From positions 40,997 to 104,996 of the forward strand of contig JACWEQ010000004.1 in NCBI GenBank assembly GCA_014653365.1: a DNA stretch of 64,000 bases. Reading direction: 5' to 3'. The DNA is from Pelagibacterales bacterium SAG-MED49. Its GTDB lineage: Bacteria > Pseudomonadota > Alphaproteobacteria > Pelagibacterales > Pelagibacteraceae. Below, piece after piece: positions 1 through 64,000 of this stretch. The notes under the pieces are model-generated. The model ran no database searches and was not told where the DNA came from. It saw nothing but the letters and a program-made list of their open reading frames with translations. Position numbers and translations under genes: made by a program. Positions within the stretch are counted from its first letter, which is position 1. Every line of letters begins with the position of its first letter.

Positions 1-2
1 AA

Positions 3-968
3 CCAGATTTAAGAACGCCAGATGAGGTAAGTGCTTATATCAAAAAACTAAGATCTATAATGAGATATTTGGATACTTGTGATGGTAATATGCAAGAAGG
101 CTCCTTAAGAGCAGATGTTAATGTCTCAGTAAGATTAAAAGATTCTAAAAAACTTGGAACACGTTGTGAGATTAAAAATGTTAATTCTATTAAATTTATG
201 CAGATGGCTATTAATTATGAAGCTAATAGGCAGGTCGATTTAATTGAAGAGGGAAAATCAATTGACCAAGAAACAAGATTATTTGATACAAAAAAAAATG
301 AAACAAGATCAATGAGATCTAAAGAAGACGCACATGACTATAGATATTTTCCAGACCCTGATTTATTACCATTAGAAGTTACTGATGAGTTTGTTGAAAA
401 ACTTAAAGCAGATATCCCAGAATTACCTGATGATAAAAAGAAAAGATTTATAGATGAATTTAAAGTGTCTGCTTATGAGGCCACAATTTTAGTATCCGAT
501 ATTGAAACTGCTAAATATTTTGAAGAAGTAGTTGCAAAAATGGGCAAGAACCGTGATATGAAATTAGCTGTTAACTGGATAACCGGGGAGCTATTTGCTG
601 TTTTAAATAATAAAAATTTAGAAATATCTCAAAGTCCAATAAGTGCAAAAAACTTAGCTAAGTTAATTAATTTGATTAAGAATGGAACAATTTCTGGAAA
701 AATAGCTAAAACAATATTTGAATTAATGATGGATGGAGACAAAGATCCTCAAATCATTGTTGAAGAAAAAGGTTTAAAACAACAAAGTGATCCAAAAGCA
801 TTAGAGGCTTTAATAGATAAAATTATTGATGATAATAGAGAAAAGGCCATTGAATATAAAAATGGTAAAGAAAAACTATTTGGTTTTTTTGTTGGTCAAG
901 CTATGAAGGTTTCTGGTGGTAAGGCTAACCCTCAATTAATCAATGAAATATTAAAGAAAAAGCTTTAA
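3..968 (+). CDS. gatB: Asp/Glu-tRNA amidotransferase subunit B (5' end outside window)
   Basis: Motifs GNMQEGSLRADVNVS, RCEIKN, RSKEDAHDYRYFPDPDL and C-terminal YqeY-like domain; frame open from position 3. Confidence 0.97.
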   Translation, partial: PDLRTPDEVSAYIKKLRSIMRYLDTCDGNMQEGSLRADVNVSVRLKDSKKLGTRCEIKNVNSIKFMQMAINYEANRQVDLIEEGKSIDQETRLFDTKKNETRSMRSKEDAHDYRYFPDPDLLPLEVTDEFVEKLKADIPELPDDKKKRFIDEFKVSAYEATILVSDIETAKYFEEVVAKMGKNRDMKLAVNWITGELFAVLNNKNLEISQSPISAKNLAKLINLIKNGTISGKIAKTIFELMMDGDKDPQIIVEEKGLKQQSDPKALEALIDKIIDDNREKAIEYKNGKEKLFGFFVGQAMKVSGGKANPQLINEILKKKL

Positions 969-1006
969 TACCTATAAACTGGTAGACACAAAGGACTTAA
1001 AAACCA

Positions 1007-1657
1007 ATGGGTAGGAATTTAGAAATTACTGATAAACTTCAAACTTATATAGATAATTTTAGCCAATCACTTCATCCAATACAGCAAGAAATTATTAGCT
1101 ATAATAATACCTTAGGTGATATTAAAAGAATGCAAATTGATCCTTCGCAGTGTCACTTTCTTCATTTAATTATCAAAATATCTAACATTAAAAAAGTATT
1201 GGAAATTGGAACATTTACAGGTTTAAGTGCACTCTCTATTGCTCTTGCATTACCAGATGATGGTAAATTAATTGCATTAGATAAGAACGAAGAAACAAAT
1301 AAAATAGCCTTAGATTTTTTTAAAAAAGCTAATCAATTACATAAAATTGAAACTATTATAAAGCCTGCTCTTGAAAGTTTAGATGACTTAACTTCAGATA
1401 AATTTGATATGATTTTTATTGATGCAGATAAGATGAATTATAAAGAATATTATGAGAGATCTTTAAAATTAATCAATAAAGGTGGATTGATCATCATCGA
1501 CAATGTTTTGTGGCACGGTGAAGTTGCTGATGAAAATAATATTGATAAATTTACTATTAATATTAGAGAATTTAATGATCATGTGTCAAATGACAAAAGA
1601 GTAGAGCAGATAATTATTCCTTTTGGTGATGGCATGACTGTTTGTAGAGTTTTGTAA
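1007..1657 (+). CDS. Class I SAM-dependent O-methyltransferase (caffeoyl-CoA OMT / TrmR-YrrM family)
   Basis: VLEIGTFTGLS, FIDADK, IIIDNVLWHG motifs. Confidence 0.9.
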   Translation: MGRNLEITDKLQTYIDNFSQSLHPIQQEIISYNNTLGDIKRMQIDPSQCHFLHLIIKISNIKKVLEIGTFTGLSALSIALALPDDGKLIALDKNEETNKIALDFFKKANQLHKIETIIKPALESLDDLTSDKFDMIFIDADKMNYKEYYERSLKLINKGGLIIIDNVLWHGEVADENNIDKFTINIREFNDHVSNDKRVEQIIIPFGDGMTVCRVL

Positions 1658-2565
1658 TGTTTGAGGTTTTTGGTTTCTATAAATTTAAAAAACTTATTTC
1701 TTTTAAGAAAAATAAACTTTTAATTCAAGATTTTTTAATTAAAAAAGGTATCAGAGGAACTGTCATTATCGCTAAAGAGGGATTGAACGGAACGATATCT
1801 GGTAAAACCAAAGATATTAGAGATGCTATTAATAAAATAAAAAAGATATTTTCTATTAAAGAATTTGATAATAGTAATATTTCTAAAAGTAAATTTCAAC
1901 CCTTTCACAAACCTAAAGTAAAAGTTAAAAAAGAAGTAGTTCCGATGAATTTAATTCTAAATTCTAAAGAAAGAAATTTTGATACACATTTAGATCCAAA
2001 GGAATGGAATAAATTAATTAAAAAAAAAGATACTCATATAATAGATACAAGGAAACCTTTTGAGTTTAATGTCGGGACTTTTAAAAAATCAGTTAACCCA
2101 GATGTTAACAATTTTAGAGATTTTCCAAAATATCTAAATAAACTTAAAAAAGATAAGCCCGTAGCTATGTTTTGCACTGGAGGAATTAGATGTGAAAAAA
2201 CTTCTGTTTATCTAAAGAAAAAAGGATTTAAAAATATCTACCAATTGAATGGTGGCATCTTAAATTATCTAAAAAAAACTAAGGAAAAAGATAGTTTGTG
2301 GAAAGGTGAATGTTTTGTTTTTGATAATAGAATCAGTCTTAAACATGAGTTAAAAGTAGGAAGTTACTTTATGTGTAGTGGTTGTAGAAAGCCAATTTCA
2401 CCAAAAGATAAAAAATCTAAAAAATATGAAGAAGGTGTTTCTTGCCCAAATTGTCACGATAATTTAACCGATACTCAAAAAGCCAGATTTAGAATGAGGC
2501 AAAAACAAATTAATCTTGCTAAAAAGAGTGGATCAAAGCATATATTCCAGAAAGAATTTAAATAG
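1657..2565 (+). CDS. trhO: tRNA U34 hydroxylase TrhO (YceA/UPF0176 rhodanese-domain protein)
   Basis: FYKF, EGLNGT, FCTGGIRCEK, LNGGILNY, GECFVFDNR, C-terminal Cys cluster. Confidence 0.9.
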   Translation: MFEVFGFYKFKKLISFKKNKLLIQDFLIKKGIRGTVIIAKEGLNGTISGKTKDIRDAINKIKKIFSIKEFDNSNISKSKFQPFHKPKVKVKKEVVPMNLILNSKERNFDTHLDPKEWNKLIKKKDTHIIDTRKPFEFNVGTFKKSVNPDVNNFRDFPKYLNKLKKDKPVAMFCTGGIRCEKTSVYLKKKGFKNIYQLNGGILNYLKKTKEKDSLWKGECFVFDNRISLKHELKVGSYFMCSGCRKPISPKDKKSKKYEEGVSCPNCHDNLTDTQKARFRMRQKQINLAKKSGSKHIFQKEFK

Positions 2566-2572
2566 AAATATA

Positions 2573-3943
2573 TTGTCCAAACAAATAAATTTAATAAAAG
2601 ATCCTATTTGGGAACTACTGAGAAAAGTAACTATACCTGCTAGTGTAGGTTCATTATTTCAAACCTTTTATAACTTAGTTGATACTTGGTTTGCAGGTAG
2701 AATTTCTGCAGAAGCCATAGGAGCTATTGCTAAATCTTTTCCGATATATTTTACTATTATAGCTGTTGGTGTTGGTATAGGTGCCGCTACAAATGCGATG
2801 ATCGGTAATTCAATAGGTGAAAAAAAACATCGTGTAGCTTCAATGTATATTGCTCAATCATTAATTTTTGCTTTAATAGTTTCAATTATAGTTACACTTT
2901 TTGGTCTAAATGCATCCAATTTTCTTTTAAGTGTTATGGGTTCTGATGCTGCAGGTATTGCATTCACACGAGAATATTTAGATATTATTTTTTTTGGAAC
3001 ATTTATAGTGATGTTACAAATATCTTTAAATGGAACATTAAACGCGCAAGGAGATACTAAAAGTTATAGAAATACATTAATATTTAGTTTTTTTTTAAAT
3101 ATTTTCTTAAATCCATTATTTATATGGGGCTATGGTATCATTCCCGCATTCGGTATTGCTGGACTTGCTATCGCCACCGTAATTTCTCAATCAATTGGAA
3201 CAATTTATTTAGCCTATAAAGTCAATCAATGTAAAATAAGAAAGTATTTGAAGCTAGTATGCTTTATTCCTAAGTTTGATTATTTAAGTCCTTTAGCGAA
3301 ACAATCTATTCCAATTATGTTTAGTATGTTGTTTATTGGAGTGGGCATATTTAATATTTTATATTTTATTGGACAATTTGGTGATTTAGCAACAGCTGGC
3401 TATGGAGCCGCTTTAAGAGTTGAACAAGTTTTCTTGTTACCAGTTATTGGTCTTAATACTGCCGTACTATCAATTGGTGGACAGAATTTTGGAGCAAAAA
3501 AATTTAATCGTATAAGAGAATTGTATACAAAGGCTCTTTTATTTGGTTCATCTTTTATGGCTGGAGCAGGAATAATATTATTTTTTGGTGCAGAGTTTTT
3601 TGTATCCCAATTTACAGATAATGCTGAAGCAATTAAACATGGTGCTATATATCTTAAAGTTGCGGCTTTTATTGGTCCTATTTATCCAATATTCTTTATT
3701 ACAACAGCAGTTTTTCAAGCTCTTAAAAAACCAATTTATAGTCTGTATTTAAGTATTCTTCGTTTAACTGCGTTTCCTTTTTTGTCTTTATGGTATGTGA
3801 TTAATATTAGAGGTGGTGATTATAATGATATATTTTATACAATAATGGCAACTAATTGGGTTATGGGTATTGCTTTAATTATTTTCATTGGATATTTTTT
3901 AAACGATGTATTTAAGCAAAAGAAAAGCCATTTTAGTTATTAG
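2573..3943 (+). CDS. MATE family efflux transporter
   Basis: YNLVDTWFAG, GQNFGAK motifs, about 12 hydrophobic segments; likely TTG start at 2573 (ORF track extends to 2516). Confidence 0.9.
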   Translation: MSKQINLIKDPIWELLRKVTIPASVGSLFQTFYNLVDTWFAGRISAEAIGAIAKSFPIYFTIIAVGVGIGAATNAMIGNSIGEKKHRVASMYIAQSLIFALIVSIIVTLFGLNASNFLLSVMGSDAAGIAFTREYLDIIFFGTFIVMLQISLNGTLNAQGDTKSYRNTLIFSFFLNIFLNPLFIWGYGIIPAFGIAGLAIATVISQSIGTIYLAYKVNQCKIRKYLKLVCFIPKFDYLSPLAKQSIPIMFSMLFIGVGIFNILYFIGQFGDLATAGYGAALRVEQVFLLPVIGLNTAVLSIGGQNFGAKKFNRIRELYTKALLFGSSFMAGAGIILFFGAEFFVSQFTDNAEAIKHGAIYLKVAAFIGPIYPIFFITTAVFQALKKPIYSLYLSILRLTAFPFLSLWYVINIRGGDYNDIFYTIMATNWVMGIALIIFIGYFLNDVFKQKKSHFSY

Positions 3944-4385
3944 TATTTCCATACTAGTATTTTTTTTTACTTATGCAGATATTAAGTCTCAAGATATAAG
4001 GATAACAGATGGAGATACCATCAAGGTAAATGGAGAGAAAATAAGATTTAGCGGCATAGATACTCCAGAATTGAAACAAACATGTATTAAACAAGGAGTT
4101 AAAAAACCATGTGGATTAATAGCCAAACAAATTCTTATAGATAAGATTGCTGACAATAATGTTATTTGCGTTAATGAGGGTAAAGATCAATATAAAAGAA
4201 CATTGGCTGAATGTTTTGTAAATGATGAAAGTTTATCAAGTTATTTAGTTAGAAGTGGTTATGCATTTGCATATAGAAAATATTCTAAAAAGTTTATAAT
4301 TGATGAAGATTATGCAAGAGTAAATAAGTTAGGGATGTGGTCTATGGAATTTGAATATCCTTGGGATTTTAGAAGAAATAATTAA
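3906..4385 (+). CDS. Thermonuclease (SNase-like) with N-terminal membrane anchor
   Basis: DGDT, IRFSGIDTPE, DQYKRTLA, GMW motifs. Confidence 0.9.
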   Translation: MYLSKRKAILVISISILVFFFTYADIKSQDIRITDGDTIKVNGEKIRFSGIDTPELKQTCIKQGVKKPCGLIAKQILIDKIADNNVICVNEGKDQYKRTLAECFVNDESLSSYLVRSGYAFAYRKYSKKFIIDEDYARVNKLGMWSMEFEYPWDFRRNN

Positions 4386-5122
4386 TTATTAGAATCTTGT
4401 TTCAATTTTCTTTCAAGTTTTCTTACAAAATATGAAACTATCAAAATTAAAACCAAATATTCCAATATCAAAAAAGTATAAATCTCTAATGGTCGATAAG
4501 TTGTAACAACTAATTCATTGGCTTTTCTGGTAAGATCAGCAATGCCAATAATAGATACTAATGATGACATCTTCAAAACATAAACAAATTGATTGCCTAG
4601 TGCTGGCAAAATATTCTTTATTGCTTGTGGTAAAATAACCAACCTTAACCTTTTAAAGAAATTTAATCCAAGTGAACTTCCAGCTTCCCATTGTGCTTTT
4701 TTAATTGAGTTAATACCAGCTCTAAAAATTTCAGCTTGAAATGCACTTTCACTAATTGCTAATGCAATAATACCTGACGTGAAAGGACTAAAACTTATTC
4801 CAGTCATAATAGGTAAACCATAATAAACCCATAAAATTAATACTAATAATGGAATAGCTCTTACTATCTCAACATAAGCTATGTTTATATACGTAAGAAA
4901 TTTATTTTTTGCTAAAGAGGGTATGGCAACAATAAATCCTAAAAACATGGAAATAATTATAGAAATGACAGATATGTATATTGTTATACCAATACCACTA
5001 AGAAGAAATTTTAAATTAGTTAATCCGTTAACTTTATTTGGCGAAAGTATATACCAAGCCCACTCATGGTCAGTACCACATGAGGTTAATAGTAAGGGTA
5101 ATAATAAAATTAGTTTTTTCAC
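4382..5122 (-). CDS. Polar amino acid ABC transporter permease (HisM/GlnP type)
   Basis: RAIPLLV, AEIFRAGI, EAA-like loop, ILPQA; GTG start. Confidence 0.92.
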   Translation of the reverse strand: MKKLILLLPLLLTSCGTDHEWAWYILSPNKVNGLTNLKFLLSGIGITIYISVISIIISMFLGFIVAIPSLAKNKFLTYINIAYVEIVRAIPLLVLILWVYYGLPIMTGISFSPFTSGIIALAISESAFQAEIFRAGINSIKKAQWEAGSSLGLNFFKRLRLVILPQAIKNILPALGNQFVYVLKMSSLVSIIGIADLTRKANELVVTTYRPLEIYTFLILEYLVLILIVSYFVRKLERKLKQDSNN

Positions 5123-5159
5123 TAATTAAATTATACCCTTAAAATTATTAATTTAAATT

Positions 5160-5927
5160 TTATAAGCTTTTAAGTTCGTATTTTTCTAGAAGTGCATCAA
5201 AGAAACCAGAAGTTTTTTTAATTTCAATCCACTGATTTATGTAATTCATCCATACTTGATCACTTTGGTCAACCATCATTGCTAATGCAGCTGGATTTTT
5301 ACCACCATCTTGTACAATAGCTAATTGTGGGTATTTAATAACAAGTTTATTAGCTTCTGTTGAACTAGTAATATGTCCATCTGCTCTTCCAGCCAAAACT
5401 TCTTGAAAATCTCTAGTAGGAGATTCAATTGATACTAATTTTGATTTAGGAAAAAATTCTTTAGCTTTAGCTTCTTGAGAGGTTCCAAGTGTAGTCGCTA
5501 TGGTGACATCACTGTTATTTAACGAGTCCCAAGTAGAAAATTTAGACAAGTTCTTCTTTAGAACTAAGGGCACTGTTCCATATTTGTAATAAGAAGTTGT
5601 AAAACCTGCAACTAGTGCTCTCTTAGCTGTTTTGGTTACACTTGTTGAGATATCATACCTATTTGAAGTAATTCCTGAAACTATAGTTTTCCATTCAGTC
5701 GGTACAAAAGTTATTTTAACTCCCATATCTTTTGCAAGTTCATTCATTACATCGATATCAAAACCTTTGTATTTGTTAGTAGCTGGATCCTTCATTGTCA
5801 TTGGATCCCAGTCTCCTGTGGTTCCAACTTTTAATTCACCAGATGATAAAATTGTATTTAATTTTGATTCAGCGTTAACTGAAAATGGTAACAATAGCAG
5901 TAAAGTAATTAATATTAGCTTTTTCAT
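5160..5927 (-). CDS. ABC substrate-binding protein, family 3 (cyclohexadienyl dehydratase-like)
   Basis: Signal peptide; [17 protein letters not shown] motifs. Confidence 0.88.
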
Positions 5928-5993
5928 ATTGTAACAGTATCCTTTATTAGTTTAATTTAAAAAAACTTATATCTAAATGATCGGTAAATACCT

Positions 5994-6557
5994 TTATAAC
6001 CTTGACGCACTATCATTAATCCATGACATTAAATGTTCTGAAAAGGAGCGTCTTACAAACAAATTTACTGAATTTATTTTATTGTGATGAATTATCACAT
6101 CTATTTGTGCAAGTAATGTTTGAGTAGATGAACCTTTTTTGGATTTAAAATCATTAAAGTCAAATGGACAACCCGTACTCAATAGATCAAATATTTTTTC
6201 ACCACTTAGATTAATCATTACAAGTTGATCTGTAACATTTGTTACTGAACCTAAATTAGTCTTAGAAATCTTGTTAAATAATAATTCTTCAATTTCGTAA
6301 TCATTATTATCTTTGCTATCAATATTATTTGAGACAACCATCCACTCATCTGGTGAAAGCCATATAGCAGTATAATTTTCACTTGATGAAGATGTGTTAG
6401 CTTCTATAGGTAAAATTATATTAATATTTTTACCTATTGCAGTAAGGAAATCTCTACTTTTTCCTCTTAAATTTAATTTCATAAGTGGAGAAATTTCACC
6501 GACAGTTAAACCTGTATATTTTTTCAATTCTTTTATTGGTGATGTATAATTAAGCAT
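5994..6557 (-). CDS. soxG: Heterotetrameric sarcosine oxidase gamma subunit
   Basis: WLSPDEW, VRRSF motifs; last gene of soxBDAG. Confidence 0.9.
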   Translation of the reverse strand: MLNYTSPIKELKKYTGLTVGEISPLMKLNLRGKSRDFLTAIGKNINIILPIEANTSSSSENYTAIWLSPDEWMVVSNNIDSKDNNDYEIEELLFNKISKTNLGSVTNVTDQLVMINLSGEKIFDLLSTGCPFDFNDFKSKKGSSTQTLLAQIDVIIHHNKINSVNLFVRRSFSEHLMSWINDSASRL

Positions 6558-9500
6558 TTAATCTTTTATTCTCCTTATCTAAAAAAACAGGATCAACAAC
6601 AGTCACGTTTATTGTTTTATCTTCCATTGGAATAAATAATTTTTTACCCATCATATCTTTTCCACCTTTTACAACAGCTAATGCAATAGATTTATTTAAG
6701 TTTGGACTAAAATAGCTTGATGTTACATGTCCCAACATTTGAACAGGGTTTTGATTAAATTCAGAAACAATTTGAGCTCCTTCTTCTAAAATTGTATTAG
6801 AATCATCTGTTAATAACCCAACCATTTGTTTACGATCTTCTCGCATAGTATCTGATCTATAGAGTGATCTTTTTCCAATAAAATCATATTTCTTTTTACT
6901 AACAACCCAATCCATCTGAAGATCAATTGGTGTCATAGTTCCATCCGTATCCTGTCCAACAATAATGAAACCTTTTTCAGCTCTTAATAAATGCATTGTT
7001 TCAGTTCCGTAAGGAGTGATATTGAATTCTTTTCCAGCGTCAATGCACTGTTCCCATAATGATTTTCCATAATTTGCTTGAACATTAATTTCATAACTAA
7101 GTTCACCAGTGAAACTAATTCTCATTATTCTACAATTAATTTTTCCAATTTTTACTTTTTTAAAAGACATATGTGGAAAGTTTTCATCTGAAAGATCTAA
7201 ATTTGGAATTAATTTATTTAATATCTTTTTACTATTAGGTCCACCAATTGTAGCGGTTGCAAAATGATCTGTAACAGATGTTAAATAAACATCGAGTTCA
7301 GGCCATTCTGTTTGTAAATAATCCTCAAGTTTACTCATTACATTTGCAGCACCACCTGTCGTAGTGGTCATGATATAGTGATTTTCTCCCAATCTAGTCG
7401 TAACTCCATCATCATAAACCATTCCGTCTTCATTAAGCATTAATCCATATCTACATTTTCCAATTCCAAGTTTTGACCAAGCATTTGTATAAACTCTATT
7501 TAAAAATTCTGAAGCATCACTACCTTGAATATCAATTTTTCCAAGTGTTGAAGCATCTAGTATTCCAGCGCTCTCTCTTGTGGCTTTACTTTCCCTTTGA
7601 ACAGCTTCATGCATGCTTTCATTGCCCCTGGGGTAATACCATGCTCTTTTCCATTGACCAACATTTTCAAATTCTGCATTATTATTAATATGCCAATCAT
7701 TCATTGGCGTTCTTCTAAATATGTCAAAATATTCTCCAACATTTCTTCCAACAATAGTTCCAAATGTTAAAGGAGTGTAGGGTGGTCTAAAAGTAGTTGT
7801 TCCAACTTCTCCCATTTTTACACCTGTAGTATCAGCAATGATTCCTAATGCATGCATGTTTCCAAGCTTACCTTGGTCAGTGCCCATTCCTGTAGTGGTG
7901 TACCTTTTTACATGTTCAATTGACCTAAAACCTTCTCTAAGAGCTAATTTAATGTCTTTAGCTGTTGCATCATTTTGATAGTCTACAAATGGTTTTGTTT
8001 TACCAATGAATTTATCTGATGGAAGAAGCCAAATATTTTTTTTACTAGTTTCTTTTGTGGTCTTTACAGTAAGATTGTCATAGTCACTATTATCAATTTC
8101 AAGAAAATCTTTTAATGTATCGGACGTATTTTTTATGATTTCATCTAATTCAAAATCACCATTACAAGATCCAATACTTATTTGTTTTGATGGATATATA
8201 TTGGGAATAAATACCTGATCTTTTTCTCTAAACTTTAATTTACCACCAGACTGAGTAAACAAATGTACAGCAGGAGTCCATCCACCTGCAATTCCTAAAC
8301 AGTCACAATCAAGAACAGTTTTATTAGAATTAGCAAAAGATTGACCATCTTTAGATAACTCCATTATGGAAATTTGTTTTAATTTTTTATATCCATGTGT
8401 ATCAACAACAGTATGTGACCAATAAATTTTTATACCTAGGTCTTGAGCTTCCTTAACAATAGATGAATTAGAGTTTTCTCTAATATCAATAACACAATGA
8501 ACGTTAATTCCTTTTTTATATAATGATATTGCACTTTCATAAGCAGTATCATTATTTGTAAAGAAAATATTTTTTTTACCACAAATAACACCATAATAGT
8601 CAGCATATTTTTTAACAGCAGAAGAAAGCATTATCCCTGGTCTATCATTGTTATTAAAAACTAGTGGTCGCTCCAAAGATCCTGTTGCTATAATAACCTT
8701 TTTAGCTCTAATTTTTAACAGTCTTTGTCTAACTTTATTTACTTTTTCATCTTTACTTTGATGATCAGTTAAATTTTCTCTTGCTAGCAAATAGTTGTAA
8801 CCATGATAAGCTGCCACACTTGTTCTAGTTTTGATTTCTAAATTATCTAATTTTTTTAATTCTTCAATTTCATCATTTAACCACTCAGAAGAAATCTTAT
8901 TATCTATTTTAAAATTATCTGAGTTTTGATAAATAGTTGTTCCACCAAGTTCATTTTTTTCATCTAACAAAAGAGTATTTAAATTATTTTGAGCAGCAGA
9001 TTTAGCAGCCATAATCCCTGATATTCCAGCGCCGATAACTAAAACATCACAATGGATATATCTATGTTCATAAATATCTGTATCGGGTTTTGTTGGTGAT
9101 CTTCCAAGGCCTGCTGAATGCCTTATGGCAATTTCATATTTTTCCCAAAAACTTGCAGGCCACATAAAAGTTTTATAATAAAATCCTGCTGGTAAAAGAG
9201 GTGATAAGAAGTTGTTTATGCCACCAATATCAAAATTAACACTGGGCCAACAATTTTGGCTTTTTGCTTCTAAACCATTATATATTTCAACTTCAGTAGC
9301 TCTCACATTAGGTTCTGTTATAGCTTTATCATTTCCAACTTGAACTATTGCATTAGGTTCTTCTGATCCTGAGGTCATTATTCCTCTTGGTCTATGATAT
9401 TTGAAACTTCTTCCAACTAAATGAACGTTATTTGCTAATAGTGCTGATGCTAAAGTGTCTCCTTTAAAACCATAATAAGTTTTACCATTAAATTTAAATG

Positions 9501-9558
9501 ATATTCTTGATGTTTCATCAATAAAATTACTACTTTTAACTCTTAAATTTTGAGACAT
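6550..9558 (-). CDS. soxA: Sarcosine oxidase alpha subunit
   Basis: GDTLASALLAN, RSFKYHRPRG, KRYTTTGMGTDQGK, GcvT-like C-terminus; probable start MSQNL at 9558. Confidence 0.96.
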   Translation of the reverse strand: MSQNLRVKSSNFIDETSRISFKFNGKTYYGFKGDTLASALLANNVHLVGRSFKYHRPRGIMTSGSEEPNAIVQVGNDKAITEPNVRATEVEIYNGLEAKSQNCWPSVNFDIGGINNFLSPLLPAGFYYKTFMWPASFWEKYEIAIRHSAGLGRSPTKPDTDIYEHRYIHCDVLVIGAGISGIMAAKSAAQNNLNTLLLDEKNELGGTTIYQNSDNFKIDNKISSEWLNDEIEELKKLDNLEIKTRTSVAAYHGYNYLLARENLTDHQSKDEKVNKVRQRLLKIRAKKVIIATGSLERPLVFNNNDRPGIMLSSAVKKYADYYGVICGKKNIFFTNNDTAYESAISLYKKGINVHCVIDIRENSNSSIVKEAQDLGIKIYWSHTVVDTHGYKKLKQISIMELSKDGQSFANSNKTVLDCDCLGIAGGWTPAVHLFTQSGGKLKFREKDQVFIPNIYPSKQISIGSCNGDFELDEIIKNTSDTLKDFLEIDNSDYDNLTVKTTKETSKKNIWLLPSDKFIGKTKPFVDYQNDATAKDIKLALREGFRSIEHVKRYTTTGMGTDQGKLGNMHALGIIADTTGVKMGEVGTTTFRPPYTPLTFGTIVGRNVGEYFDIFRRTPMNDWHINNNAEFENVGQWKRAWYYPRGNESMHEAVQRESKATRESAGILDASTLGKIDIQGSDASEFLNRVYTNAWSKLGIGKCRYGLMLNEDGMVYDDGVTTRLGENHYIMTTTTGGAANVMSKLEDYLQTEWPELDVYLTSVTDHFATATIGGPNSKKILNKLIPNLDLSDENFPHMSFKKVKIGKINCRIMRISFTGELSYEINVQANYGKSLWEQCIDAGKEFNITPYGTETMHLLRAEKGFIIVGQDTDGTMTPIDLQMDWVVSKKKYDFIGKRSLYRSDTMREDRKQMVGLLTDDSNTILEEGAQIVSEFNQNPVQMLGHVTSSYFSPNLNKSIALAVVKGGKDMMGKKLFIPMEDKTINVTVVDPVFLDKENKRLNA

Positions 9559-9562
9559 CTGT

Positions 9563-9838
9563 TTATCCTTTGGGAGGTTTTTCACCCATTTTATAAATTA
9601 ACTTAATCTCATCATTTGAAGTATCTCTAATCATATTAAACCATTTTCTGCACCCGTGAGCATGGTTCCATCTTTCAAATTGTATACCTTTGATATTTTT
9701 TCTCATGAATAAATATTCTGCCCACTCATCATCACTTAATTCTGTAGGTTGTTTAGGTCTTTCTATGTGAGCTTCACCACCAGCTATAAATTCACTTTGG
9801 TCTCTTTCACCACAATATGGACAATTAATTAAAAACAT
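9563..9838 (-). CDS. soxD: Sarcosine oxidase delta subunit
   Basis: CPYCGER, HAHGCRKWF zinc motifs. Confidence 0.95.
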   Translation of the reverse strand: MFLINCPYCGERDQSEFIAGGEAHIERPKQPTELSDDEWAEYLFMRKNIKGIQFERWNHAHGCRKWFNMIRDTSNDEIKLIYKMGEKPPKG

Positions 9839-11091
9839 TAGTGAGCAACTGCGGCAGCCCCATGTTCATCAACAAGGTCACCACTTACAAATCTATTTAA
9901 ATTAAAGGCTGCATTAAGTTTGTGTGGCTCATCATTTGCTATTGTATGTGCAAATAAATCTCCAGAGCCTGGTGTTGCTTTAAATCCACCTGTTCCCCAA
10001 CCACAATTAAAATATAAACCTTTAACTGAAGTTTTACTTAAGATCGGACTCGCATCAGGGCAAATATCTACAATTCCTCCCCATTGTCTCAACATTCTCA
10101 TTCGACTAAAAATTGGATAAAGTTCTAATATTGCATTGAGTGTTCCCTCAACAATTTGATGACTTCCTTTTTGTGAATATGACACATAATCATCTGTTCC
10201 AGCACCAATCACTAACTCACCCTTGTCAGATTGACTTACATAAGCATGAACAGCGTTCGACATAACGACTGTATCAATAATTGGTTTTACTGGTTCTGAA
10301 ACTAAAGCTTGCAAAGGTTTGCTTTCTAATGGCAAGCGTAAGCCAGCCATATTAGCAATTACACTTGAATGTCCTGCTGCAACTACTCCAACTTTTTTAG
10401 TTTTTATAAAACCTTTTGTAGTTTCAATACCTTCAACATTGTCACCATTTCTTTTAATTCCTTTTACTTCACAGTTCTGAATTATATCAACACCCATTTC
10501 ATCAGCACCTCTTGCATAACCCCAAGCAACAGCATCGTGTCTTGCAGTTCCAGCTCTTCTTTGTAAGGTTCCACCAAGAACAGGATATCTAATGTCTGGA
10601 GATGTATTAATTATTGGACAAAAATTTTTAACTTCTTCAGTACTTAAATAAACTGCATCAATTCCATTTAATCGATTTGCGTGTGTCCTTCTTTTTAAAT
10701 CTCTAACATCTTGCAGATTATGTGCAAGATTCATTACACCTCTTTGGCTAAACATAACATTGTAATTTAATTCTTGAGATAAACCTTCCCAGATTTTTAA
10801 AGCATGATCATAAAGACCTGCACTTGCATCCCATAAATAATTTGATCTTATAATTGTAGTATTTCTTCCAGTGTTTCCACCACCAATCCAACCTTTTTCA
10901 ACAACAGCAATATTCTTCATATTATGTTTCTTAGCTAAATAGTAAGCTGTTGCTAATCCGTGACCACCTCCACCAACAATTACTGCATCGTATTCTTTTT
11001 TAGGCTGTGGATCATTCCACGCTTTTTGCCAATTCTCATGGTAACTAAAAGCATTTTTTATAAGCGAAAATATTGAATATTTGTTTTTCAT
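9838..11091 (-). CDS. soxB: Sarcosine oxidase beta subunit
   Basis: [46 protein letters not shown]. Confidence 0.97.
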
Positions 11092-11157
11092 TATTAGGCA
11101 ATAATTACTTTATAAATATTGAATATTCAATACAATCGGATATATCAATGTCGCAGT

Positions 11158-11249
11158 GGAAGAGTGGGTGAGAGGCTGAAACCAGTCGTTTGCTAAATGA
11201 CCGTGCGGGGAAACTTGTACCGAGGGTTCGAATCCCTCCTCTTCCGCCA
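11158..11249 (+). tRNA. tRNA-Ser (GCT)
   Basis: GGAAGAG/CTCTTCC acceptor, anticodon loop TTGCTAA, long variable arm, GGTTCGAATCC, encoded CCA. Confidence 0.96.
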
Positions 11250-13478
11250 CTAAAATAAAGGGTGATCTCTGAAAAAGTCCTTCATTGGGATTGGTTTTTT
11301 TTCTAAAATATATCTATACACATTGTAGTTCTCTAAAACTCTCTGAACATAGTTTCTAGTTTCTCTAAATTTTATTAACTCAACCCAATCAATATAATCA
11401 ATTTGTTTTTTTTGAGGGTTCTTGTTAATTTTTTTCCAATACTTAACTCTATTCGGTCCCGCATTATAAGCGGCTACTGCAAAAGGATAGGCTCCGTCAT
11501 ATTGTAATATTAAACCTGCAATATAGTGAGATCCTAAATTAATATTATACTCTGGATCAGTCGTTAATCTTGACTTTGAATAAGGAAGTTTTGCTTGTTT
11601 AGAAACTAGTTTGGCCGTGTAAGGCATAAGTTGCATTAATCCTTTTGCACCCGCATGACTATTTGCACTTAGATCAAATTCACTTTCCTGTCTAATTATA
11701 GATAAAATAAGTGCACTATCAGGAATTTTACGCCCATTAATAGTTTTAGGTGTGCTTATTATTGGATAATTAAATTTGTTATGAAATCTTTTTTTGTAAG
11801 ATGCTATTTTTGATACTTGAATTGCAAAGTCATACCTTTCAATATTAGTTGCAAGTTCTGCAGCTAAAACTTCACTACCTTTATTAATATTATCATTAGC
11901 AAGATGTCTTAAGATAAATTTAGTATATTTATCTTTTTTTAACTCATTTAAAAGATAGACAATTTTAACTAATTCCTTATTAAAAAAAATATATCTATAT
12001 TTATTATCAACTAACATATCTTTGTTAAGTACAAATTTTTCATTAGGATTTAACTTTAAAAAAGCTAGTTGACCATAATAAGTAGTCAGATATTTTGATG
12101 CTTCTTGATACCATTTGTTTGATTGTGCGCGATCTCCTAATTTTTCATATGTTCTACCAAGCCAAAAAGCTCCTCTAGATGTGCTGATTGGATAATTTAC
12201 GTTATTATAAAAATTGTGAAAATGAACTTTTGCTATTAAAGGATTATTTAAAAAACTTAAAGCTATCCAGCCACTCATCCATTCAGCAGCTGCATAATTA
12301 GAGCCCTTTGTCATTCCATGATTGCTTGAAATTTTATAGGCTATTTCATATTTTTTTTTATAAATAAGTGATCTTGATATTATCTCACGTTCTTTCCACC
12401 ACTTGTCAGGCATCACTAAATAATCTTTATCATTTCTTATCTTTAATAAGATTTCAGTAGATGAGTCTACACGACCTTTTTTTCTTCTCCATTTTAAACG
12501 ATCATAATTCAATCCAGCATCATTTTTAAATTTATCAGGAACATTTTTAATAGCTTGGTCAACACCATAACCTTTTGTCATTAATATTTGTCTGGCTGTA
12601 TATAAAAGTTCGTAATCTTTGGGTAAATATCTTAATAATCTCTTAAGATCCCAATGTTCGCTATTCCATGCCAAATAATCTGCTCTTTTTATATAATCAT
12701 CTGCATTAAGGTATTTTTTGAATTTTTTTCTATAAAATTTTAATTCATTTTTAGATAGATCAGCTGTAACCCATCCTTCTTTAATCAGATCTGTTCCTTT
12801 TACTTTATTTCCAGTTAAAACAAAGCTTTCTCCAAGTATCATCTTTCCAAAACCACTGAATGGTTCTTTTTCACTAAACCAATTAATTATTTTTTTTGGA
12901 GATACTTTTGCAGTCGATAATTTGTGTTCTGCTAAATATCTTAATCTATCTAACCGTGGATATTGACTATTTTGATCTATAAATACCTTGTAATCATAAA
13001 AAGATGCCTGATTTCCTATTGTTAGTAAATACCTCCACTTTATAAAATTATATATGGATTTATCTTTGGCTCTTTTGGCGCTTTTTAAAGATGAGGTCCA
13101 TCTGCTTTTTTGCATTTCAGCAATAGCTTTTTTTGCAATACTAAAATCTTTTTTATTATAATATTTAGATATCTTTACACTTCGAGATGCTGCGGTCCCA
13201 GATATGGATGGTTTTTTTTTTGGAATTTTGAATGATAGTTTTTTATCTTTTTTTATCTTGTTAACTTCAGTAATATTTTTTTCTTCAATCTTAATATTAT
13301 AATTTTTTTTGGGCTTTTTTAATGGTTTTAGAATATTTTTAGATAATTTAATTGCTATTTCTTCATTTGTAAGAGCTGGCTTTTTTAAAGGAATTAATAC
13401 AGATGTTTCAGCAGAAAGATTATTATAATTTAATAAGAATGATATTATCAAACCAATAAATAATAATTTTTTATGCAT
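11250..13478 (-). CDS. slt: Soluble lytic murein transglycosylase (Slt70-like)
   Basis: IIRQESEF, GLMQLMP, AAYNAGP, ETRNYVQRV. Confidence 0.93.
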   Translation of the reverse strand: MHKKLLFIGLIISFLLNYNNLSAETSVLIPLKKPALTNEEIAIKLSKNILKPLKKPKKNYNIKIEEKNITEVNKIKKDKKLSFKIPKKKPSISGTAASRSVKISKYYNKKDFSIAKKAIAEMQKSRWTSSLKSAKRAKDKSIYNFIKWRYLLTIGNQASFYDYKVFIDQNSQYPRLDRLRYLAEHKLSTAKVSPKKIINWFSEKEPFSGFGKMILGESFVLTGNKVKGTDLIKEGWVTADLSKNELKFYRKKFKKYLNADDYIKRADYLAWNSEHWDLKRLLRYLPKDYELLYTARQILMTKGYGVDQAIKNVPDKFKNDAGLNYDRLKWRRKKGRVDSSTEILLKIRNDKDYLVMPDKWWKEREIISRSLIYKKKYEIAYKISSNHGMTKGSNYAAAEWMSGWIALSFLNNPLIAKVHFHNFYNNVNYPISTSRGAFWLGRTYEKLGDRAQSNKWYQEASKYLTTYYGQLAFLKLNPNEKFVLNKDMLVDNKYRYIFFNKELVKIVYLLNELKKDKYTKFILRHLANDNINKGSEVLAAELATNIERYDFAIQVSKIASYKKRFHNKFNYPIISTPKTINGRKIPDSALILSIIRQESEFDLSANSHAGAKGLMQLMPYTAKLVSKQAKLPYSKSRLTTDPEYNINLGSHYIAGLILQYDGAYPFAVAAYNAGPNRVKYWKKINKNPQKKQIDYIDWVELIKFRETRNYVQRVLENYNVYRYILEKKPIPMKDFFRDHPLF

Positions 13479-13521
13479 AATCTTTTAGTATATGAATCTA
13501 TAAACTATGTTATAAGTATTT

Positions 13522-14403
13522 ATGTTCAAAGGATCAAATGTTGCTTTAATCACGCCATTTAAAAATAATAGCCTTGATGAAGAAGCTTATATAAAATTAA
13601 TCCATTTTCATATGGATAATGGAACTAGCGGTCTTGTACCAGCTGGCACTACAGGTGAGTCTCCCACATTAAATCATGATGAGCATCAAAGAGTTATTGA
13701 TTTATGCATAAATGAAAGTAGCGGCAAAATTCCTGTAATAGCTGGAACTGGATCAAATTCAACGGAGGAAGCAATTTCTTTAACTTCACATGCTGAAAAA
13801 GCAGGTGCTAATGGAGCTCTAATTGTAACCCCTTATTATAACAAACCTACACAAGAAGGATTGTACCAACACTATAAAGCTATCAATGATAAATGCGGAA
13901 TTCCTATTATAATTTATAATATACCAGGTAGATCTGTAATAGATATGTCAGTTGATACTATGGCCAGATTATTTGAATTAAAAAATATAGTCGGCGTAAA
14001 AGATGCAACAGGAAATCTTGATAGAGTCAATCAACAATTATCTAAAATGGGTAAAGAATTTATTCAAATGACAGGAAATGATGAAAATGCGTTTGAATTT
14101 AATAAAAGAGGTGGTGTTGGAGCAATAAGTGTTACCGCAAATATAGCACCAAAGCTTTGTTCAGATTTTCAAAAACTTTCTGTCTCTAAAGATGAAAATG
14201 ATATAATTGAAGCTAAAAAATTAGATAGTATTTTGCAACCAGTTCATGACGCAATGTTTGTTGAGAGCAACCCAAGTCCAGTTAAGTTTGGAGCTAAGTT
14301 AATGAACTTATGTGATGATGAAGTTAGACTGCCTTTAGTGAAGGCGACTGATGGAGCAAAAACAATTATAAAAAAAGCTTTAGAGTCAGCAAAATTGATT
14401 TAA
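13522..14403 (+). CDS. dapA: 4-hydroxy-tetrahydrodipicolinate synthase
   Basis: GTTGES, PYYNKP, YNIPGRS, GVKDATG. Confidence 0.97.
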
Positions 14404-14873
14404 TGAACAAAAAAACCAATCCTGGTTTAAAAATTATTTGTTTAAACAGAAAAGCTAGTTTCAATTATTTTTTTGAAGACCTTTTAGAAGCAGGAATTGT
14501 TTTAAAAGGTTCAGAAATTAAATCTATTAGAGATGGAAAAGTTAATATAGCAGATTCATACGCTGTTGAAAAAAATGGAGAATTAGTTTTAATTAATTCT
14601 CATATAGCAGCATATAAGCAAGCAAGCTATTCTAATCATGGCCCCACAGATGAAAGAAAGCTTTTACTTAATAAGAAAGAAATTAATAAGTTAATTGGAA
14701 AGATGCAGAGAGATGGTTTTACAATAGTTCCAACCAAAATGTATTTTAAAAAAGGGAAGGCTAAAATTGAATTAGCAGTTGCTAAAGGTAAAAAACAATT
14801 TGATAAAAGAGCTACGAAGAAAAATAGGGATTGGAACCGTGACAAAGCAAGATACATCAGAAAATCAAGCTAA
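14403..14873 (+). CDS. smpB: SsrA-binding protein
   Basis: [26 protein letters not shown]. Confidence 0.97.
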
Positions 14874-15351
14874 AAATATTTACCTAGGTATAGGCTCAAA
14901 TCTTGGAAATAGAATAACCAATATTGAAAAGGCGAAATTATTATTAAAGGAAAAAAATATAAAATTAATCTCAATTTCGAAATATTATGAAACTCCATCA
15001 TGGCCAAATCCAAAAAATCCAAAATTTATAAATATTGTTTTAAAAATTAAATGCCAAATTGAACCATATAAACTTTTGAGTATTTGCAAATCTATTGAAG
15101 TTAAACTAGGAAGAAAAAAAGCAGCTAGAAATTCACCACGTGTATGTGATATTGATATAATTGATTTTAATGGTTTAATTTTAAATGATAAAATAAATTT
15201 ACCTCACAAAATGATGCATAAAAGAAGCTTTGTTTTATTTCCTCTGTTTGAAATTGAAAAAAACTGGGTTCACCCAATTAAAAAAACTAATATAAAAAAG
15301 TTGATTTTTTCCCTATCAAATGAAGATATTAGATCTATTAAACAAATTTGA
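14839..15351 (+). CDS. folK: 6-hydroxymethyl-7,8-dihydropterin pyrophosphokinase
   Basis: [26 protein letters not shown]; probable GTG start at 14839 overlapping smpB. Confidence 0.93.
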
Positions 15352-15370
15352 ATTAATGTTATAATGAAAT

Positions 15371-17116
15371 ATGCTTAATTCTACTGATCTTATTAATAAG
15401 GTAAAAGTTTACAATAAATTCCTGAATCATGAGAGACTGGATAAAGCTTATAACTTTGCTGTTAAGGCTCACCATAATCAAAAAAGAGCATCTGGGGACC
15501 CATATTCTGTTCATCCGATTGAAGTAGCAAATATTTTAACAGATTTAAAATTAGATAGTGCAACAATTACCACCGGGTTGTTGCATGACACTATAGAGGA
15601 TACTTTTGCAACATACGAAACTATAAAAAATGAATTTGGTGATGAAGTTGCAGATTTAGTTGAAGGTGTTACAAAAATTTCAGTATTTGAAAATACAGCT
15701 GGAGCAAATTCTAAAGTTGAAAATTTTAGAAAATTAATTTTAGCTACCTCAAAAGATATAAGAGTTTTATTAGTTAAAATAGCTGATCGATTACATAATA
15801 TGAGAACGATAAAAGCTATTACAAAAGAAGAAAAGAAATTGAGGATAGCACAAGAAACTATGGAAATTTATGCCCCTCTAGCAGATAGAATGGGCATGCA
15901 TACAATTAGAGATGAACTTGAAGATTTATCATTCGAAATATTAAATAATGATGCAAGAATATTAATTAAGAAAAGACTTGATGAAATTAAATTGGACACA
16001 AAAGATGTATTTGAAGTTCTTTCTTTTGAATTAAGTGAAATTTTAAATGAAAATCATATTAATGCTGAAATTTATGGAAGAGAAAAAACACCTTTTTCTA
16101 TATGGAGAAAAGTACAAAAAAAAAGGGTGTCTTTAGAGCAAATTACAGACATTATTGGTTTTAGAATTATTTTAGATAACATTGATGATTGCTACAAGAC
16201 ATTAGGTATTTTCCATAAAAGATGGAACTGTATACCTGGAAAATTTAAAGATTACATATCTTCACCAAAAATTAATGGATATGAGTCAATTCATACTTCA
16301 GTAATAGGATCTAAAAAAAAACCAATTGAAATACAGATTAGAACTAAAAAAATGCACGAATTTGCAGAACGAGGTGTTGCATCTCATTGGCAATATAAAT
16401 CTTCTGAACGTTTTAACGCCTTAAGCTGGAAAGAATACGATTGGTTGAAAGATCTAGTTGAAATTATAGAAAAAAATGAAAATCCAGAACATTCTTATGA
16501 ATATACCAAACTTCAAATGTTTCAGGAAAATGTTTTTTGTTTCACTCCAAAAGGTTCAGTAATTAAGTTACCAAAAGATGCTACAGCTATAGATTTTGCT
16601 TATGCCGTTCACACAAAGGTTGGAAATACAGCAATTGGTTGTGAAATCAATGGAAACAAATCTGAATTACAAGACATATTAAGAAATGGTGATAGGGTAA
16701 ATATAATTACATCAAAAAATCAATCACCATCACTTCACTGGATACCCACCACTAAAACAGGTAAAGCTAGAGCAGCAATAAGAAGGTATTGGCACGATAA
16801 AGGAGAACAAAAAGAAGAAAGAACCAAAAAATATAACACTACATTATGGATATCTCTGCCTGATCAACCAGGCCAACTTGGAGATATAAGCTCATTAATA
16901 GGTAGTCACAAACTAAATATTTCCAATGTTGAAATGGCTGGAAAAAACTTGAAGTATATAAATTTTAAATTCAAATTAATAATAACTAACCTCAAAAACT
17001 TTACAAATTTTATTGCAGAGCTTAAACAAAAAGGTATAAAATTTAAGATAATTAGACACGAAGATAAAAGAAATGCTTTCACACAAAAAATCCTTAGATA
17101 TTTTAAAAAAAACTAA
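15371..17116 (+). CDS. spoT: Bifunctional (p)ppGpp synthetase/hydrolase (RSH)
   Basis: HDTIED hydrolase motif, ADRLHNMRT, EIQIRT, TGS (DFAYAVHT) and ACT domains. Confidence 0.95.
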   Translation: MLNSTDLINKVKVYNKFLNHERLDKAYNFAVKAHHNQKRASGDPYSVHPIEVANILTDLKLDSATITTGLLHDTIEDTFATYETIKNEFGDEVADLVEGVTKISVFENTAGANSKVENFRKLILATSKDIRVLLVKIADRLHNMRTIKAITKEEKKLRIAQETMEIYAPLADRMGMHTIRDELEDLSFEILNNDARILIKKRLDEIKLDTKDVFEVLSFELSEILNENHINAEIYGREKTPFSIWRKVQKKRVSLEQITDIIGFRIILDNIDDCYKTLGIFHKRWNCIPGKFKDYISSPKINGYESIHTSVIGSKKKPIEIQIRTKKMHEFAERGVASHWQYKSSERFNALSWKEYDWLKDLVEIIEKNENPEHSYEYTKLQMFQENVFCFTPKGSVIKLPKDATAIDFAYAVHTKVGNTAIGCEINGNKSELQDILRNGDRVNIITSKNQSPSLHWIPTTKTGKARAAIRRYWHDKGEQKEERTKKYNTTLWISLPDQPGQLGDISSLIGSHKLNISNVEMAGKNLKYINFKFKLIITNLKNFTNFIAELKQKGIKFKIIRHEDKRNAFTQKILRYFKKN

Positions 17117-17660
17117 TGCACTCCTAGAAGGACATTTTGTTTTATCTTCAGGCTTACATTCGTCAAAATATATTCAATGCGCAAAACTTTTAAGTTATCC
17201 CGTATTAGCAGAAAAGATCTGTAAATCTTTAGCTAATAAAATTAAGAAAAAACATAAAAAGATTGATTTGATTTTAGCACCTGCAATGGGGGGTGTTATT
17301 ATTGGCTATGAAATAGGCAAACTATTAAAAAAAGAAACAATTTTTTGTGAGAGAGTAAATGGAAAATTTACTTTAAGACGAGGTTTTAATATTAAAAAAA
17401 GGTCTAAAGTTTTGATCATAGAAGATGTCATAACGACAGGAAAATCTAGTATTGAATGTGTAAAACTAATTAAAAAAGCAAATGCTACACTTTTAGGTTT
17501 TGCATCAATAATTGATAGATCAACTAAAAAATCACTAAAAATTAAATCAGGTATTACATCTCATTTAAAAATTGACGTACCTACATTCAGTTCAAAAAAA
17601 TTACCTAACAGTCTTAAGTTAATCCCTATCACAACACCCGGAAGTAGATTTATTAAGTGA
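17073..17660 (+). CDS. pyrE: Orotate phosphoribosyltransferase
   Basis: GHFVLSSGLHS, IIEDVITTGKS. Confidence 0.95.
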   Translation: MLSHKKSLDILKKTNALLEGHFVLSSGLHSSKYIQCAKLLSYPVLAEKICKSLANKIKKKHKKIDLILAPAMGGVIIGYEIGKLLKKETIFCERVNGKFTLRRGFNIKKRSKVLIIEDVITTGKSSIECVKLIKKANATLLGFASIIDRSTKKSLKIKSGITSHLKIDVPTFSSKKLPNSLKLIPITTPGSRFIK

Positions 17661-18376
17661 AAAGACTAGGTGTAAATATTGATCACATAGCAACATTAAG
17701 AAATGCTAGAGGGGAGATACACCCTGACCCTTTTTATGCGGCATCTGAAGTAGTTAAGATGGGAGCAGATTCTGTTACAATTCATTTACGTGAAGATAGG
17801 AGGCACATTAATGATTTAGATGCTAAAAAAATTTGTAAGTTAAAAAATATATTGGTCAATCTAGAAATTTCAATGAATGATAAAATTATTAAAAATGCGC
17901 TCAAAATTAAACCTAATTATATTTGTATTGTTCCGGAAAATAGAAATGAAGTAACAACAGAAGGGGGACTAAATTTAGATAAAAATCAAAAAAAATTAAA
18001 AAATATAATTCAAATATTTAAACAAGCTAAAATTCGTACAAGTTTGTTTGTAAATCCAACGATAAAAGATATTAAAATTTCAAATGATTTAAATGCAGAT
18101 TGTGTTGAAATACATACAGGAAGACTTTCAAACTTGGTAAAAGCAAAAGAAAATTATAATGCAGAATTAAATAGAATTAAAAAAAGTTCGGTACTTGCAA
18201 AAAAACTTAATATTGAAGTGCATGCTGGTCATGGACTTGATTATCAAACAACAAAAATACTCTCCAAGATTAATGAAATTCAAGAATTTAATATTGGTCA
18301 TTTTATTATTGGAGAGTCTATTTTTTTTGGTTTATCAAAAGTTATTAGTAATTTTAAAGAAATTATAAAAAAATAA
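17657..18376 (+). CDS. pdxJ: Pyridoxine 5'-phosphate synthase
   Basis: LGVNIDHIATLRNAR, HLREDRRHI, TTEGG, HAGHGL. Confidence 0.97.
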   Translation: MKRLGVNIDHIATLRNARGEIHPDPFYAASEVVKMGADSVTIHLREDRRHINDLDAKKICKLKNILVNLEISMNDKIIKNALKIKPNYICIVPENRNEVTTEGGLNLDKNQKKLKNIIQIFKQAKIRTSLFVNPTIKDIKISNDLNADCVEIHTGRLSNLVKAKENYNAELNRIKKSSVLAKKLNIEVHAGHGLDYQTTKILSKINEIQEFNIGHFIIGESIFFGLSKVISNFKEIIKK

Positions 18377-18379
18377 TTT

Positions 18380-18766
18380 ATGAAAATTCTTGGTATAGGA
18401 GTTGATATAATTGAAAATAAAAGAATTAAAAACTCAATAAAGAATGTTAAGTTTAAGAAAAGAATTTATAGCAGTAAAGAACTTACTCAATCAATTTTAT
18501 CCAAAAATAAAGTAGGCTATTTTTCTAAAAGATTTGCTGCAAAAGAAGCTTTTGCTAAAGCTTTAGGAACGGGTTTTAGGGGTAATCTTAACTTTAATGA
18601 TATAGAGATAATTAATGATAAAATGGGTAAACCGTATTATTTAAAAACAAAAAAAATTACTAAGTTAATTCAAATGAAATTTAAAATTAACAAATTTAAT
18701 TGTTTTCTTTCAATTTCAGATGAAAAGGATTACTCAACTGCATTCGCTATAATTCAATCAATATGA
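18380..18766 (+). CDS. acpS: Holo-ACP synthase
   Basis: GIGVDI, RFAAKEAFAKALGTG. Confidence 0.96.
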   Translation: MKILGIGVDIIENKRIKNSIKNVKFKKRIYSSKELTQSILSKNKVGYFSKRFAAKEAFAKALGTGFRGNLNFNDIEIINDKMGKPYYLKTKKITKLIQMKFKINKFNCFLSISDEKDYSTAFAIIQSI

Positions 18767-19500
18767 AACTAGATAAAAATTTTTTTTCAGAAAATATTAA
18801 AACACTATTTTACGCACTTATAATTGCAGTTATAATTAGATCTTTATTAATTCAACCTTTTTATATTCCATCATCATCCATGGAGCCTACTTTATTAGTT
18901 GGTGATAGACTTTTCGTAACAAAGTATTCTTATGGTTATAGCAAACATTCTTTTCCTTTTAGTCCTCCTATATTAAATAAAAGAATCATGTTTAGTAGTC
19001 CTAAAAGAGGAGATGTTATAGTTTTTAAAACACCAGCTGACAATAGAACTGATTACATTAAAAGATTAATAGGTTTACCCGGTGATCAAATTCAATTTAT
19101 AGACGCAAATTTATATTTAAATAATAGTGAAATATTCAAATCTAAAGTTTTAAATAAAACTAAAATATATTGCGGTAATAGATCAATCGATATTTTTAAG
19201 TTTGAAGAAAAACTACCTAATGGAAAAAAATTTCATACAGTTTATTTAAAAGATTATACTTATCAAAACTCTGATATTTTTATAGTTCCAAAAGATCATT
19301 ATTTTTTTTTAGGAGATAATAGAGATTGTTCTAAAGATAGTAGATTTCTATCAAGTGTTGGTTATGTACATAAAGATAATTTAGTAGGTAAAGCTCAGTT
19401 TATTTTTTTTTCATCTGATAAAAAAATTGGTAGTATTTTTGCTTTTTGGAAATGGCACAAATCAATAAGGTTTGATAGAACTTTTGATAAAATAAATTAA
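18763..19500 (+). CDS. lepB: Signal peptidase I
   Basis: SSSMEPTL, YIKRLIGLPGD, GDNRDCSKDSR. Confidence 0.96.
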   Translation: MKLDKNFFSENIKTLFYALIIAVIIRSLLIQPFYIPSSSMEPTLLVGDRLFVTKYSYGYSKHSFPFSPPILNKRIMFSSPKRGDVIVFKTPADNRTDYIKRLIGLPGDQIQFIDANLYLNNSEIFKSKVLNKTKIYCGNRSIDIFKFEEKLPNGKKFHTVYLKDYTYQNSDIFIVPKDHYFFLGDNRDCSKDSRFLSSVGYVHKDNLVGKAQFIFFSSDKKIGSIFAFWKWHKSIRFDRTFDKIN

Positions 19501-20162
19501 TGAAGATTAATTACCAAGTATTAGAGAAAAAACTAAATATTAAATTTAAAAATAGAGATTTTTTATGCCAATCACTTACGCATAAAAGTTTTGATTCAAA
19601 AAACAATAATGAAAAACTTGAGTTTTTAGGGGATCGTGTACTTGGTTTGGTAATTGCAAAAAAACTTCTAGAAATATATCCATATGAAAAAGAAGGTATT
19701 TTAGATAAAAAATTTGCATCTTTGGTAAATAAAAATACCTGCTTAGAAATAGCAAAAAATATAAAATTAGAAAATTTTATTCTAACATTTAACCCAAAAA
19801 ATAAATCCATCAAAATAGAAGACAAAATTATTTCTGATTGTTGTGAAGCTTTAGTAGGTGCCATCTATCTTGAAAAAGGGTTTGGTATAGTTGAAAAATT
19901 TATATTAGAGTTATGGCAAAATCATATTAAAAGAAGTGTGATTACTCAAATTGATGCAAAAACAAAATTACAAGAATTAGCATTAAAAAATTTTAAAAAA
20001 CTTCCAACATATAAAGTAATTGCCAATACAGGTCCACGTCACAAACCTTTATTTAAAGTTGGTGTAAAACTTCCTAATACAAAATATTTTATTGCATCTG
20101 GTAAATCTAAAAAAGATGCAGAACAAAATGCAGCCACAGAATGTTTAAAAAGTATAAAGTAA
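19500..20162 (+). CDS. rnc: Ribonuclease III
   Basis: NEKLEFLGDRVL, EALVGAIYL, dsRBD. Confidence 0.96.
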   Translation: MKINYQVLEKKLNIKFKNRDFLCQSLTHKSFDSKNNNEKLEFLGDRVLGLVIAKKLLEIYPYEKEGILDKKFASLVNKNTCLEIAKNIKLENFILTFNPKNKSIKIEDKIISDCCEALVGAIYLEKGFGIVEKFILELWQNHIKRSVITQIDAKTKLQELALKNFKKLPTYKVIANTGPRHKPLFKVGVKLPNTKYFIASGKSKKDAEQNAATECLKSIK

Positions 20163-20169
20163 ATCTATT

Positions 20170-20850
20170 ATGAATTGGAGCGATGAAGGTTTTTTATTAA
20201 GTAAAAATAGGTATAGTGAAAATTCCTTAATTACAGAAATATATACTAAAGACTACGGAAAAGTATCAGGTATCATTTTTGGTGGGACTTCAAAAAAGAT
20301 TAAAAATTATCTACAAATAGGAAATAAACTGCATGTTAATTATAATTCTAAAAATGAAAATCGAATTGGTTACTTTAAGATTGAAATTTTAAATGCTTAT
20401 AGTCCATTGTATTTTGACCATAAACAAAAATTATCTTGTATCACTACAGCAACAAATTTGATCAAAATTTTAACAGCTGATTCTCAAGCAAATAATAAAG
20501 TTTACGATTTAATAAATAATCTTTTTTTAATCTTAAAGGATGAAGATTGGTTAAAAAGATATATTTTTTGGGAATTAGAGTTATTAAAACTACTTGGATA
20601 TGATCTTGAATTAGAAAATCTTGTTGAAAAAGATATCCTAGATAATGAAACTGTTTATTACGCTAGTTCTTCCTCTGAAAAAAAATTTGTTCCTAATTTC
20701 TTAATTGAAAAAGATTTGAAAGTTGATGATGTTAAAACTTTATTAAGTGGTTTAAAATTAGTTGGAGATTATCTTGATAAAACTATTTTAAAACCTAATA
20801 ACTTAAGTTATCCAAATAGTAGATTATTATTTATCAATTCTTTTAAATAG
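20170..20850 (+). CDS. recO: DNA repair protein RecO
   Basis: MNWSDEG start, WELELLKLLGY; position after rnc. Confidence 0.88.
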   Translation: MNWSDEGFLLSKNRYSENSLITEIYTKDYGKVSGIIFGGTSKKIKNYLQIGNKLHVNYNSKNENRIGYFKIEILNAYSPLYFDHKQKLSCITTATNLIKILTADSQANNKVYDLINNLFLILKDEDWLKRYIFWELELLKLLGYDLELENLVEKDILDNETVYYASSSSEKKFVPNFLIEKDLKVDDVKTLLSGLKLVGDYLDKTILKPNNLSYPNSRLLFINSFK

Positions 20851-21840
20851 TTATTTTATAATTTTATCAATTCGATCTGCATAATAACTAACAATTGCAT
20901 TAGCCCCAGCTCTTTTAAATGCAACTAAACTTTCATAGACAGCATCCTCATTAATTATTTTTTTTTGTATAGCATTTGAAATTAAACTGTATTCCCCTGA
21001 AACTTGGTATGCAAAAACTGGTATTTTAAATTTTTCTTTAATTGATTTAATAATATCTAGGTACGGCATACCTGGTTTAACCATAACCATATCTGCACCC
21101 TCTTTAATATCTAGCGCAACTTCTCTTATTGCCTCGTTACTATTTCTAAAATCCATTTGATACGTTTTTTTATCACCTTTTAAAGAACCCTTTGAGCCAA
21201 CCGCATCTCTAAATGGCCCATAAAAACTTGACGCATACTTTGCAGCGTAGGATAGTATTTGAACATTTTGGCGGTTTGATTTATCTAATGCTTGTCTAAT
21301 CTTTCCAATCCTACCATCCATCATATCAGAAGGAGCTAGTACATCACATCCCATTTCTGCTTGTAATAATGATTGATTAATTAAAACTTCTATTGTTTCG
21401 TCATTAATAATTTGATTTGATTTTATTAATCCATCATGACCATGAGAAGTATATGGATCTAAGGCTACATCGCACATAATTCCTATTTGGTTTTTATATT
21501 TTTTTTTAATTTCTATTATTGCTTTGCAAACCAAATTGTTCTCATTAAGTGACTCAGATCCTATTTCATTTTTTAAACTATTTTTGGTTTTAGGAAAAAG
21601 AGCAACCATAGGTATCTCTTTTTTAATTGCTCTATCTACTATTTGGGACAGTCTATTAATAGTATAACGATACACTCCTGGCATAGAGTTTATCGATTCT
21701 TTTTTATTAGAGCCGTCTATTAAAAATATTGGTAAAATGAAATCATTTGGACTTAGGGTATTTTCTTGAATTAGCCTTCTAGACCACGATTGTTTTCTAT
21801 TTCTTCTTAGTCTTAGGCTTGGATATTTACCAGTAATCAT
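20851..21840 (-). CDS. hemB: Porphobilinogen synthase
   Basis: DVALDPYTSHGHDG, APSDMMDGR, MVKPG, YQVSGEY. Confidence 0.97.
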   Translation of the reverse strand: MITGKYPSLRLRRNRKQSWSRRLIQENTLSPNDFILPIFLIDGSNKKESINSMPGVYRYTINRLSQIVDRAIKKEIPMVALFPKTKNSLKNEIGSESLNENNLVCKAIIEIKKKYKNQIGIMCDVALDPYTSHGHDGLIKSNQIINDETIEVLINQSLLQAEMGCDVLAPSDMMDGRIGKIRQALDKSNRQNVQILSYAAKYASSFYGPFRDAVGSKGSLKGDKKTYQMDFRNSNEAIREVALDIKEGADMVMVKPGMPYLDIIKSIKEKFKIPVFAYQVSGEYSLISNAIQKKIINEDAVYESLVAFKRAGANAIVSYYADRIDKIIK

Positions 21841-21913
21841 GTTTTTAATCTCTTTATTAATGCGACAAATGTATTATACAAATATATATTAAAATAAGTA
21901 CAAAACAATCTCG

Positions 21914-22555
21914 ATGAGCATAGAAAATTCAAAAATAGTAAATCTTAATATAAAAAAAGAAGACAGAGTTTTGGATTTTAGTGATTTTCAAAAACAAAAT
22001 ATCAAGTTTGATATTGATAAATTACAAGAAGCCTATAATCAAATTGTGCAAACCAGAAAATTTGATGATGGTGGTGGTGTAACTCATTTTGGAGCAATTT
22101 CTCTAACTCAAATACCTGGTGATCCAGACTCAATAAAAGGAAATAAGGCTAGAGGAGTTTATTGGACCAAACCTGATAAAACAGGAAAAGAAGTTTCAAG
22201 AGATGTTGAAATTGATGAGTCTGCATATTCAGAATTTATTAAAGATTATGAAAATACATATTTTAAAGAAGTTTTTGATGTATTATCATCAAAATACAAA
22301 TTAGGGCGTATGAGAATTTTATTAAAGGAACCTAGATCAACACTAAGTTGGCATAGGGATCCAGAGCCAAGATTGCATATACCAATAATTAGTAATCCTG
22401 GATGTTTAATGGTTATTGATAATGTTGCAAAACACATGCCTGCTGATGGATCTGTTTGGGTAACTAATAATACCAAATATCATAATGCGTTTAATGGTGG
22501 AGAAGAAAATAGAATTCACTTAGTTGCTTGCGTTTTAGATTATAAATTTGATTAA
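21914..22555 (+). CDS. Fe(II)/2-oxoglutarate dioxygenase, Asp/Asn beta-hydroxylase-like
   Basis: HRD ... HIPI ... YHNAFN ... RIHLV: HxD...H triad plus 2OG-binding Arg. Confidence 0.75.
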   Translation: MSIENSKIVNLNIKKEDRVLDFSDFQKQNIKFDIDKLQEAYNQIVQTRKFDDGGGVTHFGAISLTQIPGDPDSIKGNKARGVYWTKPDKTGKEVSRDVEIDESAYSEFIKDYENTYFKEVFDVLSSKYKLGRMRILLKEPRSTLSWHRDPEPRLHIPIISNPGCLMVIDNVAKHMPADGSVWVTNNTKYHNAFNGGEENRIHLVACVLDYKFD

Positions 22556-22982
22556 TTTGAAAAAAATATTTATTTCATCAGATCATGCAGGATATGAATT
22601 AAAAGAAGCTATTAAAAAATACCTATTAAGTAAGAAATTAACATTCAAGGACTTAGGTCCAAATAATAAAACTAGAGTTGATTACCCAGATTTTGCTCAT
22701 AAAGTAGCAAAAAAGGTAAAAATAAGTAAGAACAATGTTGGTATATTGGTTTGTGGTTCTGGTATGGGAATGAATATTGCGGCGAATAGACATAAAAATA
22801 TTCGTGCGGCACAATGTTTTAACTTAAAATCTACAAAATTATCAAGATTGCATAATGATGCAAACATCATTACATTAGGATCAAGATTGTTAACAAAAAA
22901 AAATGCTTTAAGTTGTATTGGTGTTTTTTTAAATACTAAATTTGAGGGTGGGAGACACTCTAAAAGAATTAGAAAGATTTAA
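22548..22982 (+). CDS. rpiB: Ribose-5-phosphate isomerase B
   Basis: SDHAG, DYPD, CGSGMG, HNDAN, FEGGRH. Confidence 0.95.
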
Positions 22983-22984
22983 TT

Positions 22985-24292
22985 ATGTCTAGTGAAACAA
23001 ATTATATAAATGATAATTATAAAAGTTTTTTTGAAGATAGTTTGTCAAAGAAAGATCCTGAATTGTATAAAGCAATTCAAGATGAACTTTTAAGACAACA
23101 ACAACATATAGAATTAATTGCTTCTGAAAATATAGTTTCTCAAGCCGTATTAGAAGCTCAGGGATCTGTTCTAACGAATAAATATGCAGAGGGTTATCCA
23201 GGAAAAAGATACTATAATGGATGCGAACATGTCGATGTTGCTGAAAATCTAGCTATTGAGAGATTAAAAAAATTATTTGATTGTAATTTTGCTAATGCTC
23301 AACCACATTCAGGGGCCCAAGCTAATGGAGCTGTTTTTTTAGCATTACTAAATCCTGGAGATACATTTATGGGTATGAGTTTAAATTCAGGTGGTCACAT
23401 CACTCATGGGTTAAAAATTTCTATGTCAGGTAAATGGTTTAATGCAATAGGATATGAAGTAGATAAAGAATCAGAACTTATTGATTATGATAATGTTGAA
23501 AAACTTGCATTAGAACATAAACCAAAGTTGATTATAGCTGGTGGAAGTGCGTATTCTAGAGTTATTGATTTTAAAAGATTTAGAGAAATTGCAGATAAAG
23601 TTGGTGCTTATTTAATGGTTGATATGGCTCATTTCTCTGGTTTAGTAGCCGGAAAAGGATATCCTAATCCTTGTGATCATGCGCATGTTGTAACATCTAC
23701 AACTCACAAAGTATTTAGAAGTGCAAGAGGTGGAATAATTTTAACCAATCATGAAGATCTTGCTAAGAAATTTAATACAGCTGTATTCCCTGGATATCAA
23801 GGTGGACCATTGATGCATGTTATTGCTGCTAAAGCTGCAGGATTTTTAGAAGCATTACAGCCAGAATTTAAAGATTACATTCAATCTGTTTTAGCTAATG
23901 CAAAAATGTTAGCTGAAACATTAAAAAACAATGGTTTTAAAATTTACTCAGATGGAACAGACACTCATTTAATGTTGGTTGATCTACGTCCATATAACGT
24001 TAAAGGAAATTTAGCTGCTGAGAGTTTATCAAGAGCAAATATAACTTGTAATAAAAATGGAATCCCTTTTGATACTGAAAAACCAATGATCACTTCAGGT
24101 ATAAGACTTGGAACACAAGCTGCAACTACTAGAGGTTTTGGTTTAAATGAATTTAAAACTGTTGGAGAGTTAATTACTAAAACATTAAAGGGACTGTCTG
24201 ATAACCCTTCTGATAATAGTAAAATTGAAAATGAAGTTAAAAACGAGGTAATTGCTTTAACTTCATCGTTTCCAATATATAAAAATTTATAA
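22985..24292 (+). CDS. glyA: Serine hydroxymethyltransferase
   Basis: [29 protein letters not shown]. Confidence 0.98.
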
Positions 24293-24295
24293 ATA

Positions 24296-24754
24296 ATGAT
24301 CTGTCCCTGTGAAAAAAAAGGAGATACATCTGTTGTAGACTCTAGGCCAACAGAAGATGGAACTGCCATTAGAAGAAGAAGATTATGTGTCTGTGGCGAA
24401 AGATTTACTACATTTGAAAGAATTCAAATTAGAGAATTGATGGTCGTTAAAAAGAATGGAAGAAAATCAACTTTTGATAGAGATAAATTATCTAAATCAA
24501 TCTATATAGCACTTAAAAAGAGACCTATAGATACAGAAACTGCTGAAAAATTTATTAGTAAAATTTCTAGAGCACTTGAAGAACTTGGGCAAAATGAAAT
24601 ATCAACAAATACAATAGGAACAATGGTAATGGAGGGGTTAAAAGAACTAGATCCTGTTGCTTACGTTCGTTTTGCATCTGTATACAGAAACTTTAGAGAG
24701 GAAAAAGATTTCGTACAATTTGTGGACAAACTAGATGTCTACAAAAAAAGATAA
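24296..24754 (+). CDS. nrdR: Transcriptional repressor NrdR
   Basis: VVDSR, IRRRR, RFTTFE, ATP cone, [10 protein letters not shown]. Confidence 0.95.
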
Positions 24755-25841
24755 ATTTTCAATTAAAGATAAATTCTATATGGAACTGGCCTTAGATTTG
24801 GCTAGAGCACGAGAAGGACTTACTGGCCCCAATCCATCAGTTGGTTGTGTAATTGTTAAAAATGACGAGCTTATTTCAATTGGTCAAACGTCCTTTAATG
24901 GCAGACCTCATGCTGAGTTAAATGCAATTAAAAATAGTGTTACAAATTTAAAAGGTTCAACGATGTATGTTACTTTAGAACCTTGCTCTCATTATGGTGT
25001 AACTCCACCCTGCACAAGCGCAATAATAAAATCTAAAATAAGCGATATAGTTTACTCTGTTATTGATGTTGATAAAAGAGTAAAAGGGAAAACTTTTAAT
25101 ATATTAAAATCAAAAAAAATTGTAGTTCGAAAAGGATTATTAAAAGCAAAAATAAATCAATTTTATATACCCTATTTTTATAACAGAAAAAAAAAATTAC
25201 CTTATGTAACTGGTAAAATTGCAATTTCGAAAAATAATTTAATTTATAGTAAAAAAAAAAGAAAGATAACTAATTTACTATCAGATAAGTTTACTCATTT
25301 TTTAAGATATAAAAATGATTCAATATTAATATCTTATAAAACTTTAAATAAAGATAATCCTAAATTAAATTGTAGATTAAAAAATACGGAAAAATTCTCT
25401 CCTAAAAGAATTGTTTTAGATAATAATTTACAAACAAATACCGGAAGCTATATATTTAAAACAGCAAGCAAAAATAATACTATTATTTTTTATAATGAAG
25501 CCGATAAGTCAAAAATTTTAGAATTTAATAAAAAAAAAATTGTATTAATTAAGTCCAAACTAAACAAAAATAAAACCTTTGATATTTTATTAATTTTAAA
25601 AAAACTTTATAATTTAGGATGCCGAAATATTTTAATTGAAGGAGGAAATGAATTAACTAAAAATTTACTCAATAAGAAAGTGTTTAATCAATTTTATTTG
25701 TTCAAAAGCCCAATAAAATTATCAAAATTAAATGAATTTAAGGAATTTAATGCTTTAAACATGCTAAAACAAAATTATAAAAAAAAATCAAAGGTTAATT
25801 CTAATTTTGGTAAAGATACAATAACCCTATATAAAAGCTAA
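24735..25841 (+). CDS. ribD: Riboflavin biosynthesis deaminase/reductase RibD
   Basis: PNPSVGC, HAE, LEPCSH..TPPC, IEGG. Confidence 0.93.
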
Positions 25842-25842
25842 T

Positions 25843-26436
25843 ATGTTTAACGGAATTATATACAACCAAGGAAATGTTACTAAAATTTTAAAAAGACCGA
25901 AGGGTTTAAATATTTTTGTCAAAAGTAATTTTAGATTAAATAATAAAGATATTGGTCTGTCAGTAGCTTGTGATGGTGTTTGCCTTACATTAATTTCATA
26001 TAAAAAAAAGATTATGGAATTTTATCTTTCGAACGAAACTATTATTAGATCAAAGTTTAAATATTTAAAAATTAATGATGTAATAAATTTAGAATTACCA
26101 CTTAAGTATGGAACAAAAATATCTGGTCACATATGTCAGGGCCATGTTGACACAGTAGGTAAAGTTTTGAGCATTAAAACAATAGATAAATCTTACCTTT
26201 TTGATTTTGAAATTACAAAAAAAGAAAGAAAGCACTTGATCGAAAAAGCATCCATTTGTGTAAATGGAATTTCACTTACTATCTCTAAAGTTTCTAAAAA
26301 AGGATTTCAAATTTGGGTAATACCGTATACATTTAACGAAACTAACTTATCATCGCTTAAAAAAAATAGTTTAGTTAATATTGAGATAGATATCCTGTCT
26401 AAATACGTTAGAAATTATTTTAATGAAAAAAAATAA
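25843..26436 (+). CDS. ribE: Riboflavin synthase
   Basis: MFNGII start, GVCLT, GHICQGHVD, NGISLT, VNIEID. Confidence 0.93.
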   Translation: MFNGIIYNQGNVTKILKRPKGLNIFVKSNFRLNNKDIGLSVACDGVCLTLISYKKKIMEFYLSNETIIRSKFKYLKINDVINLELPLKYGTKISGHICQGHVDTVGKVLSIKTIDKSYLFDFEITKKERKHLIEKASICVNGISLTISKVSKKGFQIWVIPYTFNETNLSSLKKNSLVNIEIDILSKYVRNYFNEKK

Positions 26437-27523
26437 TTTTGCTCCAATAGAGAATATTATTAATGTTGCTAAAAAAGGTGGCATGTTCATTCTTGTTGAT
26501 GATGAAAAAAGAGAAAATGAAGGTGACTTGATTATCTCAACATCTGACTCTAATGCTAAAAATATTAACTTTATGGCAAAGTATGGACGTGGTTTAATTT
26601 GTCTTGCATTAGATAGTATACAAGCCAAAAAATTAAATCTTTCTTTAATGTCACCAATTAATCAATCTAGAAATAAAACAGCGTTTACAGTTTCAATTGA
26701 GGCCAAGAAGGGTATTACAACTGGTATATCGGCTAGAGATAGAGCAAAAACTATTAGAGTTGCATCTAAAAAAAATGTAAAGAAAAATGAAATTGTTTCA
26801 CCAGGACATGTATTTCCAATTATTGCAAAAGACGGTGGTGTTTTAGTCAGAGCTGGCCACACGGAAGCATCTGTTGATATATCTCGATTAGCAAAAAAAA
26901 ATAATTCAGCAATAATATGTGAAATTATGAATGAAGATGGCACAATGGCCAAGGGTCAAGATCTCTTCAATTTTGCAAAAAAGCACAAACTTAAAATAGG
27001 TAAGATTGAAGATTTAATTGCTTATAGGTTAAAGAAAGAAAAATTAATCAAAATAAAAAAACAAAGCAATATTGATGTTAAAAATCAAAAATACAAAATT
27101 AGAATTTACGAAAATTTACTTGATGGTTCGGAACATTTTGCTTTAATAAAAGGAAATATTAAAAAAGGAATTACGCCTAGGGTTAGAGTGATTTCTTCTA
27201 ATGTAGTTCAAAACTATTTAATTAATCAGCAACTACCCAACTCATTTAATAAAACATTAAATTATTTTAAAAAATTTAATAATTGCGTTTTAGTATTTAT
27301 TAAAGATACAAACTTAAAATCAGTTACTCAAACTCTTAAGGATTACAAAAATAAGGATTTTTACAAGAAAGGTAATGACAAACTTATTAGAAATTATGGA
27401 ATAGGTGCTCAAATTATTAAAGATTTAAAAATTAAGAATATGATATTAATTACTAAATCACCTAAAAAAGTTATTGGTTTAGAGGGATATGATATAAAGA
27501 TTACCAAACAGGAATTAATTTAA
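26423..27523 (+). CDS. ribB: DHBP synthase with degenerate GTP cyclohydrolase II-like C-terminal domain (RibBX-type)
   Basis: DDEKRENEGD, PGHVFP, RAGHTEA, CEIMNEDG; C-domain keeps RNYGIGAQI but lacks the Zn cysteines. Confidence 0.92.
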   Translation: MKKNNFAPIENIINVAKKGGMFILVDDEKRENEGDLIISTSDSNAKNINFMAKYGRGLICLALDSIQAKKLNLSLMSPINQSRNKTAFTVSIEAKKGITTGISARDRAKTIRVASKKNVKKNEIVSPGHVFPIIAKDGGVLVRAGHTEASVDISRLAKKNNSAIICEIMNEDGTMAKGQDLFNFAKKHKLKIGKIEDLIAYRLKKEKLIKIKKQSNIDVKNQKYKIRIYENLLDGSEHFALIKGNIKKGITPRVRVISSNVVQNYLINQQLPNSFNKTLNYFKKFNNCVLVFIKDTNLKSVTQTLKDYKNKDFYKKGNDKLIRNYGIGAQIIKDLKIKNMILITKSPKKVIGLEGYDIKITKQELI

Positions 27524-27912
27524 TGAAAAAAAAATATTTAATAATCATAGCAAATTATTATGAAGATATAGCAAAAGGTCTTCTTGATAGTGCTTTAAGA
27601 TTAATTCCAAAATCTAATTTTATTAAGATTATTAAAGTACCTGGGGTTTTTGAGATACCAGTCACAATCTCAAAAAATATAAAAAAATATGATGCTTTTT
27701 TAGCCTTAGGTTGCGTTATTAAAGGTGAAACTCCACATTTTGATTTTATTTCTCAAGCTTCAACTAATGCAATTATGAACTTATCAATTAGAAATCAAAA
27801 ACCAATCGGTAATGGTATTATTACTTGCTTAAATATGAAGCAAGCAAAGGTAAGAAAGAAAAAAGGGGCGGAAGCAGCCAAAGCAGTAATATCTATTTTA
27901 TCACAAAAATGA
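27523..27912 (+). CDS. ribH: Lumazine synthase
   Basis: VPGVFEIP, LGCVIKGETPHFD, KGAEAA. Confidence 0.95.
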   Translation: MKKKYLIIIANYYEDIAKGLLDSALRLIPKSNFIKIIKVPGVFEIPVTISKNIKKYDAFLALGCVIKGETPHFDFISQASTNAIMNLSIRNQKPIGNGIITCLNMKQAKVRKKKGAEAAKAVISILSQK

Positions 27913-28313
27913 GAACTCATTTTAATCCAAAAAATAATCCTAGAGTAATTATTATCCAAAAATTATATGGAAAATTTTATAACGAAGATAAAGATTTAGA
28001 TTTTCCAAAACATAGATTTAAAAAATTTATTAAAGATATTGTTTTAGGAACTATTGAAAGAAATGAATTAATTAGAACAGAATTAGATACAAAATTAGGC
28101 GAAGAGTTTGTTTTTGACAATCTTGATAAAGTATTTCAAACAATTCTCAAAGCTGCTACATATGAATTTCTTTATAAACCTAATTTGTCTTTAAATATAA
28201 TAATTAAAGAATATTTGAATTCATCAAATTTTTTTTTAGAAGACTCACAAACAAAATATCTTAATGCTTTATTGGATAATATTGGTAAAAAATTAAGAAC
28301 TACCAATGCATGA
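27909..28313 (+). CDS. nusB: Transcription antitermination factor NusB
   Basis: IIKEY...YLNALLD C-terminus; position between ribH and thiL; ATG at 27909 overlaps ribH stop. Confidence 0.85.
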   Translation: MRTHFNPKNNPRVIIIQKLYGKFYNEDKDLDFPKHRFKKFIKDIVLGTIERNELIRTELDTKLGEEFVFDNLDKVFQTILKAATYEFLYKPNLSLNIIIKEYLNSSNFFLEDSQTKYLNALLDNIGKKLRTTNA

Positions 28314-29265
28314 ATTTGAATTAATAAAAAAATATTTCTCTAAACTATCAAAGAAAAATAAATCTGCGCTTAACCTAAATGACGATGTTTTTTTTGATAA
28401 AAAAAAAGAACTCGTTATATCGATAGATACTTATAATAATAAAAATCACTTTATAAATTTTAATGAACCTGATCTTGTAATTAAGAAAATTATTCGATCA
28501 TCTATTTCTGACTTAATTTGCAAAGGTGTTCAGCCTAAATTTTATTTTATTTCTGGATCTGGAAATAAAAAATCATTTTCAAATAATAATTTATTAAAAA
28601 TTTCAAAGTCTCTTAAAAAAGAACAAAAAAAATATGGTATTTTTTTATGTGGAGGTGATACCACATTTTCAAATAAGTTAAGTTTTTCAGTAACCTCTGT
28701 TGGTTATTCTAAAAAAATTATTTATAGAAATAAAGCTAGAATAAATGATGATATATACGTAACAGGTAACTTAGGTGATAGTTTTATGGGTCTTCAAATT
28801 TTAAAAAAGAAAATTAAATTTAATAAAAAAATTAATGATTATTTTATTAACAAGTACTATAAGCCTGATATTCAGCTTAAAATTGCAAAAAAATTATCAA
28901 TATTTGCAAACTCATCAATAGATATTTCAGATGGGCTCATAGCTGACTTAGAAAAATTACTCAATGAACAAAATTATTCATATGAAATAAATATAAATAA
29001 AATTCCTATTTCTAAATATTTATCAAAATTGATTAAAATTTATAAATTTACTAAATCTAAATTAATTTCTAATGGTGACGATTATCAAGTGTTATTCACT
29101 GCTCCTGGTATTAAATCTAGAATCATTGATAGAACGTCTAAAATTTTAGGAATTAAGATAACTAAAATTGGTAAAATAGTTAATGGTAACAAAAAAAGTC
29201 ATATAATTGATGAAAAAGGTAAGAAAATAGTGCTCAAAAACAAAGGTTATATTCATAAATTTTAA
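28306..29265 (+). CDS. thiL: Thiamine-monophosphate kinase
   Basis: MHEFELI, GGDT, VTGNLG, DISDGL, GDDYQ, GYIH. Confidence 0.93.
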   Translation: MHEFELIKKYFSKLSKKNKSALNLNDDVFFDKKKELVISIDTYNNKNHFINFNEPDLVIKKIIRSSISDLICKGVQPKFYFISGSGNKKSFSNNNLLKISKSLKKEQKKYGIFLCGGDTTFSNKLSFSVTSVGYSKKIIYRNKARINDDIYVTGNLGDSFMGLQILKKKIKFNKKINDYFINKYYKPDIQLKIAKKLSIFANSSIDISDGLIADLEKLLNEQNYSYEININKIPISKYLSKLIKIYKFTKSKLISNGDDYQVLFTAPGIKSRIIDRTSKILGIKITKIGKIVNGNKKSHIIDEKGKKIVLKNKGYIHKF

Positions 29266-29343
29266 AAGTTAATTATTGTCTTTTTTAGCTTTTTTTGTAT
29301 TGTCCGGGCTTAAAATTTAACAACCAACAACCTTAAGGTTTAT

Positions 29344-31449
29344 ATGAGCACAACAGTCGAGACTATATTATTATACACTATTTCAGCTGGTTTCTTATCT
29401 ATAGTTTATGGATTTTTTACTGGAAAGAATATTTTAAATCAAAGTGCTGGTAATGCTAAAATGCAGGATATTGCATCAGCTATTCAAATTGGAGCAAAAG
29501 CTTACCTTGCAAGACAATATAAGACAATTGCAATTGTCGGTGTTGTTGTTTTAGTAATTGTAAGTATTGCATTTAGTCCTTTAGTTGGTCTTGGTTATCT
29601 TATTGGTGCAACCTTATCTGGTATTGCTGGTTATGTTGGTATGTTAGTTTCAGTTGAAGCTAATGTAAGAACTGCAGAAGCTTCAAGAAAAGGTCTTGCT
29701 CAAGGTTTATCTGTTGCATTTAAGTCAGGTGCTGTTACTGGAATGTTGGTTGCTGGTTTAGCATTATTGTCTATTGCTGTTTATTATTTTTACTTATTAA
29801 AATATAATGTTGATGAAAGAGAAATTGTTAATGCACTTGTTGCTCTAGGATTTGGTGCATCTTTAATTTCAATTTTTGCAAGATTAGGTGGTGGTATTTT
29901 TACAAAAGGTGCTGATGTTGGTGCTGACTTGGTTGGTAAAGTTGAAGCTGGTATTCCCGAAGATGATCCTAGAAATCCTGCTGTTATTGCTGATAACGTT
30001 GGAGATAATGTTGGTGATTGTGCTGGTATGGCTGCAGATTTATTTGAAACTTATGCTGTAACAATTGTTGCAACAATGGTTTTATCATCAATTTTTTTTC
30101 ATGGAGATATGAACATGATGATCTATCCATTAACTATAGGTGGTGCATGTATCTTAACTTCAATCTTAGGAACTTTCTTTGTTAAACTGGGGAAAACTAA
30201 AAATGTAATGAATGCTTTGTATAAAGGATTTGTTGTTTCTGCAGTAGCCTCTTTGGTCATTTTATACCCAGTTACTGATTATGTAATTGGTTTTGCAAAT
30301 GAATACACTGTAAATGATAAAACATTTACTGGTATGAGTTTGTATTATTGTGGAATAATTGGTTTAGTTATAACTGGTTTACTGATTTGGATTACAGAGT
30401 ATTATACTGGTACAAATTATAGACCTGTACGATCAGTTGCTGCTTCTTCTACTACTGGTCATGGAACAAATGTTATTCAAGGATTAGCAGTTTCTATGGA
30501 AGCTACTGCTGTTCCAGCATTAATCATTGTCACTGGAATTTTAACAACAAATTCAATTGCAGGACTTTATGGGATTGCTATTGCAGTAACTACTATGCTC
30601 GCATTAGCTGGTATGGTCGTAGCTCTTGATGCCTATGGTCCAGTTACAGATAACGCAGGTGGTATTGCTGAAATGTCTAAATTAGACAAGAAAGTAAGAA
30701 AAACTACAGATGCACTAGATGCTGTTGGTAACACAACAAAAGCTGTAACTAAAGGTTATGCTATAGGTTCAGCAGGTTTAGGAGCTTTAGTTTTATTTGC
30801 TGCATATGTTGAGGATATTAAACATTTTTCAGGTGTTGCTGGTTCAAAATTAGAAGGAATAGTTGTAACATTTGACTTATCAAATCCTTATGTTGTTGTC
30901 GGTCTATTGATTGGTGGAATGCTTCCATATTTATTTGGATCTATGGGAATGCAAGCAGTTGGTAGAGCAGGTGGAGCTGTTGTTGTCGAAGTTAGAAGAC
31001 AATTTAAAAAATATCCTGGAATAATGAAGGGAAAACAAAAGCCTGATTATGCAAAACTTGTAGATTTGCTAACACAAGCAGCAATTAAAGAAATGGTAAT
31101 CCCATCTTTATTGCCAGTTTTATCTCCTGTTGTTCTTTACTTTATAATTTTATCTATTGGTGGCCAAGTTGCAGCTTTAGCTGCTGTAGGTGCTATGCTA
31201 TTAGGAGTTATTATCACTGGTCTTTTTGTTGCTGTATCAATGACAGCTGGCGGTGGTGCTTGGGATAATGCAAAAAAATATATTGAAGATGGAAATCATG
31301 GTGGAAAAGGTTCAGAAGCTCATAAGGCAGCTGTAACAGGGGATACTGTAGGAGATCCTTACAAAGATACAGCGGGACCCGCAGTTAATCCGATGATTAA
31401 AATTACAAATATAGTTGCTTTATTACTATTAGCAATTATCGCTGGCTAA
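29344..31449 (+). CDS. hppA: Membrane proton-pumping pyrophosphatase (K+-independent signature)
   Basis: [36 protein letters not shown]. Confidence 0.97.
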
Positions 31450-31921
31450 TTTCTTTACGTTTTTTGGCCCTCACTCCAAGAGGGTCATTAATCTTCTGTC
31501 TCATGCTAGACATAAAATCATAGATAAATGAATTTTTTTTAAATCCTGCTTGAGTAGTAGCCTTAACTATTTCAATGTTTTCCATGTCATCTTTATTATA
31601 AAATTCCTTTTTTTTTAGGATTCCATAATCATCAATTTCTAAGACAAGAACATCATTTTTATAAATTTTCATTTTGCCTAAATTTTTCAATTCAGATTGA
31701 GTTTGTTTTCTTTCTATGTAAATCCAAATATCATTATCAAATTTACTTGTTGTTGAAGGGTTTCCTAAAATTTTAGTTATATCATTTTTATTTGCCTCAT
31801 TAACTATAAGTATAGCCTGTTTTTTTTCTAAAAATGGTACACCGTGATGTTTTACAACATTCTTAAAAGAACAATTTGTAACTATTAATGAAAGAAAAAT
31901 TATATATAATATTTTAATCAT
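31436..31921 (-). CDS. bamE: Outer membrane assembly lipoprotein BamE
   Basis: Lipobox VTNC, ILGNPS, WIYI; conserved position opposite the Cbp3-like gene. Confidence 0.85.
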
Positions 31922-32387
31922 GGATGAAAAATACCTTTATATTTATAACAATTTAATTAATTACACTAGAAATAAAGATTTATACAAATCTTTAAATAGA
32001 GAAGATAATTTTTCAGATCGCTTAACCCTATTTTTATTACACTTTTCCTTTTTTCTAAAAAACTATAAAAATGAAGAAAATAAGATTATTTTACAAGAGA
32101 TTTATGATTTTAACTTCAGACAACTTGAATTAAGTATAAGAGAAATTGGCTACGGCGATCAATCAATTAATAAAAAAATGAAAGATTATATAAATCTTTT
32201 TCATGCAATGGTTTCAGAAATTCACTTTTGGGAAGATTTAAATAAATCTGAAAAACTTAAAAAATTTTCAGTTTTTTTGAGTGATTTTGAAGATATCGAT
32301 CATTTGCTCGATTATTTTGAGCAATTTAATGAAAATTTATCAAAAAAAACTTTGAATTCTTACCTAAAAAGTGTAAGTAACCCATAA
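31920..32387 (+). CDS. Ubiquinol-cytochrome c chaperone (Cbp3/UQCC1 family)
   Basis: DNFSDR...[19 protein letters not shown]. Confidence 0.82.
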
Positions 32388-32389
32388 TT

Positions 32390-32572
32390 ATGGCTGTACC
32401 AAAACGAAAACAAACCCCTTCCAGAACTGGAATGAGAAGAGCTCAGACAATGAAGTATTCAACTAAGAATATAGTTGAAGATAAAAAGTCAGGTGAATAT
32501 AGGCTTTCTCACCACCTTGATCTTAAAACTGGGATGTATAAAGGTAGACAAGTTTTAGATCCAAAAGAATAA
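32390..32572 (+). CDS. rpmF: 50S ribosomal protein L32
   Basis: MAVPKRK...MRR...GMYKGRQV. Confidence 0.95.
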
Positions 32573-32601
32573 TAATATAATCTATAATACAATTATCTAT
32601 T

Positions 32602-33603
32602 ATGTCAGATATGATTAAAATTGCAGTAGATGCAATGGGTGGAGATGGTTCACCAAAAAAAGTAATTGATGGGATAGTGCTTAACCATCAATCAAATGTA
32701 AATGTATTTTATAAAATTTTTGGTGATCAAAAAAAAATTACCCAATTAATAGATGGAAAAATTAATAAAAAATTCTATGAAATTCTTCATACTGATAATG
32801 TTGTTAAAAGTACTGATAGTCCCTTGGAGGGTGCAAAAAGAGGTAAAGATACAAGTATGTGGCTTGCAATTGAAAGTGTTAAAAACAAAGAGGCTGATAT
32901 TGTTGTGTCAGCAGGTAACACGGGTGCACTACTAGTTATTTCTAAATTAAATCTAAAAATGATAGAAAATATTGATAAACCAGCTTTATCAGCTCTATGG
33001 CCTAACAAAAAGTCAATGAGTGTTGTTTTAGATTTAGGAGCAAATATAGAATGTAGCTCTAAAAACTTATTAGATTTCTCAATTATGGGCGCATCTCTAT
33101 ACACATCATTGTACCCAAATGATAAACCTAATGTAGCTTTATTAAATATAGGTTCAGAAGAACTTAAAGGAAATGAAACTATAAAAGAAACTTATCAAAT
33201 TCTTAATGATAAAAAATCTGACAATTATAATTTTGCAGGTTACATTGAAGGAAATCATTTAATGGACGGTGAAGTTAATGTTATTGTTTCAGATGGTTTT
33301 ACAGGTAATGTTGCATTAAAAACAGCAGAAGGAACAGCTAACTTTATAACTGGCGAACTTAAAAAAGCTATGACAGGATCTATTATTAGTAAAATATCTT
33401 CACTTTTAAACATATCTAATCTTAAAAAATTTAAAAAGCGACTTGATCCAAGACTCTATAATGGGGCAATATTTATAGGTTTAGACTCGCCTGTTGTTAA
33501 AAGTCACGGTGGTACCGACTATATTGGCTTTTCGAACTCTCTAGATGTTTGTAATAGAATTATAAAAGGTAATTTGATAGAAAAGATTAAGCAAAATATT
33601 TAG
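32602..33603 (+). CDS. plsX: Phosphate acyltransferase PlsX
   Basis: AVDAMGGD, SAGNTGA, DLGAN, DGFTGNVALK, KSHG. Confidence 0.97.
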   Translation: MSDMIKIAVDAMGGDGSPKKVIDGIVLNHQSNVNVFYKIFGDQKKITQLIDGKINKKFYEILHTDNVVKSTDSPLEGAKRGKDTSMWLAIESVKNKEADIVVSAGNTGALLVISKLNLKMIENIDKPALSALWPNKKSMSVVLDLGANIECSSKNLLDFSIMGASLYTSLYPNDKPNVALLNIGSEELKGNETIKETYQILNDKKSDNYNFAGYIEGNHLMDGEVNVIVSDGFTGNVALKTAEGTANFITGELKKAMTGSIISKISSLLNISNLKKFKKRLDPRLYNGAIFIGLDSPVVKSHGGTDYIGFSNSLDVCNRIIKGNLIEKIKQNI

Positions 33604-33607
33604 ATAA

Positions 33608-33907
33608 ATGAGAATAAACTTAACTAAAAAAGACTTAGTTAATTTAGTTTATATGCAACTAGGTTTTTCAAAACAAATATCAGAAAATCTTATTGAAGAT
33701 TTTTTATCAACTATTGTTACAAACATAAAACATGAAAAAAAACTTAAGTTATCTAAATTTGGAACATTCTCTATTAGACAAAAAAAATCTCGTATTGGAA
33801 GAAATCCAAAAACTAAAGAAACTAAAACCATATCAAGCAGAAATGTTGTTTTGTTTAAAGCATCAAAAGAATTTAAAGAATTTATTAATTTAAAAAATAA
33901 TGGATAA
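33608..33907 (+). CDS. ihfA: Integration host factor alpha
   Basis: FGTF...RIGRNPKT; position after plsX. Confidence 0.88.
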   Translation: MRINLTKKDLVNLVYMQLGFSKQISENLIEDFLSTIVTNIKHEKKLKLSKFGTFSIRQKKSRIGRNPKTKETKTISSRNVVLFKASKEFKEFINLKNNG

Positions 33908-34271
33908 GTTAGACAGCGCTTATAAGACAATAGGTGAGGTTGCTGAAATTCTTAAACTTAAATCTAACAAAAATGGTATTTTACCAACACACACAATTAG
34001 ATTTTGGGAAACACAGTTTAAACAAATAAAGCCTAAAATTTTAAATGCTAATAGGAGATATTATGATGAAAATTGTATCAATCTGCTTAAAAAAGTTAAA
34101 TTTCTACTTAAAGATCAAGGTATGACTATAAATGGAGTTAAAAAGATATTAAATAGTGGTGAAAGTTTAGAACTTGACGAAATGGCAAATAATTCTATAA
34201 AAGCTGATAATTTAAGAAATAAATTAGTTAAGATTTCTAAAATTGTTAAAAACTTAAAAAACTTTAAATAA
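33900..34271 (+). CDS. MerR family transcriptional regulator
   Basis: TIGEVAE...HTIRFWETQF...RRYY...GMTINGVK. Confidence 0.9.
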   Translation: MDKLDSAYKTIGEVAEILKLKSNKNGILPTHTIRFWETQFKQIKPKILNANRRYYDENCINLLKKVKFLLKDQGMTINGVKKILNSGESLELDEMANNSIKADNLRNKLVKISKIVKNLKNFK

Positions 34272-34272
34272 C

Positions 34273-34464
34273 ATGGCAAAAAAAACACACGTAAAAGTTA
34301 GATTGGTACCTGAGGCTAAACCTGATAGTTCATTTTTCTACTATGTAAAAAAACCAGCGGGTGGTGAAAAAGCTAAAGTTAAATTATCGGCAAAAAAATA
34401 CAATCCAGCTACAAGAAAGCATGAAAATTTTGTGGAAAAAAAACTTCCACCTCATAGCAAATAA
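34273..34464 (+). CDS. rpmG: 50S ribosomal protein L33
   Basis: MAKK...VRLV...KKYNPATRKH..FVEKK. Confidence 0.88.
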   Translation: MAKKTHVKVRLVPEAKPDSSFFYYVKKPAGGEKAKVKLSAKKYNPATRKHENFVEKKLPPHSK

Positions 34465-34755
34465 TTATTTTTTTTTAAAATTTCTTCGCTCGTAATCTAT
34501 ATATGACCAAATCATATTTTTCCAAATACGATTAGTTATTTTAGGATCTATGTTAAGTTTTTTTGATTTTCCTTTAATCTTCTTTAAAATAAAATTAATT
34601 CTTTTTTTATCAACAATCTCTTTTTTGAATTCTTTTAGCTTAAGGACTTCTTTTACTAAACCCGTTCTGTTTTTGATTAAAGACAGCAACTTATTGTCGA
34701 GTTTATCTAGTTTTACTCTAATTATGTTTAGTTTTTTTTTATTTTTAGGCGACAT
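34465..34755 (-). CDS. Chorismate mutase (AroQ type)
   Basis: IRVKLDKLDNKLLSLIKNR...K...IVDKKR. Confidence 0.85.
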   Translation of the reverse strand: MSPKNKKKLNIIRVKLDKLDNKLLSLIKNRTGLVKEVLKLKEFKKEIVDKKRINFILKKIKGKSKKLNIDPKITNRIWKNMIWSYIDYERRNFKKK

Positions 34756-34797
34756 TAATTCAATTGGTTAATAAAATTATTATTATATGTATTAAAT

Positions 34798-35808
34798 ATG
34801 TTTGTAAACATTGATCCCTATACTAAGTTTATTCGAATATGGCTATTATCAATATTTTCGTTGGTAATTATTATAATTATTGTTGGTGGATTAACTAGAC
34901 TAACTGACTCAGGCTTATCGATAACAGAGTGGGAATTATTTAAAGGTGTTTTACCACCTTTAGATGTTGAAAAATGGAATTTTTATTTCAATGAATATAA
35001 AAAAATACCTGAATTCAAGTCTATTAATTACAATATGACACTTGATGAATTTAAAGTAATTTATTATTGGGAATATGCTCATAGGTTAATTGCTCGATTA
35101 ATTGGTCTAGTTTCAATTCTACCAATAGCAATAATATTTCTTAAATATAAAGTTAAATTATCAAAAGATTTAAAATATTTATCAATATTTGCGCTAGTTT
35201 GTTTTCAAGGTTTTCTTGGATGGTTTATGGTGAAAAGTGGATTAATTAATAACACAGATGTAAGTCATTATCGTTTAGCGTCACATTTGAGTGTTGCTTT
35301 GATAATCCTTTCATTAACATTCTGGTTCATATTGGAAAATTTAAAGATTAATAAATTTTCTATTAACATCAATAATCATTTTCTTAGTATTTTTTTTATT
35401 ACAATTATTATTCAAATAATCTTAGGAGCCTTTTTAGCAGGTTTAAATGGAGGTTTGTTGTACAATTCCTGGCCTGATATGAATGGCAGCTTTATTCCTG
35501 ATGATACTATTATAACTGATTTATATAATTTGGAATCTTTAAATAATGCATCGGTAATCCAGTTCTATCATCGATTAGTTGCTTACATTTTGATATTATT
35601 CTTAATAATCCTAAATTATTTTTTCTATAAAAATAAAATTGAGTTAAAGCCAATAATATTTTTTAACTTTGCTATACTGTTTCAAGTAATTTTAGGAATT
35701 GTGACTTTGATAACTGGTGTAAAAATTTATTATGCCTCTTTACACCAGCTAGGTTCTGTTTTTGTTTTATCTAGTTTTCTTTTTATTTATTATAAAAATA
35801 CTAACTAA
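34798..35808 (+). CDS. ctaA: Heme A synthase (COX15/CtaA type 2)
   Basis: GGLTRLTDSGLSITEW, WEYAHR, SHYRLASH, HQ. Confidence 0.95.
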   Translation: MFVNIDPYTKFIRIWLLSIFSLVIIIIIVGGLTRLTDSGLSITEWELFKGVLPPLDVEKWNFYFNEYKKIPEFKSINYNMTLDEFKVIYYWEYAHRLIARLIGLVSILPIAIIFLKYKVKLSKDLKYLSIFALVCFQGFLGWFMVKSGLINNTDVSHYRLASHLSVALIILSLTFWFILENLKINKFSININNHFLSIFFITIIIQIILGAFLAGLNGGLLYNSWPDMNGSFIPDDTIITDLYNLESLNNASVIQFYHRLVAYILILFLIILNYFFYKNKIELKPIIFFNFAILFQVILGIVTLITGVKIYYASLHQLGSVFVLSSFLFIYYKNTN

Positions 35809-37129
35809 CAGCTTTCAAATCACCTTTAGAAGATTTGTTTAAAGCTTGATCTAAATCTTCAATAATGTCGTCTATATGTTCAATACCTATGCACAGTCTT
35901 ACATAACTTTGAGTAACACCTGATGCAGCAAGTTCGTCTTCATTTAATTGACTGTGAGTTGTTGTTGCAGGGTGTATAGCCAAACTTCTTGCATCACCAA
36001 TATTTGCTACATGATAAAACATTTTTAAAGATTCAATAAATCTTTTACCAGCGTCAATACCACCTTTTAATTCAATCCCAACCATTGGACCATTTCCACC
36101 TTTTAGATATTGCTTTGCTCTATCAGCGATAGGCTTGTCATGTTCAGTCGAATAAATGACTTTTGTGATTTCACTGTGTTTTTTCAAATAGTTAACAACT
36201 TTCTCTGCATTCTCACAATGTTGTTTCATTCTAAGAGCCACTGTTTCAAGTCCCTGTATAATGGCAAAAGCATTATCTGGTGAACAAGCTGAGCCAAGAT
36301 CTCTTAATAAACAAACTCTTGCTCTTACAGCAAATGGTATATTTGCACCTGTAAGTTCTGGTACAACTTTACCCCAAATTGCACCCCCATAACTTGCATC
36401 TGGTTCATTAAATAATGGCTGTCTTTTTGGATCTGCTGTCCAATCAAAATTACCACTATCAACAATACTTCCTGCTACAGCAGTACCGTGTCCACCAATA
36501 TATTTTGTTAAAGAGTGAATTACTACAGCTGCTCCATGTTCAATCGGTTTACAAATTACAGGCGCTGCTGTGTTGTCCATTATTAATGGTATATTATATT
36601 TTCGACCTATATCTGATACCTCTTTTATCGGAAAAACTCTTAAATATGGATTAGGTAAAGTTTCTCCATAAAAAGCTCTAGTTCTATCATCTATTACTTT
36701 TTCAAAGTTCTTAGGATCACTTGGATCTGCATACCTAATTTCAATACCAAGTTTACTTAATGTGTGTGTAAATAATGATACAGTTCCACCATAAAGATCT
36801 GTTGAGCTAACAATATTGTCCCCAGCTTGAGCAACATTTAAAATTGCAAAAGTTGAAGCTGTTTGCCCAGATGCGACTGTTAAACATGCTAAACCTCCTT
36901 CTAGTGCCGCAACTCTTTTTTCTAATACATCATTTGTTGGATTCATGATTCTTGTATAAATATTGCCAAATTCTTTTAAGGCAAAAAGGTTTGCTGCATG
37001 TTCAGTGCTATTGAACAGATAAGATGTAGTTCTATAAATAGGGACGGCTACAGCATTAGTTGTTGGATCACTTCTATAATCACCACCATGAATGGCGATA
37101 GTTTCTGGATTATTTCTTTTTGTACTCAT
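35801..37129 (-). CDS. metY: O-acetylhomoserine sulfhydrylase
   Basis: GNIYTRIMNPT, HSLTKYIGGHG, ANIGDARSL, HPATTTH. Confidence 0.95.
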   Translation of the reverse strand: MSTKRNNPETIAIHGGDYRSDPTTNAVAVPIYRTTSYLFNSTEHAANLFALKEFGNIYTRIMNPTNDVLEKRVAALEGGLACLTVASGQTASTFAILNVAQAGDNIVSSTDLYGGTVSLFTHTLSKLGIEIRYADPSDPKNFEKVIDDRTRAFYGETLPNPYLRVFPIKEVSDIGRKYNIPLIMDNTAAPVICKPIEHGAAVVIHSLTKYIGGHGTAVAGSIVDSGNFDWTADPKRQPLFNEPDASYGGAIWGKVVPELTGANIPFAVRARVCLLRDLGSACSPDNAFAIIQGLETVALRMKQHCENAEKVVNYLKKHSEITKVIYSTEHDKPIADRAKQYLKGGNGPMVGIELKGGIDAGKRFIESLKMFYHVANIGDARSLAIHPATTTHSQLNEDELAASGVTQSYVRLCIGIEHIDDIIEDLDQALNKSSKGDLKAVS

Positions 37130-37134
37130 TTTTA

Positions 37135-37190
37135 CTCCTTTTTTAGTGCTTTAACTTTATGTAAGGCGCACAATACAGTTCAAATGCCTG
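37135..37190 (-). ncRNA. SAM-V riboswitch controlling metY translation
   Basis: Minus strand AGGCAUUUGAACUGUAUUGUGCGCCU...AAAGCACUAAAAAAGGAG: P1 AGGC/GCCU, pseudoknot GUGC/GCAC, 3' tail runs into the SD AAGGAG 5 nt before ATG. Confidence 0.9.
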
Positions 37191-37209
37191 CCGATTATGT
37201 TATAGAAAT

Positions 37210-37253
37210 TCCTGTTTAGCAGTTTTATGCCCGCAATAGGATCAAATCGGCAA
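37210..37253 (-). ncRNA. SAM-II riboswitch (upstream partner of the tandem)
   Basis: Minus strand UGCCGAUUUGAUCCUAUUGCGGGCAUAAAACUGCUAAACAGGA matches the SAM-II pattern (GAUUU..CC..UUGC..GCUAAA..GG). Confidence 0.8.
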
Positions 37254-37336
37254 GTAGTTTTTAGCAGAATAGATATGTTTTACAAGGCAAATATCAAATT
37301 GACTTTGTAATTAATAATAGTATTAATCCTGGCACA

Positions 37337-37795
37337 ATGACAAAATTCGTTAAAAAAGACCAGATAACTTCATCGTGGTATGAAATAGACGCTACTAATG
37401 CAGTGGTTGGAAGACTAGCAACAGTTATCTCTAAAATCATAAGAGGAAAAAATAAAGCTACTTATACACCCCATATGGATCATGGAGATTTTGTTGTAGT
37501 TAAAAATATTGAACAAGCAAAATTTACAGGTAAGAAATTTGAAGATAAGATTTACTACCGACACACAGGACACCCAGGTGGAATAAAAGAAACAACACCT
37601 GAAAAACTTCACGAAAAAAAACCAGGTGAAACATTAAAGTTAGCAGTCAAAAGAATGTTGCCGGGTGGTGTTTTAGGTAGAAAACAATTAACTAAATTAA
37701 AGATTTATTCTGGAAGCGATCATCCTCATTCAGCTCAAAATCCACAAGTTATAGAATTAGGAAAACTAAACAGTAAAAACTTAGTAAGAAATTAA
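37337..37795 (+). CDS. rplM: 50S ribosomal protein L13
   Basis: VVGRLA, YTPHMDHGD, HTGHPGG, HPHSAQ. Confidence 0.98.
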   Translation: MTKFVKKDQITSSWYEIDATNAVVGRLATVISKIIRGKNKATYTPHMDHGDFVVVKNIEQAKFTGKKFEDKIYYRHTGHPGGIKETTPEKLHEKKPGETLKLAVKRMLPGGVLGRKQLTKLKIYSGSDHPHSAQNPQVIELGKLNSKNLVRN

Positions 37796-37796
37796 T

Positions 37797-38234
37797 ATGG
37801 AAAACACTCAGACAACAACAAAAACACCAAAACTTAAATTAGATTTTAAAGATAGCAAATATGCTACAGGAAGAAGAAAAACTTCAATAGCTAAAGTTTG
37901 GTTAAAAAAGGGTACTGGAAAAATTTATGTTAACGGTAAATTGTTTAATGAATATTTTTCAAGTGAATTTCATCATCTTCAAATAACTAGACCTTTCGAT
38001 ATTATCAATCAATCTACTGATTATGATGTGAGATGCAGCGTGAGTGGAGGTGGGCCTACTGGACAAGCTGGAGCAATGGTTCACGGTATTTCTAAAGCTT
38101 TAGTTATGTTTGATGAAAATTTAAAAGCTACTCTAAAGACAGAGAAACTTACCACCAGAGATTCCAGAGCTGTAGAGAGAAAAAAACCTGGCAGAAGAAA
38201 AGCTAGAAGAAGCTTCCAATTCTCTAAAAGATAA
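37797..38234 (+). CDS. rpsI: 30S ribosomal protein S9
   Basis: TGRRK, GGGPTGQAGA, ERKKPG, QFSKR. Confidence 0.98.
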   Translation: MENTQTTTKTPKLKLDFKDSKYATGRRKTSIAKVWLKKGTGKIYVNGKLFNEYFSSEFHHLQITRPFDIINQSTDYDVRCSVSGGGPTGQAGAMVHGISKALVMFDENLKATLKTEKLTTRDSRAVERKKPGRRKARRSFQFSKR

Positions 38235-38267
38235 TTCTTTTTTAATTTTAAACTGTTATAATAAATT

Positions 38268-39287
38268 ATGCCTAAGCTTAATGCATTAGTTGCTGGATCA
38301 ACTGGATATATTGGAGTTCAATTAATAAAACTATTAGTTAAACATAAATATATTAATATTAAATACTTGTGTGGAAATAGATCTGTTGGAAAAAAAATCT
38401 CTAGTTATGATAAATCCCTAACTAATAAAAAGTTACCTAAAATTATTAAATTCAGTAAAAATCTTTTAAGAGATATCGATGTAATTTTTACAGCATTACC
38501 AAATGGGGAAGCTCAAGATATTTCAAAATATTTAACAAAAAATATTACTTTAATAGATTTAGCGGCAGATTTTAGATTAGAAAAAAGTTCTGATTATCTT
38601 AAATGGTATAAGCAAAAACATAGAGCAGCAAATTTAATCAAAAAAAGTTTATATGTGCTTCCTGAGATTAATGGCAAAGACTTAAAGAAATATCAGATCA
38701 TTTCATGTCCTGGGTGTTACCCAACTTCAATATTACTACCCTTAATACCTTTGTTTAAAAGTAATTTAATAAAAAGTAAAAATATTATTATGGATTCAAA
38801 ATCTGGTTATTCAGGTGCTGGAAGAGGTGTACATAAAAAACATAAAGATAAAAATCTTTATGAGTCATTAAGTGCATATGGTGTCGGTTTTCATCGTCAC
38901 AACTCAGAGATAGAACAAATGTTAAAAAAATTTACTAAAAAGGAACTTAATTTTCATTTTACTCCTCATTTATCACCTATGTTTAGAGGAATATTAAGCA
39001 CTATTTATATTGATTTAGAAAAAGACATAACACAATCTAACGTTATTAAAAAACTTTCTGATTTTTATAAAAAAGATCACTTTGTCAAAATTTTAAAACC
39101 AGATAGTTTGATCAGCACAAATGATGTAATTGGCACAAATAATTGCTTCATATCAGTTTGTAAATCTAAATATAAGAATAAACTAATTATACTTTCTGCA
39201 ATAGATAATTTGATTAAAGGTGGAGCAGGTCAGGCTATACAAAATTTAAATATGAAATTTAATTTTCCATTAAAAACTGCTTTGTAA
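38268..39287 (+). CDS. argC: N-acetyl-gamma-glutamyl-phosphate reductase
   Basis: GSTGYIG, PGCYPT, SGYSGAGR, DNLIKGGAGQA. Confidence 0.96.
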   Translation: MPKLNALVAGSTGYIGVQLIKLLVKHKYINIKYLCGNRSVGKKISSYDKSLTNKKLPKIIKFSKNLLRDIDVIFTALPNGEAQDISKYLTKNITLIDLAADFRLEKSSDYLKWYKQKHRAANLIKKSLYVLPEINGKDLKKYQIISCPGCYPTSILLPLIPLFKSNLIKSKNIIMDSKSGYSGAGRGVHKKHKDKNLYESLSAYGVGFHRHNSEIEQMLKKFTKKELNFHFTPHLSPMFRGILSTIYIDLEKDITQSNVIKKLSDFYKKDHFVKILKPDSLISTNDVIGTNNCFISVCKSKYKNKLIILSAIDNLIKGGAGQAIQNLNMKFNFPLKTAL

Positions 39288-39511
39288 TGAAATTAATTTT
39301 TTTCTTAACATTATTATTATTAAATAATTGTTCATTAAATCAAGATTCTAAATATTGGACTGAAGATGTTGAAAAAAGAGAAGAGACAAAAAAAAAATTA
39401 TCTAAAATATTAAAAAAGACTGATGATATAACAACTATGACCCTGGAGGAGTATGAGATTTATATAGATGACTATACAAAAAAAAGTAAATATCCAGATA
39501 TAAGCCAATGA
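39287..39511 (+). CDS. Small hypothetical lipoprotein
   Basis: Signal peptide ending LNNC; overlaps both neighbours (TAATG, ATGA). Confidence 0.7.
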   Translation: MKLIFFLTLLLLNNCSLNQDSKYWTEDVEKREETKKKLSKILKKTDDITTMTLEEYEIYIDDYTKKSKYPDISQ

Positions 39512-40800
39512 AAAATAATATAAATATTGCTGTCGTAGGTCTTGGACAAGTTGGAAGTTATTTACTTAATGAATTAAATACTAAAAAAAAAGATATAGAA
39601 CTTAAAACAGGTAAAAAAATAAATGTTGTTGCCGTGTCTGCAAGAAATATTAATAAAAAAAGACAGTTTAAAATTGATAAGAAAATATTTTTTAAAAATC
39701 CTTTGGAAATTTTTAATAAAAAAAAAGTTGATATTTTATTTGAAGCAATAGGTCTGTCGGATGGTATTTCAAAAAAAATTGTTGAAACTGCCTTAAAAAA
39801 TAAAATACATGTAATTACACCTAATAAAGCTTTAATATCAAAACATGGAAATGATTTAGCTAAACTTGCTGAAAAAAATAATGTTAATTTAGAATTTGAA
39901 GCATCTGTAGCTGGAGGGATCCCTGTATTAAGATCTATTAAAGAGGGGTTAGCGACTAATAAAATTTCAAAAGTTTATGGAATTTTAAATGGCACATCAA
40001 ATTACATCTTAACAGAGATGGAAAACTCTAACTCAAATTTTTCAGAAGTTCTTAAAAAAGCACAAAAACTTGGTTATGCTGAACCTGGTAATCCTAAATT
40101 GGATCTAAACGGTTTTGATGCTTTTGCAAAAGTAAGAATTTTATCAGCACTTGCATTTCATAGTAAAATTTCAAAATATAAATGTCTGATGGAAGGTATA
40201 GAGAAAATTGAATTAAAAGATATTAAGATTGCAAATCAATTAGATCTAAGAGTTAAACTATTGGGTATTTCAGAACTAAAAAATAACCAACTTTTTGAAA
40301 CTGTTCATCCATGTCTTGTTAGTAAGAAATCTTATATTGGCAATGTTAATGGTGTGATGAATGCAGTTATAATAGAAGGAAAGCCTGTAGGTGAAAGCAT
40401 CTTACAAGGTGAGGGTGCGGGACCTGGACCTACTTCATCTGCTTTACTATCTGATTTATTATCAATTTTAAGAGGCAATATTAAAAACCCATTTGGTGTT
40501 AAAGTCTCCAAGCTCAAATCTTTAAAAGCTTATAATTCAAATAACTATATTAATTCTTTATATCTAAGATTCGAAGTTAAGGATAAACCAGGTGTATTAT
40601 CTCAAATTACTAATCGTTTAGCTAAGTATAAAATATCAATAAAGCGAATTATTCAAACCCCTGATAAAAAAAATAATAGAGCTACTATAGTTATCATCAC
40701 TCATAAGACGTCAGAACTAAATTGTAGTAATTGCCTATCTATCTTTAAGAAGAATAAGAATATACTTAAAAATCCAATATTAATTAGATTACTTGGTTAA
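39508..40800 (+). CDS. hom: Homoserine dehydrogenase
   Basis: GLGQVG, FEASVAGGIP, GILNGTSNYIL, GEGAG, ACT domain. Confidence 0.96.
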   Translation: MKNNINIAVVGLGQVGSYLLNELNTKKKDIELKTGKKINVVAVSARNINKKRQFKIDKKIFFKNPLEIFNKKKVDILFEAIGLSDGISKKIVETALKNKIHVITPNKALISKHGNDLAKLAEKNNVNLEFEASVAGGIPVLRSIKEGLATNKISKVYGILNGTSNYILTEMENSNSNFSEVLKKAQKLGYAEPGNPKLDLNGFDAFAKVRILSALAFHSKISKYKCLMEGIEKIELKDIKIANQLDLRVKLLGISELKNNQLFETVHPCLVSKKSYIGNVNGVMNAVIIEGKPVGESILQGEGAGPGPTSSALLSDLLSILRGNIKNPFGVKVSKLKSLKAYNSNNYINSLYLRFEVKDKPGVLSQITNRLAKYKISIKRIIQTPDKKNNRATIVIITHKTSELNCSNCLSIFKKNKNILKNPILIRLLG

Positions 40801-41702
40801 TGGATTTATATCTAAAACTCTTTGAGGTTTTATTTCCTGTTTTTTTTGTTGTTGGTATTGGTTACTATTTGGGAAAAAAAAATCCAAAAATAGACACAGC
40901 ATTCATAACAAATTTTGCCGCAAATGTAGGTACACCTGCAATGATAATTTATGCATTAACAGCTACAGGAACGTCATTTGAAATATTTAAAAATTATTTT
41001 TGGTATTACTTTATTGCAATTATAATTTTTTCTTTAATTGGTATCATTATTTTATTTTTACTTAATACCAAAGATATTATTCGTGAATTACCTCCTTTTA
41101 TAATGCCTAACACTGGTAATATGGGTCTACCTATATGCTTGTTTGCTTATGGATCTCAAGGTCTAGGTGTTGCAGCTGCAATCTCAGCCTTGATAATATT
41201 AAGTCATTTTACATTAGGTATATTTCTTGCTGCTAGAAAATTTAATTTTGATGTAATTCTTAAAAGTCCTCCATTTTATACAATTATAATTTCTATTTTT
41301 TTACTTTATTTTGAAATTAAGACGCCAGTTTTTATTGAAAACACAACTTTTTTATTAATGTATGCAACTATATTTTTAATTTTGATGTCTTTAGGTATTG
41401 CACTTACACGATTTAAAGTCTTCTCTTTTAAAAAAGCATTAATATCATCAATTGGTAGAGTTATCGCTGGCCCTATCGTAGGTTTTTTATTGATAAGATA
41501 TTTTAATTTAACAGGATTTGCTGCGGGTGTTCTATTAATCCAGTGTTCAATGCCGTCTGCTGTATTAAATTATCTTGTTGCTTCAATTTATTCACCAAAA
41601 AAAATTATTGATAGTGTTGCTAGCACTATTGTCGTTTCAACATTAATGTCATTTATCACAATTCCAATTGTGGTATTCTTTGCTTTAAAGTATTTCAATT
41701 AA
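40800..41702 (+). CDS. AEC (auxin efflux carrier/malate permease) family transporter
   Basis: PNTGNMGLP, MPSAV motifs; about 10 hydrophobic segments. Confidence 0.88.
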   Translation: MDLYLKLFEVLFPVFFVVGIGYYLGKKNPKIDTAFITNFAANVGTPAMIIYALTATGTSFEIFKNYFWYYFIAIIIFSLIGIIILFLLNTKDIIRELPPFIMPNTGNMGLPICLFAYGSQGLGVAAAISALIILSHFTLGIFLAARKFNFDVILKSPPFYTIIISIFLLYFEIKTPVFIENTTFLLMYATIFLILMSLGIALTRFKVFSFKKALISSIGRVIAGPIVGFLLIRYFNLTGFAAGVLLIQCSMPSAVLNYLVASIYSPKKIIDSVASTIVVSTLMSFITIPIVVFFALKYFN

Positions 41703-41719
41703 ATAGTATCAATTGGCTT

Positions 41720-42594
41720 ATGAAAGCCATTATTTTTAGCTTACTAGGATGGATGTTTTTACCTGTCATGGATGGTTTTGCTAAATATTTAAGTGATGAT
41801 CTTCCAATTTTACAAATTACTTGGGCTAGATATTTTTTACTGTTGCTTTTGTTTTTCCTATAATGCTTTTTTTTTACAAAAAACAACTTGTTTGGTCAGA
41901 TAAACCTAAGCTTCAAATATTTAGAGGTCTAATTTTACTATCTGCTAATATCTGTTTTTTTTATGCAATTTCAGTCATCTCATTAGCTAAAGCCTTAACT
42001 TTAGCATTTATAGCTCCTTTAATAGTAACAGCATTTTCACCTTTTTTATTAGGAGAAAAAGTTGGTTTTAGAAGGTGGACAGCTGTTGCTGTTGGGTTTA
42101 TTGGGTCATTAATTGTTATTAGACCTGGTTTTCTTGAATTTAACTTGGCAAGTATGGCCGCTTTAGCAACAGGATTCTTTTATGGATTTTATCTTATTAT
42201 TACCCGTAAATTAAGCACCTCAGACAATCCATTGCTTACTCTCTTAATTACTGGAATAGTAGGGGCCTTACTAGTTTCTCTAATTATTCCTTTCTATTGG
42301 GTAAAACCAACACTAAATCAGTGGTCTTTAATGGCCGGTATAGGCATTTTTGCGTGCATAGGTCATTTATTCCTAATATTATCTCTCAAATACGCAGATG
42401 CCTCGAAATTAGCTCCTTTGGGCTATACTGAGATAATACCAAATGTAATAATTGGATATTATTTCTTTAATGAACTCCCAGATAATTGGACTTACTTAGG
42501 TCTTTTCATAATAGTTTTAAGTGGACTTTATATTTCTAGGCGAGAGTACCATCTTAATATTTCTAGGCGAGAGTACCATCTTAGTAGAAATTAA
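41720..42594 (+). pseudogene. DMT (EamA) transporter interrupted by a 1-nt frameshift
   Basis: ATG at 41720 gives MKAIIFSLLGWMFLPVMDGFAKYLSDDLPILQITWARYF; one extra T in the T6 run at 41833-41838 joins it to ORF 41863-42594 (LGEKVG, IRPG). May be an assembly error. Confidence 0.75.
42530..42583 (+). repeat. Perfect 27-bp tandem duplication
   Basis: ATATTTCTAGGCGAGAGTACCATCTTA at 42530-42556 and 42557-42583; protein repeats ISRREYHL. Confidence 0.95.
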
Positions 42595-43137
42595 TAATAG
42601 TAACTTTTTATTTACTATATATTAAACTAATACTTTATATAATTTATATAAATTACTGTAATTATGAGTTTTTTTTGATATAAAATATTAATATGTTTAT
42701 ATTATATATAGTAACAATATGTTTACTGTCTTAAATAATTTGATAGAGCAAATCTCAATTAATCAACAAATGATGATTGTATAAAACTAATTATTAACTA
42801 TTTAATTGGATATAAAAAAAATCATTTAATACCAACGATTATAAGCGGGTAAAAAATTATTAATATCATTTTTAAAATTTATTTAAAAAAGGGTGGGTGA
42901 AATTAACTTAAAAAGTTCAATATTTACGGTCTTTTAAAACTATTGGTATTATTGATAACTAGAGCAATGCAGTATAGGAATATATGCTTTAAACGTCCAT
43001 AGAGTACCTTATTTTTAGTAAGGATCGATATGTGGTACAACTGAAGGGTGTATAATACCATTTGCAGGCAAATAATTTAAAATAGGCTAAAAGTGTTTAT
43101 TTCCAGGGGTTTTTGAATGCTTATAAGCCTTAAATAA

Positions 43138-43416
43138 CTATTTAACAAAGACTTTCTCTGACCTCAATAAACGTCTTTTTTGTTTGATTCCACCTTTACC
43201 GGAGTATCCTCCAAGACTTCCATCTGATCTGATCACTCTATGACATGGTATTTTAGGAGGATCAGGGTTTTTACCAACAGCATTTGCTACAGCTCTAAAA
43301 GCCCTGGGTTTTCCAATGGCTTTAGCAACTTCAAGATAGGTTTTGACTTTACCTTTAGGTATTTCCTTCAAGTAGTTCCAGACTTTTAGCTGAAACTTAG
43401 TCCCTTTTAAGTTCAT
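43138..43416 (-). CDS. ogt: Minimal O6-methylguanine-DNA methyltransferase (C-terminal domain only)
   Basis: FQLKVW..L.EIP.G, RAVANA, active-site PCHRV, GGY; start 43416 or 43425. Confidence 0.88.
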   Translation of the reverse strand: MNLKGTKFQLKVWNYLKEIPKGKVKTYLEVAKAIGKPRAFRAVANAVGKNPDPPKIPCHRVIRSDGSLGGYSGKGGIKQKRRLLRSEKVFVK

Positions 43417-43834
43417 AAAGTTCAAATCCTGTATTATTTGCTATTTTATCATATAATTTTTTAGCATTTTCATTAGAAGAGTGGGTGATCCAACGAATTC
43501 CATCCCAATTATTGGCTTTAGATAATGATTTTAGGTAGCTAATGAGTTTTTGAGCTATTTTTTGACGTCTAAATTCTGGCTCTAGGAACAAATCGTCTAA
43601 AAAACCAATATAATGGCCCTTAATTGGTCTTGGCATTGTTCTATAATGAGCAATTCCAACGATGTTACCCTCTAATTCGAAGCAAATACCGTTAACATCA
43701 TGAGTTACATCTTGAATCCAACCCCATAAGGTGTCTAAAGTCCCTTTATTCATTGGCACTTTATAGAAATCAGCATAACCATTATACAATTTAGACCAAT
43801 TTTCCTTATCTTTTAGTTCCAATTTCCTAATCAT
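43397..43834 (-). CDS. GNAT family N-acetyltransferase
   Basis: LDDLFLEPEFRRQKIA, NENAKKLYDK. Confidence 0.88.
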   Translation of the reverse strand: MIRKLELKDKENWSKLYNGYADFYKVPMNKGTLDTLWGWIQDVTHDVNGICFELEGNIVGIAHYRTMPRPIKGHYIGFLDDLFLEPEFRRQKIAQKLISYLKSLSKANNWDGIRWITHSSNENAKKLYDKIANNTGFELYELKRD

Positions 43835-43869
43835 AAACTTTAATAATTCATTTTATATTATTAATATTA

Positions 43870-44343
43870 TTATGCAAACCATCTAAATCCTTCAAACATA
43901 GCTAGACCATATATTGAATGTCTGATTAAAAAAACGAAAGATATTTTTACTGGGTTTTCAGTATTTGAAGCTAAAATACCTTGGCCTGTAAAAGGCAGAA
44001 ATATCAATAATGGTGCTAATGAAGTAATTGCACCAAAAATTAGACCCGAAAAATAAGACATATTCATTCCAAGTTTTATAAAGGCAAAATAATAAATAAC
44101 TGCCCAACATAATGATATGTAATAGTGGAAAATCCATCCAAGTAAGATCTCAAATTTAAATTTTGGCATATTGATAATGTTAGGATTATAAAAAACTTTA
44201 TTTTTAATCATATAATAAGTCCATCTTCCTACAATTCCCCATGAAGGTTCTGGAATTCCAATTAATTTTAATAAATATCCAAGAATGTCTAGAATTATGC
44301 ATGAGAATATACCAGCAACAACAATACTCAAAATATCATTCAT
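43870..44343 (-). CDS. DUF2938-like membrane protein
   Basis: WGIVGRW, LGWIFHY, H.IYG pattern; four hydrophobic helices. Confidence 0.7.
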   Translation of the reverse strand: MNDILSIVVAGIFSCIILDILGYLLKLIGIPEPSWGIVGRWTYYMIKNKVFYNPNIINMPKFKFEILLGWIFHYYISLCWAVIYYFAFIKLGMNMSYFSGLIFGAITSLAPLLIFLPFTGQGILASNTENPVKISFVFLIRHSIYGLAMFEGFRWFA

Positions 44344-44409
44344 TATAAATTTATATCAGACATCAATAATCTTTAAAAATTAAACTATTGACATTAAAAA
44401 TTTATAATA

Positions 44410-44446
44410 TATTACTAACGATAATTAATGGTTATCAATAGTAATA
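44410..44446. other. Imperfect palindrome, candidate recombinase core site or operator
   Basis: TATTACTAACGATAA-TTAATGG-TTATCAATAGTAATA; arms complementary at 13/15, 7-bp asymmetric spacer, ends 3 bp before recombinase ATG. Confidence 0.7.
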
Positions 44447-44449
44447 ATA

Positions 44450-45406
44450 ATGAATGATATAATAACTGACATAAAAGCTTTACAAGAAGAAACTTTATTT
44501 AATCTTCAAAACTCCAAAGCTATTAACACTATAAGAGCATATAAATCAGATTTTAAAGACTTTAGTTTATTCTGTGCAAAAAATAACTTTAAATCGCTTC
44601 CTTCAGAACCAAAAATTGTTTCATTATATTTAACATATTTATCTGCTAAAGATATTAAAATTAGCACTTTAAAGCGCAGATTAGTGTCAATAGGTGTCAT
44701 TCATAGACTGAAAGGCTATTACTTAGATACAAAACATCCATCTATAATTGAAAATGTTTTGGGTATAAAACGAAGAAAAGGCAGCAATTATAAAAGTAAA
44801 AAACCATTATTAATCAGTAGTTTAAAAAAAATAATTGATGTGATAGATGAACAAAATAAGTTAGAAATTAAAAAATTAAGAGATAGATCTATAATTTTAA
44901 TTGGATTTTCAGGGGGATATAGAAGAAATGAAATAGTTTCATTAGACTATGAAGATTTAGATTTTGTAAGTGAGGGACTGAAAATCAATTTAAAAAGATC
45001 AAAAACAGACCAATTTGGAGAAGGTTTTACAAAAGGACTTCCCTACTTTGATAATTCGCAATATTGCCCAGTTAAATCACTTCAAAAATGGATTAAAATA
45101 TCAAAGATAAATTCAGGTCCTTTGTTCAGAAGATTTACAAAAGGATCTAATTTATCAAAAAATAGATTAACTGATCAAACAGTTGCATTGCTAATTAAAG
45201 AATATTTAAAATTATCTGGTATAGACAGCCAAAATTATTCAGGTCATAGTTTAAGGTCAGGTTTTGCTACATCTGCGGCAGAATCTGGTGCTGATGAAAG
45301 AAATATTATGGCAATGACAGGTCACAAATCAACAGAAATGGTTAGAAGATATATCAAAGAAGCCAACTTATTTAAAAACAATGCATTAAATAAAATTAAA
45401 ATTTAA
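44450..45406 (+). CDS. Tyrosine recombinase, Cre-like
   Basis: Full catalytic set: R (GYRRNE), K (RSKTDQ), HSLR, GH, Y (RRY); CPV..L..W; N-terminal core-binding domain (NTIRAY). Confidence 0.95.
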   Translation: MNDIITDIKALQEETLFNLQNSKAINTIRAYKSDFKDFSLFCAKNNFKSLPSEPKIVSLYLTYLSAKDIKISTLKRRLVSIGVIHRLKGYYLDTKHPSIIENVLGIKRRKGSNYKSKKPLLISSLKKIIDVIDEQNKLEIKKLRDRSIILIGFSGGYRRNEIVSLDYEDLDFVSEGLKINLKRSKTDQFGEGFTKGLPYFDNSQYCPVKSLQKWIKISKINSGPLFRRFTKGSNLSKNRLTDQTVALLIKEYLKLSGIDSQNYSGHSLRSGFATSAAESGADERNIMAMTGHKSTEMVRRYIKEANLFKNNALNKIKI

Positions 45407-45494
45407 ATTAATTTTTCACTACTGTATATAATTAAAATTAATTTAATATCTTTGTAAATATTCATATTTTTATAGAAAAATTACTTTTAAAAAA

Positions 45495-46511
45495 TCAATT
45501 AAAAGAAGAAATTTGATCATCACACATTTTTTTAATTATTGCGCTTAAGTTGGTTTTGGCTGCCCAATTCAGTATTTTTTTTGCCTTTAACGGGTTGGAT
45601 TTAAGGTGATTAACATCTAAGGGTCTATAAAATTTTTTACTTATTTTGATTATTGCTTTGTTACTATTTAAATTAATACATTTTTCATTAATTCCTTTAC
45701 CAGTCCATTTAATATTTATCTTTAAATATTTACATGTCTTGTTAATAAACTCTTTAATACTGTAGCATTTGCCTGTACCTATGATAAAATCATCTTTATT
45801 CTTTATTTGTAACATTTTCCACATTGCCTCAACATAATCTGGCGCAAAACCCCAGTCTCTTTTTGCATAGATATTTCCTAAATACATAATTTTTCTCTTA
45901 TTATTTAAAATTTCACATAATTGTCTAATAATTTTTTTTGTAACAAATTCTTCACCCCTAAGAGGAGATTCGTGGTTAAATAAAATACCTGAACAACAAT
46001 CTAAATTGTAAGCTTTTCTATATAACCTAACTAAATAATGAGACCCAACTTTACTTATGCCATAGGGACTAGCTGGATCAAAATTTGTATTTTCATTAAT
46101 AGATTTTTTTGTTGAGTTTCCAAACATTTCAGATGTCGAAGCTTGATATAAAGATATTTTTTTTTTAGAATTTTTCATTACTTCTAAAATATTTATCAAA
46201 GCAAAAAAATTTGTATTAATTGTATACAAAGGTTGATCAAATGAAGAGGCCACAAAAGACATTGCGGCTAAATTGTATATTTCATCAGGTTTAATTTTAT
46301 TAATGACATAATTTACGGAGGTAAATTCATTAATTTCTAAATCTATTAATTCTATTTTATCCTCAATGCCTAATCTTCTCAGTCTATTATTCTCATAATT
46401 AGAATTTCGTCTATATGCTCCATAAACTTTATATTTTTTAGATAAAAGAAATTTAGCTAGGTAAGCACCATCCTGCCCCATTATACCTGTAATTAAAACT
46501 TTTTTTTTCAT
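45495..46511 (-). CDS. gmd: GDP-mannose 4,6-dehydratase
   Basis: ITGIMGQDGAYLA, YNLAAMSFV, QASTSEMFG, SPYGISK, FNHESPLRG. Confidence 0.95.
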   Translation of the reverse strand: MKKKVLITGIMGQDGAYLAKFLLSKKYKVYGAYRRNSNYENNRLRRLGIEDKIELIDLEINEFTSVNYVINKIKPDEIYNLAAMSFVASSFDQPLYTINTNFFALINILEVMKNSKKKISLYQASTSEMFGNSTKKSINENTNFDPASPYGISKVGSHYLVRLYRKAYNLDCCSGILFNHESPLRGEEFVTKKIIRQLCEILNNKRKIMYLGNIYAKRDWGFAPDYVEAMWKMLQIKNKDDFIIGTGKCYSIKEFINKTCKYLKINIKWTGKGINEKCINLNSNKAIIKISKKFYRPLDVNHLKSNPLKAKKILNWAAKTNLSAIIKKMCDDQISSFN

Positions 46512-46699
46512 TTTTCTAATATCTTTAAAAAATTATTAGCTGAATTGATCCAATTATTACTATTTCTAATCTTATATAAACTTTTATTCAGTTGTATACA
46601 TAAATCATTATCATTAAAAAGATCCAATATATATTTTGCAAATTTCTTCTCATTTAAGCAAAAAAAACTTTTATTATGAATAACGCTTTTCTTAATAAG
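46508..46699 (-). pseudogene. C-terminal remnant of a GT4 glycosyltransferase
   Basis: 63-codon open frame with no ATG (VIHNKSFFCLNEKKFAKYILDLFNDNDL...RNSNNWINSANNFL) resembling the C-terminus of 47632-48606; its TGA overlaps the gmd ATG. Confidence 0.7.
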
Positions 46700-46720
46700 C
46701 TAATAAAAATTATAACAATT

Positions 46721-47620
46721 TTAAATTTTCCAAATTCTAAATATAAGTTTATATGAAAAAGTTAGAAATAGAACTATAGAAATTAATCTTAATAAATTTT
46801 TATATGACTTATTGAGTCTAAAAATTATTAAATTAATAAAAAATCTTAGAAAATAATCAACAAAATTATTAATAATATGAATAAATAATAATTTATGAGA
46901 GGAATTTTTATTTAAATATATATAAGATGAAACTTTATGAATAATTGACAATTTTGTGTCAGTAAAAAATTTCTTTTTAGCAGATGAATTTTCTAGATGT
47001 ATAAATTTGGCAGCAGGAACTTCAATTACATATTTATTTTTTTTCAAAGTACGATCGCAAATATCGTTATCTTCAAAATACATAAAAAAATTTTTATCAA
47101 AACCACCCAATGTATTAAAAAAATCTCTTTTCATTAGATAGCAGCACCCCATTAAAAAATCACAACATGTATTACCAATCGGTATATTATTTAATTTTTC
47201 AGAAACTTTAATGCCTTTCAATTTATTTATATAAGAAATTGAACCATTAGTTCTTCTTCTCATATTTTTATCATATAAAGATGGTCCTAATATACCTATA
47301 TTTTCAGGGTCTTCTAAAAAATATTTAAGAAGTTTTTCTATAGAATTTTCATTTAAAACTATATCAGGATTTGTAATTAATATATATGGTGTGTCGGCAT
47401 AAGAAACGCCTAAGTTATTGCCTTGCCCATAACCTAAATTTTTAGGTGATCTTATTACCCTAATGTTTTTAAATCTTTCAACAATTGAGTATAATTGATT
47501 AGAATTTGAATTATCAACAATGATTACAGGAAATTTTTTAAGAATGTCTAAATTTTTAATAATTAAATTTTCACTTCTATAAGTAACAAGTATCAATGTA
47601 ATGTTTTTGTAAATATTCAT
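46721..47620 (-). CDS. Glycosyltransferase family 2 (WbbL-like)
   Basis: IVDNS, NLGYGQGNNLG, NPD, GGFDKNFFMYFEDNDIC. Confidence 0.92.
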   Translation of the reverse strand: MNIYKNITLILVTYRSENLIIKNLDILKKFPVIIVDNSNSNQLYSIVERFKNIRVIRSPKNLGYGQGNNLGVSYADTPYILITNPDIVLNENSIEKLLKYFLEDPENIGILGPSLYDKNMRRRTNGSISYINKLKGIKVSEKLNNIPIGNTCCDFLMGCCYLMKRDFFNTLGGFDKNFFMYFEDNDICDRTLKKNKYVIEVPAAKFIHLENSSAKKKFFTDTKLSIIHKVSSYIYLNKNSSHKLLFIHIINNFVDYFLRFFINLIIFRLNKSYKNLLRLISIVLFLTFSYKLIFRIWKI

Positions 47621-47631
47621 CCCTTCTTAAA

Positions 47632-48606
47632 CTATAATTGATTTAAAAGATTGGAAGCTACCATAGACCATTTTTTTGTACCTCTTAAATTAAGCAAATT
47701 ATTTCGTAATTTTTTCCACAAATTTATGTCATTAAATAATTTTAATGTATAATAACCAAATTCTTCATTATTTTTTGCTATAAAACCTGTTACACCATGA
47801 TGAACTCTCTCCGAGAGAGACCCTATTCCTAATGTTATTATTGGTATGCATAATTCTCTAGCCTCTTCAGCAGCTATACAGTAAAGTTCACCTTTATGAC
47901 CAGGAACCAACAGAACTTTTGATTTAAGCAAATCATTAACCATTGTTGTTTTATCACCAAAATTTCTAGCAAAAATATTGTATTGACCGTCTATTAGATC
48001 GCTTGGTGTAGTATACAGTTTTATTGATTGATTTTTGGGAAATATGTTTTCTCTCCAAATATTGATTAATATATCTAAATTTCTATCACTTCTTGAAGTA
48101 AATATTGCATTATTATCAATTAAGTTCTCATCTAATTTGGTTTGTAAAAAAAGTGGATCTACAGCCCATTCTAAATTAATCGTACCAAACATTTTTAAAA
48201 AATAATTACGATTTTTGTAATGATAATTACCTAAAATAACAATTTTAGGTTTATATTTTAAATAACTAATTAGTTGTCGTTTACGTATAAATTTTTCGAT
48301 TGATTGTATGCTATGTGAAAAAGCTACATATTTTTTGGCAACAATTCTGTCAAAAAGTCCGATGTCATTATTTGTAAAAGCAACATCGTAAACTAAATTT
48401 TTATTAACTTGACTTATATTAGACCATTTTACATTATTTATAATATTTGTATCAATACAATTGTTATATACATCTACATTAATACCTAATTTAGAAAGTT
48501 CATTGGATAAATGAATTATAGCATTTTCACCACCTCTAATATTTTTTGAATTTAAGTCATTATAAGTGTAAGAGATTAATGAATTGTCTAAAAAACAAAT
48601 TTTCAT
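47632..48606 (-). CDS. Glycosyltransferase (GT-B, GT4-like)
   Basis: GGEN, ELYCIAAEEA (EX7E), TGFI. Confidence 0.82.
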   Translation of the reverse strand: MKICFLDNSLISYTYNDLNSKNIRGGENAIIHLSNELSKLGINVDVYNNCIDTNIINNVKWSNISQVNKNLVYDVAFTNNDIGLFDRIVAKKYVAFSHSIQSIEKFIRKRQLISYLKYKPKIVILGNYHYKNRNYFLKMFGTINLEWAVDPLFLQTKLDENLIDNNAIFTSRSDRNLDILINIWRENIFPKNQSIKLYTTPSDLIDGQYNIFARNFGDKTTMVNDLLKSKVLLVPGHKGELYCIAAEEARELCIPIITLGIGSLSERVHHGVTGFIAKNNEEFGYYTLKLFNDINLWKKLRNNLLNLRGTKKWSMVASNLLNQL

Positions 48607-50729
48607 TAGAATAAACTTGATTTATTTCCTAAAGAAACATCGATAATATATTTAGATATTTTATTTCCATTAAACAGCTTAAAGTATTTTGCTTTACCCC
48701 GTTTCGCAATTATTTTTCTTAATTTGTCATTTTTAGAATAAAATTTAATTTTAGAAGCCAAATCATTAATATCATTATAAAAAATTACCTCTTTATTAGT
48801 AAAAAAATCATTTAACTGGGTTTTTTTATCAATAAAAGTTAGTAAACCATTACCTAAAATTGAAGCAATCCTATTACTTGAATAATACTTTGTGGGAATG
48901 CCCCTGCTCAAATTTAATCCCATTTTTGAATCAATTATTGCATCGTAAAAATCATTACCCCAAATTGGTTGTTTATTTCTAAATCCTCTAAAGTCATGTT
49001 TTATATTAGGAATATTTTTTAAAAGTTTTTCTAAAAAAATAATCCTATTATCCTCAAATCCGACTTTTAGAACACCTCTATTGACGCCATGGCTCATAGC
49101 ATAAAAAATATCATTTTTTGGACGTAAATTATAAACATTGAAGCATTCAATGTTATTGTCGACAGGTACAAAGAAAAAATTAAAATTATTAAATTTAAAT
49201 TTGTTTTTTAAAATTGATGGATCAGTGGTTATAAAATTGTGATCTACTAATGATACATAAGGCTTAATATTTTCAATATTTTTTTTTGAAAATTTTAAAT
49301 TAGGCATAAGTGGGTCCTCATTCCAATGTGATATAATAAGATTTTTATTTATAGACCTCAATTCATCCAAAGTTGATACGTCGATATTATTTGTGTGTCC
49401 AAAAAAAAATAAATCTGGATTATAGTTTTTAAAGGACTCTATTAAATGTCTTTGAAATAACTGTCTATTTGAGTTTAAATTCAATATTGATCTTTTATTT
49501 TTAATAAAATCACGATCACTGATTTCTAAGACATCATGATTATTTCTAATAAATCCATTTGAAAATTTTTTTCCTAAAGAAATATTATATAATCTATAAT
49601 TTGATTTTTGACCTTGGTTAAATAAATTGATAATTTTTAATCTTTTTCTTAATATATTTAATTGATATTTTGGAAAAACTGAACTTCTCATCAAATCAAT
49701 ATTTTTTGTATTATTTGATATTTTGTGCTTTATATTTTGTCTTGATAAATTTTGAATTTTTTTTCTTTTAGTCTTATTTTGAATTAATGATTTAATTGCA
49801 TTGAAGAGTTTTATTGAATTTATTTTGTTTATATTAATTGCATAGTCATTTGTCTCACATAAACCACCTGTGTTAGAAGTAATTGTGGCACAACTACAAG
49901 CTGCTGCTTCAAGAGCCACTCTACCAAATGGCTCTTCCCATCTTGATGGTACAACAGCTATTTCAGATTGATCTAAAATTTTTAATACCTTTTTGTGATC
50001 CACAAAACCTAATTCTTTATGTTGTTTGTGATTAATATAAATATTTCTCCTACTTTCATTACCAATAGAAAATGCTTTCCAGTCAGGGTATTCGTCTAAA
50101 ATTTTTAATACAGCATCTTTAAAAATATCATAGCCTTTTGAGTAATTCAATTTTCCAGCAAAAACTATATATTTAGATTTGGTAATTTTTTTTCTTTTAT
50201 CTACACTGTGGTAAATAATTTCTGTTTTCTCTAAAAATTTATTGTTTACACCTTTAAAAAATCTGTCTTTAACCCATTTACTTATAAATACTAGTTTATC
50301 TACCTTATTAATAATTTCATTTCTTTCTGAAATTGATTTTGAGCCAGACATTGATAATGGATCATTATGATAATACATAATATATCGGGCATCAACTTTT
50401 CCTATCAACTTTAATAAAACTAAAGGTCTATTGTGTATTTCTATTATATCAAATTTTTCTTCACTTAATTTAATAATTAATTTTTCTATATATTCATTAG
50501 AGGTGCTTTGAAATCTAAATTTAAGAGTATCTAAAAATATATTTCTATAGTTTTTTGTTAAATATTTTCCTTCTTTTGTATTTCCATATATAAAATTATT
50601 ATCTTTAAATATTGAATTTTTAAAAAATTCTGAAACCCAAAGAGAAACTGCAGAGGCGTAACCTAAAGTATAGCTTTCTTTATAGGGTAAAATTGTTGCT
50701 ATTTTATGAATTTTTTTTTTTGAAATCAT
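48606..50729 (-). CDS. Two-module GT-B glycosyltransferase fusion
   Basis: N-module PSRWEEPFGRVALEA; C-module YYSSNRIA...G.LTF resembles Glyco_trans_1_2. Confidence 0.85.
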   Translation of the reverse strand: MISKKKIHKIATILPYKESYTLGYASAVSLWVSEFFKNSIFKDNNFIYGNTKEGKYLTKNYRNIFLDTLKFRFQSTSNEYIEKLIIKLSEEKFDIIEIHNRPLVLLKLIGKVDARYIMYYHNDPLSMSGSKSISERNEIINKVDKLVFISKWVKDRFFKGVNNKFLEKTEIIYHSVDKRKKITKSKYIVFAGKLNYSKGYDIFKDAVLKILDEYPDWKAFSIGNESRRNIYINHKQHKELGFVDHKKVLKILDQSEIAVVPSRWEEPFGRVALEAAACSCATITSNTGGLCETNDYAININKINSIKLFNAIKSLIQNKTKRKKIQNLSRQNIKHKISNNTKNIDLMRSSVFPKYQLNILRKRLKIINLFNQGQKSNYRLYNISLGKKFSNGFIRNNHDVLEISDRDFIKNKRSILNLNSNRQLFQRHLIESFKNYNPDLFFFGHTNNIDVSTLDELRSINKNLIISHWNEDPLMPNLKFSKKNIENIKPYVSLVDHNFITTDPSILKNKFKFNNFNFFFVPVDNNIECFNVYNLRPKNDIFYAMSHGVNRGVLKVGFEDNRIIFLEKLLKNIPNIKHDFRGFRNKQPIWGNDFYDAIIDSKMGLNLSRGIPTKYYSSNRIASILGNGLLTFIDKKTQLNDFFTNKEVIFYNDINDLASKIKFYSKNDKLRKIIAKRGKAKYFKLFNGNKISKYIIDVSLGNKSSLF

Positions 50730-50967
50730 TTAATAACTTTGATCTTTCATTTCTATCTTTTTTTAATTTGTATTCAAATGAAAGAGCTTTATTTTTTGAG
50801 TAAAATCTTTTTTTGTACACAATTTTCCATTTATATCCCTTAGTAGATCTAGCACCTAGATTGGTATTATGTTTATTAAGTCTCTTTTGAAGATTGTTAG
50901 TATATCCAACATATGATTTATTTAAATATCCTTTTAATGTTTTGATTAAATAAACATAGTAAACCAT
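50704..50967 (-). CDS. Small GIY-YIG nuclease (UPF0213/Slx1-like)
   Basis: YVYLI...YVGYTNNLQKRL.KH..GARST...ALSFEYKLK. Confidence 0.88.
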   Translation of the reverse strand: MVYYVYLIKTLKGYLNKSYVGYTNNLQKRLNKHNTNLGARSTKGYKWKIVYKKRFYSKNKALSFEYKLKKDRNERSKLLNDFKKKNS

Positions 50968-50984
50968 AGTAAGAACAGTTCATT

Positions 50985-51059
50985 TGGCGGTCCCTGGGGG
51001 AATCGAACCCCCCTTTGCAGGATGAAAACCAGCTGTCCTAACCGATAGACGAAGGGACC
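50985..51059 (-). tRNA. tRNA-Glu (TTC)
   Basis: GGTCCCT/AGGGACC acceptor, loop TTTTCAT, GGTTCGATTCC, encoded CCA. Confidence 0.95.
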
Positions 51060-51109
51060 ATTGTGAGGTCTTTTATTTTAAAAAATAATATAATTCAAGC
51101 CAAATTAAT

Positions 51110-52804
51110 CTATAGAACTAAATCCTTAATATTTAATTGAATACTTTTTTTGTTATTCCAAATATTTTCATTAATTTCAGCAACTATATTAATATTCTTT
51201 TTATAAGATAATAGATATTCACCTATTTGTGTGTTCATACAATTGAAACATATAGACTTAAGTGATGAACCAATATTTGGTTTAACTATTGCTGAGATAT
51301 GTTTTTTATTTATTATGCTTGATTTAATTATTTTAACATTTCTTATCATAAATATTGGCATGAAGTTATGATTACCAAAAGGTCCTAATTTGTTAATTTC
51401 ATCCATAAATTTAATATTAATTGTTGATGCGGATACCTCAGATTCATATTTATAAGATAAATTAGTATTTAAAATTTTAAAACTATAATCTTTTTGAATA
51501 AACTCATTTAAAGATTTAAGTTTATTTTTTTTAATTGAAAAACCTGCGGCCATATTATGACCACCACCATTTTCAATTATCTTTTTATCAATTAAAGATT
51601 TAATTAAGTTACCAATATTATAATTAGAAGTTGATCTTGCTGATGCTTTTAAAATATTATTTGATTTAGTGATTACGATTGAAGGTTTATTAAAATAATC
51701 TTTTAATCTTGCAGCAATAATACCAATTAAACCCTCATTTAAATTTGCATTATAATAAATTATAACATTTTGATCTTTTTTATTTATTTTTTCATAATCA
51801 ATTTTATCTAATATATCTCGTTCTAATAATTTTCTTTTTTCATTAAGTTTAATTAATTCAATAGATCTTTTTTGAATTAATTTAAAATTATTGGTAGTCA
51901 ATAATTCTACACCATAATTAGAAAAACCGAGTCTACCACCTGAATTTATAATCGGACCAATTAGATAACCCAAATCATCAATCGTTAGTTTTTTATTCAA
52001 ACTTAATTGATCAAATATAAACTTGAATACTTCATTATCATTTATCTTAAAATTTTTGATAACGTTTGATGCTATGATTTTATTAATTTTTCTTAAGGGC
52101 ATAACATCACAAACAGTTGCAAGCAAAACTAATATTAAATAATTATTAATTTTGAAATCAGAACCTATATTTTTAATTAAGTAATCTAAAAAAAAATAAG
52201 TCAAACTAGTTGCACAAAGATAACTTTCTTCGTTACGAGTAATATTCTTTTTAGGATTTATAATTACATTTGAGATTGGATAAGGTTTATTGATTTCGTG
52301 ATGATCGATTATTATCGATTTAATTTTATTTTGATTAAGAAAATCTATTGCATCGTTTGAAGTCGATCCACAATCAACCATTATTACTAACTTTGGTTGA
52401 TTTAAAATGAGCTTTTGAAAAAGTCTTTTAGTAGCTCCGTAACCATCTTTTACTCTATCGGGTATATAATAAAAGTGTGGTTGTTTAATATAATTAAAAT
52501 ATCTGACTAGTAATGAAGTTGCTGCTGTTCCATCAGCATCATAATCACCCAGAATACATATTTTTTCATTATTTTTAATAGAATTAATTAGTATTTTTGA
52601 AGCTTCTTTAAAATCATTATTATTTTTAAAAATATTTATAATTTTTAAATCATTATTTATGTTGTTAATTTCATCTTCATCAAAATTTCTTGAAACGATT
52701 AATTTTGATAAAATTTCGTTAAACTTGTAATCTAGTTTAATTTTTTCAACTGAATTTTTATTTACTTTACGTTCGATCCAATTTTTACCGGAGACAGAAA
52801 TCAT
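51110..52804 (-). CDS. recJ: ssDNA exonuclease RecJ
   Basis: GDYDADG, DGYG, VDCG, IDHH, GGGHNMAAG. Confidence 0.95.
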   Translation of the reverse strand: MISVSGKNWIERKVNKNSVEKIKLDYKFNEILSKLIVSRNFDEDEINNINNDLKIINIFKNNNDFKEASKILINSIKNNEKICILGDYDADGTAATSLLVRYFNYIKQPHFYYIPDRVKDGYGATKRLFQKLILNQPKLVIMVDCGSTSNDAIDFLNQNKIKSIIIDHHEINKPYPISNVIINPKKNITRNEESYLCATSLTYFFLDYLIKNIGSDFKINNYLILVLLATVCDVMPLRKINKIIASNVIKNFKINDNEVFKFIFDQLSLNKKLTIDDLGYLIGPIINSGGRLGFSNYGVELLTTNNFKLIQKRSIELIKLNEKRKLLERDILDKIDYEKINKKDQNVIIYYNANLNEGLIGIIAARLKDYFNKPSIVITKSNNILKASARSTSNYNIGNLIKSLIDKKIIENGGGHNMAAGFSIKKNKLKSLNEFIQKDYSFKILNTNLSYKYESEVSASTINIKFMDEINKLGPFGNHNFMPIFMIRNVKIIKSSIINKKHISAIVKPNIGSSLKSICFNCMNTQIGEYLLSYKKNINIVAEINENIWNNKKSIQLNIKDLVL

Positions 52805-53751
52805 TCATTAATTGAATTAACATTTTTGACTAACTGCTTGTAATTTGTGTTTTTATGCGTAATTAAAGTTTCTGAAATGTATTTATCTTGATCAATAGTA
52901 ATGCCTTTAATAAAAATACTATCTGTAATTCCTGTTGCACAGAAAATTGAGTCTCCTTTAACTATTTCATTCAATTCATATTTCTTATCTAAATCTTTAA
53001 TACCCATAGAGTTAGCTTGTTGAATATCTTTTTCATTATCAAAAATAAATCTACCTTGAAAATGACATTCATATGAATCAAGTGCTGACGCTGTTAGAAC
53101 TCCTTCTGGACCACCTCCTATACCCATGTACATATCTACATTATATTTTCGATCTGACACATATAGGGCTCCCAAAACATCTCCGTCTGTAATTAATTTA
53201 ATGTTTACATTTAAGTCTTTTAATTCATCAATAATTTTTTTGTGTCTAGGTCTATCTAATATACAAACTGTTAATGATGAAATATCTTTATTTTTAAATG
53301 CAGATAAATTTTTGATATTTTTTTTTAAAGGATAGTCTAAATCAATTAACCCTTTTTCGATTTTTCCTGTTGCTATCTTATCCATATAAGTCTCTGGTGC
53401 GTTGAATAAATTTCCTTTTTCTGCTATGGCCAAAACAGTTAATCCTCCAGGTAAGTTATTTGCCACAAAATTAGTTCCTTCGACTGGATCTACAGCTATA
53501 TCAAAATTTGGTCCATTTTTAGTACCAAGAATTTCTCCAGTGTAAAGCATGGGAGCTTCGTCTAAACTACCCTCACCTATAACCACTTCACCAGTCATAT
53601 CTATCTTATTTAATTCTGATCTCATTGAGTCTACTGCAGCTTTATCAGCTGCTATTTTATCTTTCTTACCTATATAAAATGATGATGCATAAGCTGCTCT
53701 TGAGGTTACTTTAATGAATTGATCAATAAATTTTTTATCTATTGCCATCAA
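52801..53751 (-). CDS. glpX: Class II fructose-1,6-bisphosphatase
   Basis: VIGEG.LDEAPML, DIAVDPVEGT, LDRPRH, GGGPEGV. Confidence 0.96.
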   Translation of the reverse strand: MMAIDKKFIDQFIKVTSRAAYASSFYIGKKDKIAADKAAVDSMRSELNKIDMTGEVVIGEGSLDEAPMLYTGEILGTKNGPNFDIAVDPVEGTNFVANNLPGGLTVLAIAEKGNLFNAPETYMDKIATGKIEKGLIDLDYPLKKNIKNLSAFKNKDISSLTVCILDRPRHKKIIDELKDLNVNIKLITDGDVLGALYVSDRKYNVDMYMGIGGGPEGVLTASALDSYECHFQGRFIFDNEKDIQQANSMGIKDLDKKYELNEIVKGDSIFCATGITDSIFIKGITIDQDKYISETLITHKNTNYKQLVKNVNSINE

Positions 53752-54740
53752 ATTTTTTCATCAATTAATTCTTTTTCAATTATTTGAGATTCAAATTCTC
53801 TTAATCTTTTATAAACACTGGCTAGTTCAATGATTGTAGGCCATGATTTTAATAGATATTGCATAGACCCTTCTACCCTTCCAAAAGCTCTTATAATCTG
53901 CTGCATAACCCCTAAAGTAACAACACCAGCTACAATTGCTGGTGCTAAAAAAACATAGGCAGACAATACATTAGCTTGCAAATAAGCCATTCTACCAATA
54001 TTAAAATATAAATAGCGCACATAACTTAAAAAGTGAATTGAACGAACATCTGAAAATAATTCGTCAATTGTTTTTGGTCTAACACTTTGGTTATCTTCGG
54101 CTATTACTAATATTTTTCTATATGCAGCCTCTTTTTTTTGGAGGTCATATTCAACACCAACTAATCTTAATAACCAGCCTAATCCAATTAAGAATATCGT
54201 TCCTCCAAGTGTCCAAAGTAATGCTCCTGTAATTAAACCATATTGCCAATCTCCAAAAAAGAAAATTGGAATACCAATAGATAATCCAAGTAAAATTGGA
54301 ACAAATTGAAATAGTACCATTACTGACTCAATAAAACTGGTACCAAGACCTTCCATAATACGCGTAAATTTAATTGTGTCTTCTTGAACTCTTTGAGATG
54401 CACCTTCTATATTTCCAGCTTTATCATAAACACTATGATACCATTCAACCATCGCTGTTCTCCATCTGAATAAATAGTGAGCTGTAAAAAAACTAATAGC
54501 TACATAAAGAGCAATATACATGCCCGCTAATGTGATAAATGATGCTAAACTTGACCAATACTCTTCAATTGATATTGCATTAGGTGAAGCAAGAGCTTTT
54601 TGTATCATGTCGTAAAATACACCAAACCATTCATTAATTTTTACATCAATCTTAACTTGTACCCACAAAGATGATAAAATAATTAGAGACCCTAACCATG
54701 ACCACACAAACCATTTTTTTATTTTAAAAAATCTAAACAT
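53748..54740 (-). CDS. SbmA/BacA-like peptide transporter
   Basis: FYDMIQKAL, FRWRTAM, IEGASQRVQEDT, EAAYRK, YKRLREFE. Confidence 0.9.
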   Translation of the reverse strand: MFRFFKIKKWFVWSWLGSLIILSSLWVQVKIDVKINEWFGVFYDMIQKALASPNAISIEEYWSSLASFITLAGMYIALYVAISFFTAHYLFRWRTAMVEWYHSVYDKAGNIEGASQRVQEDTIKFTRIMEGLGTSFIESVMVLFQFVPILLGLSIGIPIFFFGDWQYGLITGALLWTLGGTIFLIGLGWLLRLVGVEYDLQKKEAAYRKILVIAEDNQSVRPKTIDELFSDVRSIHFLSYVRYLYFNIGRMAYLQANVLSAYVFLAPAIVAGVVTLGVMQQIIRAFGRVEGSMQYLLKSWPTIIELASVYKRLREFESQIIEKELIDEKI

Positions 54741-54743
54741 AGT

Positions 54744-55025
54744 TTATTTTAAAAAGTTATCAGCATAAGATTTTTTAACAGTTTTTCTTTTTTTCGGTTC
54801 AATTAAATCATAATCAATTTTCTTTTTTTTTGCATAATTTATTGCTAATTCTTTAGATGAAAACTCAAGCTTGAGTTCAGTCAATGTATCAGTAGAACTT
54901 TCCCAACCCATTAAAGGATTTTTTGTAGGATCTTTAGTTTTAAATTCTAAAACCCATTTATTATTTTTTGCAATACCTGACTGCATAGGGTTTTTATTTG
55001 GAATATAAATTATTGCTTTAATCAT
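54744..55025 (-). CDS. ETC complex I subunit (NDUFS4/NUYM homolog)
   Basis: MQSG, NPLMGWESS.D, SYADNF. Confidence 0.92.
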   Translation of the reverse strand: MIKAIIYIPNKNPMQSGIAKNNKWVLEFKTKDPTKNPLMGWESSTDTLTELKLEFSSKELAINYAKKKKIDYDLIEPKKRKTVKKSYADNFLK

Positions 55026-55031
55026 AAATGC

Positions 55032-55108
<77 letters not shown>

Positions 55109-55200
55109 ATCCGAGTACTATTACAGTACATTTTAATTATTTAAAAGGATAAAGATAAGCAAATTAAAGTAATTTTTATAGAATCTGATATATAAAGATT

Positions 55201-55692
55201 ATGATTATTGAGTGCATAAATTGTAATAAAAAATTCACTGTTGACGCTGATCTAATTCCAAAGCAAGGAAGACAAATTCAATGTGGATCGTGCAAGCATA
55301 TTTGGCATTTTAAAATAGAAAGCTCTTTAAAAGAACCTTTAATTCTTGAAGATGAAGATAATCAAATAAATTTATCAATAGCAAAAGATACAAAAGAAAT
55401 TACAGAGAGTATAAACTTAGAAAAATCAACAGAATTAGTAAAAGATAATGAAATTTATAAAGATAATAAAATTCAAGAAAATGCAATAACAGAAAATAAT
55501 ATTAAAATTTCAAAAATAAGTGATTTTTTTTCATATTTGTTAGTTTTTCTTATTTCTTTTGTCGCATTAATAATTTTATTAGATACGCTAAAATCTCCTC
55601 TAATAAATGTTTTTCCTGGATTAGAAATTATTTTATTCAATCTTTTTGAAACATTGAAAGATGTAAAATTATTTATTATTGATTTAACCTAA
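55201..55692 (+). CDS. Zinc-ribbon (MJ0042-type) membrane-anchored protein
   Basis: CINC...GRQIQCGSCKHIW and C-terminal TM helix. Confidence 0.8.
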   Translation: MIIECINCNKKFTVDADLIPKQGRQIQCGSCKHIWHFKIESSLKEPLILEDEDNQINLSIAKDTKEITESINLEKSTELVKDNEIYKDNKIQENAITENNIKISKISDFFSYLLVFLISFVALIILLDTLKSPLINVFPGLEIILFNLFETLKDVKLFIIDLT

Positions 55693-55698
55693 TTTATT

Positions 55699-56871
55699 AT
55701 GATTAATTACTTATCAAAACCTTTTAAATGGTTTTTTAAACTTGAAGCAGCTAGTGGATTAATACTTTTAATAGCTGCTATATTTGCACTATTAATCAGT
55801 AATAGTGATTTTAGTGAAATATACTTTCATAGTTTAGAAAAGTATTTATTTATTGGAATTAATGAATTTGGATTAAAACTTTCTGTACATCATTGGATTA
55901 ATGATGCTTTAATGGCAATATTTTTCTTTTTTGTTACCTTGGAAATTAAAAGGGAGTTTATTCAAGGTGAGTTATCTAATATCAAACAAGCAATGCTTCC
56001 TATCATTGCAGCTGTAGGAGGTATGTTGGTGCCTGCCCTTTTTTATGTTTTTATTAATTGGGGAAATTCAGAAACTATGAATGGTTGGGCAATACCATCA
56101 GCAACTGATATTGCATTTTCTTTAGGTATATTATCTTTGTTAGGCTCAAGAGTTCCAATATCATTAAAAGTTTTTTTAACAGCATTAGCTATTATAGATG
56201 ACCTTGGTGCCATATTAATAATAGCCTTTTTTTATTCAGGAGATTTAAGCATACCATATCTGAGTCTTATTTTGTTAAGCTATATACTGCTTTTAATTTT
56301 AAATAAATTTTCAGTTAAGATCTTTATACCATATTTAATTATTGGTTTATTCATGTGGTATTTTACATATAAATCAGGAATTCATGCAACTATAGCCGGT
56401 GTATTGTTAGCAACAACAATACCTCACAGATTAAAAGATAGAGATTTTTCTTTGCTAGTTAAAATAGAACATGCAATTTCACCATATGTAGCATTTATGA
56501 TAATGCCATTATTTGCATTTGCTAATGCTGGAGTTAATTTAGAAGGTTTATCTCTATCTAGTTTATTAGCACCGGTTCCACTTGGAATATTATCTGGATT
56601 ATTTTTCGGTAAACAAATTGGTGTATTATTATTTTCATATGTATCAATTAAATTAAAATTTGCAGAAGCTCCTAATAATTCAAATTGGTTAAGTATTTAC
56701 GGTGTATCTGTATTAACAGGTATTGGATTTACAATGAGCTTATTTGTTGGAAATTTAGCATTTGCAGATAACACACAATATATTGATGGAGTTAAAATTG
56801 GAGTTTTAACAGGATCTTTATTGTCTACAGTATTTGGGTATTTGCTCTTATTAATGTCCGCTAAAAAATAA
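55699..56871 (+). CDS. nhaA: Na+/H+ antiporter NhaA
   Basis: WINDALM, ATDIAF, LAIIDD, GKQIG, GIGFTMS. Confidence 0.97.
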   Translation: MINYLSKPFKWFFKLEAASGLILLIAAIFALLISNSDFSEIYFHSLEKYLFIGINEFGLKLSVHHWINDALMAIFFFFVTLEIKREFIQGELSNIKQAMLPIIAAVGGMLVPALFYVFINWGNSETMNGWAIPSATDIAFSLGILSLLGSRVPISLKVFLTALAIIDDLGAILIIAFFYSGDLSIPYLSLILLSYILLLILNKFSVKIFIPYLIIGLFMWYFTYKSGIHATIAGVLLATTIPHRLKDRDFSLLVKIEHAISPYVAFMIMPLFAFANAGVNLEGLSLSSLLAPVPLGILSGLFFGKQIGVLLFSYVSIKLKFAEAPNNSNWLSIYGVSVLTGIGFTMSLFVGNLAFADNTQYIDGVKIGVLTGSLLSTVFGYLLLLMSAKK

Positions 56872-57423
56872 ATGTCTAAACAAAAAGCTATTATCTATAT
56901 AATAATTATAATGTTTTCATTTTTTAATAAAACTATGTCAAATAATACTGAAACTTTTTTTGATTTAAATGTAAATTCAATTAGTGGAGATGTTTTAAAT
57001 TTGTCTAAATTAAAAGGAAAAACAATTCTTCTAGTAAATGTTGCAAGTAACTGTGGTTTTACAAAACAATATGATGATCTTCAAAATTTATATGATAGCT
57101 ATAAAAGTAAAGGCTTAATTGTTATAGGGATGCCTTCAAATCAATTTGGAGGTCAGGAGCCAGGCTCAGAAACTGAAATTAAAAAATTTTGTGAAACAAA
57201 TTTTAACATAACTTTCCAAATGACAAGTAAGTATGATGTTAAAGGAGATAATGCTCACCCTATATACATTTGGGCAAAAGAAACCTTTGGTAAATCTACC
57301 GTCCCAAAGTGGAATTTTCATAAAATATTGATTAATAAAGAGGGAAAAGTTGAGGATACATTTGCATCATTTACCAATCCTATGTCAAAAAAAATTATTA
57401 ATAAACTAGAAGAAATCTTATAA
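56872..57423 (+). CDS. Glutathione peroxidase-like peroxidase (Cys type)
   Basis: VNVASNCGFT, NQFGGQEPG, WNFHK. Confidence 0.93.
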   Translation: MSKQKAIIYIIIIMFSFFNKTMSNNTETFFDLNVNSISGDVLNLSKLKGKTILLVNVASNCGFTKQYDDLQNLYDSYKSKGLIVIGMPSNQFGGQEPGSETEIKKFCETNFNITFQMTSKYDVKGDNAHPIYIWAKETFGKSTVPKWNFHKILINKEGKVEDTFASFTNPMSKKIINKLEEIL

Positions 57424-58188
57424 AGTTAACGTTAATCCATCGTACGCTGGGGTCACATTTTTAGGTAATTTTTTTTTAATTTCTTTATAATCTATATCTG
57501 TATGAAGGTTTGTTAATATAGCTTTTTTTGGTTTAAATATTTTTATCATTTCTAAAGATTTTTCTAAGTTAAAATGTGAAGGATGGTACCTGTACCATAA
57601 ACAATCAATTATCAAATAATTTAAATTTTTGAAATATCTAAAATCTTTTTTAAAAATTTTACTTACATCACTGATATAGGCTAATTTATTACCTAAGATA
57701 TAACATATTGATTCAACATTCCCATGTTCAACTTTTATAGGTTTAATTTTTATAATCTTATTATTATCATTGATAAATAATTTTTTCTTAATATTATTTA
57801 ATTTTAGGGTAGCTGGATATTCTTTACTATAATTGTTAAAACAATATGAAAAAGTTTTTTTTAAATATTTAGATGTAATTATATCAGCAAATATATCTAT
57901 AGGCTTTTTGTTATTTATAAAAAAAGATCTAAGATCATTTATTCCATGTGTTTGGTCAGCATGCATATGAGAGTAAAAAACTTTATCGATTTTATTAATT
58001 TTTTGAGCTAACATTTGATACCTAAGATCCGGCGATGTATCAATTAAAATATTTTCTTGATCAGTTTTTATTAATGCTGAACATCTAGTTCTATAATTTT
58101 TTTTATCTTTTGGATCACAATTACCAAAATAACCGTCTGGTCTTGGCACACCCATTGAACTACCACATCCTAAAATAATAAATTTCAT
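57418..58188 (-). CDS. MBL-fold hydrolase (PhnP/YcfH-adjacent type)
   Basis: LGCGSSMGVP, IDTSPDLR, SHMHADQTHG, AYDG. Confidence 0.9.
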   Translation of the reverse strand: MKFIILGCGSSMGVPRPDGYFGNCDPKDKKNYRTRCSALIKTDQENILIDTSPDLRYQMLAQKINKIDKVFYSHMHADQTHGINDLRSFFINNKKPIDIFADIITSKYLKKTFSYCFNNYSKEYPATLKLNNIKKKLFINDNNKIIKIKPIKVEHGNVESICYILGNKLAYISDVSKIFKKDFRYFKNLNYLIIDCLWYRYHPSHFNLEKSLEMIKIFKPKKAILTNLHTDIDYKEIKKKLPKNVTPAYDGLTLTL

Positions 58189-58193
58189 CTTAG

Positions 58194-58955
58194 TTAATTA
58201 AAAAAAAGTTTATTAAAGTTATTTGTAGTAGAATTAATAATATCTATTTTTGAAATATTTTTGATATCTGCTAATTTTTGTGCCGTATAATCGATAAAGG
58301 ATGGCTCATTTTTTTTACCTCTATTTGGAACAGGTGCTAAAAAAGGGCTATCTGTTTCAATTAAAATTTTATTTAAAGGTAAAAATTTAAAAGTTTCTTG
58401 TAAATCTTGAGCATTTTTAAAAGTTATAATTCCACTTGCAGAAAAATAAGCATTTAGAGTTAAAAGTTTTTCAGCAAATACTTTTGTTCCAGTAAAACAA
58501 TGCATTAATATTTTAAGATTTTTACCTTTATATTCATTTAAAATTTCAAAAGTTTCATTTTCAGCATCTCTTGAGTGAATTATTAAAGGTTTATCACTTC
58601 GGATGGCAGCCTCTATGTGTTCTCTAAAGCTGCTTATTTGATTAACTTTATCGCTATTATTGTAAAAAAAATCTAATCCAGTCTCTCCTATTCCTATTAT
58701 TTTTGGATTATTATCTAAATTCATTAAAATAAAATCTGAAGTAATTTTATCTGCTGTTGTTTCATGTGGATGTATACCAATTGTTCCATATATCATTTCA
58801 TCTTCATTTACTATTTTAGCAACTCTTCTAAAACTTTCGTAAGATGTTGAAATAGTTAATAGTTTTTTAATACCAATATCTTTTGATCGTTTAATTATAT
58901 TTGTTAAATCACTCAGTAAAGGCTCATGATCTAGATGGCAGTGGGAATCAATCAT
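58194..58955 (-). CDS. tatD: TatD family DNase
   Basis: DSHCH, GIHPH, GETGLD, HCF, ETDSPFL. Confidence 0.95.
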   Translation of the reverse strand: MIDSHCHLDHEPLLSDLTNIIKRSKDIGIKKLLTISTSYESFRRVAKIVNEDEMIYGTIGIHPHETTADKITSDFILMNLDNNPKIIGIGETGLDFFYNNSDKVNQISSFREHIEAAIRSDKPLIIHSRDAENETFEILNEYKGKNLKILMHCFTGTKVFAEKLLTLNAYFSASGIITFKNAQDLQETFKFLPLNKILIETDSPFLAPVPNRGKKNEPSFIDYTAQKLADIKNISKIDIINSTTNNFNKLFFN

Positions 58956-60489
58956 TATTTTTTTCTATTTTCTTAAAAAGAATATCAATTTTATTTATTT
59001 TATTACCTTTGGTTAAAAATTCATTATTTTCAATTGTTGATAACATTATATCATTTTCGCTTAGATCAAATATTTTTAATGCCTTTAATGATGATTGTGG
59101 AATGATTGGAAATAGTAAAAAACTAATTTTTCTAACTATTTCTAAAGTTGTATAAACTATAGTATTTAATCTAGTTAGATCATCCTTTTTTTTCCATGGT
59201 TCTTGATCATTAAAATATTTATTGGCTTCAAATAATGAATTTACAATATATTCAATATAAAAATTAATTTCTTGATTATCAATTTTTTTTCTTATTTTCT
59301 CTAAATTATCTTTGTATTTGTTCAAAATTATAAGATCATCATTTTGAAACTCGATATCTTTAGGAACTAAACTATCACAATTCTTAATGGCAAAAGCTGT
59401 AACACGTTGACATAAATTGCCAAAATTATTTGCTAAATCACTATTAATACAATCTTCTAATCTTTCTTGAGATATATTTCCATCATTTCCAAATGAAACT
59501 TCTTTAATTAAATAATATCTCAATGGATCTAAACCATATTCTTTAATAATCTCAATTGGATCCAATATATTTCCTTTGGATTTTGACATTTTCTCATCTC
59601 CTGACAAGATCCATCCGTGACCATAAACTTTTAGCGGCAATTCTATTTTTGCAGCTAATAAAAAAGCAGGCCAATATACGGCATGAAATCTTAATATATC
59701 CTTACCAATTAAATGAATAGAGGCTGGCCAAAAATCTTTATATAATTTATCACTTTTATCAGGATAATTTAAAGCACTAATATAATTTGTAAGAGCATCT
59801 AGCCAGACATATATTACATGGTCTTTATCATTAGGAACTTTTATACCCCATGAAAAACTTTTTCTACTAACAGATAAATCTTTTAGTCCACCTTTAACAA
59901 AACTAACCACTTCATTTTTTCTAGATGATGGAGAAATAAAATCTGGATGATTATCATAATATTCAAGTAAAGGTTTTTCCCATTTAGATAATCGAAAAAA
60001 ATAAGATTCTTCTTCAATCCATTCCACAGATGATTTTGATAAAGTAGATCTTTTATTGCCATCAATTTCTTCAATTTCATCTTCTGTATAAAAAGCCTCA
60101 TCAGAAACAGAATACCAACCAGAATATTTTGATAAATAAATATCATCATTTTTCAAAAGTTCATTCCACAGATATTGTACTGTTTTTTTATGTCTATCTT
60201 CTGTAGTTCTTATAAAATCTGTGTTAGTTAAATTTAGTGTTTTAGAAAGATCGCGAAATGTTTCACTAATTTTGTCACAAAATTGTTTTGGGTCAACATT
60301 TTCTTTTTCTGCTGAACGTTGTATTTTTAAACCATGCTCGTCTGTTCCAGTTAAAAAATTTACCTGAAAACCATCAATTCTTTTAAATCTTGCAAAAAAA
60401 TCAGCTATAATACTCGAATAAGCATGACCCATATGTGGCTTAGCTGAAGGGTAGTAAATTGGTGTTGTGATATAGAATTTTTTATCCAT
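58948..60489 (-). CDS. metG: Methionine--tRNA ligase
   Basis: HMGH, GTDEHG, YVWLDAL, KMSKS. Confidence 0.97.
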   Translation of the reverse strand: MDKKFYITTPIYYPSAKPHMGHAYSSIIADFFARFKRIDGFQVNFLTGTDEHGLKIQRSAEKENVDPKQFCDKISETFRDLSKTLNLTNTDFIRTTEDRHKKTVQYLWNELLKNDDIYLSKYSGWYSVSDEAFYTEDEIEEIDGNKRSTLSKSSVEWIEEESYFFRLSKWEKPLLEYYDNHPDFISPSSRKNEVVSFVKGGLKDLSVSRKSFSWGIKVPNDKDHVIYVWLDALTNYISALNYPDKSDKLYKDFWPASIHLIGKDILRFHAVYWPAFLLAAKIELPLKVYGHGWILSGDEKMSKSKGNILDPIEIIKEYGLDPLRYYLIKEVSFGNDGNISQERLEDCINSDLANNFGNLCQRVTAFAIKNCDSLVPKDIEFQNDDLIILNKYKDNLEKIRKKIDNQEINFYIEYIVNSLFEANKYFNDQEPWKKKDDLTRLNTIVYTTLEIVRKISFLLFPIIPQSSLKALKIFDLSENDIMLSTIENNEFLTKGNKINKIDILFKKIEKNND

Positions 60490-61411
60490 TTAAAATGTTA
60501 TCTTCAATTTCCATAAATAAAGTTTCTTCATCTAAATTAAATGTTTTTGTATTCTCAATTTTTTTTAAAAAATAATTATACGAATTTATTAATTTTATAT
60601 TTGTAACAGAAACATTTTTTCTAAAATAAAATTCTATTAATGAATATATTAAATTTTTAATTGAGTTATTTTTTTTATATAATTTATCCATAATAATCTT
60701 TTTAATAAAACCTTTTAAATTTGTTTCAATTAAATCAATATCATTTTTACTAGCAAAATCGATTAAATTTAATATCTCACCTGGTGTACTATAATTATTA
60801 ACTAAATCTTCATTTAAAAATTCATTATAGTTATTATTTAAAATTTTATTAGCTATTTCAATTGATTGCTTAGATGTTAACTGAATTTTAAAATTTAAAC
60901 ATCTTGATTTTAATGTAGGTAATATTCTTTTATTATTATTAATTAAAATAAAGTTTATATTATCGTTTGGTTCTTCAAGAATTTTTAACAAAGCATTAAC
61001 AGCATTTATATTAACTAACTCAATATTATCAATTAATACAAATCTTGGTTTAGTATTAAAAGAAGATTTGTTTAATGTTAGAATTAAATTTCTAATTTGA
61101 CTGATATCAATATTTTTTTTTTCTTCCTGGATATCAACTAATATAAAATTAGGATTAGATTTATTTTGTACTAATTTAAATGATTTGTTGTCTGGAATAA
61201 TCTTTAAATTATCTAAATCATATGAAAAATCTTCATTTGAAGATAAAATATAATTAATGAGATGGTACGCTAAAGTGCATTTGCCAATTCCCTTTTCACC
61301 TGAAAATAAAATCTTATTTGGTAAATTGTTATTTTTGTAAAGGTTTATAAGTTTCTGAAATTCTTCTTTATGACTAAACAAATTTAATTGACTTGAAGGT
61401 TCTAAGTTCAT
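60482..61411 (-). CDS. holB: DNA polymerase III delta' subunit
   Basis: GEKGIGK, NALLKILEEP, TLKSRC; position after tmk. Confidence 0.9.
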   Translation of the reverse strand: MNLEPSSQLNLFSHKEEFQKLINLYKNNNLPNKILFSGEKGIGKCTLAYHLINYILSSNEDFSYDLDNLKIIPDNKSFKLVQNKSNPNFILVDIQEEKKNIDISQIRNLILTLNKSSFNTKPRFVLIDNIELVNINAVNALLKILEEPNDNINFILINNNKRILPTLKSRCLNFKIQLTSKQSIEIANKILNNNYNEFLNEDLVNNYSTPGEILNLIDFASKNDIDLIETNLKGFIKKIIMDKLYKKNNSIKNLIYSLIEFYFRKNVSVTNIKLINSYNYFLKKIENTKTFNLDEETLFMEIEDNILNG

Positions 61412-62025
61412 TTAATCAGTTTATCTATTTTATTCAAAATTATTTTTTCATTATTTTCAATATTTAAATTTGAGTTAATTAATTGATATTTTCTATTATT
61501 AATATTAGATAGCTTAATAAATCCTCTTTGAACTTTGTTATAAAATTTCATATTAAACTTATCATATCTATTAAGGGATTTTCTTTTTTTTAATCTCTCA
61601 TACAAATTTTTATTATTAACAAGATTTAAAAAAGTGAAATCTACTTTTATATTTTTAAGTAAGAACTTATTTAATATTTTTATTAAATTAATATCGACAC
61701 CCATACCATAGTGCTGATAAGCTATAGTTGAATCAGTAAATCTATCAATCAAAATAATTTTTTTATGAAAATACTTTTGTATTTGAGACATGTTTTCACT
61801 TCTCGCAGCCATATATAAAAGTAAATCAGTATTTTTATTAAAATTTGATCTATTGCTAAGGATTATTTTTCTTATTTTTTCTGAATTTTGGCTTCCACCT
61901 GGTTCCCTTATTTTTAAGAAATCAATTTTATTATTCTTTAAATATTTAGAAACTATTGATATGTGGTGACTTTTTCCACTACCCTCTATACCTTCAAAAA
62001 CAATAATTGGTTTTTTAGACATCAC
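61408..62025 (-). CDS. tmk: Thymidylate kinase
   Basis: FEGIEGSGKS, REPGG, DRFTDSTIAYQ. Confidence 0.96.
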   Translation of the reverse strand: MMSKKPIIVFEGIEGSGKSHHISIVSKYLKNNKIDFLKIREPGGSQNSEKIRKIILSNRSNFNKNTDLLLYMAARSENMSQIQKYFHKKIILIDRFTDSTIAYQHYGMGVDINLIKILNKFLLKNIKVDFTFLNLVNNKNLYERLKKRKSLNRYDKFNMKFYNKVQRGFIKLSNINNRKYQLINSNLNIENNEKIILNKIDKLIK

Positions 62026-63166
62026 CCCAAATAAGGTAGTTTAATGATTTTAACAACCTTGAAAATAGGTTTACTTTTTTAACATTATTTGATGCCAGTA
62101 AGTCGTATTCACCAACTATTTCATCGCTATAAACTACTTTAAGAATTGCAATTTTGTCACCTTTATTTATAGGTGCTTCAACTGGACCGTCATATTTAAC
62201 AGATACTTTTAATAATTTTTTTTTAGCTTTTTTAATTGTTTTGTAGATATCTTGATTTGTATATACATTAACTGAATTTTCTTTTCCAAGCCAAACATCA
62301 ATATTATACATAGGTTCATTTGCTGTAGAGATATTTACAAGATCATAATTTGTTAGTCCGTATGTTAGTAGTTTTGTGCTTTCTCTTGATCTTGCATTTT
62401 TTGAATTAAAACCACTACCTACAGCTATAAGTCTTCTTCCATTTCTATTAATTGATGAAGCTAACGAATATTTTTCCACAGCTAGGTATCCTGTTTTTAT
62501 TCCATCAGCACCTAAGTTTTTATAAAGAAGGGGGTTTCTATTACCTTGGGTTATAGGTTCACCACCAGTTCTATCCCAAGTGAATTTCTTTTCTGCAAAC
62601 ATTTGATAGAATTTAGGATGTTTTTTAATCAAATATTTTGACATTTTAAGAATATCTCTAACGGTAGAGTAGTTATCAGGGTTGTTAATTCCTGATGAAT
62701 TAGCAAAATTGGTATTTTCCATCCCAATTTCCTTGGCTTTTGTGGTCATTAAAATTGCAAATTCCTCCTCAGTACCTGCAATACCCTCTGCCAATGCAAT
62801 GCAAGCATCATTTCCAGATGCAATAATTATTCCTTTTAATAAATTTTCTACAGAAACTTCGTCACCTACCATAATGAACATAGAAGAGTAGCCAGAGGTT
62901 GATAGTCTCCAAGCTTTTTCTGAAATAATAAATTTTTCATCTAGTTTTAAATCGCCAGATTTAATTAAATCAAAAGCAATAATTGATGTCATGATTTTGG
63001 TCATTGAAGCTGGATATATCGATATGTCTGCTTCTTTTGCGTAAAGTATTTCACCAGAATGATAATCTTGCAAAATAGCTGTTCTAGCTTTTATGTCTAA
63101 ATTAGCATTTGCAAACTTAAAAATAAAAGAACTTAATAAAATATATATAAATAGTTTTTTAAACAT
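62015..63166 (-). CDS. D-alanyl-D-alanine carboxypeptidase (PBP5/6 family)
   Basis: PASMTK, SGN, KTG motifs. Confidence 0.94.
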   Translation of the reverse strand: MFKKLFIYILLSSFIFKFANANLDIKARTAILQDYHSGEILYAKEADISIYPASMTKIMTSIIAFDLIKSGDLKLDEKFIISEKAWRLSTSGYSSMFIMVGDEVSVENLLKGIIIASGNDACIALAEGIAGTEEEFAILMTTKAKEIGMENTNFANSSGINNPDNYSTVRDILKMSKYLIKKHPKFYQMFAEKKFTWDRTGGEPITQGNRNPLLYKNLGADGIKTGYLAVEKYSLASSINRNGRRLIAVGSGFNSKNARSRESTKLLTYGLTNYDLVNISTANEPMYNIDVWLGKENSVNVYTNQDIYKTIKKAKKKLLKVSVKYDGPVEAPINKGDKIAILKVVYSDEIVGEYDLLASNNVKKVNLFSRLLKSLNYLIWGDV

Positions 63167-63923
63167 CTTTTAAAATTTCTAAATTTTCAAAATTTAATAA
63201 TTTAATATTATTAAATGACTCTTCTAATTTTTTTATATCATTAAAAGGACCTAATAGTACCCTATATTTTGTCTTAGATAGTTTCTTTATTGAAGGATCT
63301 GTAATACTTGTCTCACTTATTATTCTATTAATCATAGTTTCTGCAGAATCTTTATAATAGAAATCTGCTATTTTAATTGAATATTTAAAAATATTATCTT
63401 TAATAATTTTTTTATTCTTAGTTTTTGTATCGCTTATTATATCAATTTTAATACCATCAACAGGAGCTTTTTCAGCAACTTTTTTTTCTTCATCAAATGT
63501 TTTTGCTTTTTTTGCAATAAATGTTGAATTTTGAGAAATCAAAATTAAATCAATATATGGTTCATTTAAATTAAGAGACAGCTCTTCTGCAATTCTCATT
63601 GTGATAACTGAATTATAAAATTGAGGAAATTTTACTTTATTAGATATAACTTTAGCTATTATTGTTTTTTGATTCAATGGATTGGTAATTTTTACAAATG
63701 AGTCTTTTTTTAAGTTTTTGTGAAATATTATTAATGCTCTATTATCAATTCTTTTTGAAATTTTTTTCTCTTTCCTTAAATCATTATTATAGACAAGTGT
63801 AAAACCTGTATTTTTATATTTTTGTTCTGATGAAAATTTTATTGAATTTTTATTTTGAGTATCTTGATTGCAGCCAGCTAATATAAAAATAGTTAATATT
63901 AGTAATATAATTTTATAGTTCAT
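63159..63923 (-). CDS. RlpA-like lipoprotein with C-terminal SPOR domain (divergent)
   Basis: Lipobox LAGC, VKITN..N.K.I, YRVLLGPF; position between mltB and dac. Confidence 0.7.
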   Translation of the reverse strand: MNYKIILLILTIFILAGCNQDTQNKNSIKFSSEQKYKNTGFTLVYNNDLRKEKKISKRIDNRALIIFHKNLKKDSFVKITNPLNQKTIIAKVISNKVKFPQFYNSVITMRIAEELSLNLNEPYIDLILISQNSTFIAKKAKTFDEEKKVAEKAPVDGIKIDIISDTKTKNKKIIKDNIFKYSIKIADFYYKDSAETMINRIISETSITDPSIKKLSKTKYRVLLGPFNDIKKLEESFNNIKLLNFENLEILKDV

Positions 63924-63999
63924 TTTTAAGTTTATCTTTTAAAGTGCACACAGCTAAAGAAAATCTTAGAGATCTATTCCATTGTAAAATTATTTCATA
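63913..63999 (-). CDS. 3' end of lytic murein transglycosylase (MltB-like), rest outside window
   Basis: YEIILQWNRSLRFSLAVCTLKDKLKNEL* resembles the MltB 'YNxS..YALAV' tail; mltB-rlpA-dac-tmk order. Confidence 0.6.
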   Translation of the reverse strand, partial: YEIILQWNRSLRFSLAVCTLKDKLKNEL

Positions 64000-64000
64000 A

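Follow-up and report, generated by a model that had tools for sequence, protein, structure and literature searches.

A tyrosine recombinase gene and the palindrome immediately upstream of it very probably constitute the chromosome-dimer resolution system of the Pelagibacteraceae, in place of XerC/XerD-dif. The pair was located in a window of 64,000 nucleotides (the whole stretch of DNA that was analysed) from Pelagibacterales bacterium SAG-MED49; the window sits on C33, a 105-kb contig of this genome (G000). No XerC or XerD was found in the family genomes searched, and one Cre-like gene lies behind a single conserved palindrome at the place in the chromosome where the second family of the order has a dif-like site, so the module is likely to separate fused sister chromosomes. 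No published description of a SAR11 recombinase/palindrome module was found in the main texts of the literature searched, most of it open-access.

The recombinase

The recombinase gene (44450..45406, + strand) is an intact open reading frame of 318 amino acids belonging to PF00589. All six catalytic residues are present (R158, K185, H266, R269, H292 and Y301); in an alignment of 115 sequences the columns of R158, K185, H266, R269 and Y301 are invariant and that of H292 nearly so, giving the R-K-H-R-(H/W)-Y signature of tyrosine recombinases. The Cre-like motifs named in the first-pass annotation, RSKTDQFGEG and CPVKSLQKW, were both read in the translation. Scores against models of the Xer types fell well below the respective cut-offs, at 75.6 bits for XerC (cut-off 329.6), 67.9 for XerD (335), 50.5 for XerS (267) and 75.9 for XerA (220), and the gene is the sole PF00589 match in G000, which leaves no second paralogue as in XerC/XerD.

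The best match by sequence among solved structures is Cre (E 5e-11). The predicted structure (pLDDT 94.7) gave top PDB matches that are all Cre or Tre, at a TM-score of about 0.8 as against 0.4-0.6 for XerA/XerH, and the predicted fold is Cre-like. TnpS is closer in sequence, with 28% identity over 308 amino acids compared with about 20-23% for Cre. The enzyme may therefore be called Cre-like, as it was at the outset, in the sense that Cre is nearest in sequence and fold among solved structures, but it is not a strict Cre-type member, given the spacer of its site and a histidine for Trp315.

The nearest relatives outside the Pelagibacteraceae form a large nameless family of 35-47% identity that is common on plasmids of many phyla. 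Six of nine plasmid homologues read have a long GATAA-N6-8-TTATC palindrome upstream, with a 7-nt centre in four of these. In a tree built by a quick method, which took in 55 Pelagibacteraceae rows and two of six Xer rows and left out G140, the 55 proteins form one clade (SH-aLRT 100) amid plasmid-type relatives and far from XerC/XerD. The backbone of this tree is without resolution and Cre and TnpS attach on long branches, so that the tree does not point to a donor. The probable source of the module is a plasmid or another mobile element, a setting in which relatives sit behind palindromes of the same core. No close relative of the recombinase was found in a search of viral contigs. One subclade (G055, G027, G021 and G038; L236, L237, L238, L239) carries a 16-residue N-terminal extension, for a total of 334 amino acids.

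The palindromic site and the probable promoter

The site spans 37 nt (44410-44446, + strand) and consists of a left arm (44410..44424), an asymmetric 7-nt centre, TTAATGG (44425..44431), which is the predicted region of strand exchange, and a right arm (44432..44446) that stops 3 nt before the ATG. The 15-nt arms are complementary at 13 of 15 positions (87%), and both the geometry and the coordinates are as originally described. Taken alone, such a palindrome is not beyond chance in DNA this AT-rich (26-29% GC): the window holds six with 15-nt arms, at most two mismatches and a spacer of 5-9 nt, compared with two in one shuffle. The site is accepted as real because it is conserved among relatives and not because it is palindromic. 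Mean identity over the 37 nt is 98% in 29 relatives, as against 37% (ungapped) at 31-80 nt upstream, and GATAA-N7-TTATC, with the centre left free, lies upstream of the recombinase in all 55 loci read. Of 84 loci, among which some genomes are counted twice, 64 have TTAATGG as the spacer and 14 TTAATTG. A G(T)-A-T(G)-A motif next to the spacer and a distance to the gene of less than 1 kb are features of Cre-type/lox pairs given in PMC10250229, and both are found here, the motif as an invariant GATA. Even with ten substitutions allowed, G000 holds one copy of the site. Read-derived contigs from four runs support the window sequence piecewise, the bin with the site being common to many strains.

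A -35-like hexamer, TTGACA, was read directly at 44388..44393 (+ strand), where it had been reported, and is a candidate for part of the recombinase promoter. In each of 56 loci examined a TTG(A/C)(C/A) motif ends 26-28 nt ahead of the core GATAA, and this fixed distance makes it likely that the promoter overlaps the left arm, as first proposed, with transcription starting inside the site; from its spacing to the -35 hexamer, the outer 6 nt of the left arm would be the -10 element. The distance between the two elements is 16 nt in the window and 17 in most relatives. The promoter spacer of the window (44394-44409) is one base shorter than that of most relatives, and an extra A at 44395 appears in contigs from three runs. 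A generic sigma-70 scan returned three matches with 3.0 expected, and the proposed promoter was not among them. Recombinase bound at the site would block this promoter and may in this way repress its own synthesis.

Overlap with the presumed promoter at every locus is also what would be seen if the palindrome were only an autoregulatory operator and the enzyme worked at other places or at no fixed site, as it might in decatenation. An operator, however, requires neither a position at the terminus (see below) nor a conserved asymmetric spacer, and G000 has no second similar site; that the palindrome is an operator and nothing more is considered very improbable, and recombination at the site itself is the reading followed here.

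Two site types

Two types of site were distinguished, type A, that of the window, with long imperfect arms, and type B, with perfect arms of 9-10 nt (TTCCGATAA/TTATCGGAA). The type-A 25-mer is present in 126 of 201 genomes and the type-B site in 44 of 203, as a single copy in each, the exception being a weak second match to type A in G048. At arm position 8, 20 of 37 distinct sites have A-T and the other 17 have T-A, always as a pair, so both arms change together. A segment of 12 residues (codons 227-238; 45128..45163, + strand) occurs in all proteins with a type-A site and is absent from all those with a type-B site, which also have K in place of Q243. Residues 227-238 align with the RVRKNG loop of Cre ahead of helix J, and in Cre this loop and helix J contact and read the DNA arms. 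In the tree, site type tracks the protein and not the genus: g1 and g8 each hold both types, and G028, placed outside the main type-A clade, retains a type-A site together with type-A protein features. This covariation of arms and protein is the best sequence evidence on the point and suggests that the recombinase binds this site. The two natural variants and the 12-residue indel would represent a compact specificity switch and are candidate orthogonal recombinase/site pairs that screens for 8-bp spacers would have missed.

Distribution and mutual exclusion with XerC/XerD

An orthologue of the recombinase is found in 183 of 201 Pelagibacteraceae genomes, in 150 of 161 high-quality ones and in 10 of 11 genera, and a PF00589 match of any kind occurs in 184 family genomes, about 138 of which have exactly one; counts of this kind across related genomes are not independent. 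The family tallies take in two unpublished genomes, G124 and G045, and no single claim depends on either. The XerD HMM at E<=1e-40 matched 0 of 203 Pelagibacteraceae genomes as against every one of 27 from the second family of the order, where the matches lie just below the curated cut-off and 22 of the 27 genomes have two; the XerC model likewise matched the second family in the four genomes searched. No orthologue of the recombinase was found in the second family (best E 1e-9). The initial idea that gene and palindrome might be single-copy and syntenic across the Pelagibacterales thus holds within the Pelagibacteraceae and fails for the order as a whole, in that the second family has XerC/XerD-like genes instead. 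The absence of xerC/xerD, to which the same annotation had looked for support, is borne out by the HMM search. As for a canonical dif, the pattern matches of G000 and G059 are no more than chance would give, and their contexts are not dif-like. The asymmetric 28-bp site with a 6-bp centre that typifies XerC/XerD-dif also differs from the palindrome, which has symmetric arms and a 7-nt centre.

Labels in the JGI database name this recombinase family XerD, and a 2026 preprint (10.64898/2026.10.07.757358) gives XerC and XerD for Arctic SAR11 from automatic annotation pipelines, which the HMM search (0 of 203) does not reproduce. In PMC2731167, P. ubique is listed as being without a dif/Xer system. 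If the present reading is true, the survey listing and the XerC/XerD labels would both be in error for the ocean's most abundant bacteria.

That listing could instead be taken at face value: SAR11 would simply be without dimer resolution, and the module would be the fixed relic of an old mobile element with nothing essential to do. The relatives of the recombinase are plasmid-borne and patchy, which would suit a relic, as would the frameshift that splits the gene in G115 (C1:571219-572134) and in G140 (C1:595396-596348), each a single-contig genome. The site is intact in both, and the split genes may be either assembly errors or a mark of real dispensability. A relic would hardly be expected, however, to keep a near-invariant non-coding site and an intact active site in 10 of 11 genera with strongly streamlined genomes, and there is scarcely any likelihood that it is the correct explanation. 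No match to the recombinase was obtained in 18 of 201 genomes, G073 and G011 (99% complete, about 20 contigs) among them; like the split genes, these gaps count against the module as the dimer-resolution system and may reflect either faulty assembly or real dispensability.

Beyond the Pelagibacteraceae, 8 of 298 alphaproteobacterial genomes match the recombinase at E<=1e-40. MarineAlpha5_Bin12 (L450) has a homologue of 45% identity at a gene convergence, preceded at a distance of 24 nt by a perfect site (15/15); G448 (L458; 1.6 Mb, 96% complete) has a homologue and a site with a 6-nt centre; and G446 (L462) has a homologue and no site by the pattern used. None of these three has an XerD-grade gene. 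In G503 and G568 the homologue coexists with XerC/XerD. The homologues in MarineAlpha5_Bin12, G448 and G446, as small or XerD-less genomes, possibly represent independent captures.

Position at the inferred replication terminus

It had been anticipated that the GC-skew extremum would fall at the module. On the 105-kb contig of the window the cumulative maximum is 1.3 kb from the site, and in the whole chromosome of G059 (1,301,899 bp) the maximum, at 552,104, and the site, at 549,172, are 2.9 kb apart; the gene-orientation maximum of G059 is at 552,534 and its skew minimum, at 1,207,785, lies roughly half the circle away. When third-position skew of G059 is separated by gene strand, its peaks are at 379 kb and 658 kb, and intergenic skew has its peak at 281 kb, none of them at the site, which indicates that the skew signal of this chromosome is mostly gene orientation. 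Local skew maxima lie 0.9-2.4 kb from the site in G023, G024 and G055, and skew is positive to the left and negative to the right of the site in 38 of 43 loci of 20 kb.

In 43 of 44 single-contig genomes the gene lies 0.40-0.49 of the circle downstream of dnaA. The exception is G055, where the site is 0.86 from dnaA and dnaA is only 193 kb away. The local skew maximum of G055, 1 kb from the site, and the strands of the octamer AGTAGGAG (described below), 19 of 21 copies of which are on one strand, fit one large inverted block containing dnaA, and the block is probably a mis-join, though it may be real. On the evidence of skew and gene orientation, the family would appear to have a single non-coding site of this kind at the replication terminus.

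Gene orientation converges on the module and brackets it within about 2 kb. The strand switch initially placed there stands with a refinement, since three short minus-strand genes (43138-44343) adjoin the site on the left; the block of plus-strand genes runs up to 42594, and that of minus-strand genes starts at 45495. The reported absence of phage, transposase and conjugation genes holds for the seven neighbours scanned, and its scope is those seven. The divergent neighbour of the recombinase varies between genomes, and the module is flanked by genes of housekeeping or envelope function. On either side of it (43138-44343 and 45495-48606) there is a small variable zone of one to several genes (DUF2938, GDP-mannose dehydratase, glycosyltransferases) that differ among close relatives. 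An EamA transporter reading frame (41863-42594) has REYHL duplicated at its end and encodes 243 amino acids compared with 282 in a relative. Local inversion of the module was considered and rejected: its orientation to the flanking genes is fixed, and flips relative to dnaA are larger inversions.

A conserved flanking glycosyltransferase gene (48606..50729, - strand; family F1) is present in 42 of 45 loci and has homologues in G201 and G213 of the second family. In two of the three second-family genomes searched, these same two, there is a canonical ATAA-N6-TTAT dif-like site (G201:C2 about 154,720; G213:C2 about 47,530; L422-L425), which lies within 0.6 kb of a local skew maximum, 1.6 kb from the glycosyltransferase homologue and just before a tatD-metG-holB-tmk-dacA-like run of genes, the names of which were assigned by reading translations. 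The same run follows the module in genera g8, g10 and g11. These common flanking genes are most simply explained if the module came to occupy the ancestral position of dif, and the arrangement suggests a positional replacement of dif in the Pelagibacteraceae. The XerC- and XerD-like genes of G201 and G213 are located elsewhere in those genomes.

FtsK and the octamer AGTAGGAG

A cognate FtsK, which the proposed system would need, was found with its gamma domain in G000. A recombinase conserved across the clade and FtsK are two marks of chromosome-dimer resolution systems, and both are present, FtsK having been checked in G000. A search of G059 for octamers polarised about the site, with the split fixed there, yielded one outlier, AGTAGGAG, with 37 copies pointing toward the site and 1 away (L156-L221). 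All nine copies that are antisense to genes in G059 lie on the leading strand. In 12 other genomes 236 of 294 copies (80%) point toward the site, compared with leading-strand coding of 65% in G059, and with G055 added the figure is 246 of 315; many copies are at orthologous places, so these counts are not independent. Polarity is weak in three genomes (26 of 38 in G024, for example), and one copy in G139, 1.1 kb from the site, points away. On contig C2 of G201, 9 of 11 copies point toward the canonical dif-like site. In the window, copies at 5415..5422 (+ strand; C33:46411) and, on the other side, at 50047..50054 (- strand; C33:91043) point to the site. GGGNAGGG, the classical KOPS motif, is distributed 10 to 5 in G059 and was set aside as unconvincing. 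AGTAGGAG is a candidate for the FtsK-orienting KOPS motif of SAR11, with a Chi-like role as the alternative.

In the proposed mechanism, one recombinase monomer would bind each arm of the site, and FtsK translocation, for which AGTAGGAG may serve as a guide, would unite the two sister sites of a dimer at the septum. Strands would then be swapped across the central 7 nt by a homotetramer, by way of a Holliday junction, to give two monomeric chromosomes. Cre-loxP placed at dif replaces XerCD-dif in E. coli and needs the translocation and not the activation function of FtsK, according to PMC2680272; by analogy, FtsK would probably be needed here for simple synapse and not to switch on the enzyme. 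Binding would also cover the promoter, and repression could keep a constitutive enzyme scarce. The module, once captured from a mobile element, probably landed at the ancestral dif position. With the gene, the site and a candidate guide motif named, the scheme is testable in E. coli within weeks.

Copies of the site in phages

When 50,697 phage records were searched with the site by blastn, pelagiphages HTVC100P and HTVC035P gave the best two matches. In both, an A-like and a B-like site stand in tandem upstream of the terminase module, in a non-coding stretch some 250-300 nt from the end of the record. Eleven HTVC010P-type isolates were scanned, two whole and nine in part; under a strict scan four pass, always in that stretch, compared with three matches in shuffled DNA totalling 570 kb. 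Only degenerate cores are seen in HTVC010P itself and five further isolates, and the integrase-bearing HTVC028P has none. In IMG/VR, type-B arms were found in about 170 stretches as against none for one control palindrome. The first 80 IMG/VR loci include 33 of low GC content with an HTVC010P-like terminase and 34 higher-GC elements, some with a homologue of their own. Most phage centres are 1-2 nt off those of the host, a few are identical and some have 6 nt. HTVC010P-type phages carry single or tandem type-A/type-B sites without a recombinase (L276, L277, L444, L445, L279-L398). A loose 15-letter pattern applied to viral contigs was discarded as giving mostly chance matches (6 of 120 within two changes of the host spacer), and blastn of the site against plasmids and of the type-B site against phage isolates returned chance matches only.

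These copies, and the variation among close relatives of the genes on both sides of the module, would accord with a recombinase whose main job is phage or cassette integration or exchange at the terminus, with the palindrome as its binding site. Against this, none of the 201 and 231 genomes searched has two full copies of the site, none of the eight host flanking genes occurs in any of 243 viral loci with a site-like match, and the mutual exclusion with XerC/XerD would be left unexplained. Integration or exchange as the main function is regarded as very unlikely, and dimer resolution is preferred. The phage copies would be best explained by the host enzyme acting between them to circularise phage DNA or to resolve multimers, in the manner of Cre in P1; they may otherwise serve for integration or as decoys for binding. 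The integrase-less HTVC010P-type subgroup is called strictly lytic in PMC8477408, and the copies raise a route by which integrase-less pelagiphages could use a host enzyme.

A joint reading may be offered tentatively, though as a whole it is doubtful. XerCD-dif would have been swapped for a captured Cre-like pair at the same spot, a natural dif::loxP, the two specificity variants of which were exchanged between genera. HTVC010P-type phages, the most abundant "strictly lytic" ones, would carry one or both variants near the genome end and borrow the host enzyme, whether for circularising or resolving their own DNA or for integration in the absence of an integrase. The new octamer would steer FtsK, and the same capture would have occurred in other small alphaproteobacterial genomes without XerCD.

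Comparison with known systems

The module has in common with XerC/XerD-dif its proposed role and position, the FtsK gamma domain and the inner ATAA...TTAT of the site; it differs in having one enzyme, symmetric arms and N7 in place of N6, and in lying on a long branch apart in the tree. The phage copies recall IMEX elements such as CTXphi and LME-1, mobile DNA without a recombinase of its own that mimics a host site. Unlike IMEX, the SAR11 carriers are tailed phages described as strictly lytic (PMC8477408), and no integrated form was found.

TnpS/rst of Tn4651 (pWW0) includes the closest characterised protein compared; TnpS was picked by position in pWW0, the record label being only "site-specific integrase". 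TnpS is Cre-related and has its site just upstream, according to PMC4337579 and PMC7157771. It resolves transposon cointegrates with a divergent helper, TnpT, whereas the SAR11 module has no conserved divergent partner, and neither a divergent tnpT nor a nearby Tn3-family transposase gene is found at the module. The intergenic region of pWW0 holds no GATAA-N6-8-TTATC within one substitution.

Cre/loxP of P1 is the best solved match in sequence and fold, likewise has symmetric arms and can resolve dimers in E. coli. The SAR11 protein differs in having His292 where Cre has Trp315 and in being the product of a native chromosomal core gene, and on the loxP register (ATA...TAT) the spacer of its site is 9 nt, as against the 8 bp between 13-15-bp arms of Cre-type sites. 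If the present reading is true, a Cre-branch recombinase from a mobile element would here, in nature, have acquired a central task of the cell cycle; the classification paper PMC8138268 argues against change in that direction for Xer genes in general.

Single-recombinase systems are already known in XerS, XerH and XerA (PMC5357621). XerL/dif of the Legionellales (PMC9765430) is alike in being a single recombinase, with symmetric arms and a mobile-element mimic, in a group once listed as without dif/Xer; its function has been shown experimentally, and by description XerL is set apart from the SAR11 protein, being longer (catalytic Y387). The nearest parallel in organisation is XerS/difSL of streptococci and lactococci, in which a single recombinase and an adjoining site likewise form one module at the terminus (PMC5357621). 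XerS has 356 amino acids, is Xer-type and acts on a site with an 11-bp centre, whereas the SAR11 protein is Cre-like and its site has a 7-nt centre. The SAR11 module would appear to work like XerS/difSL with a Cre-like enzyme, and to stand outside XerC/D, XerS, XerA, TnpS/T and strict Cre-type pairs.
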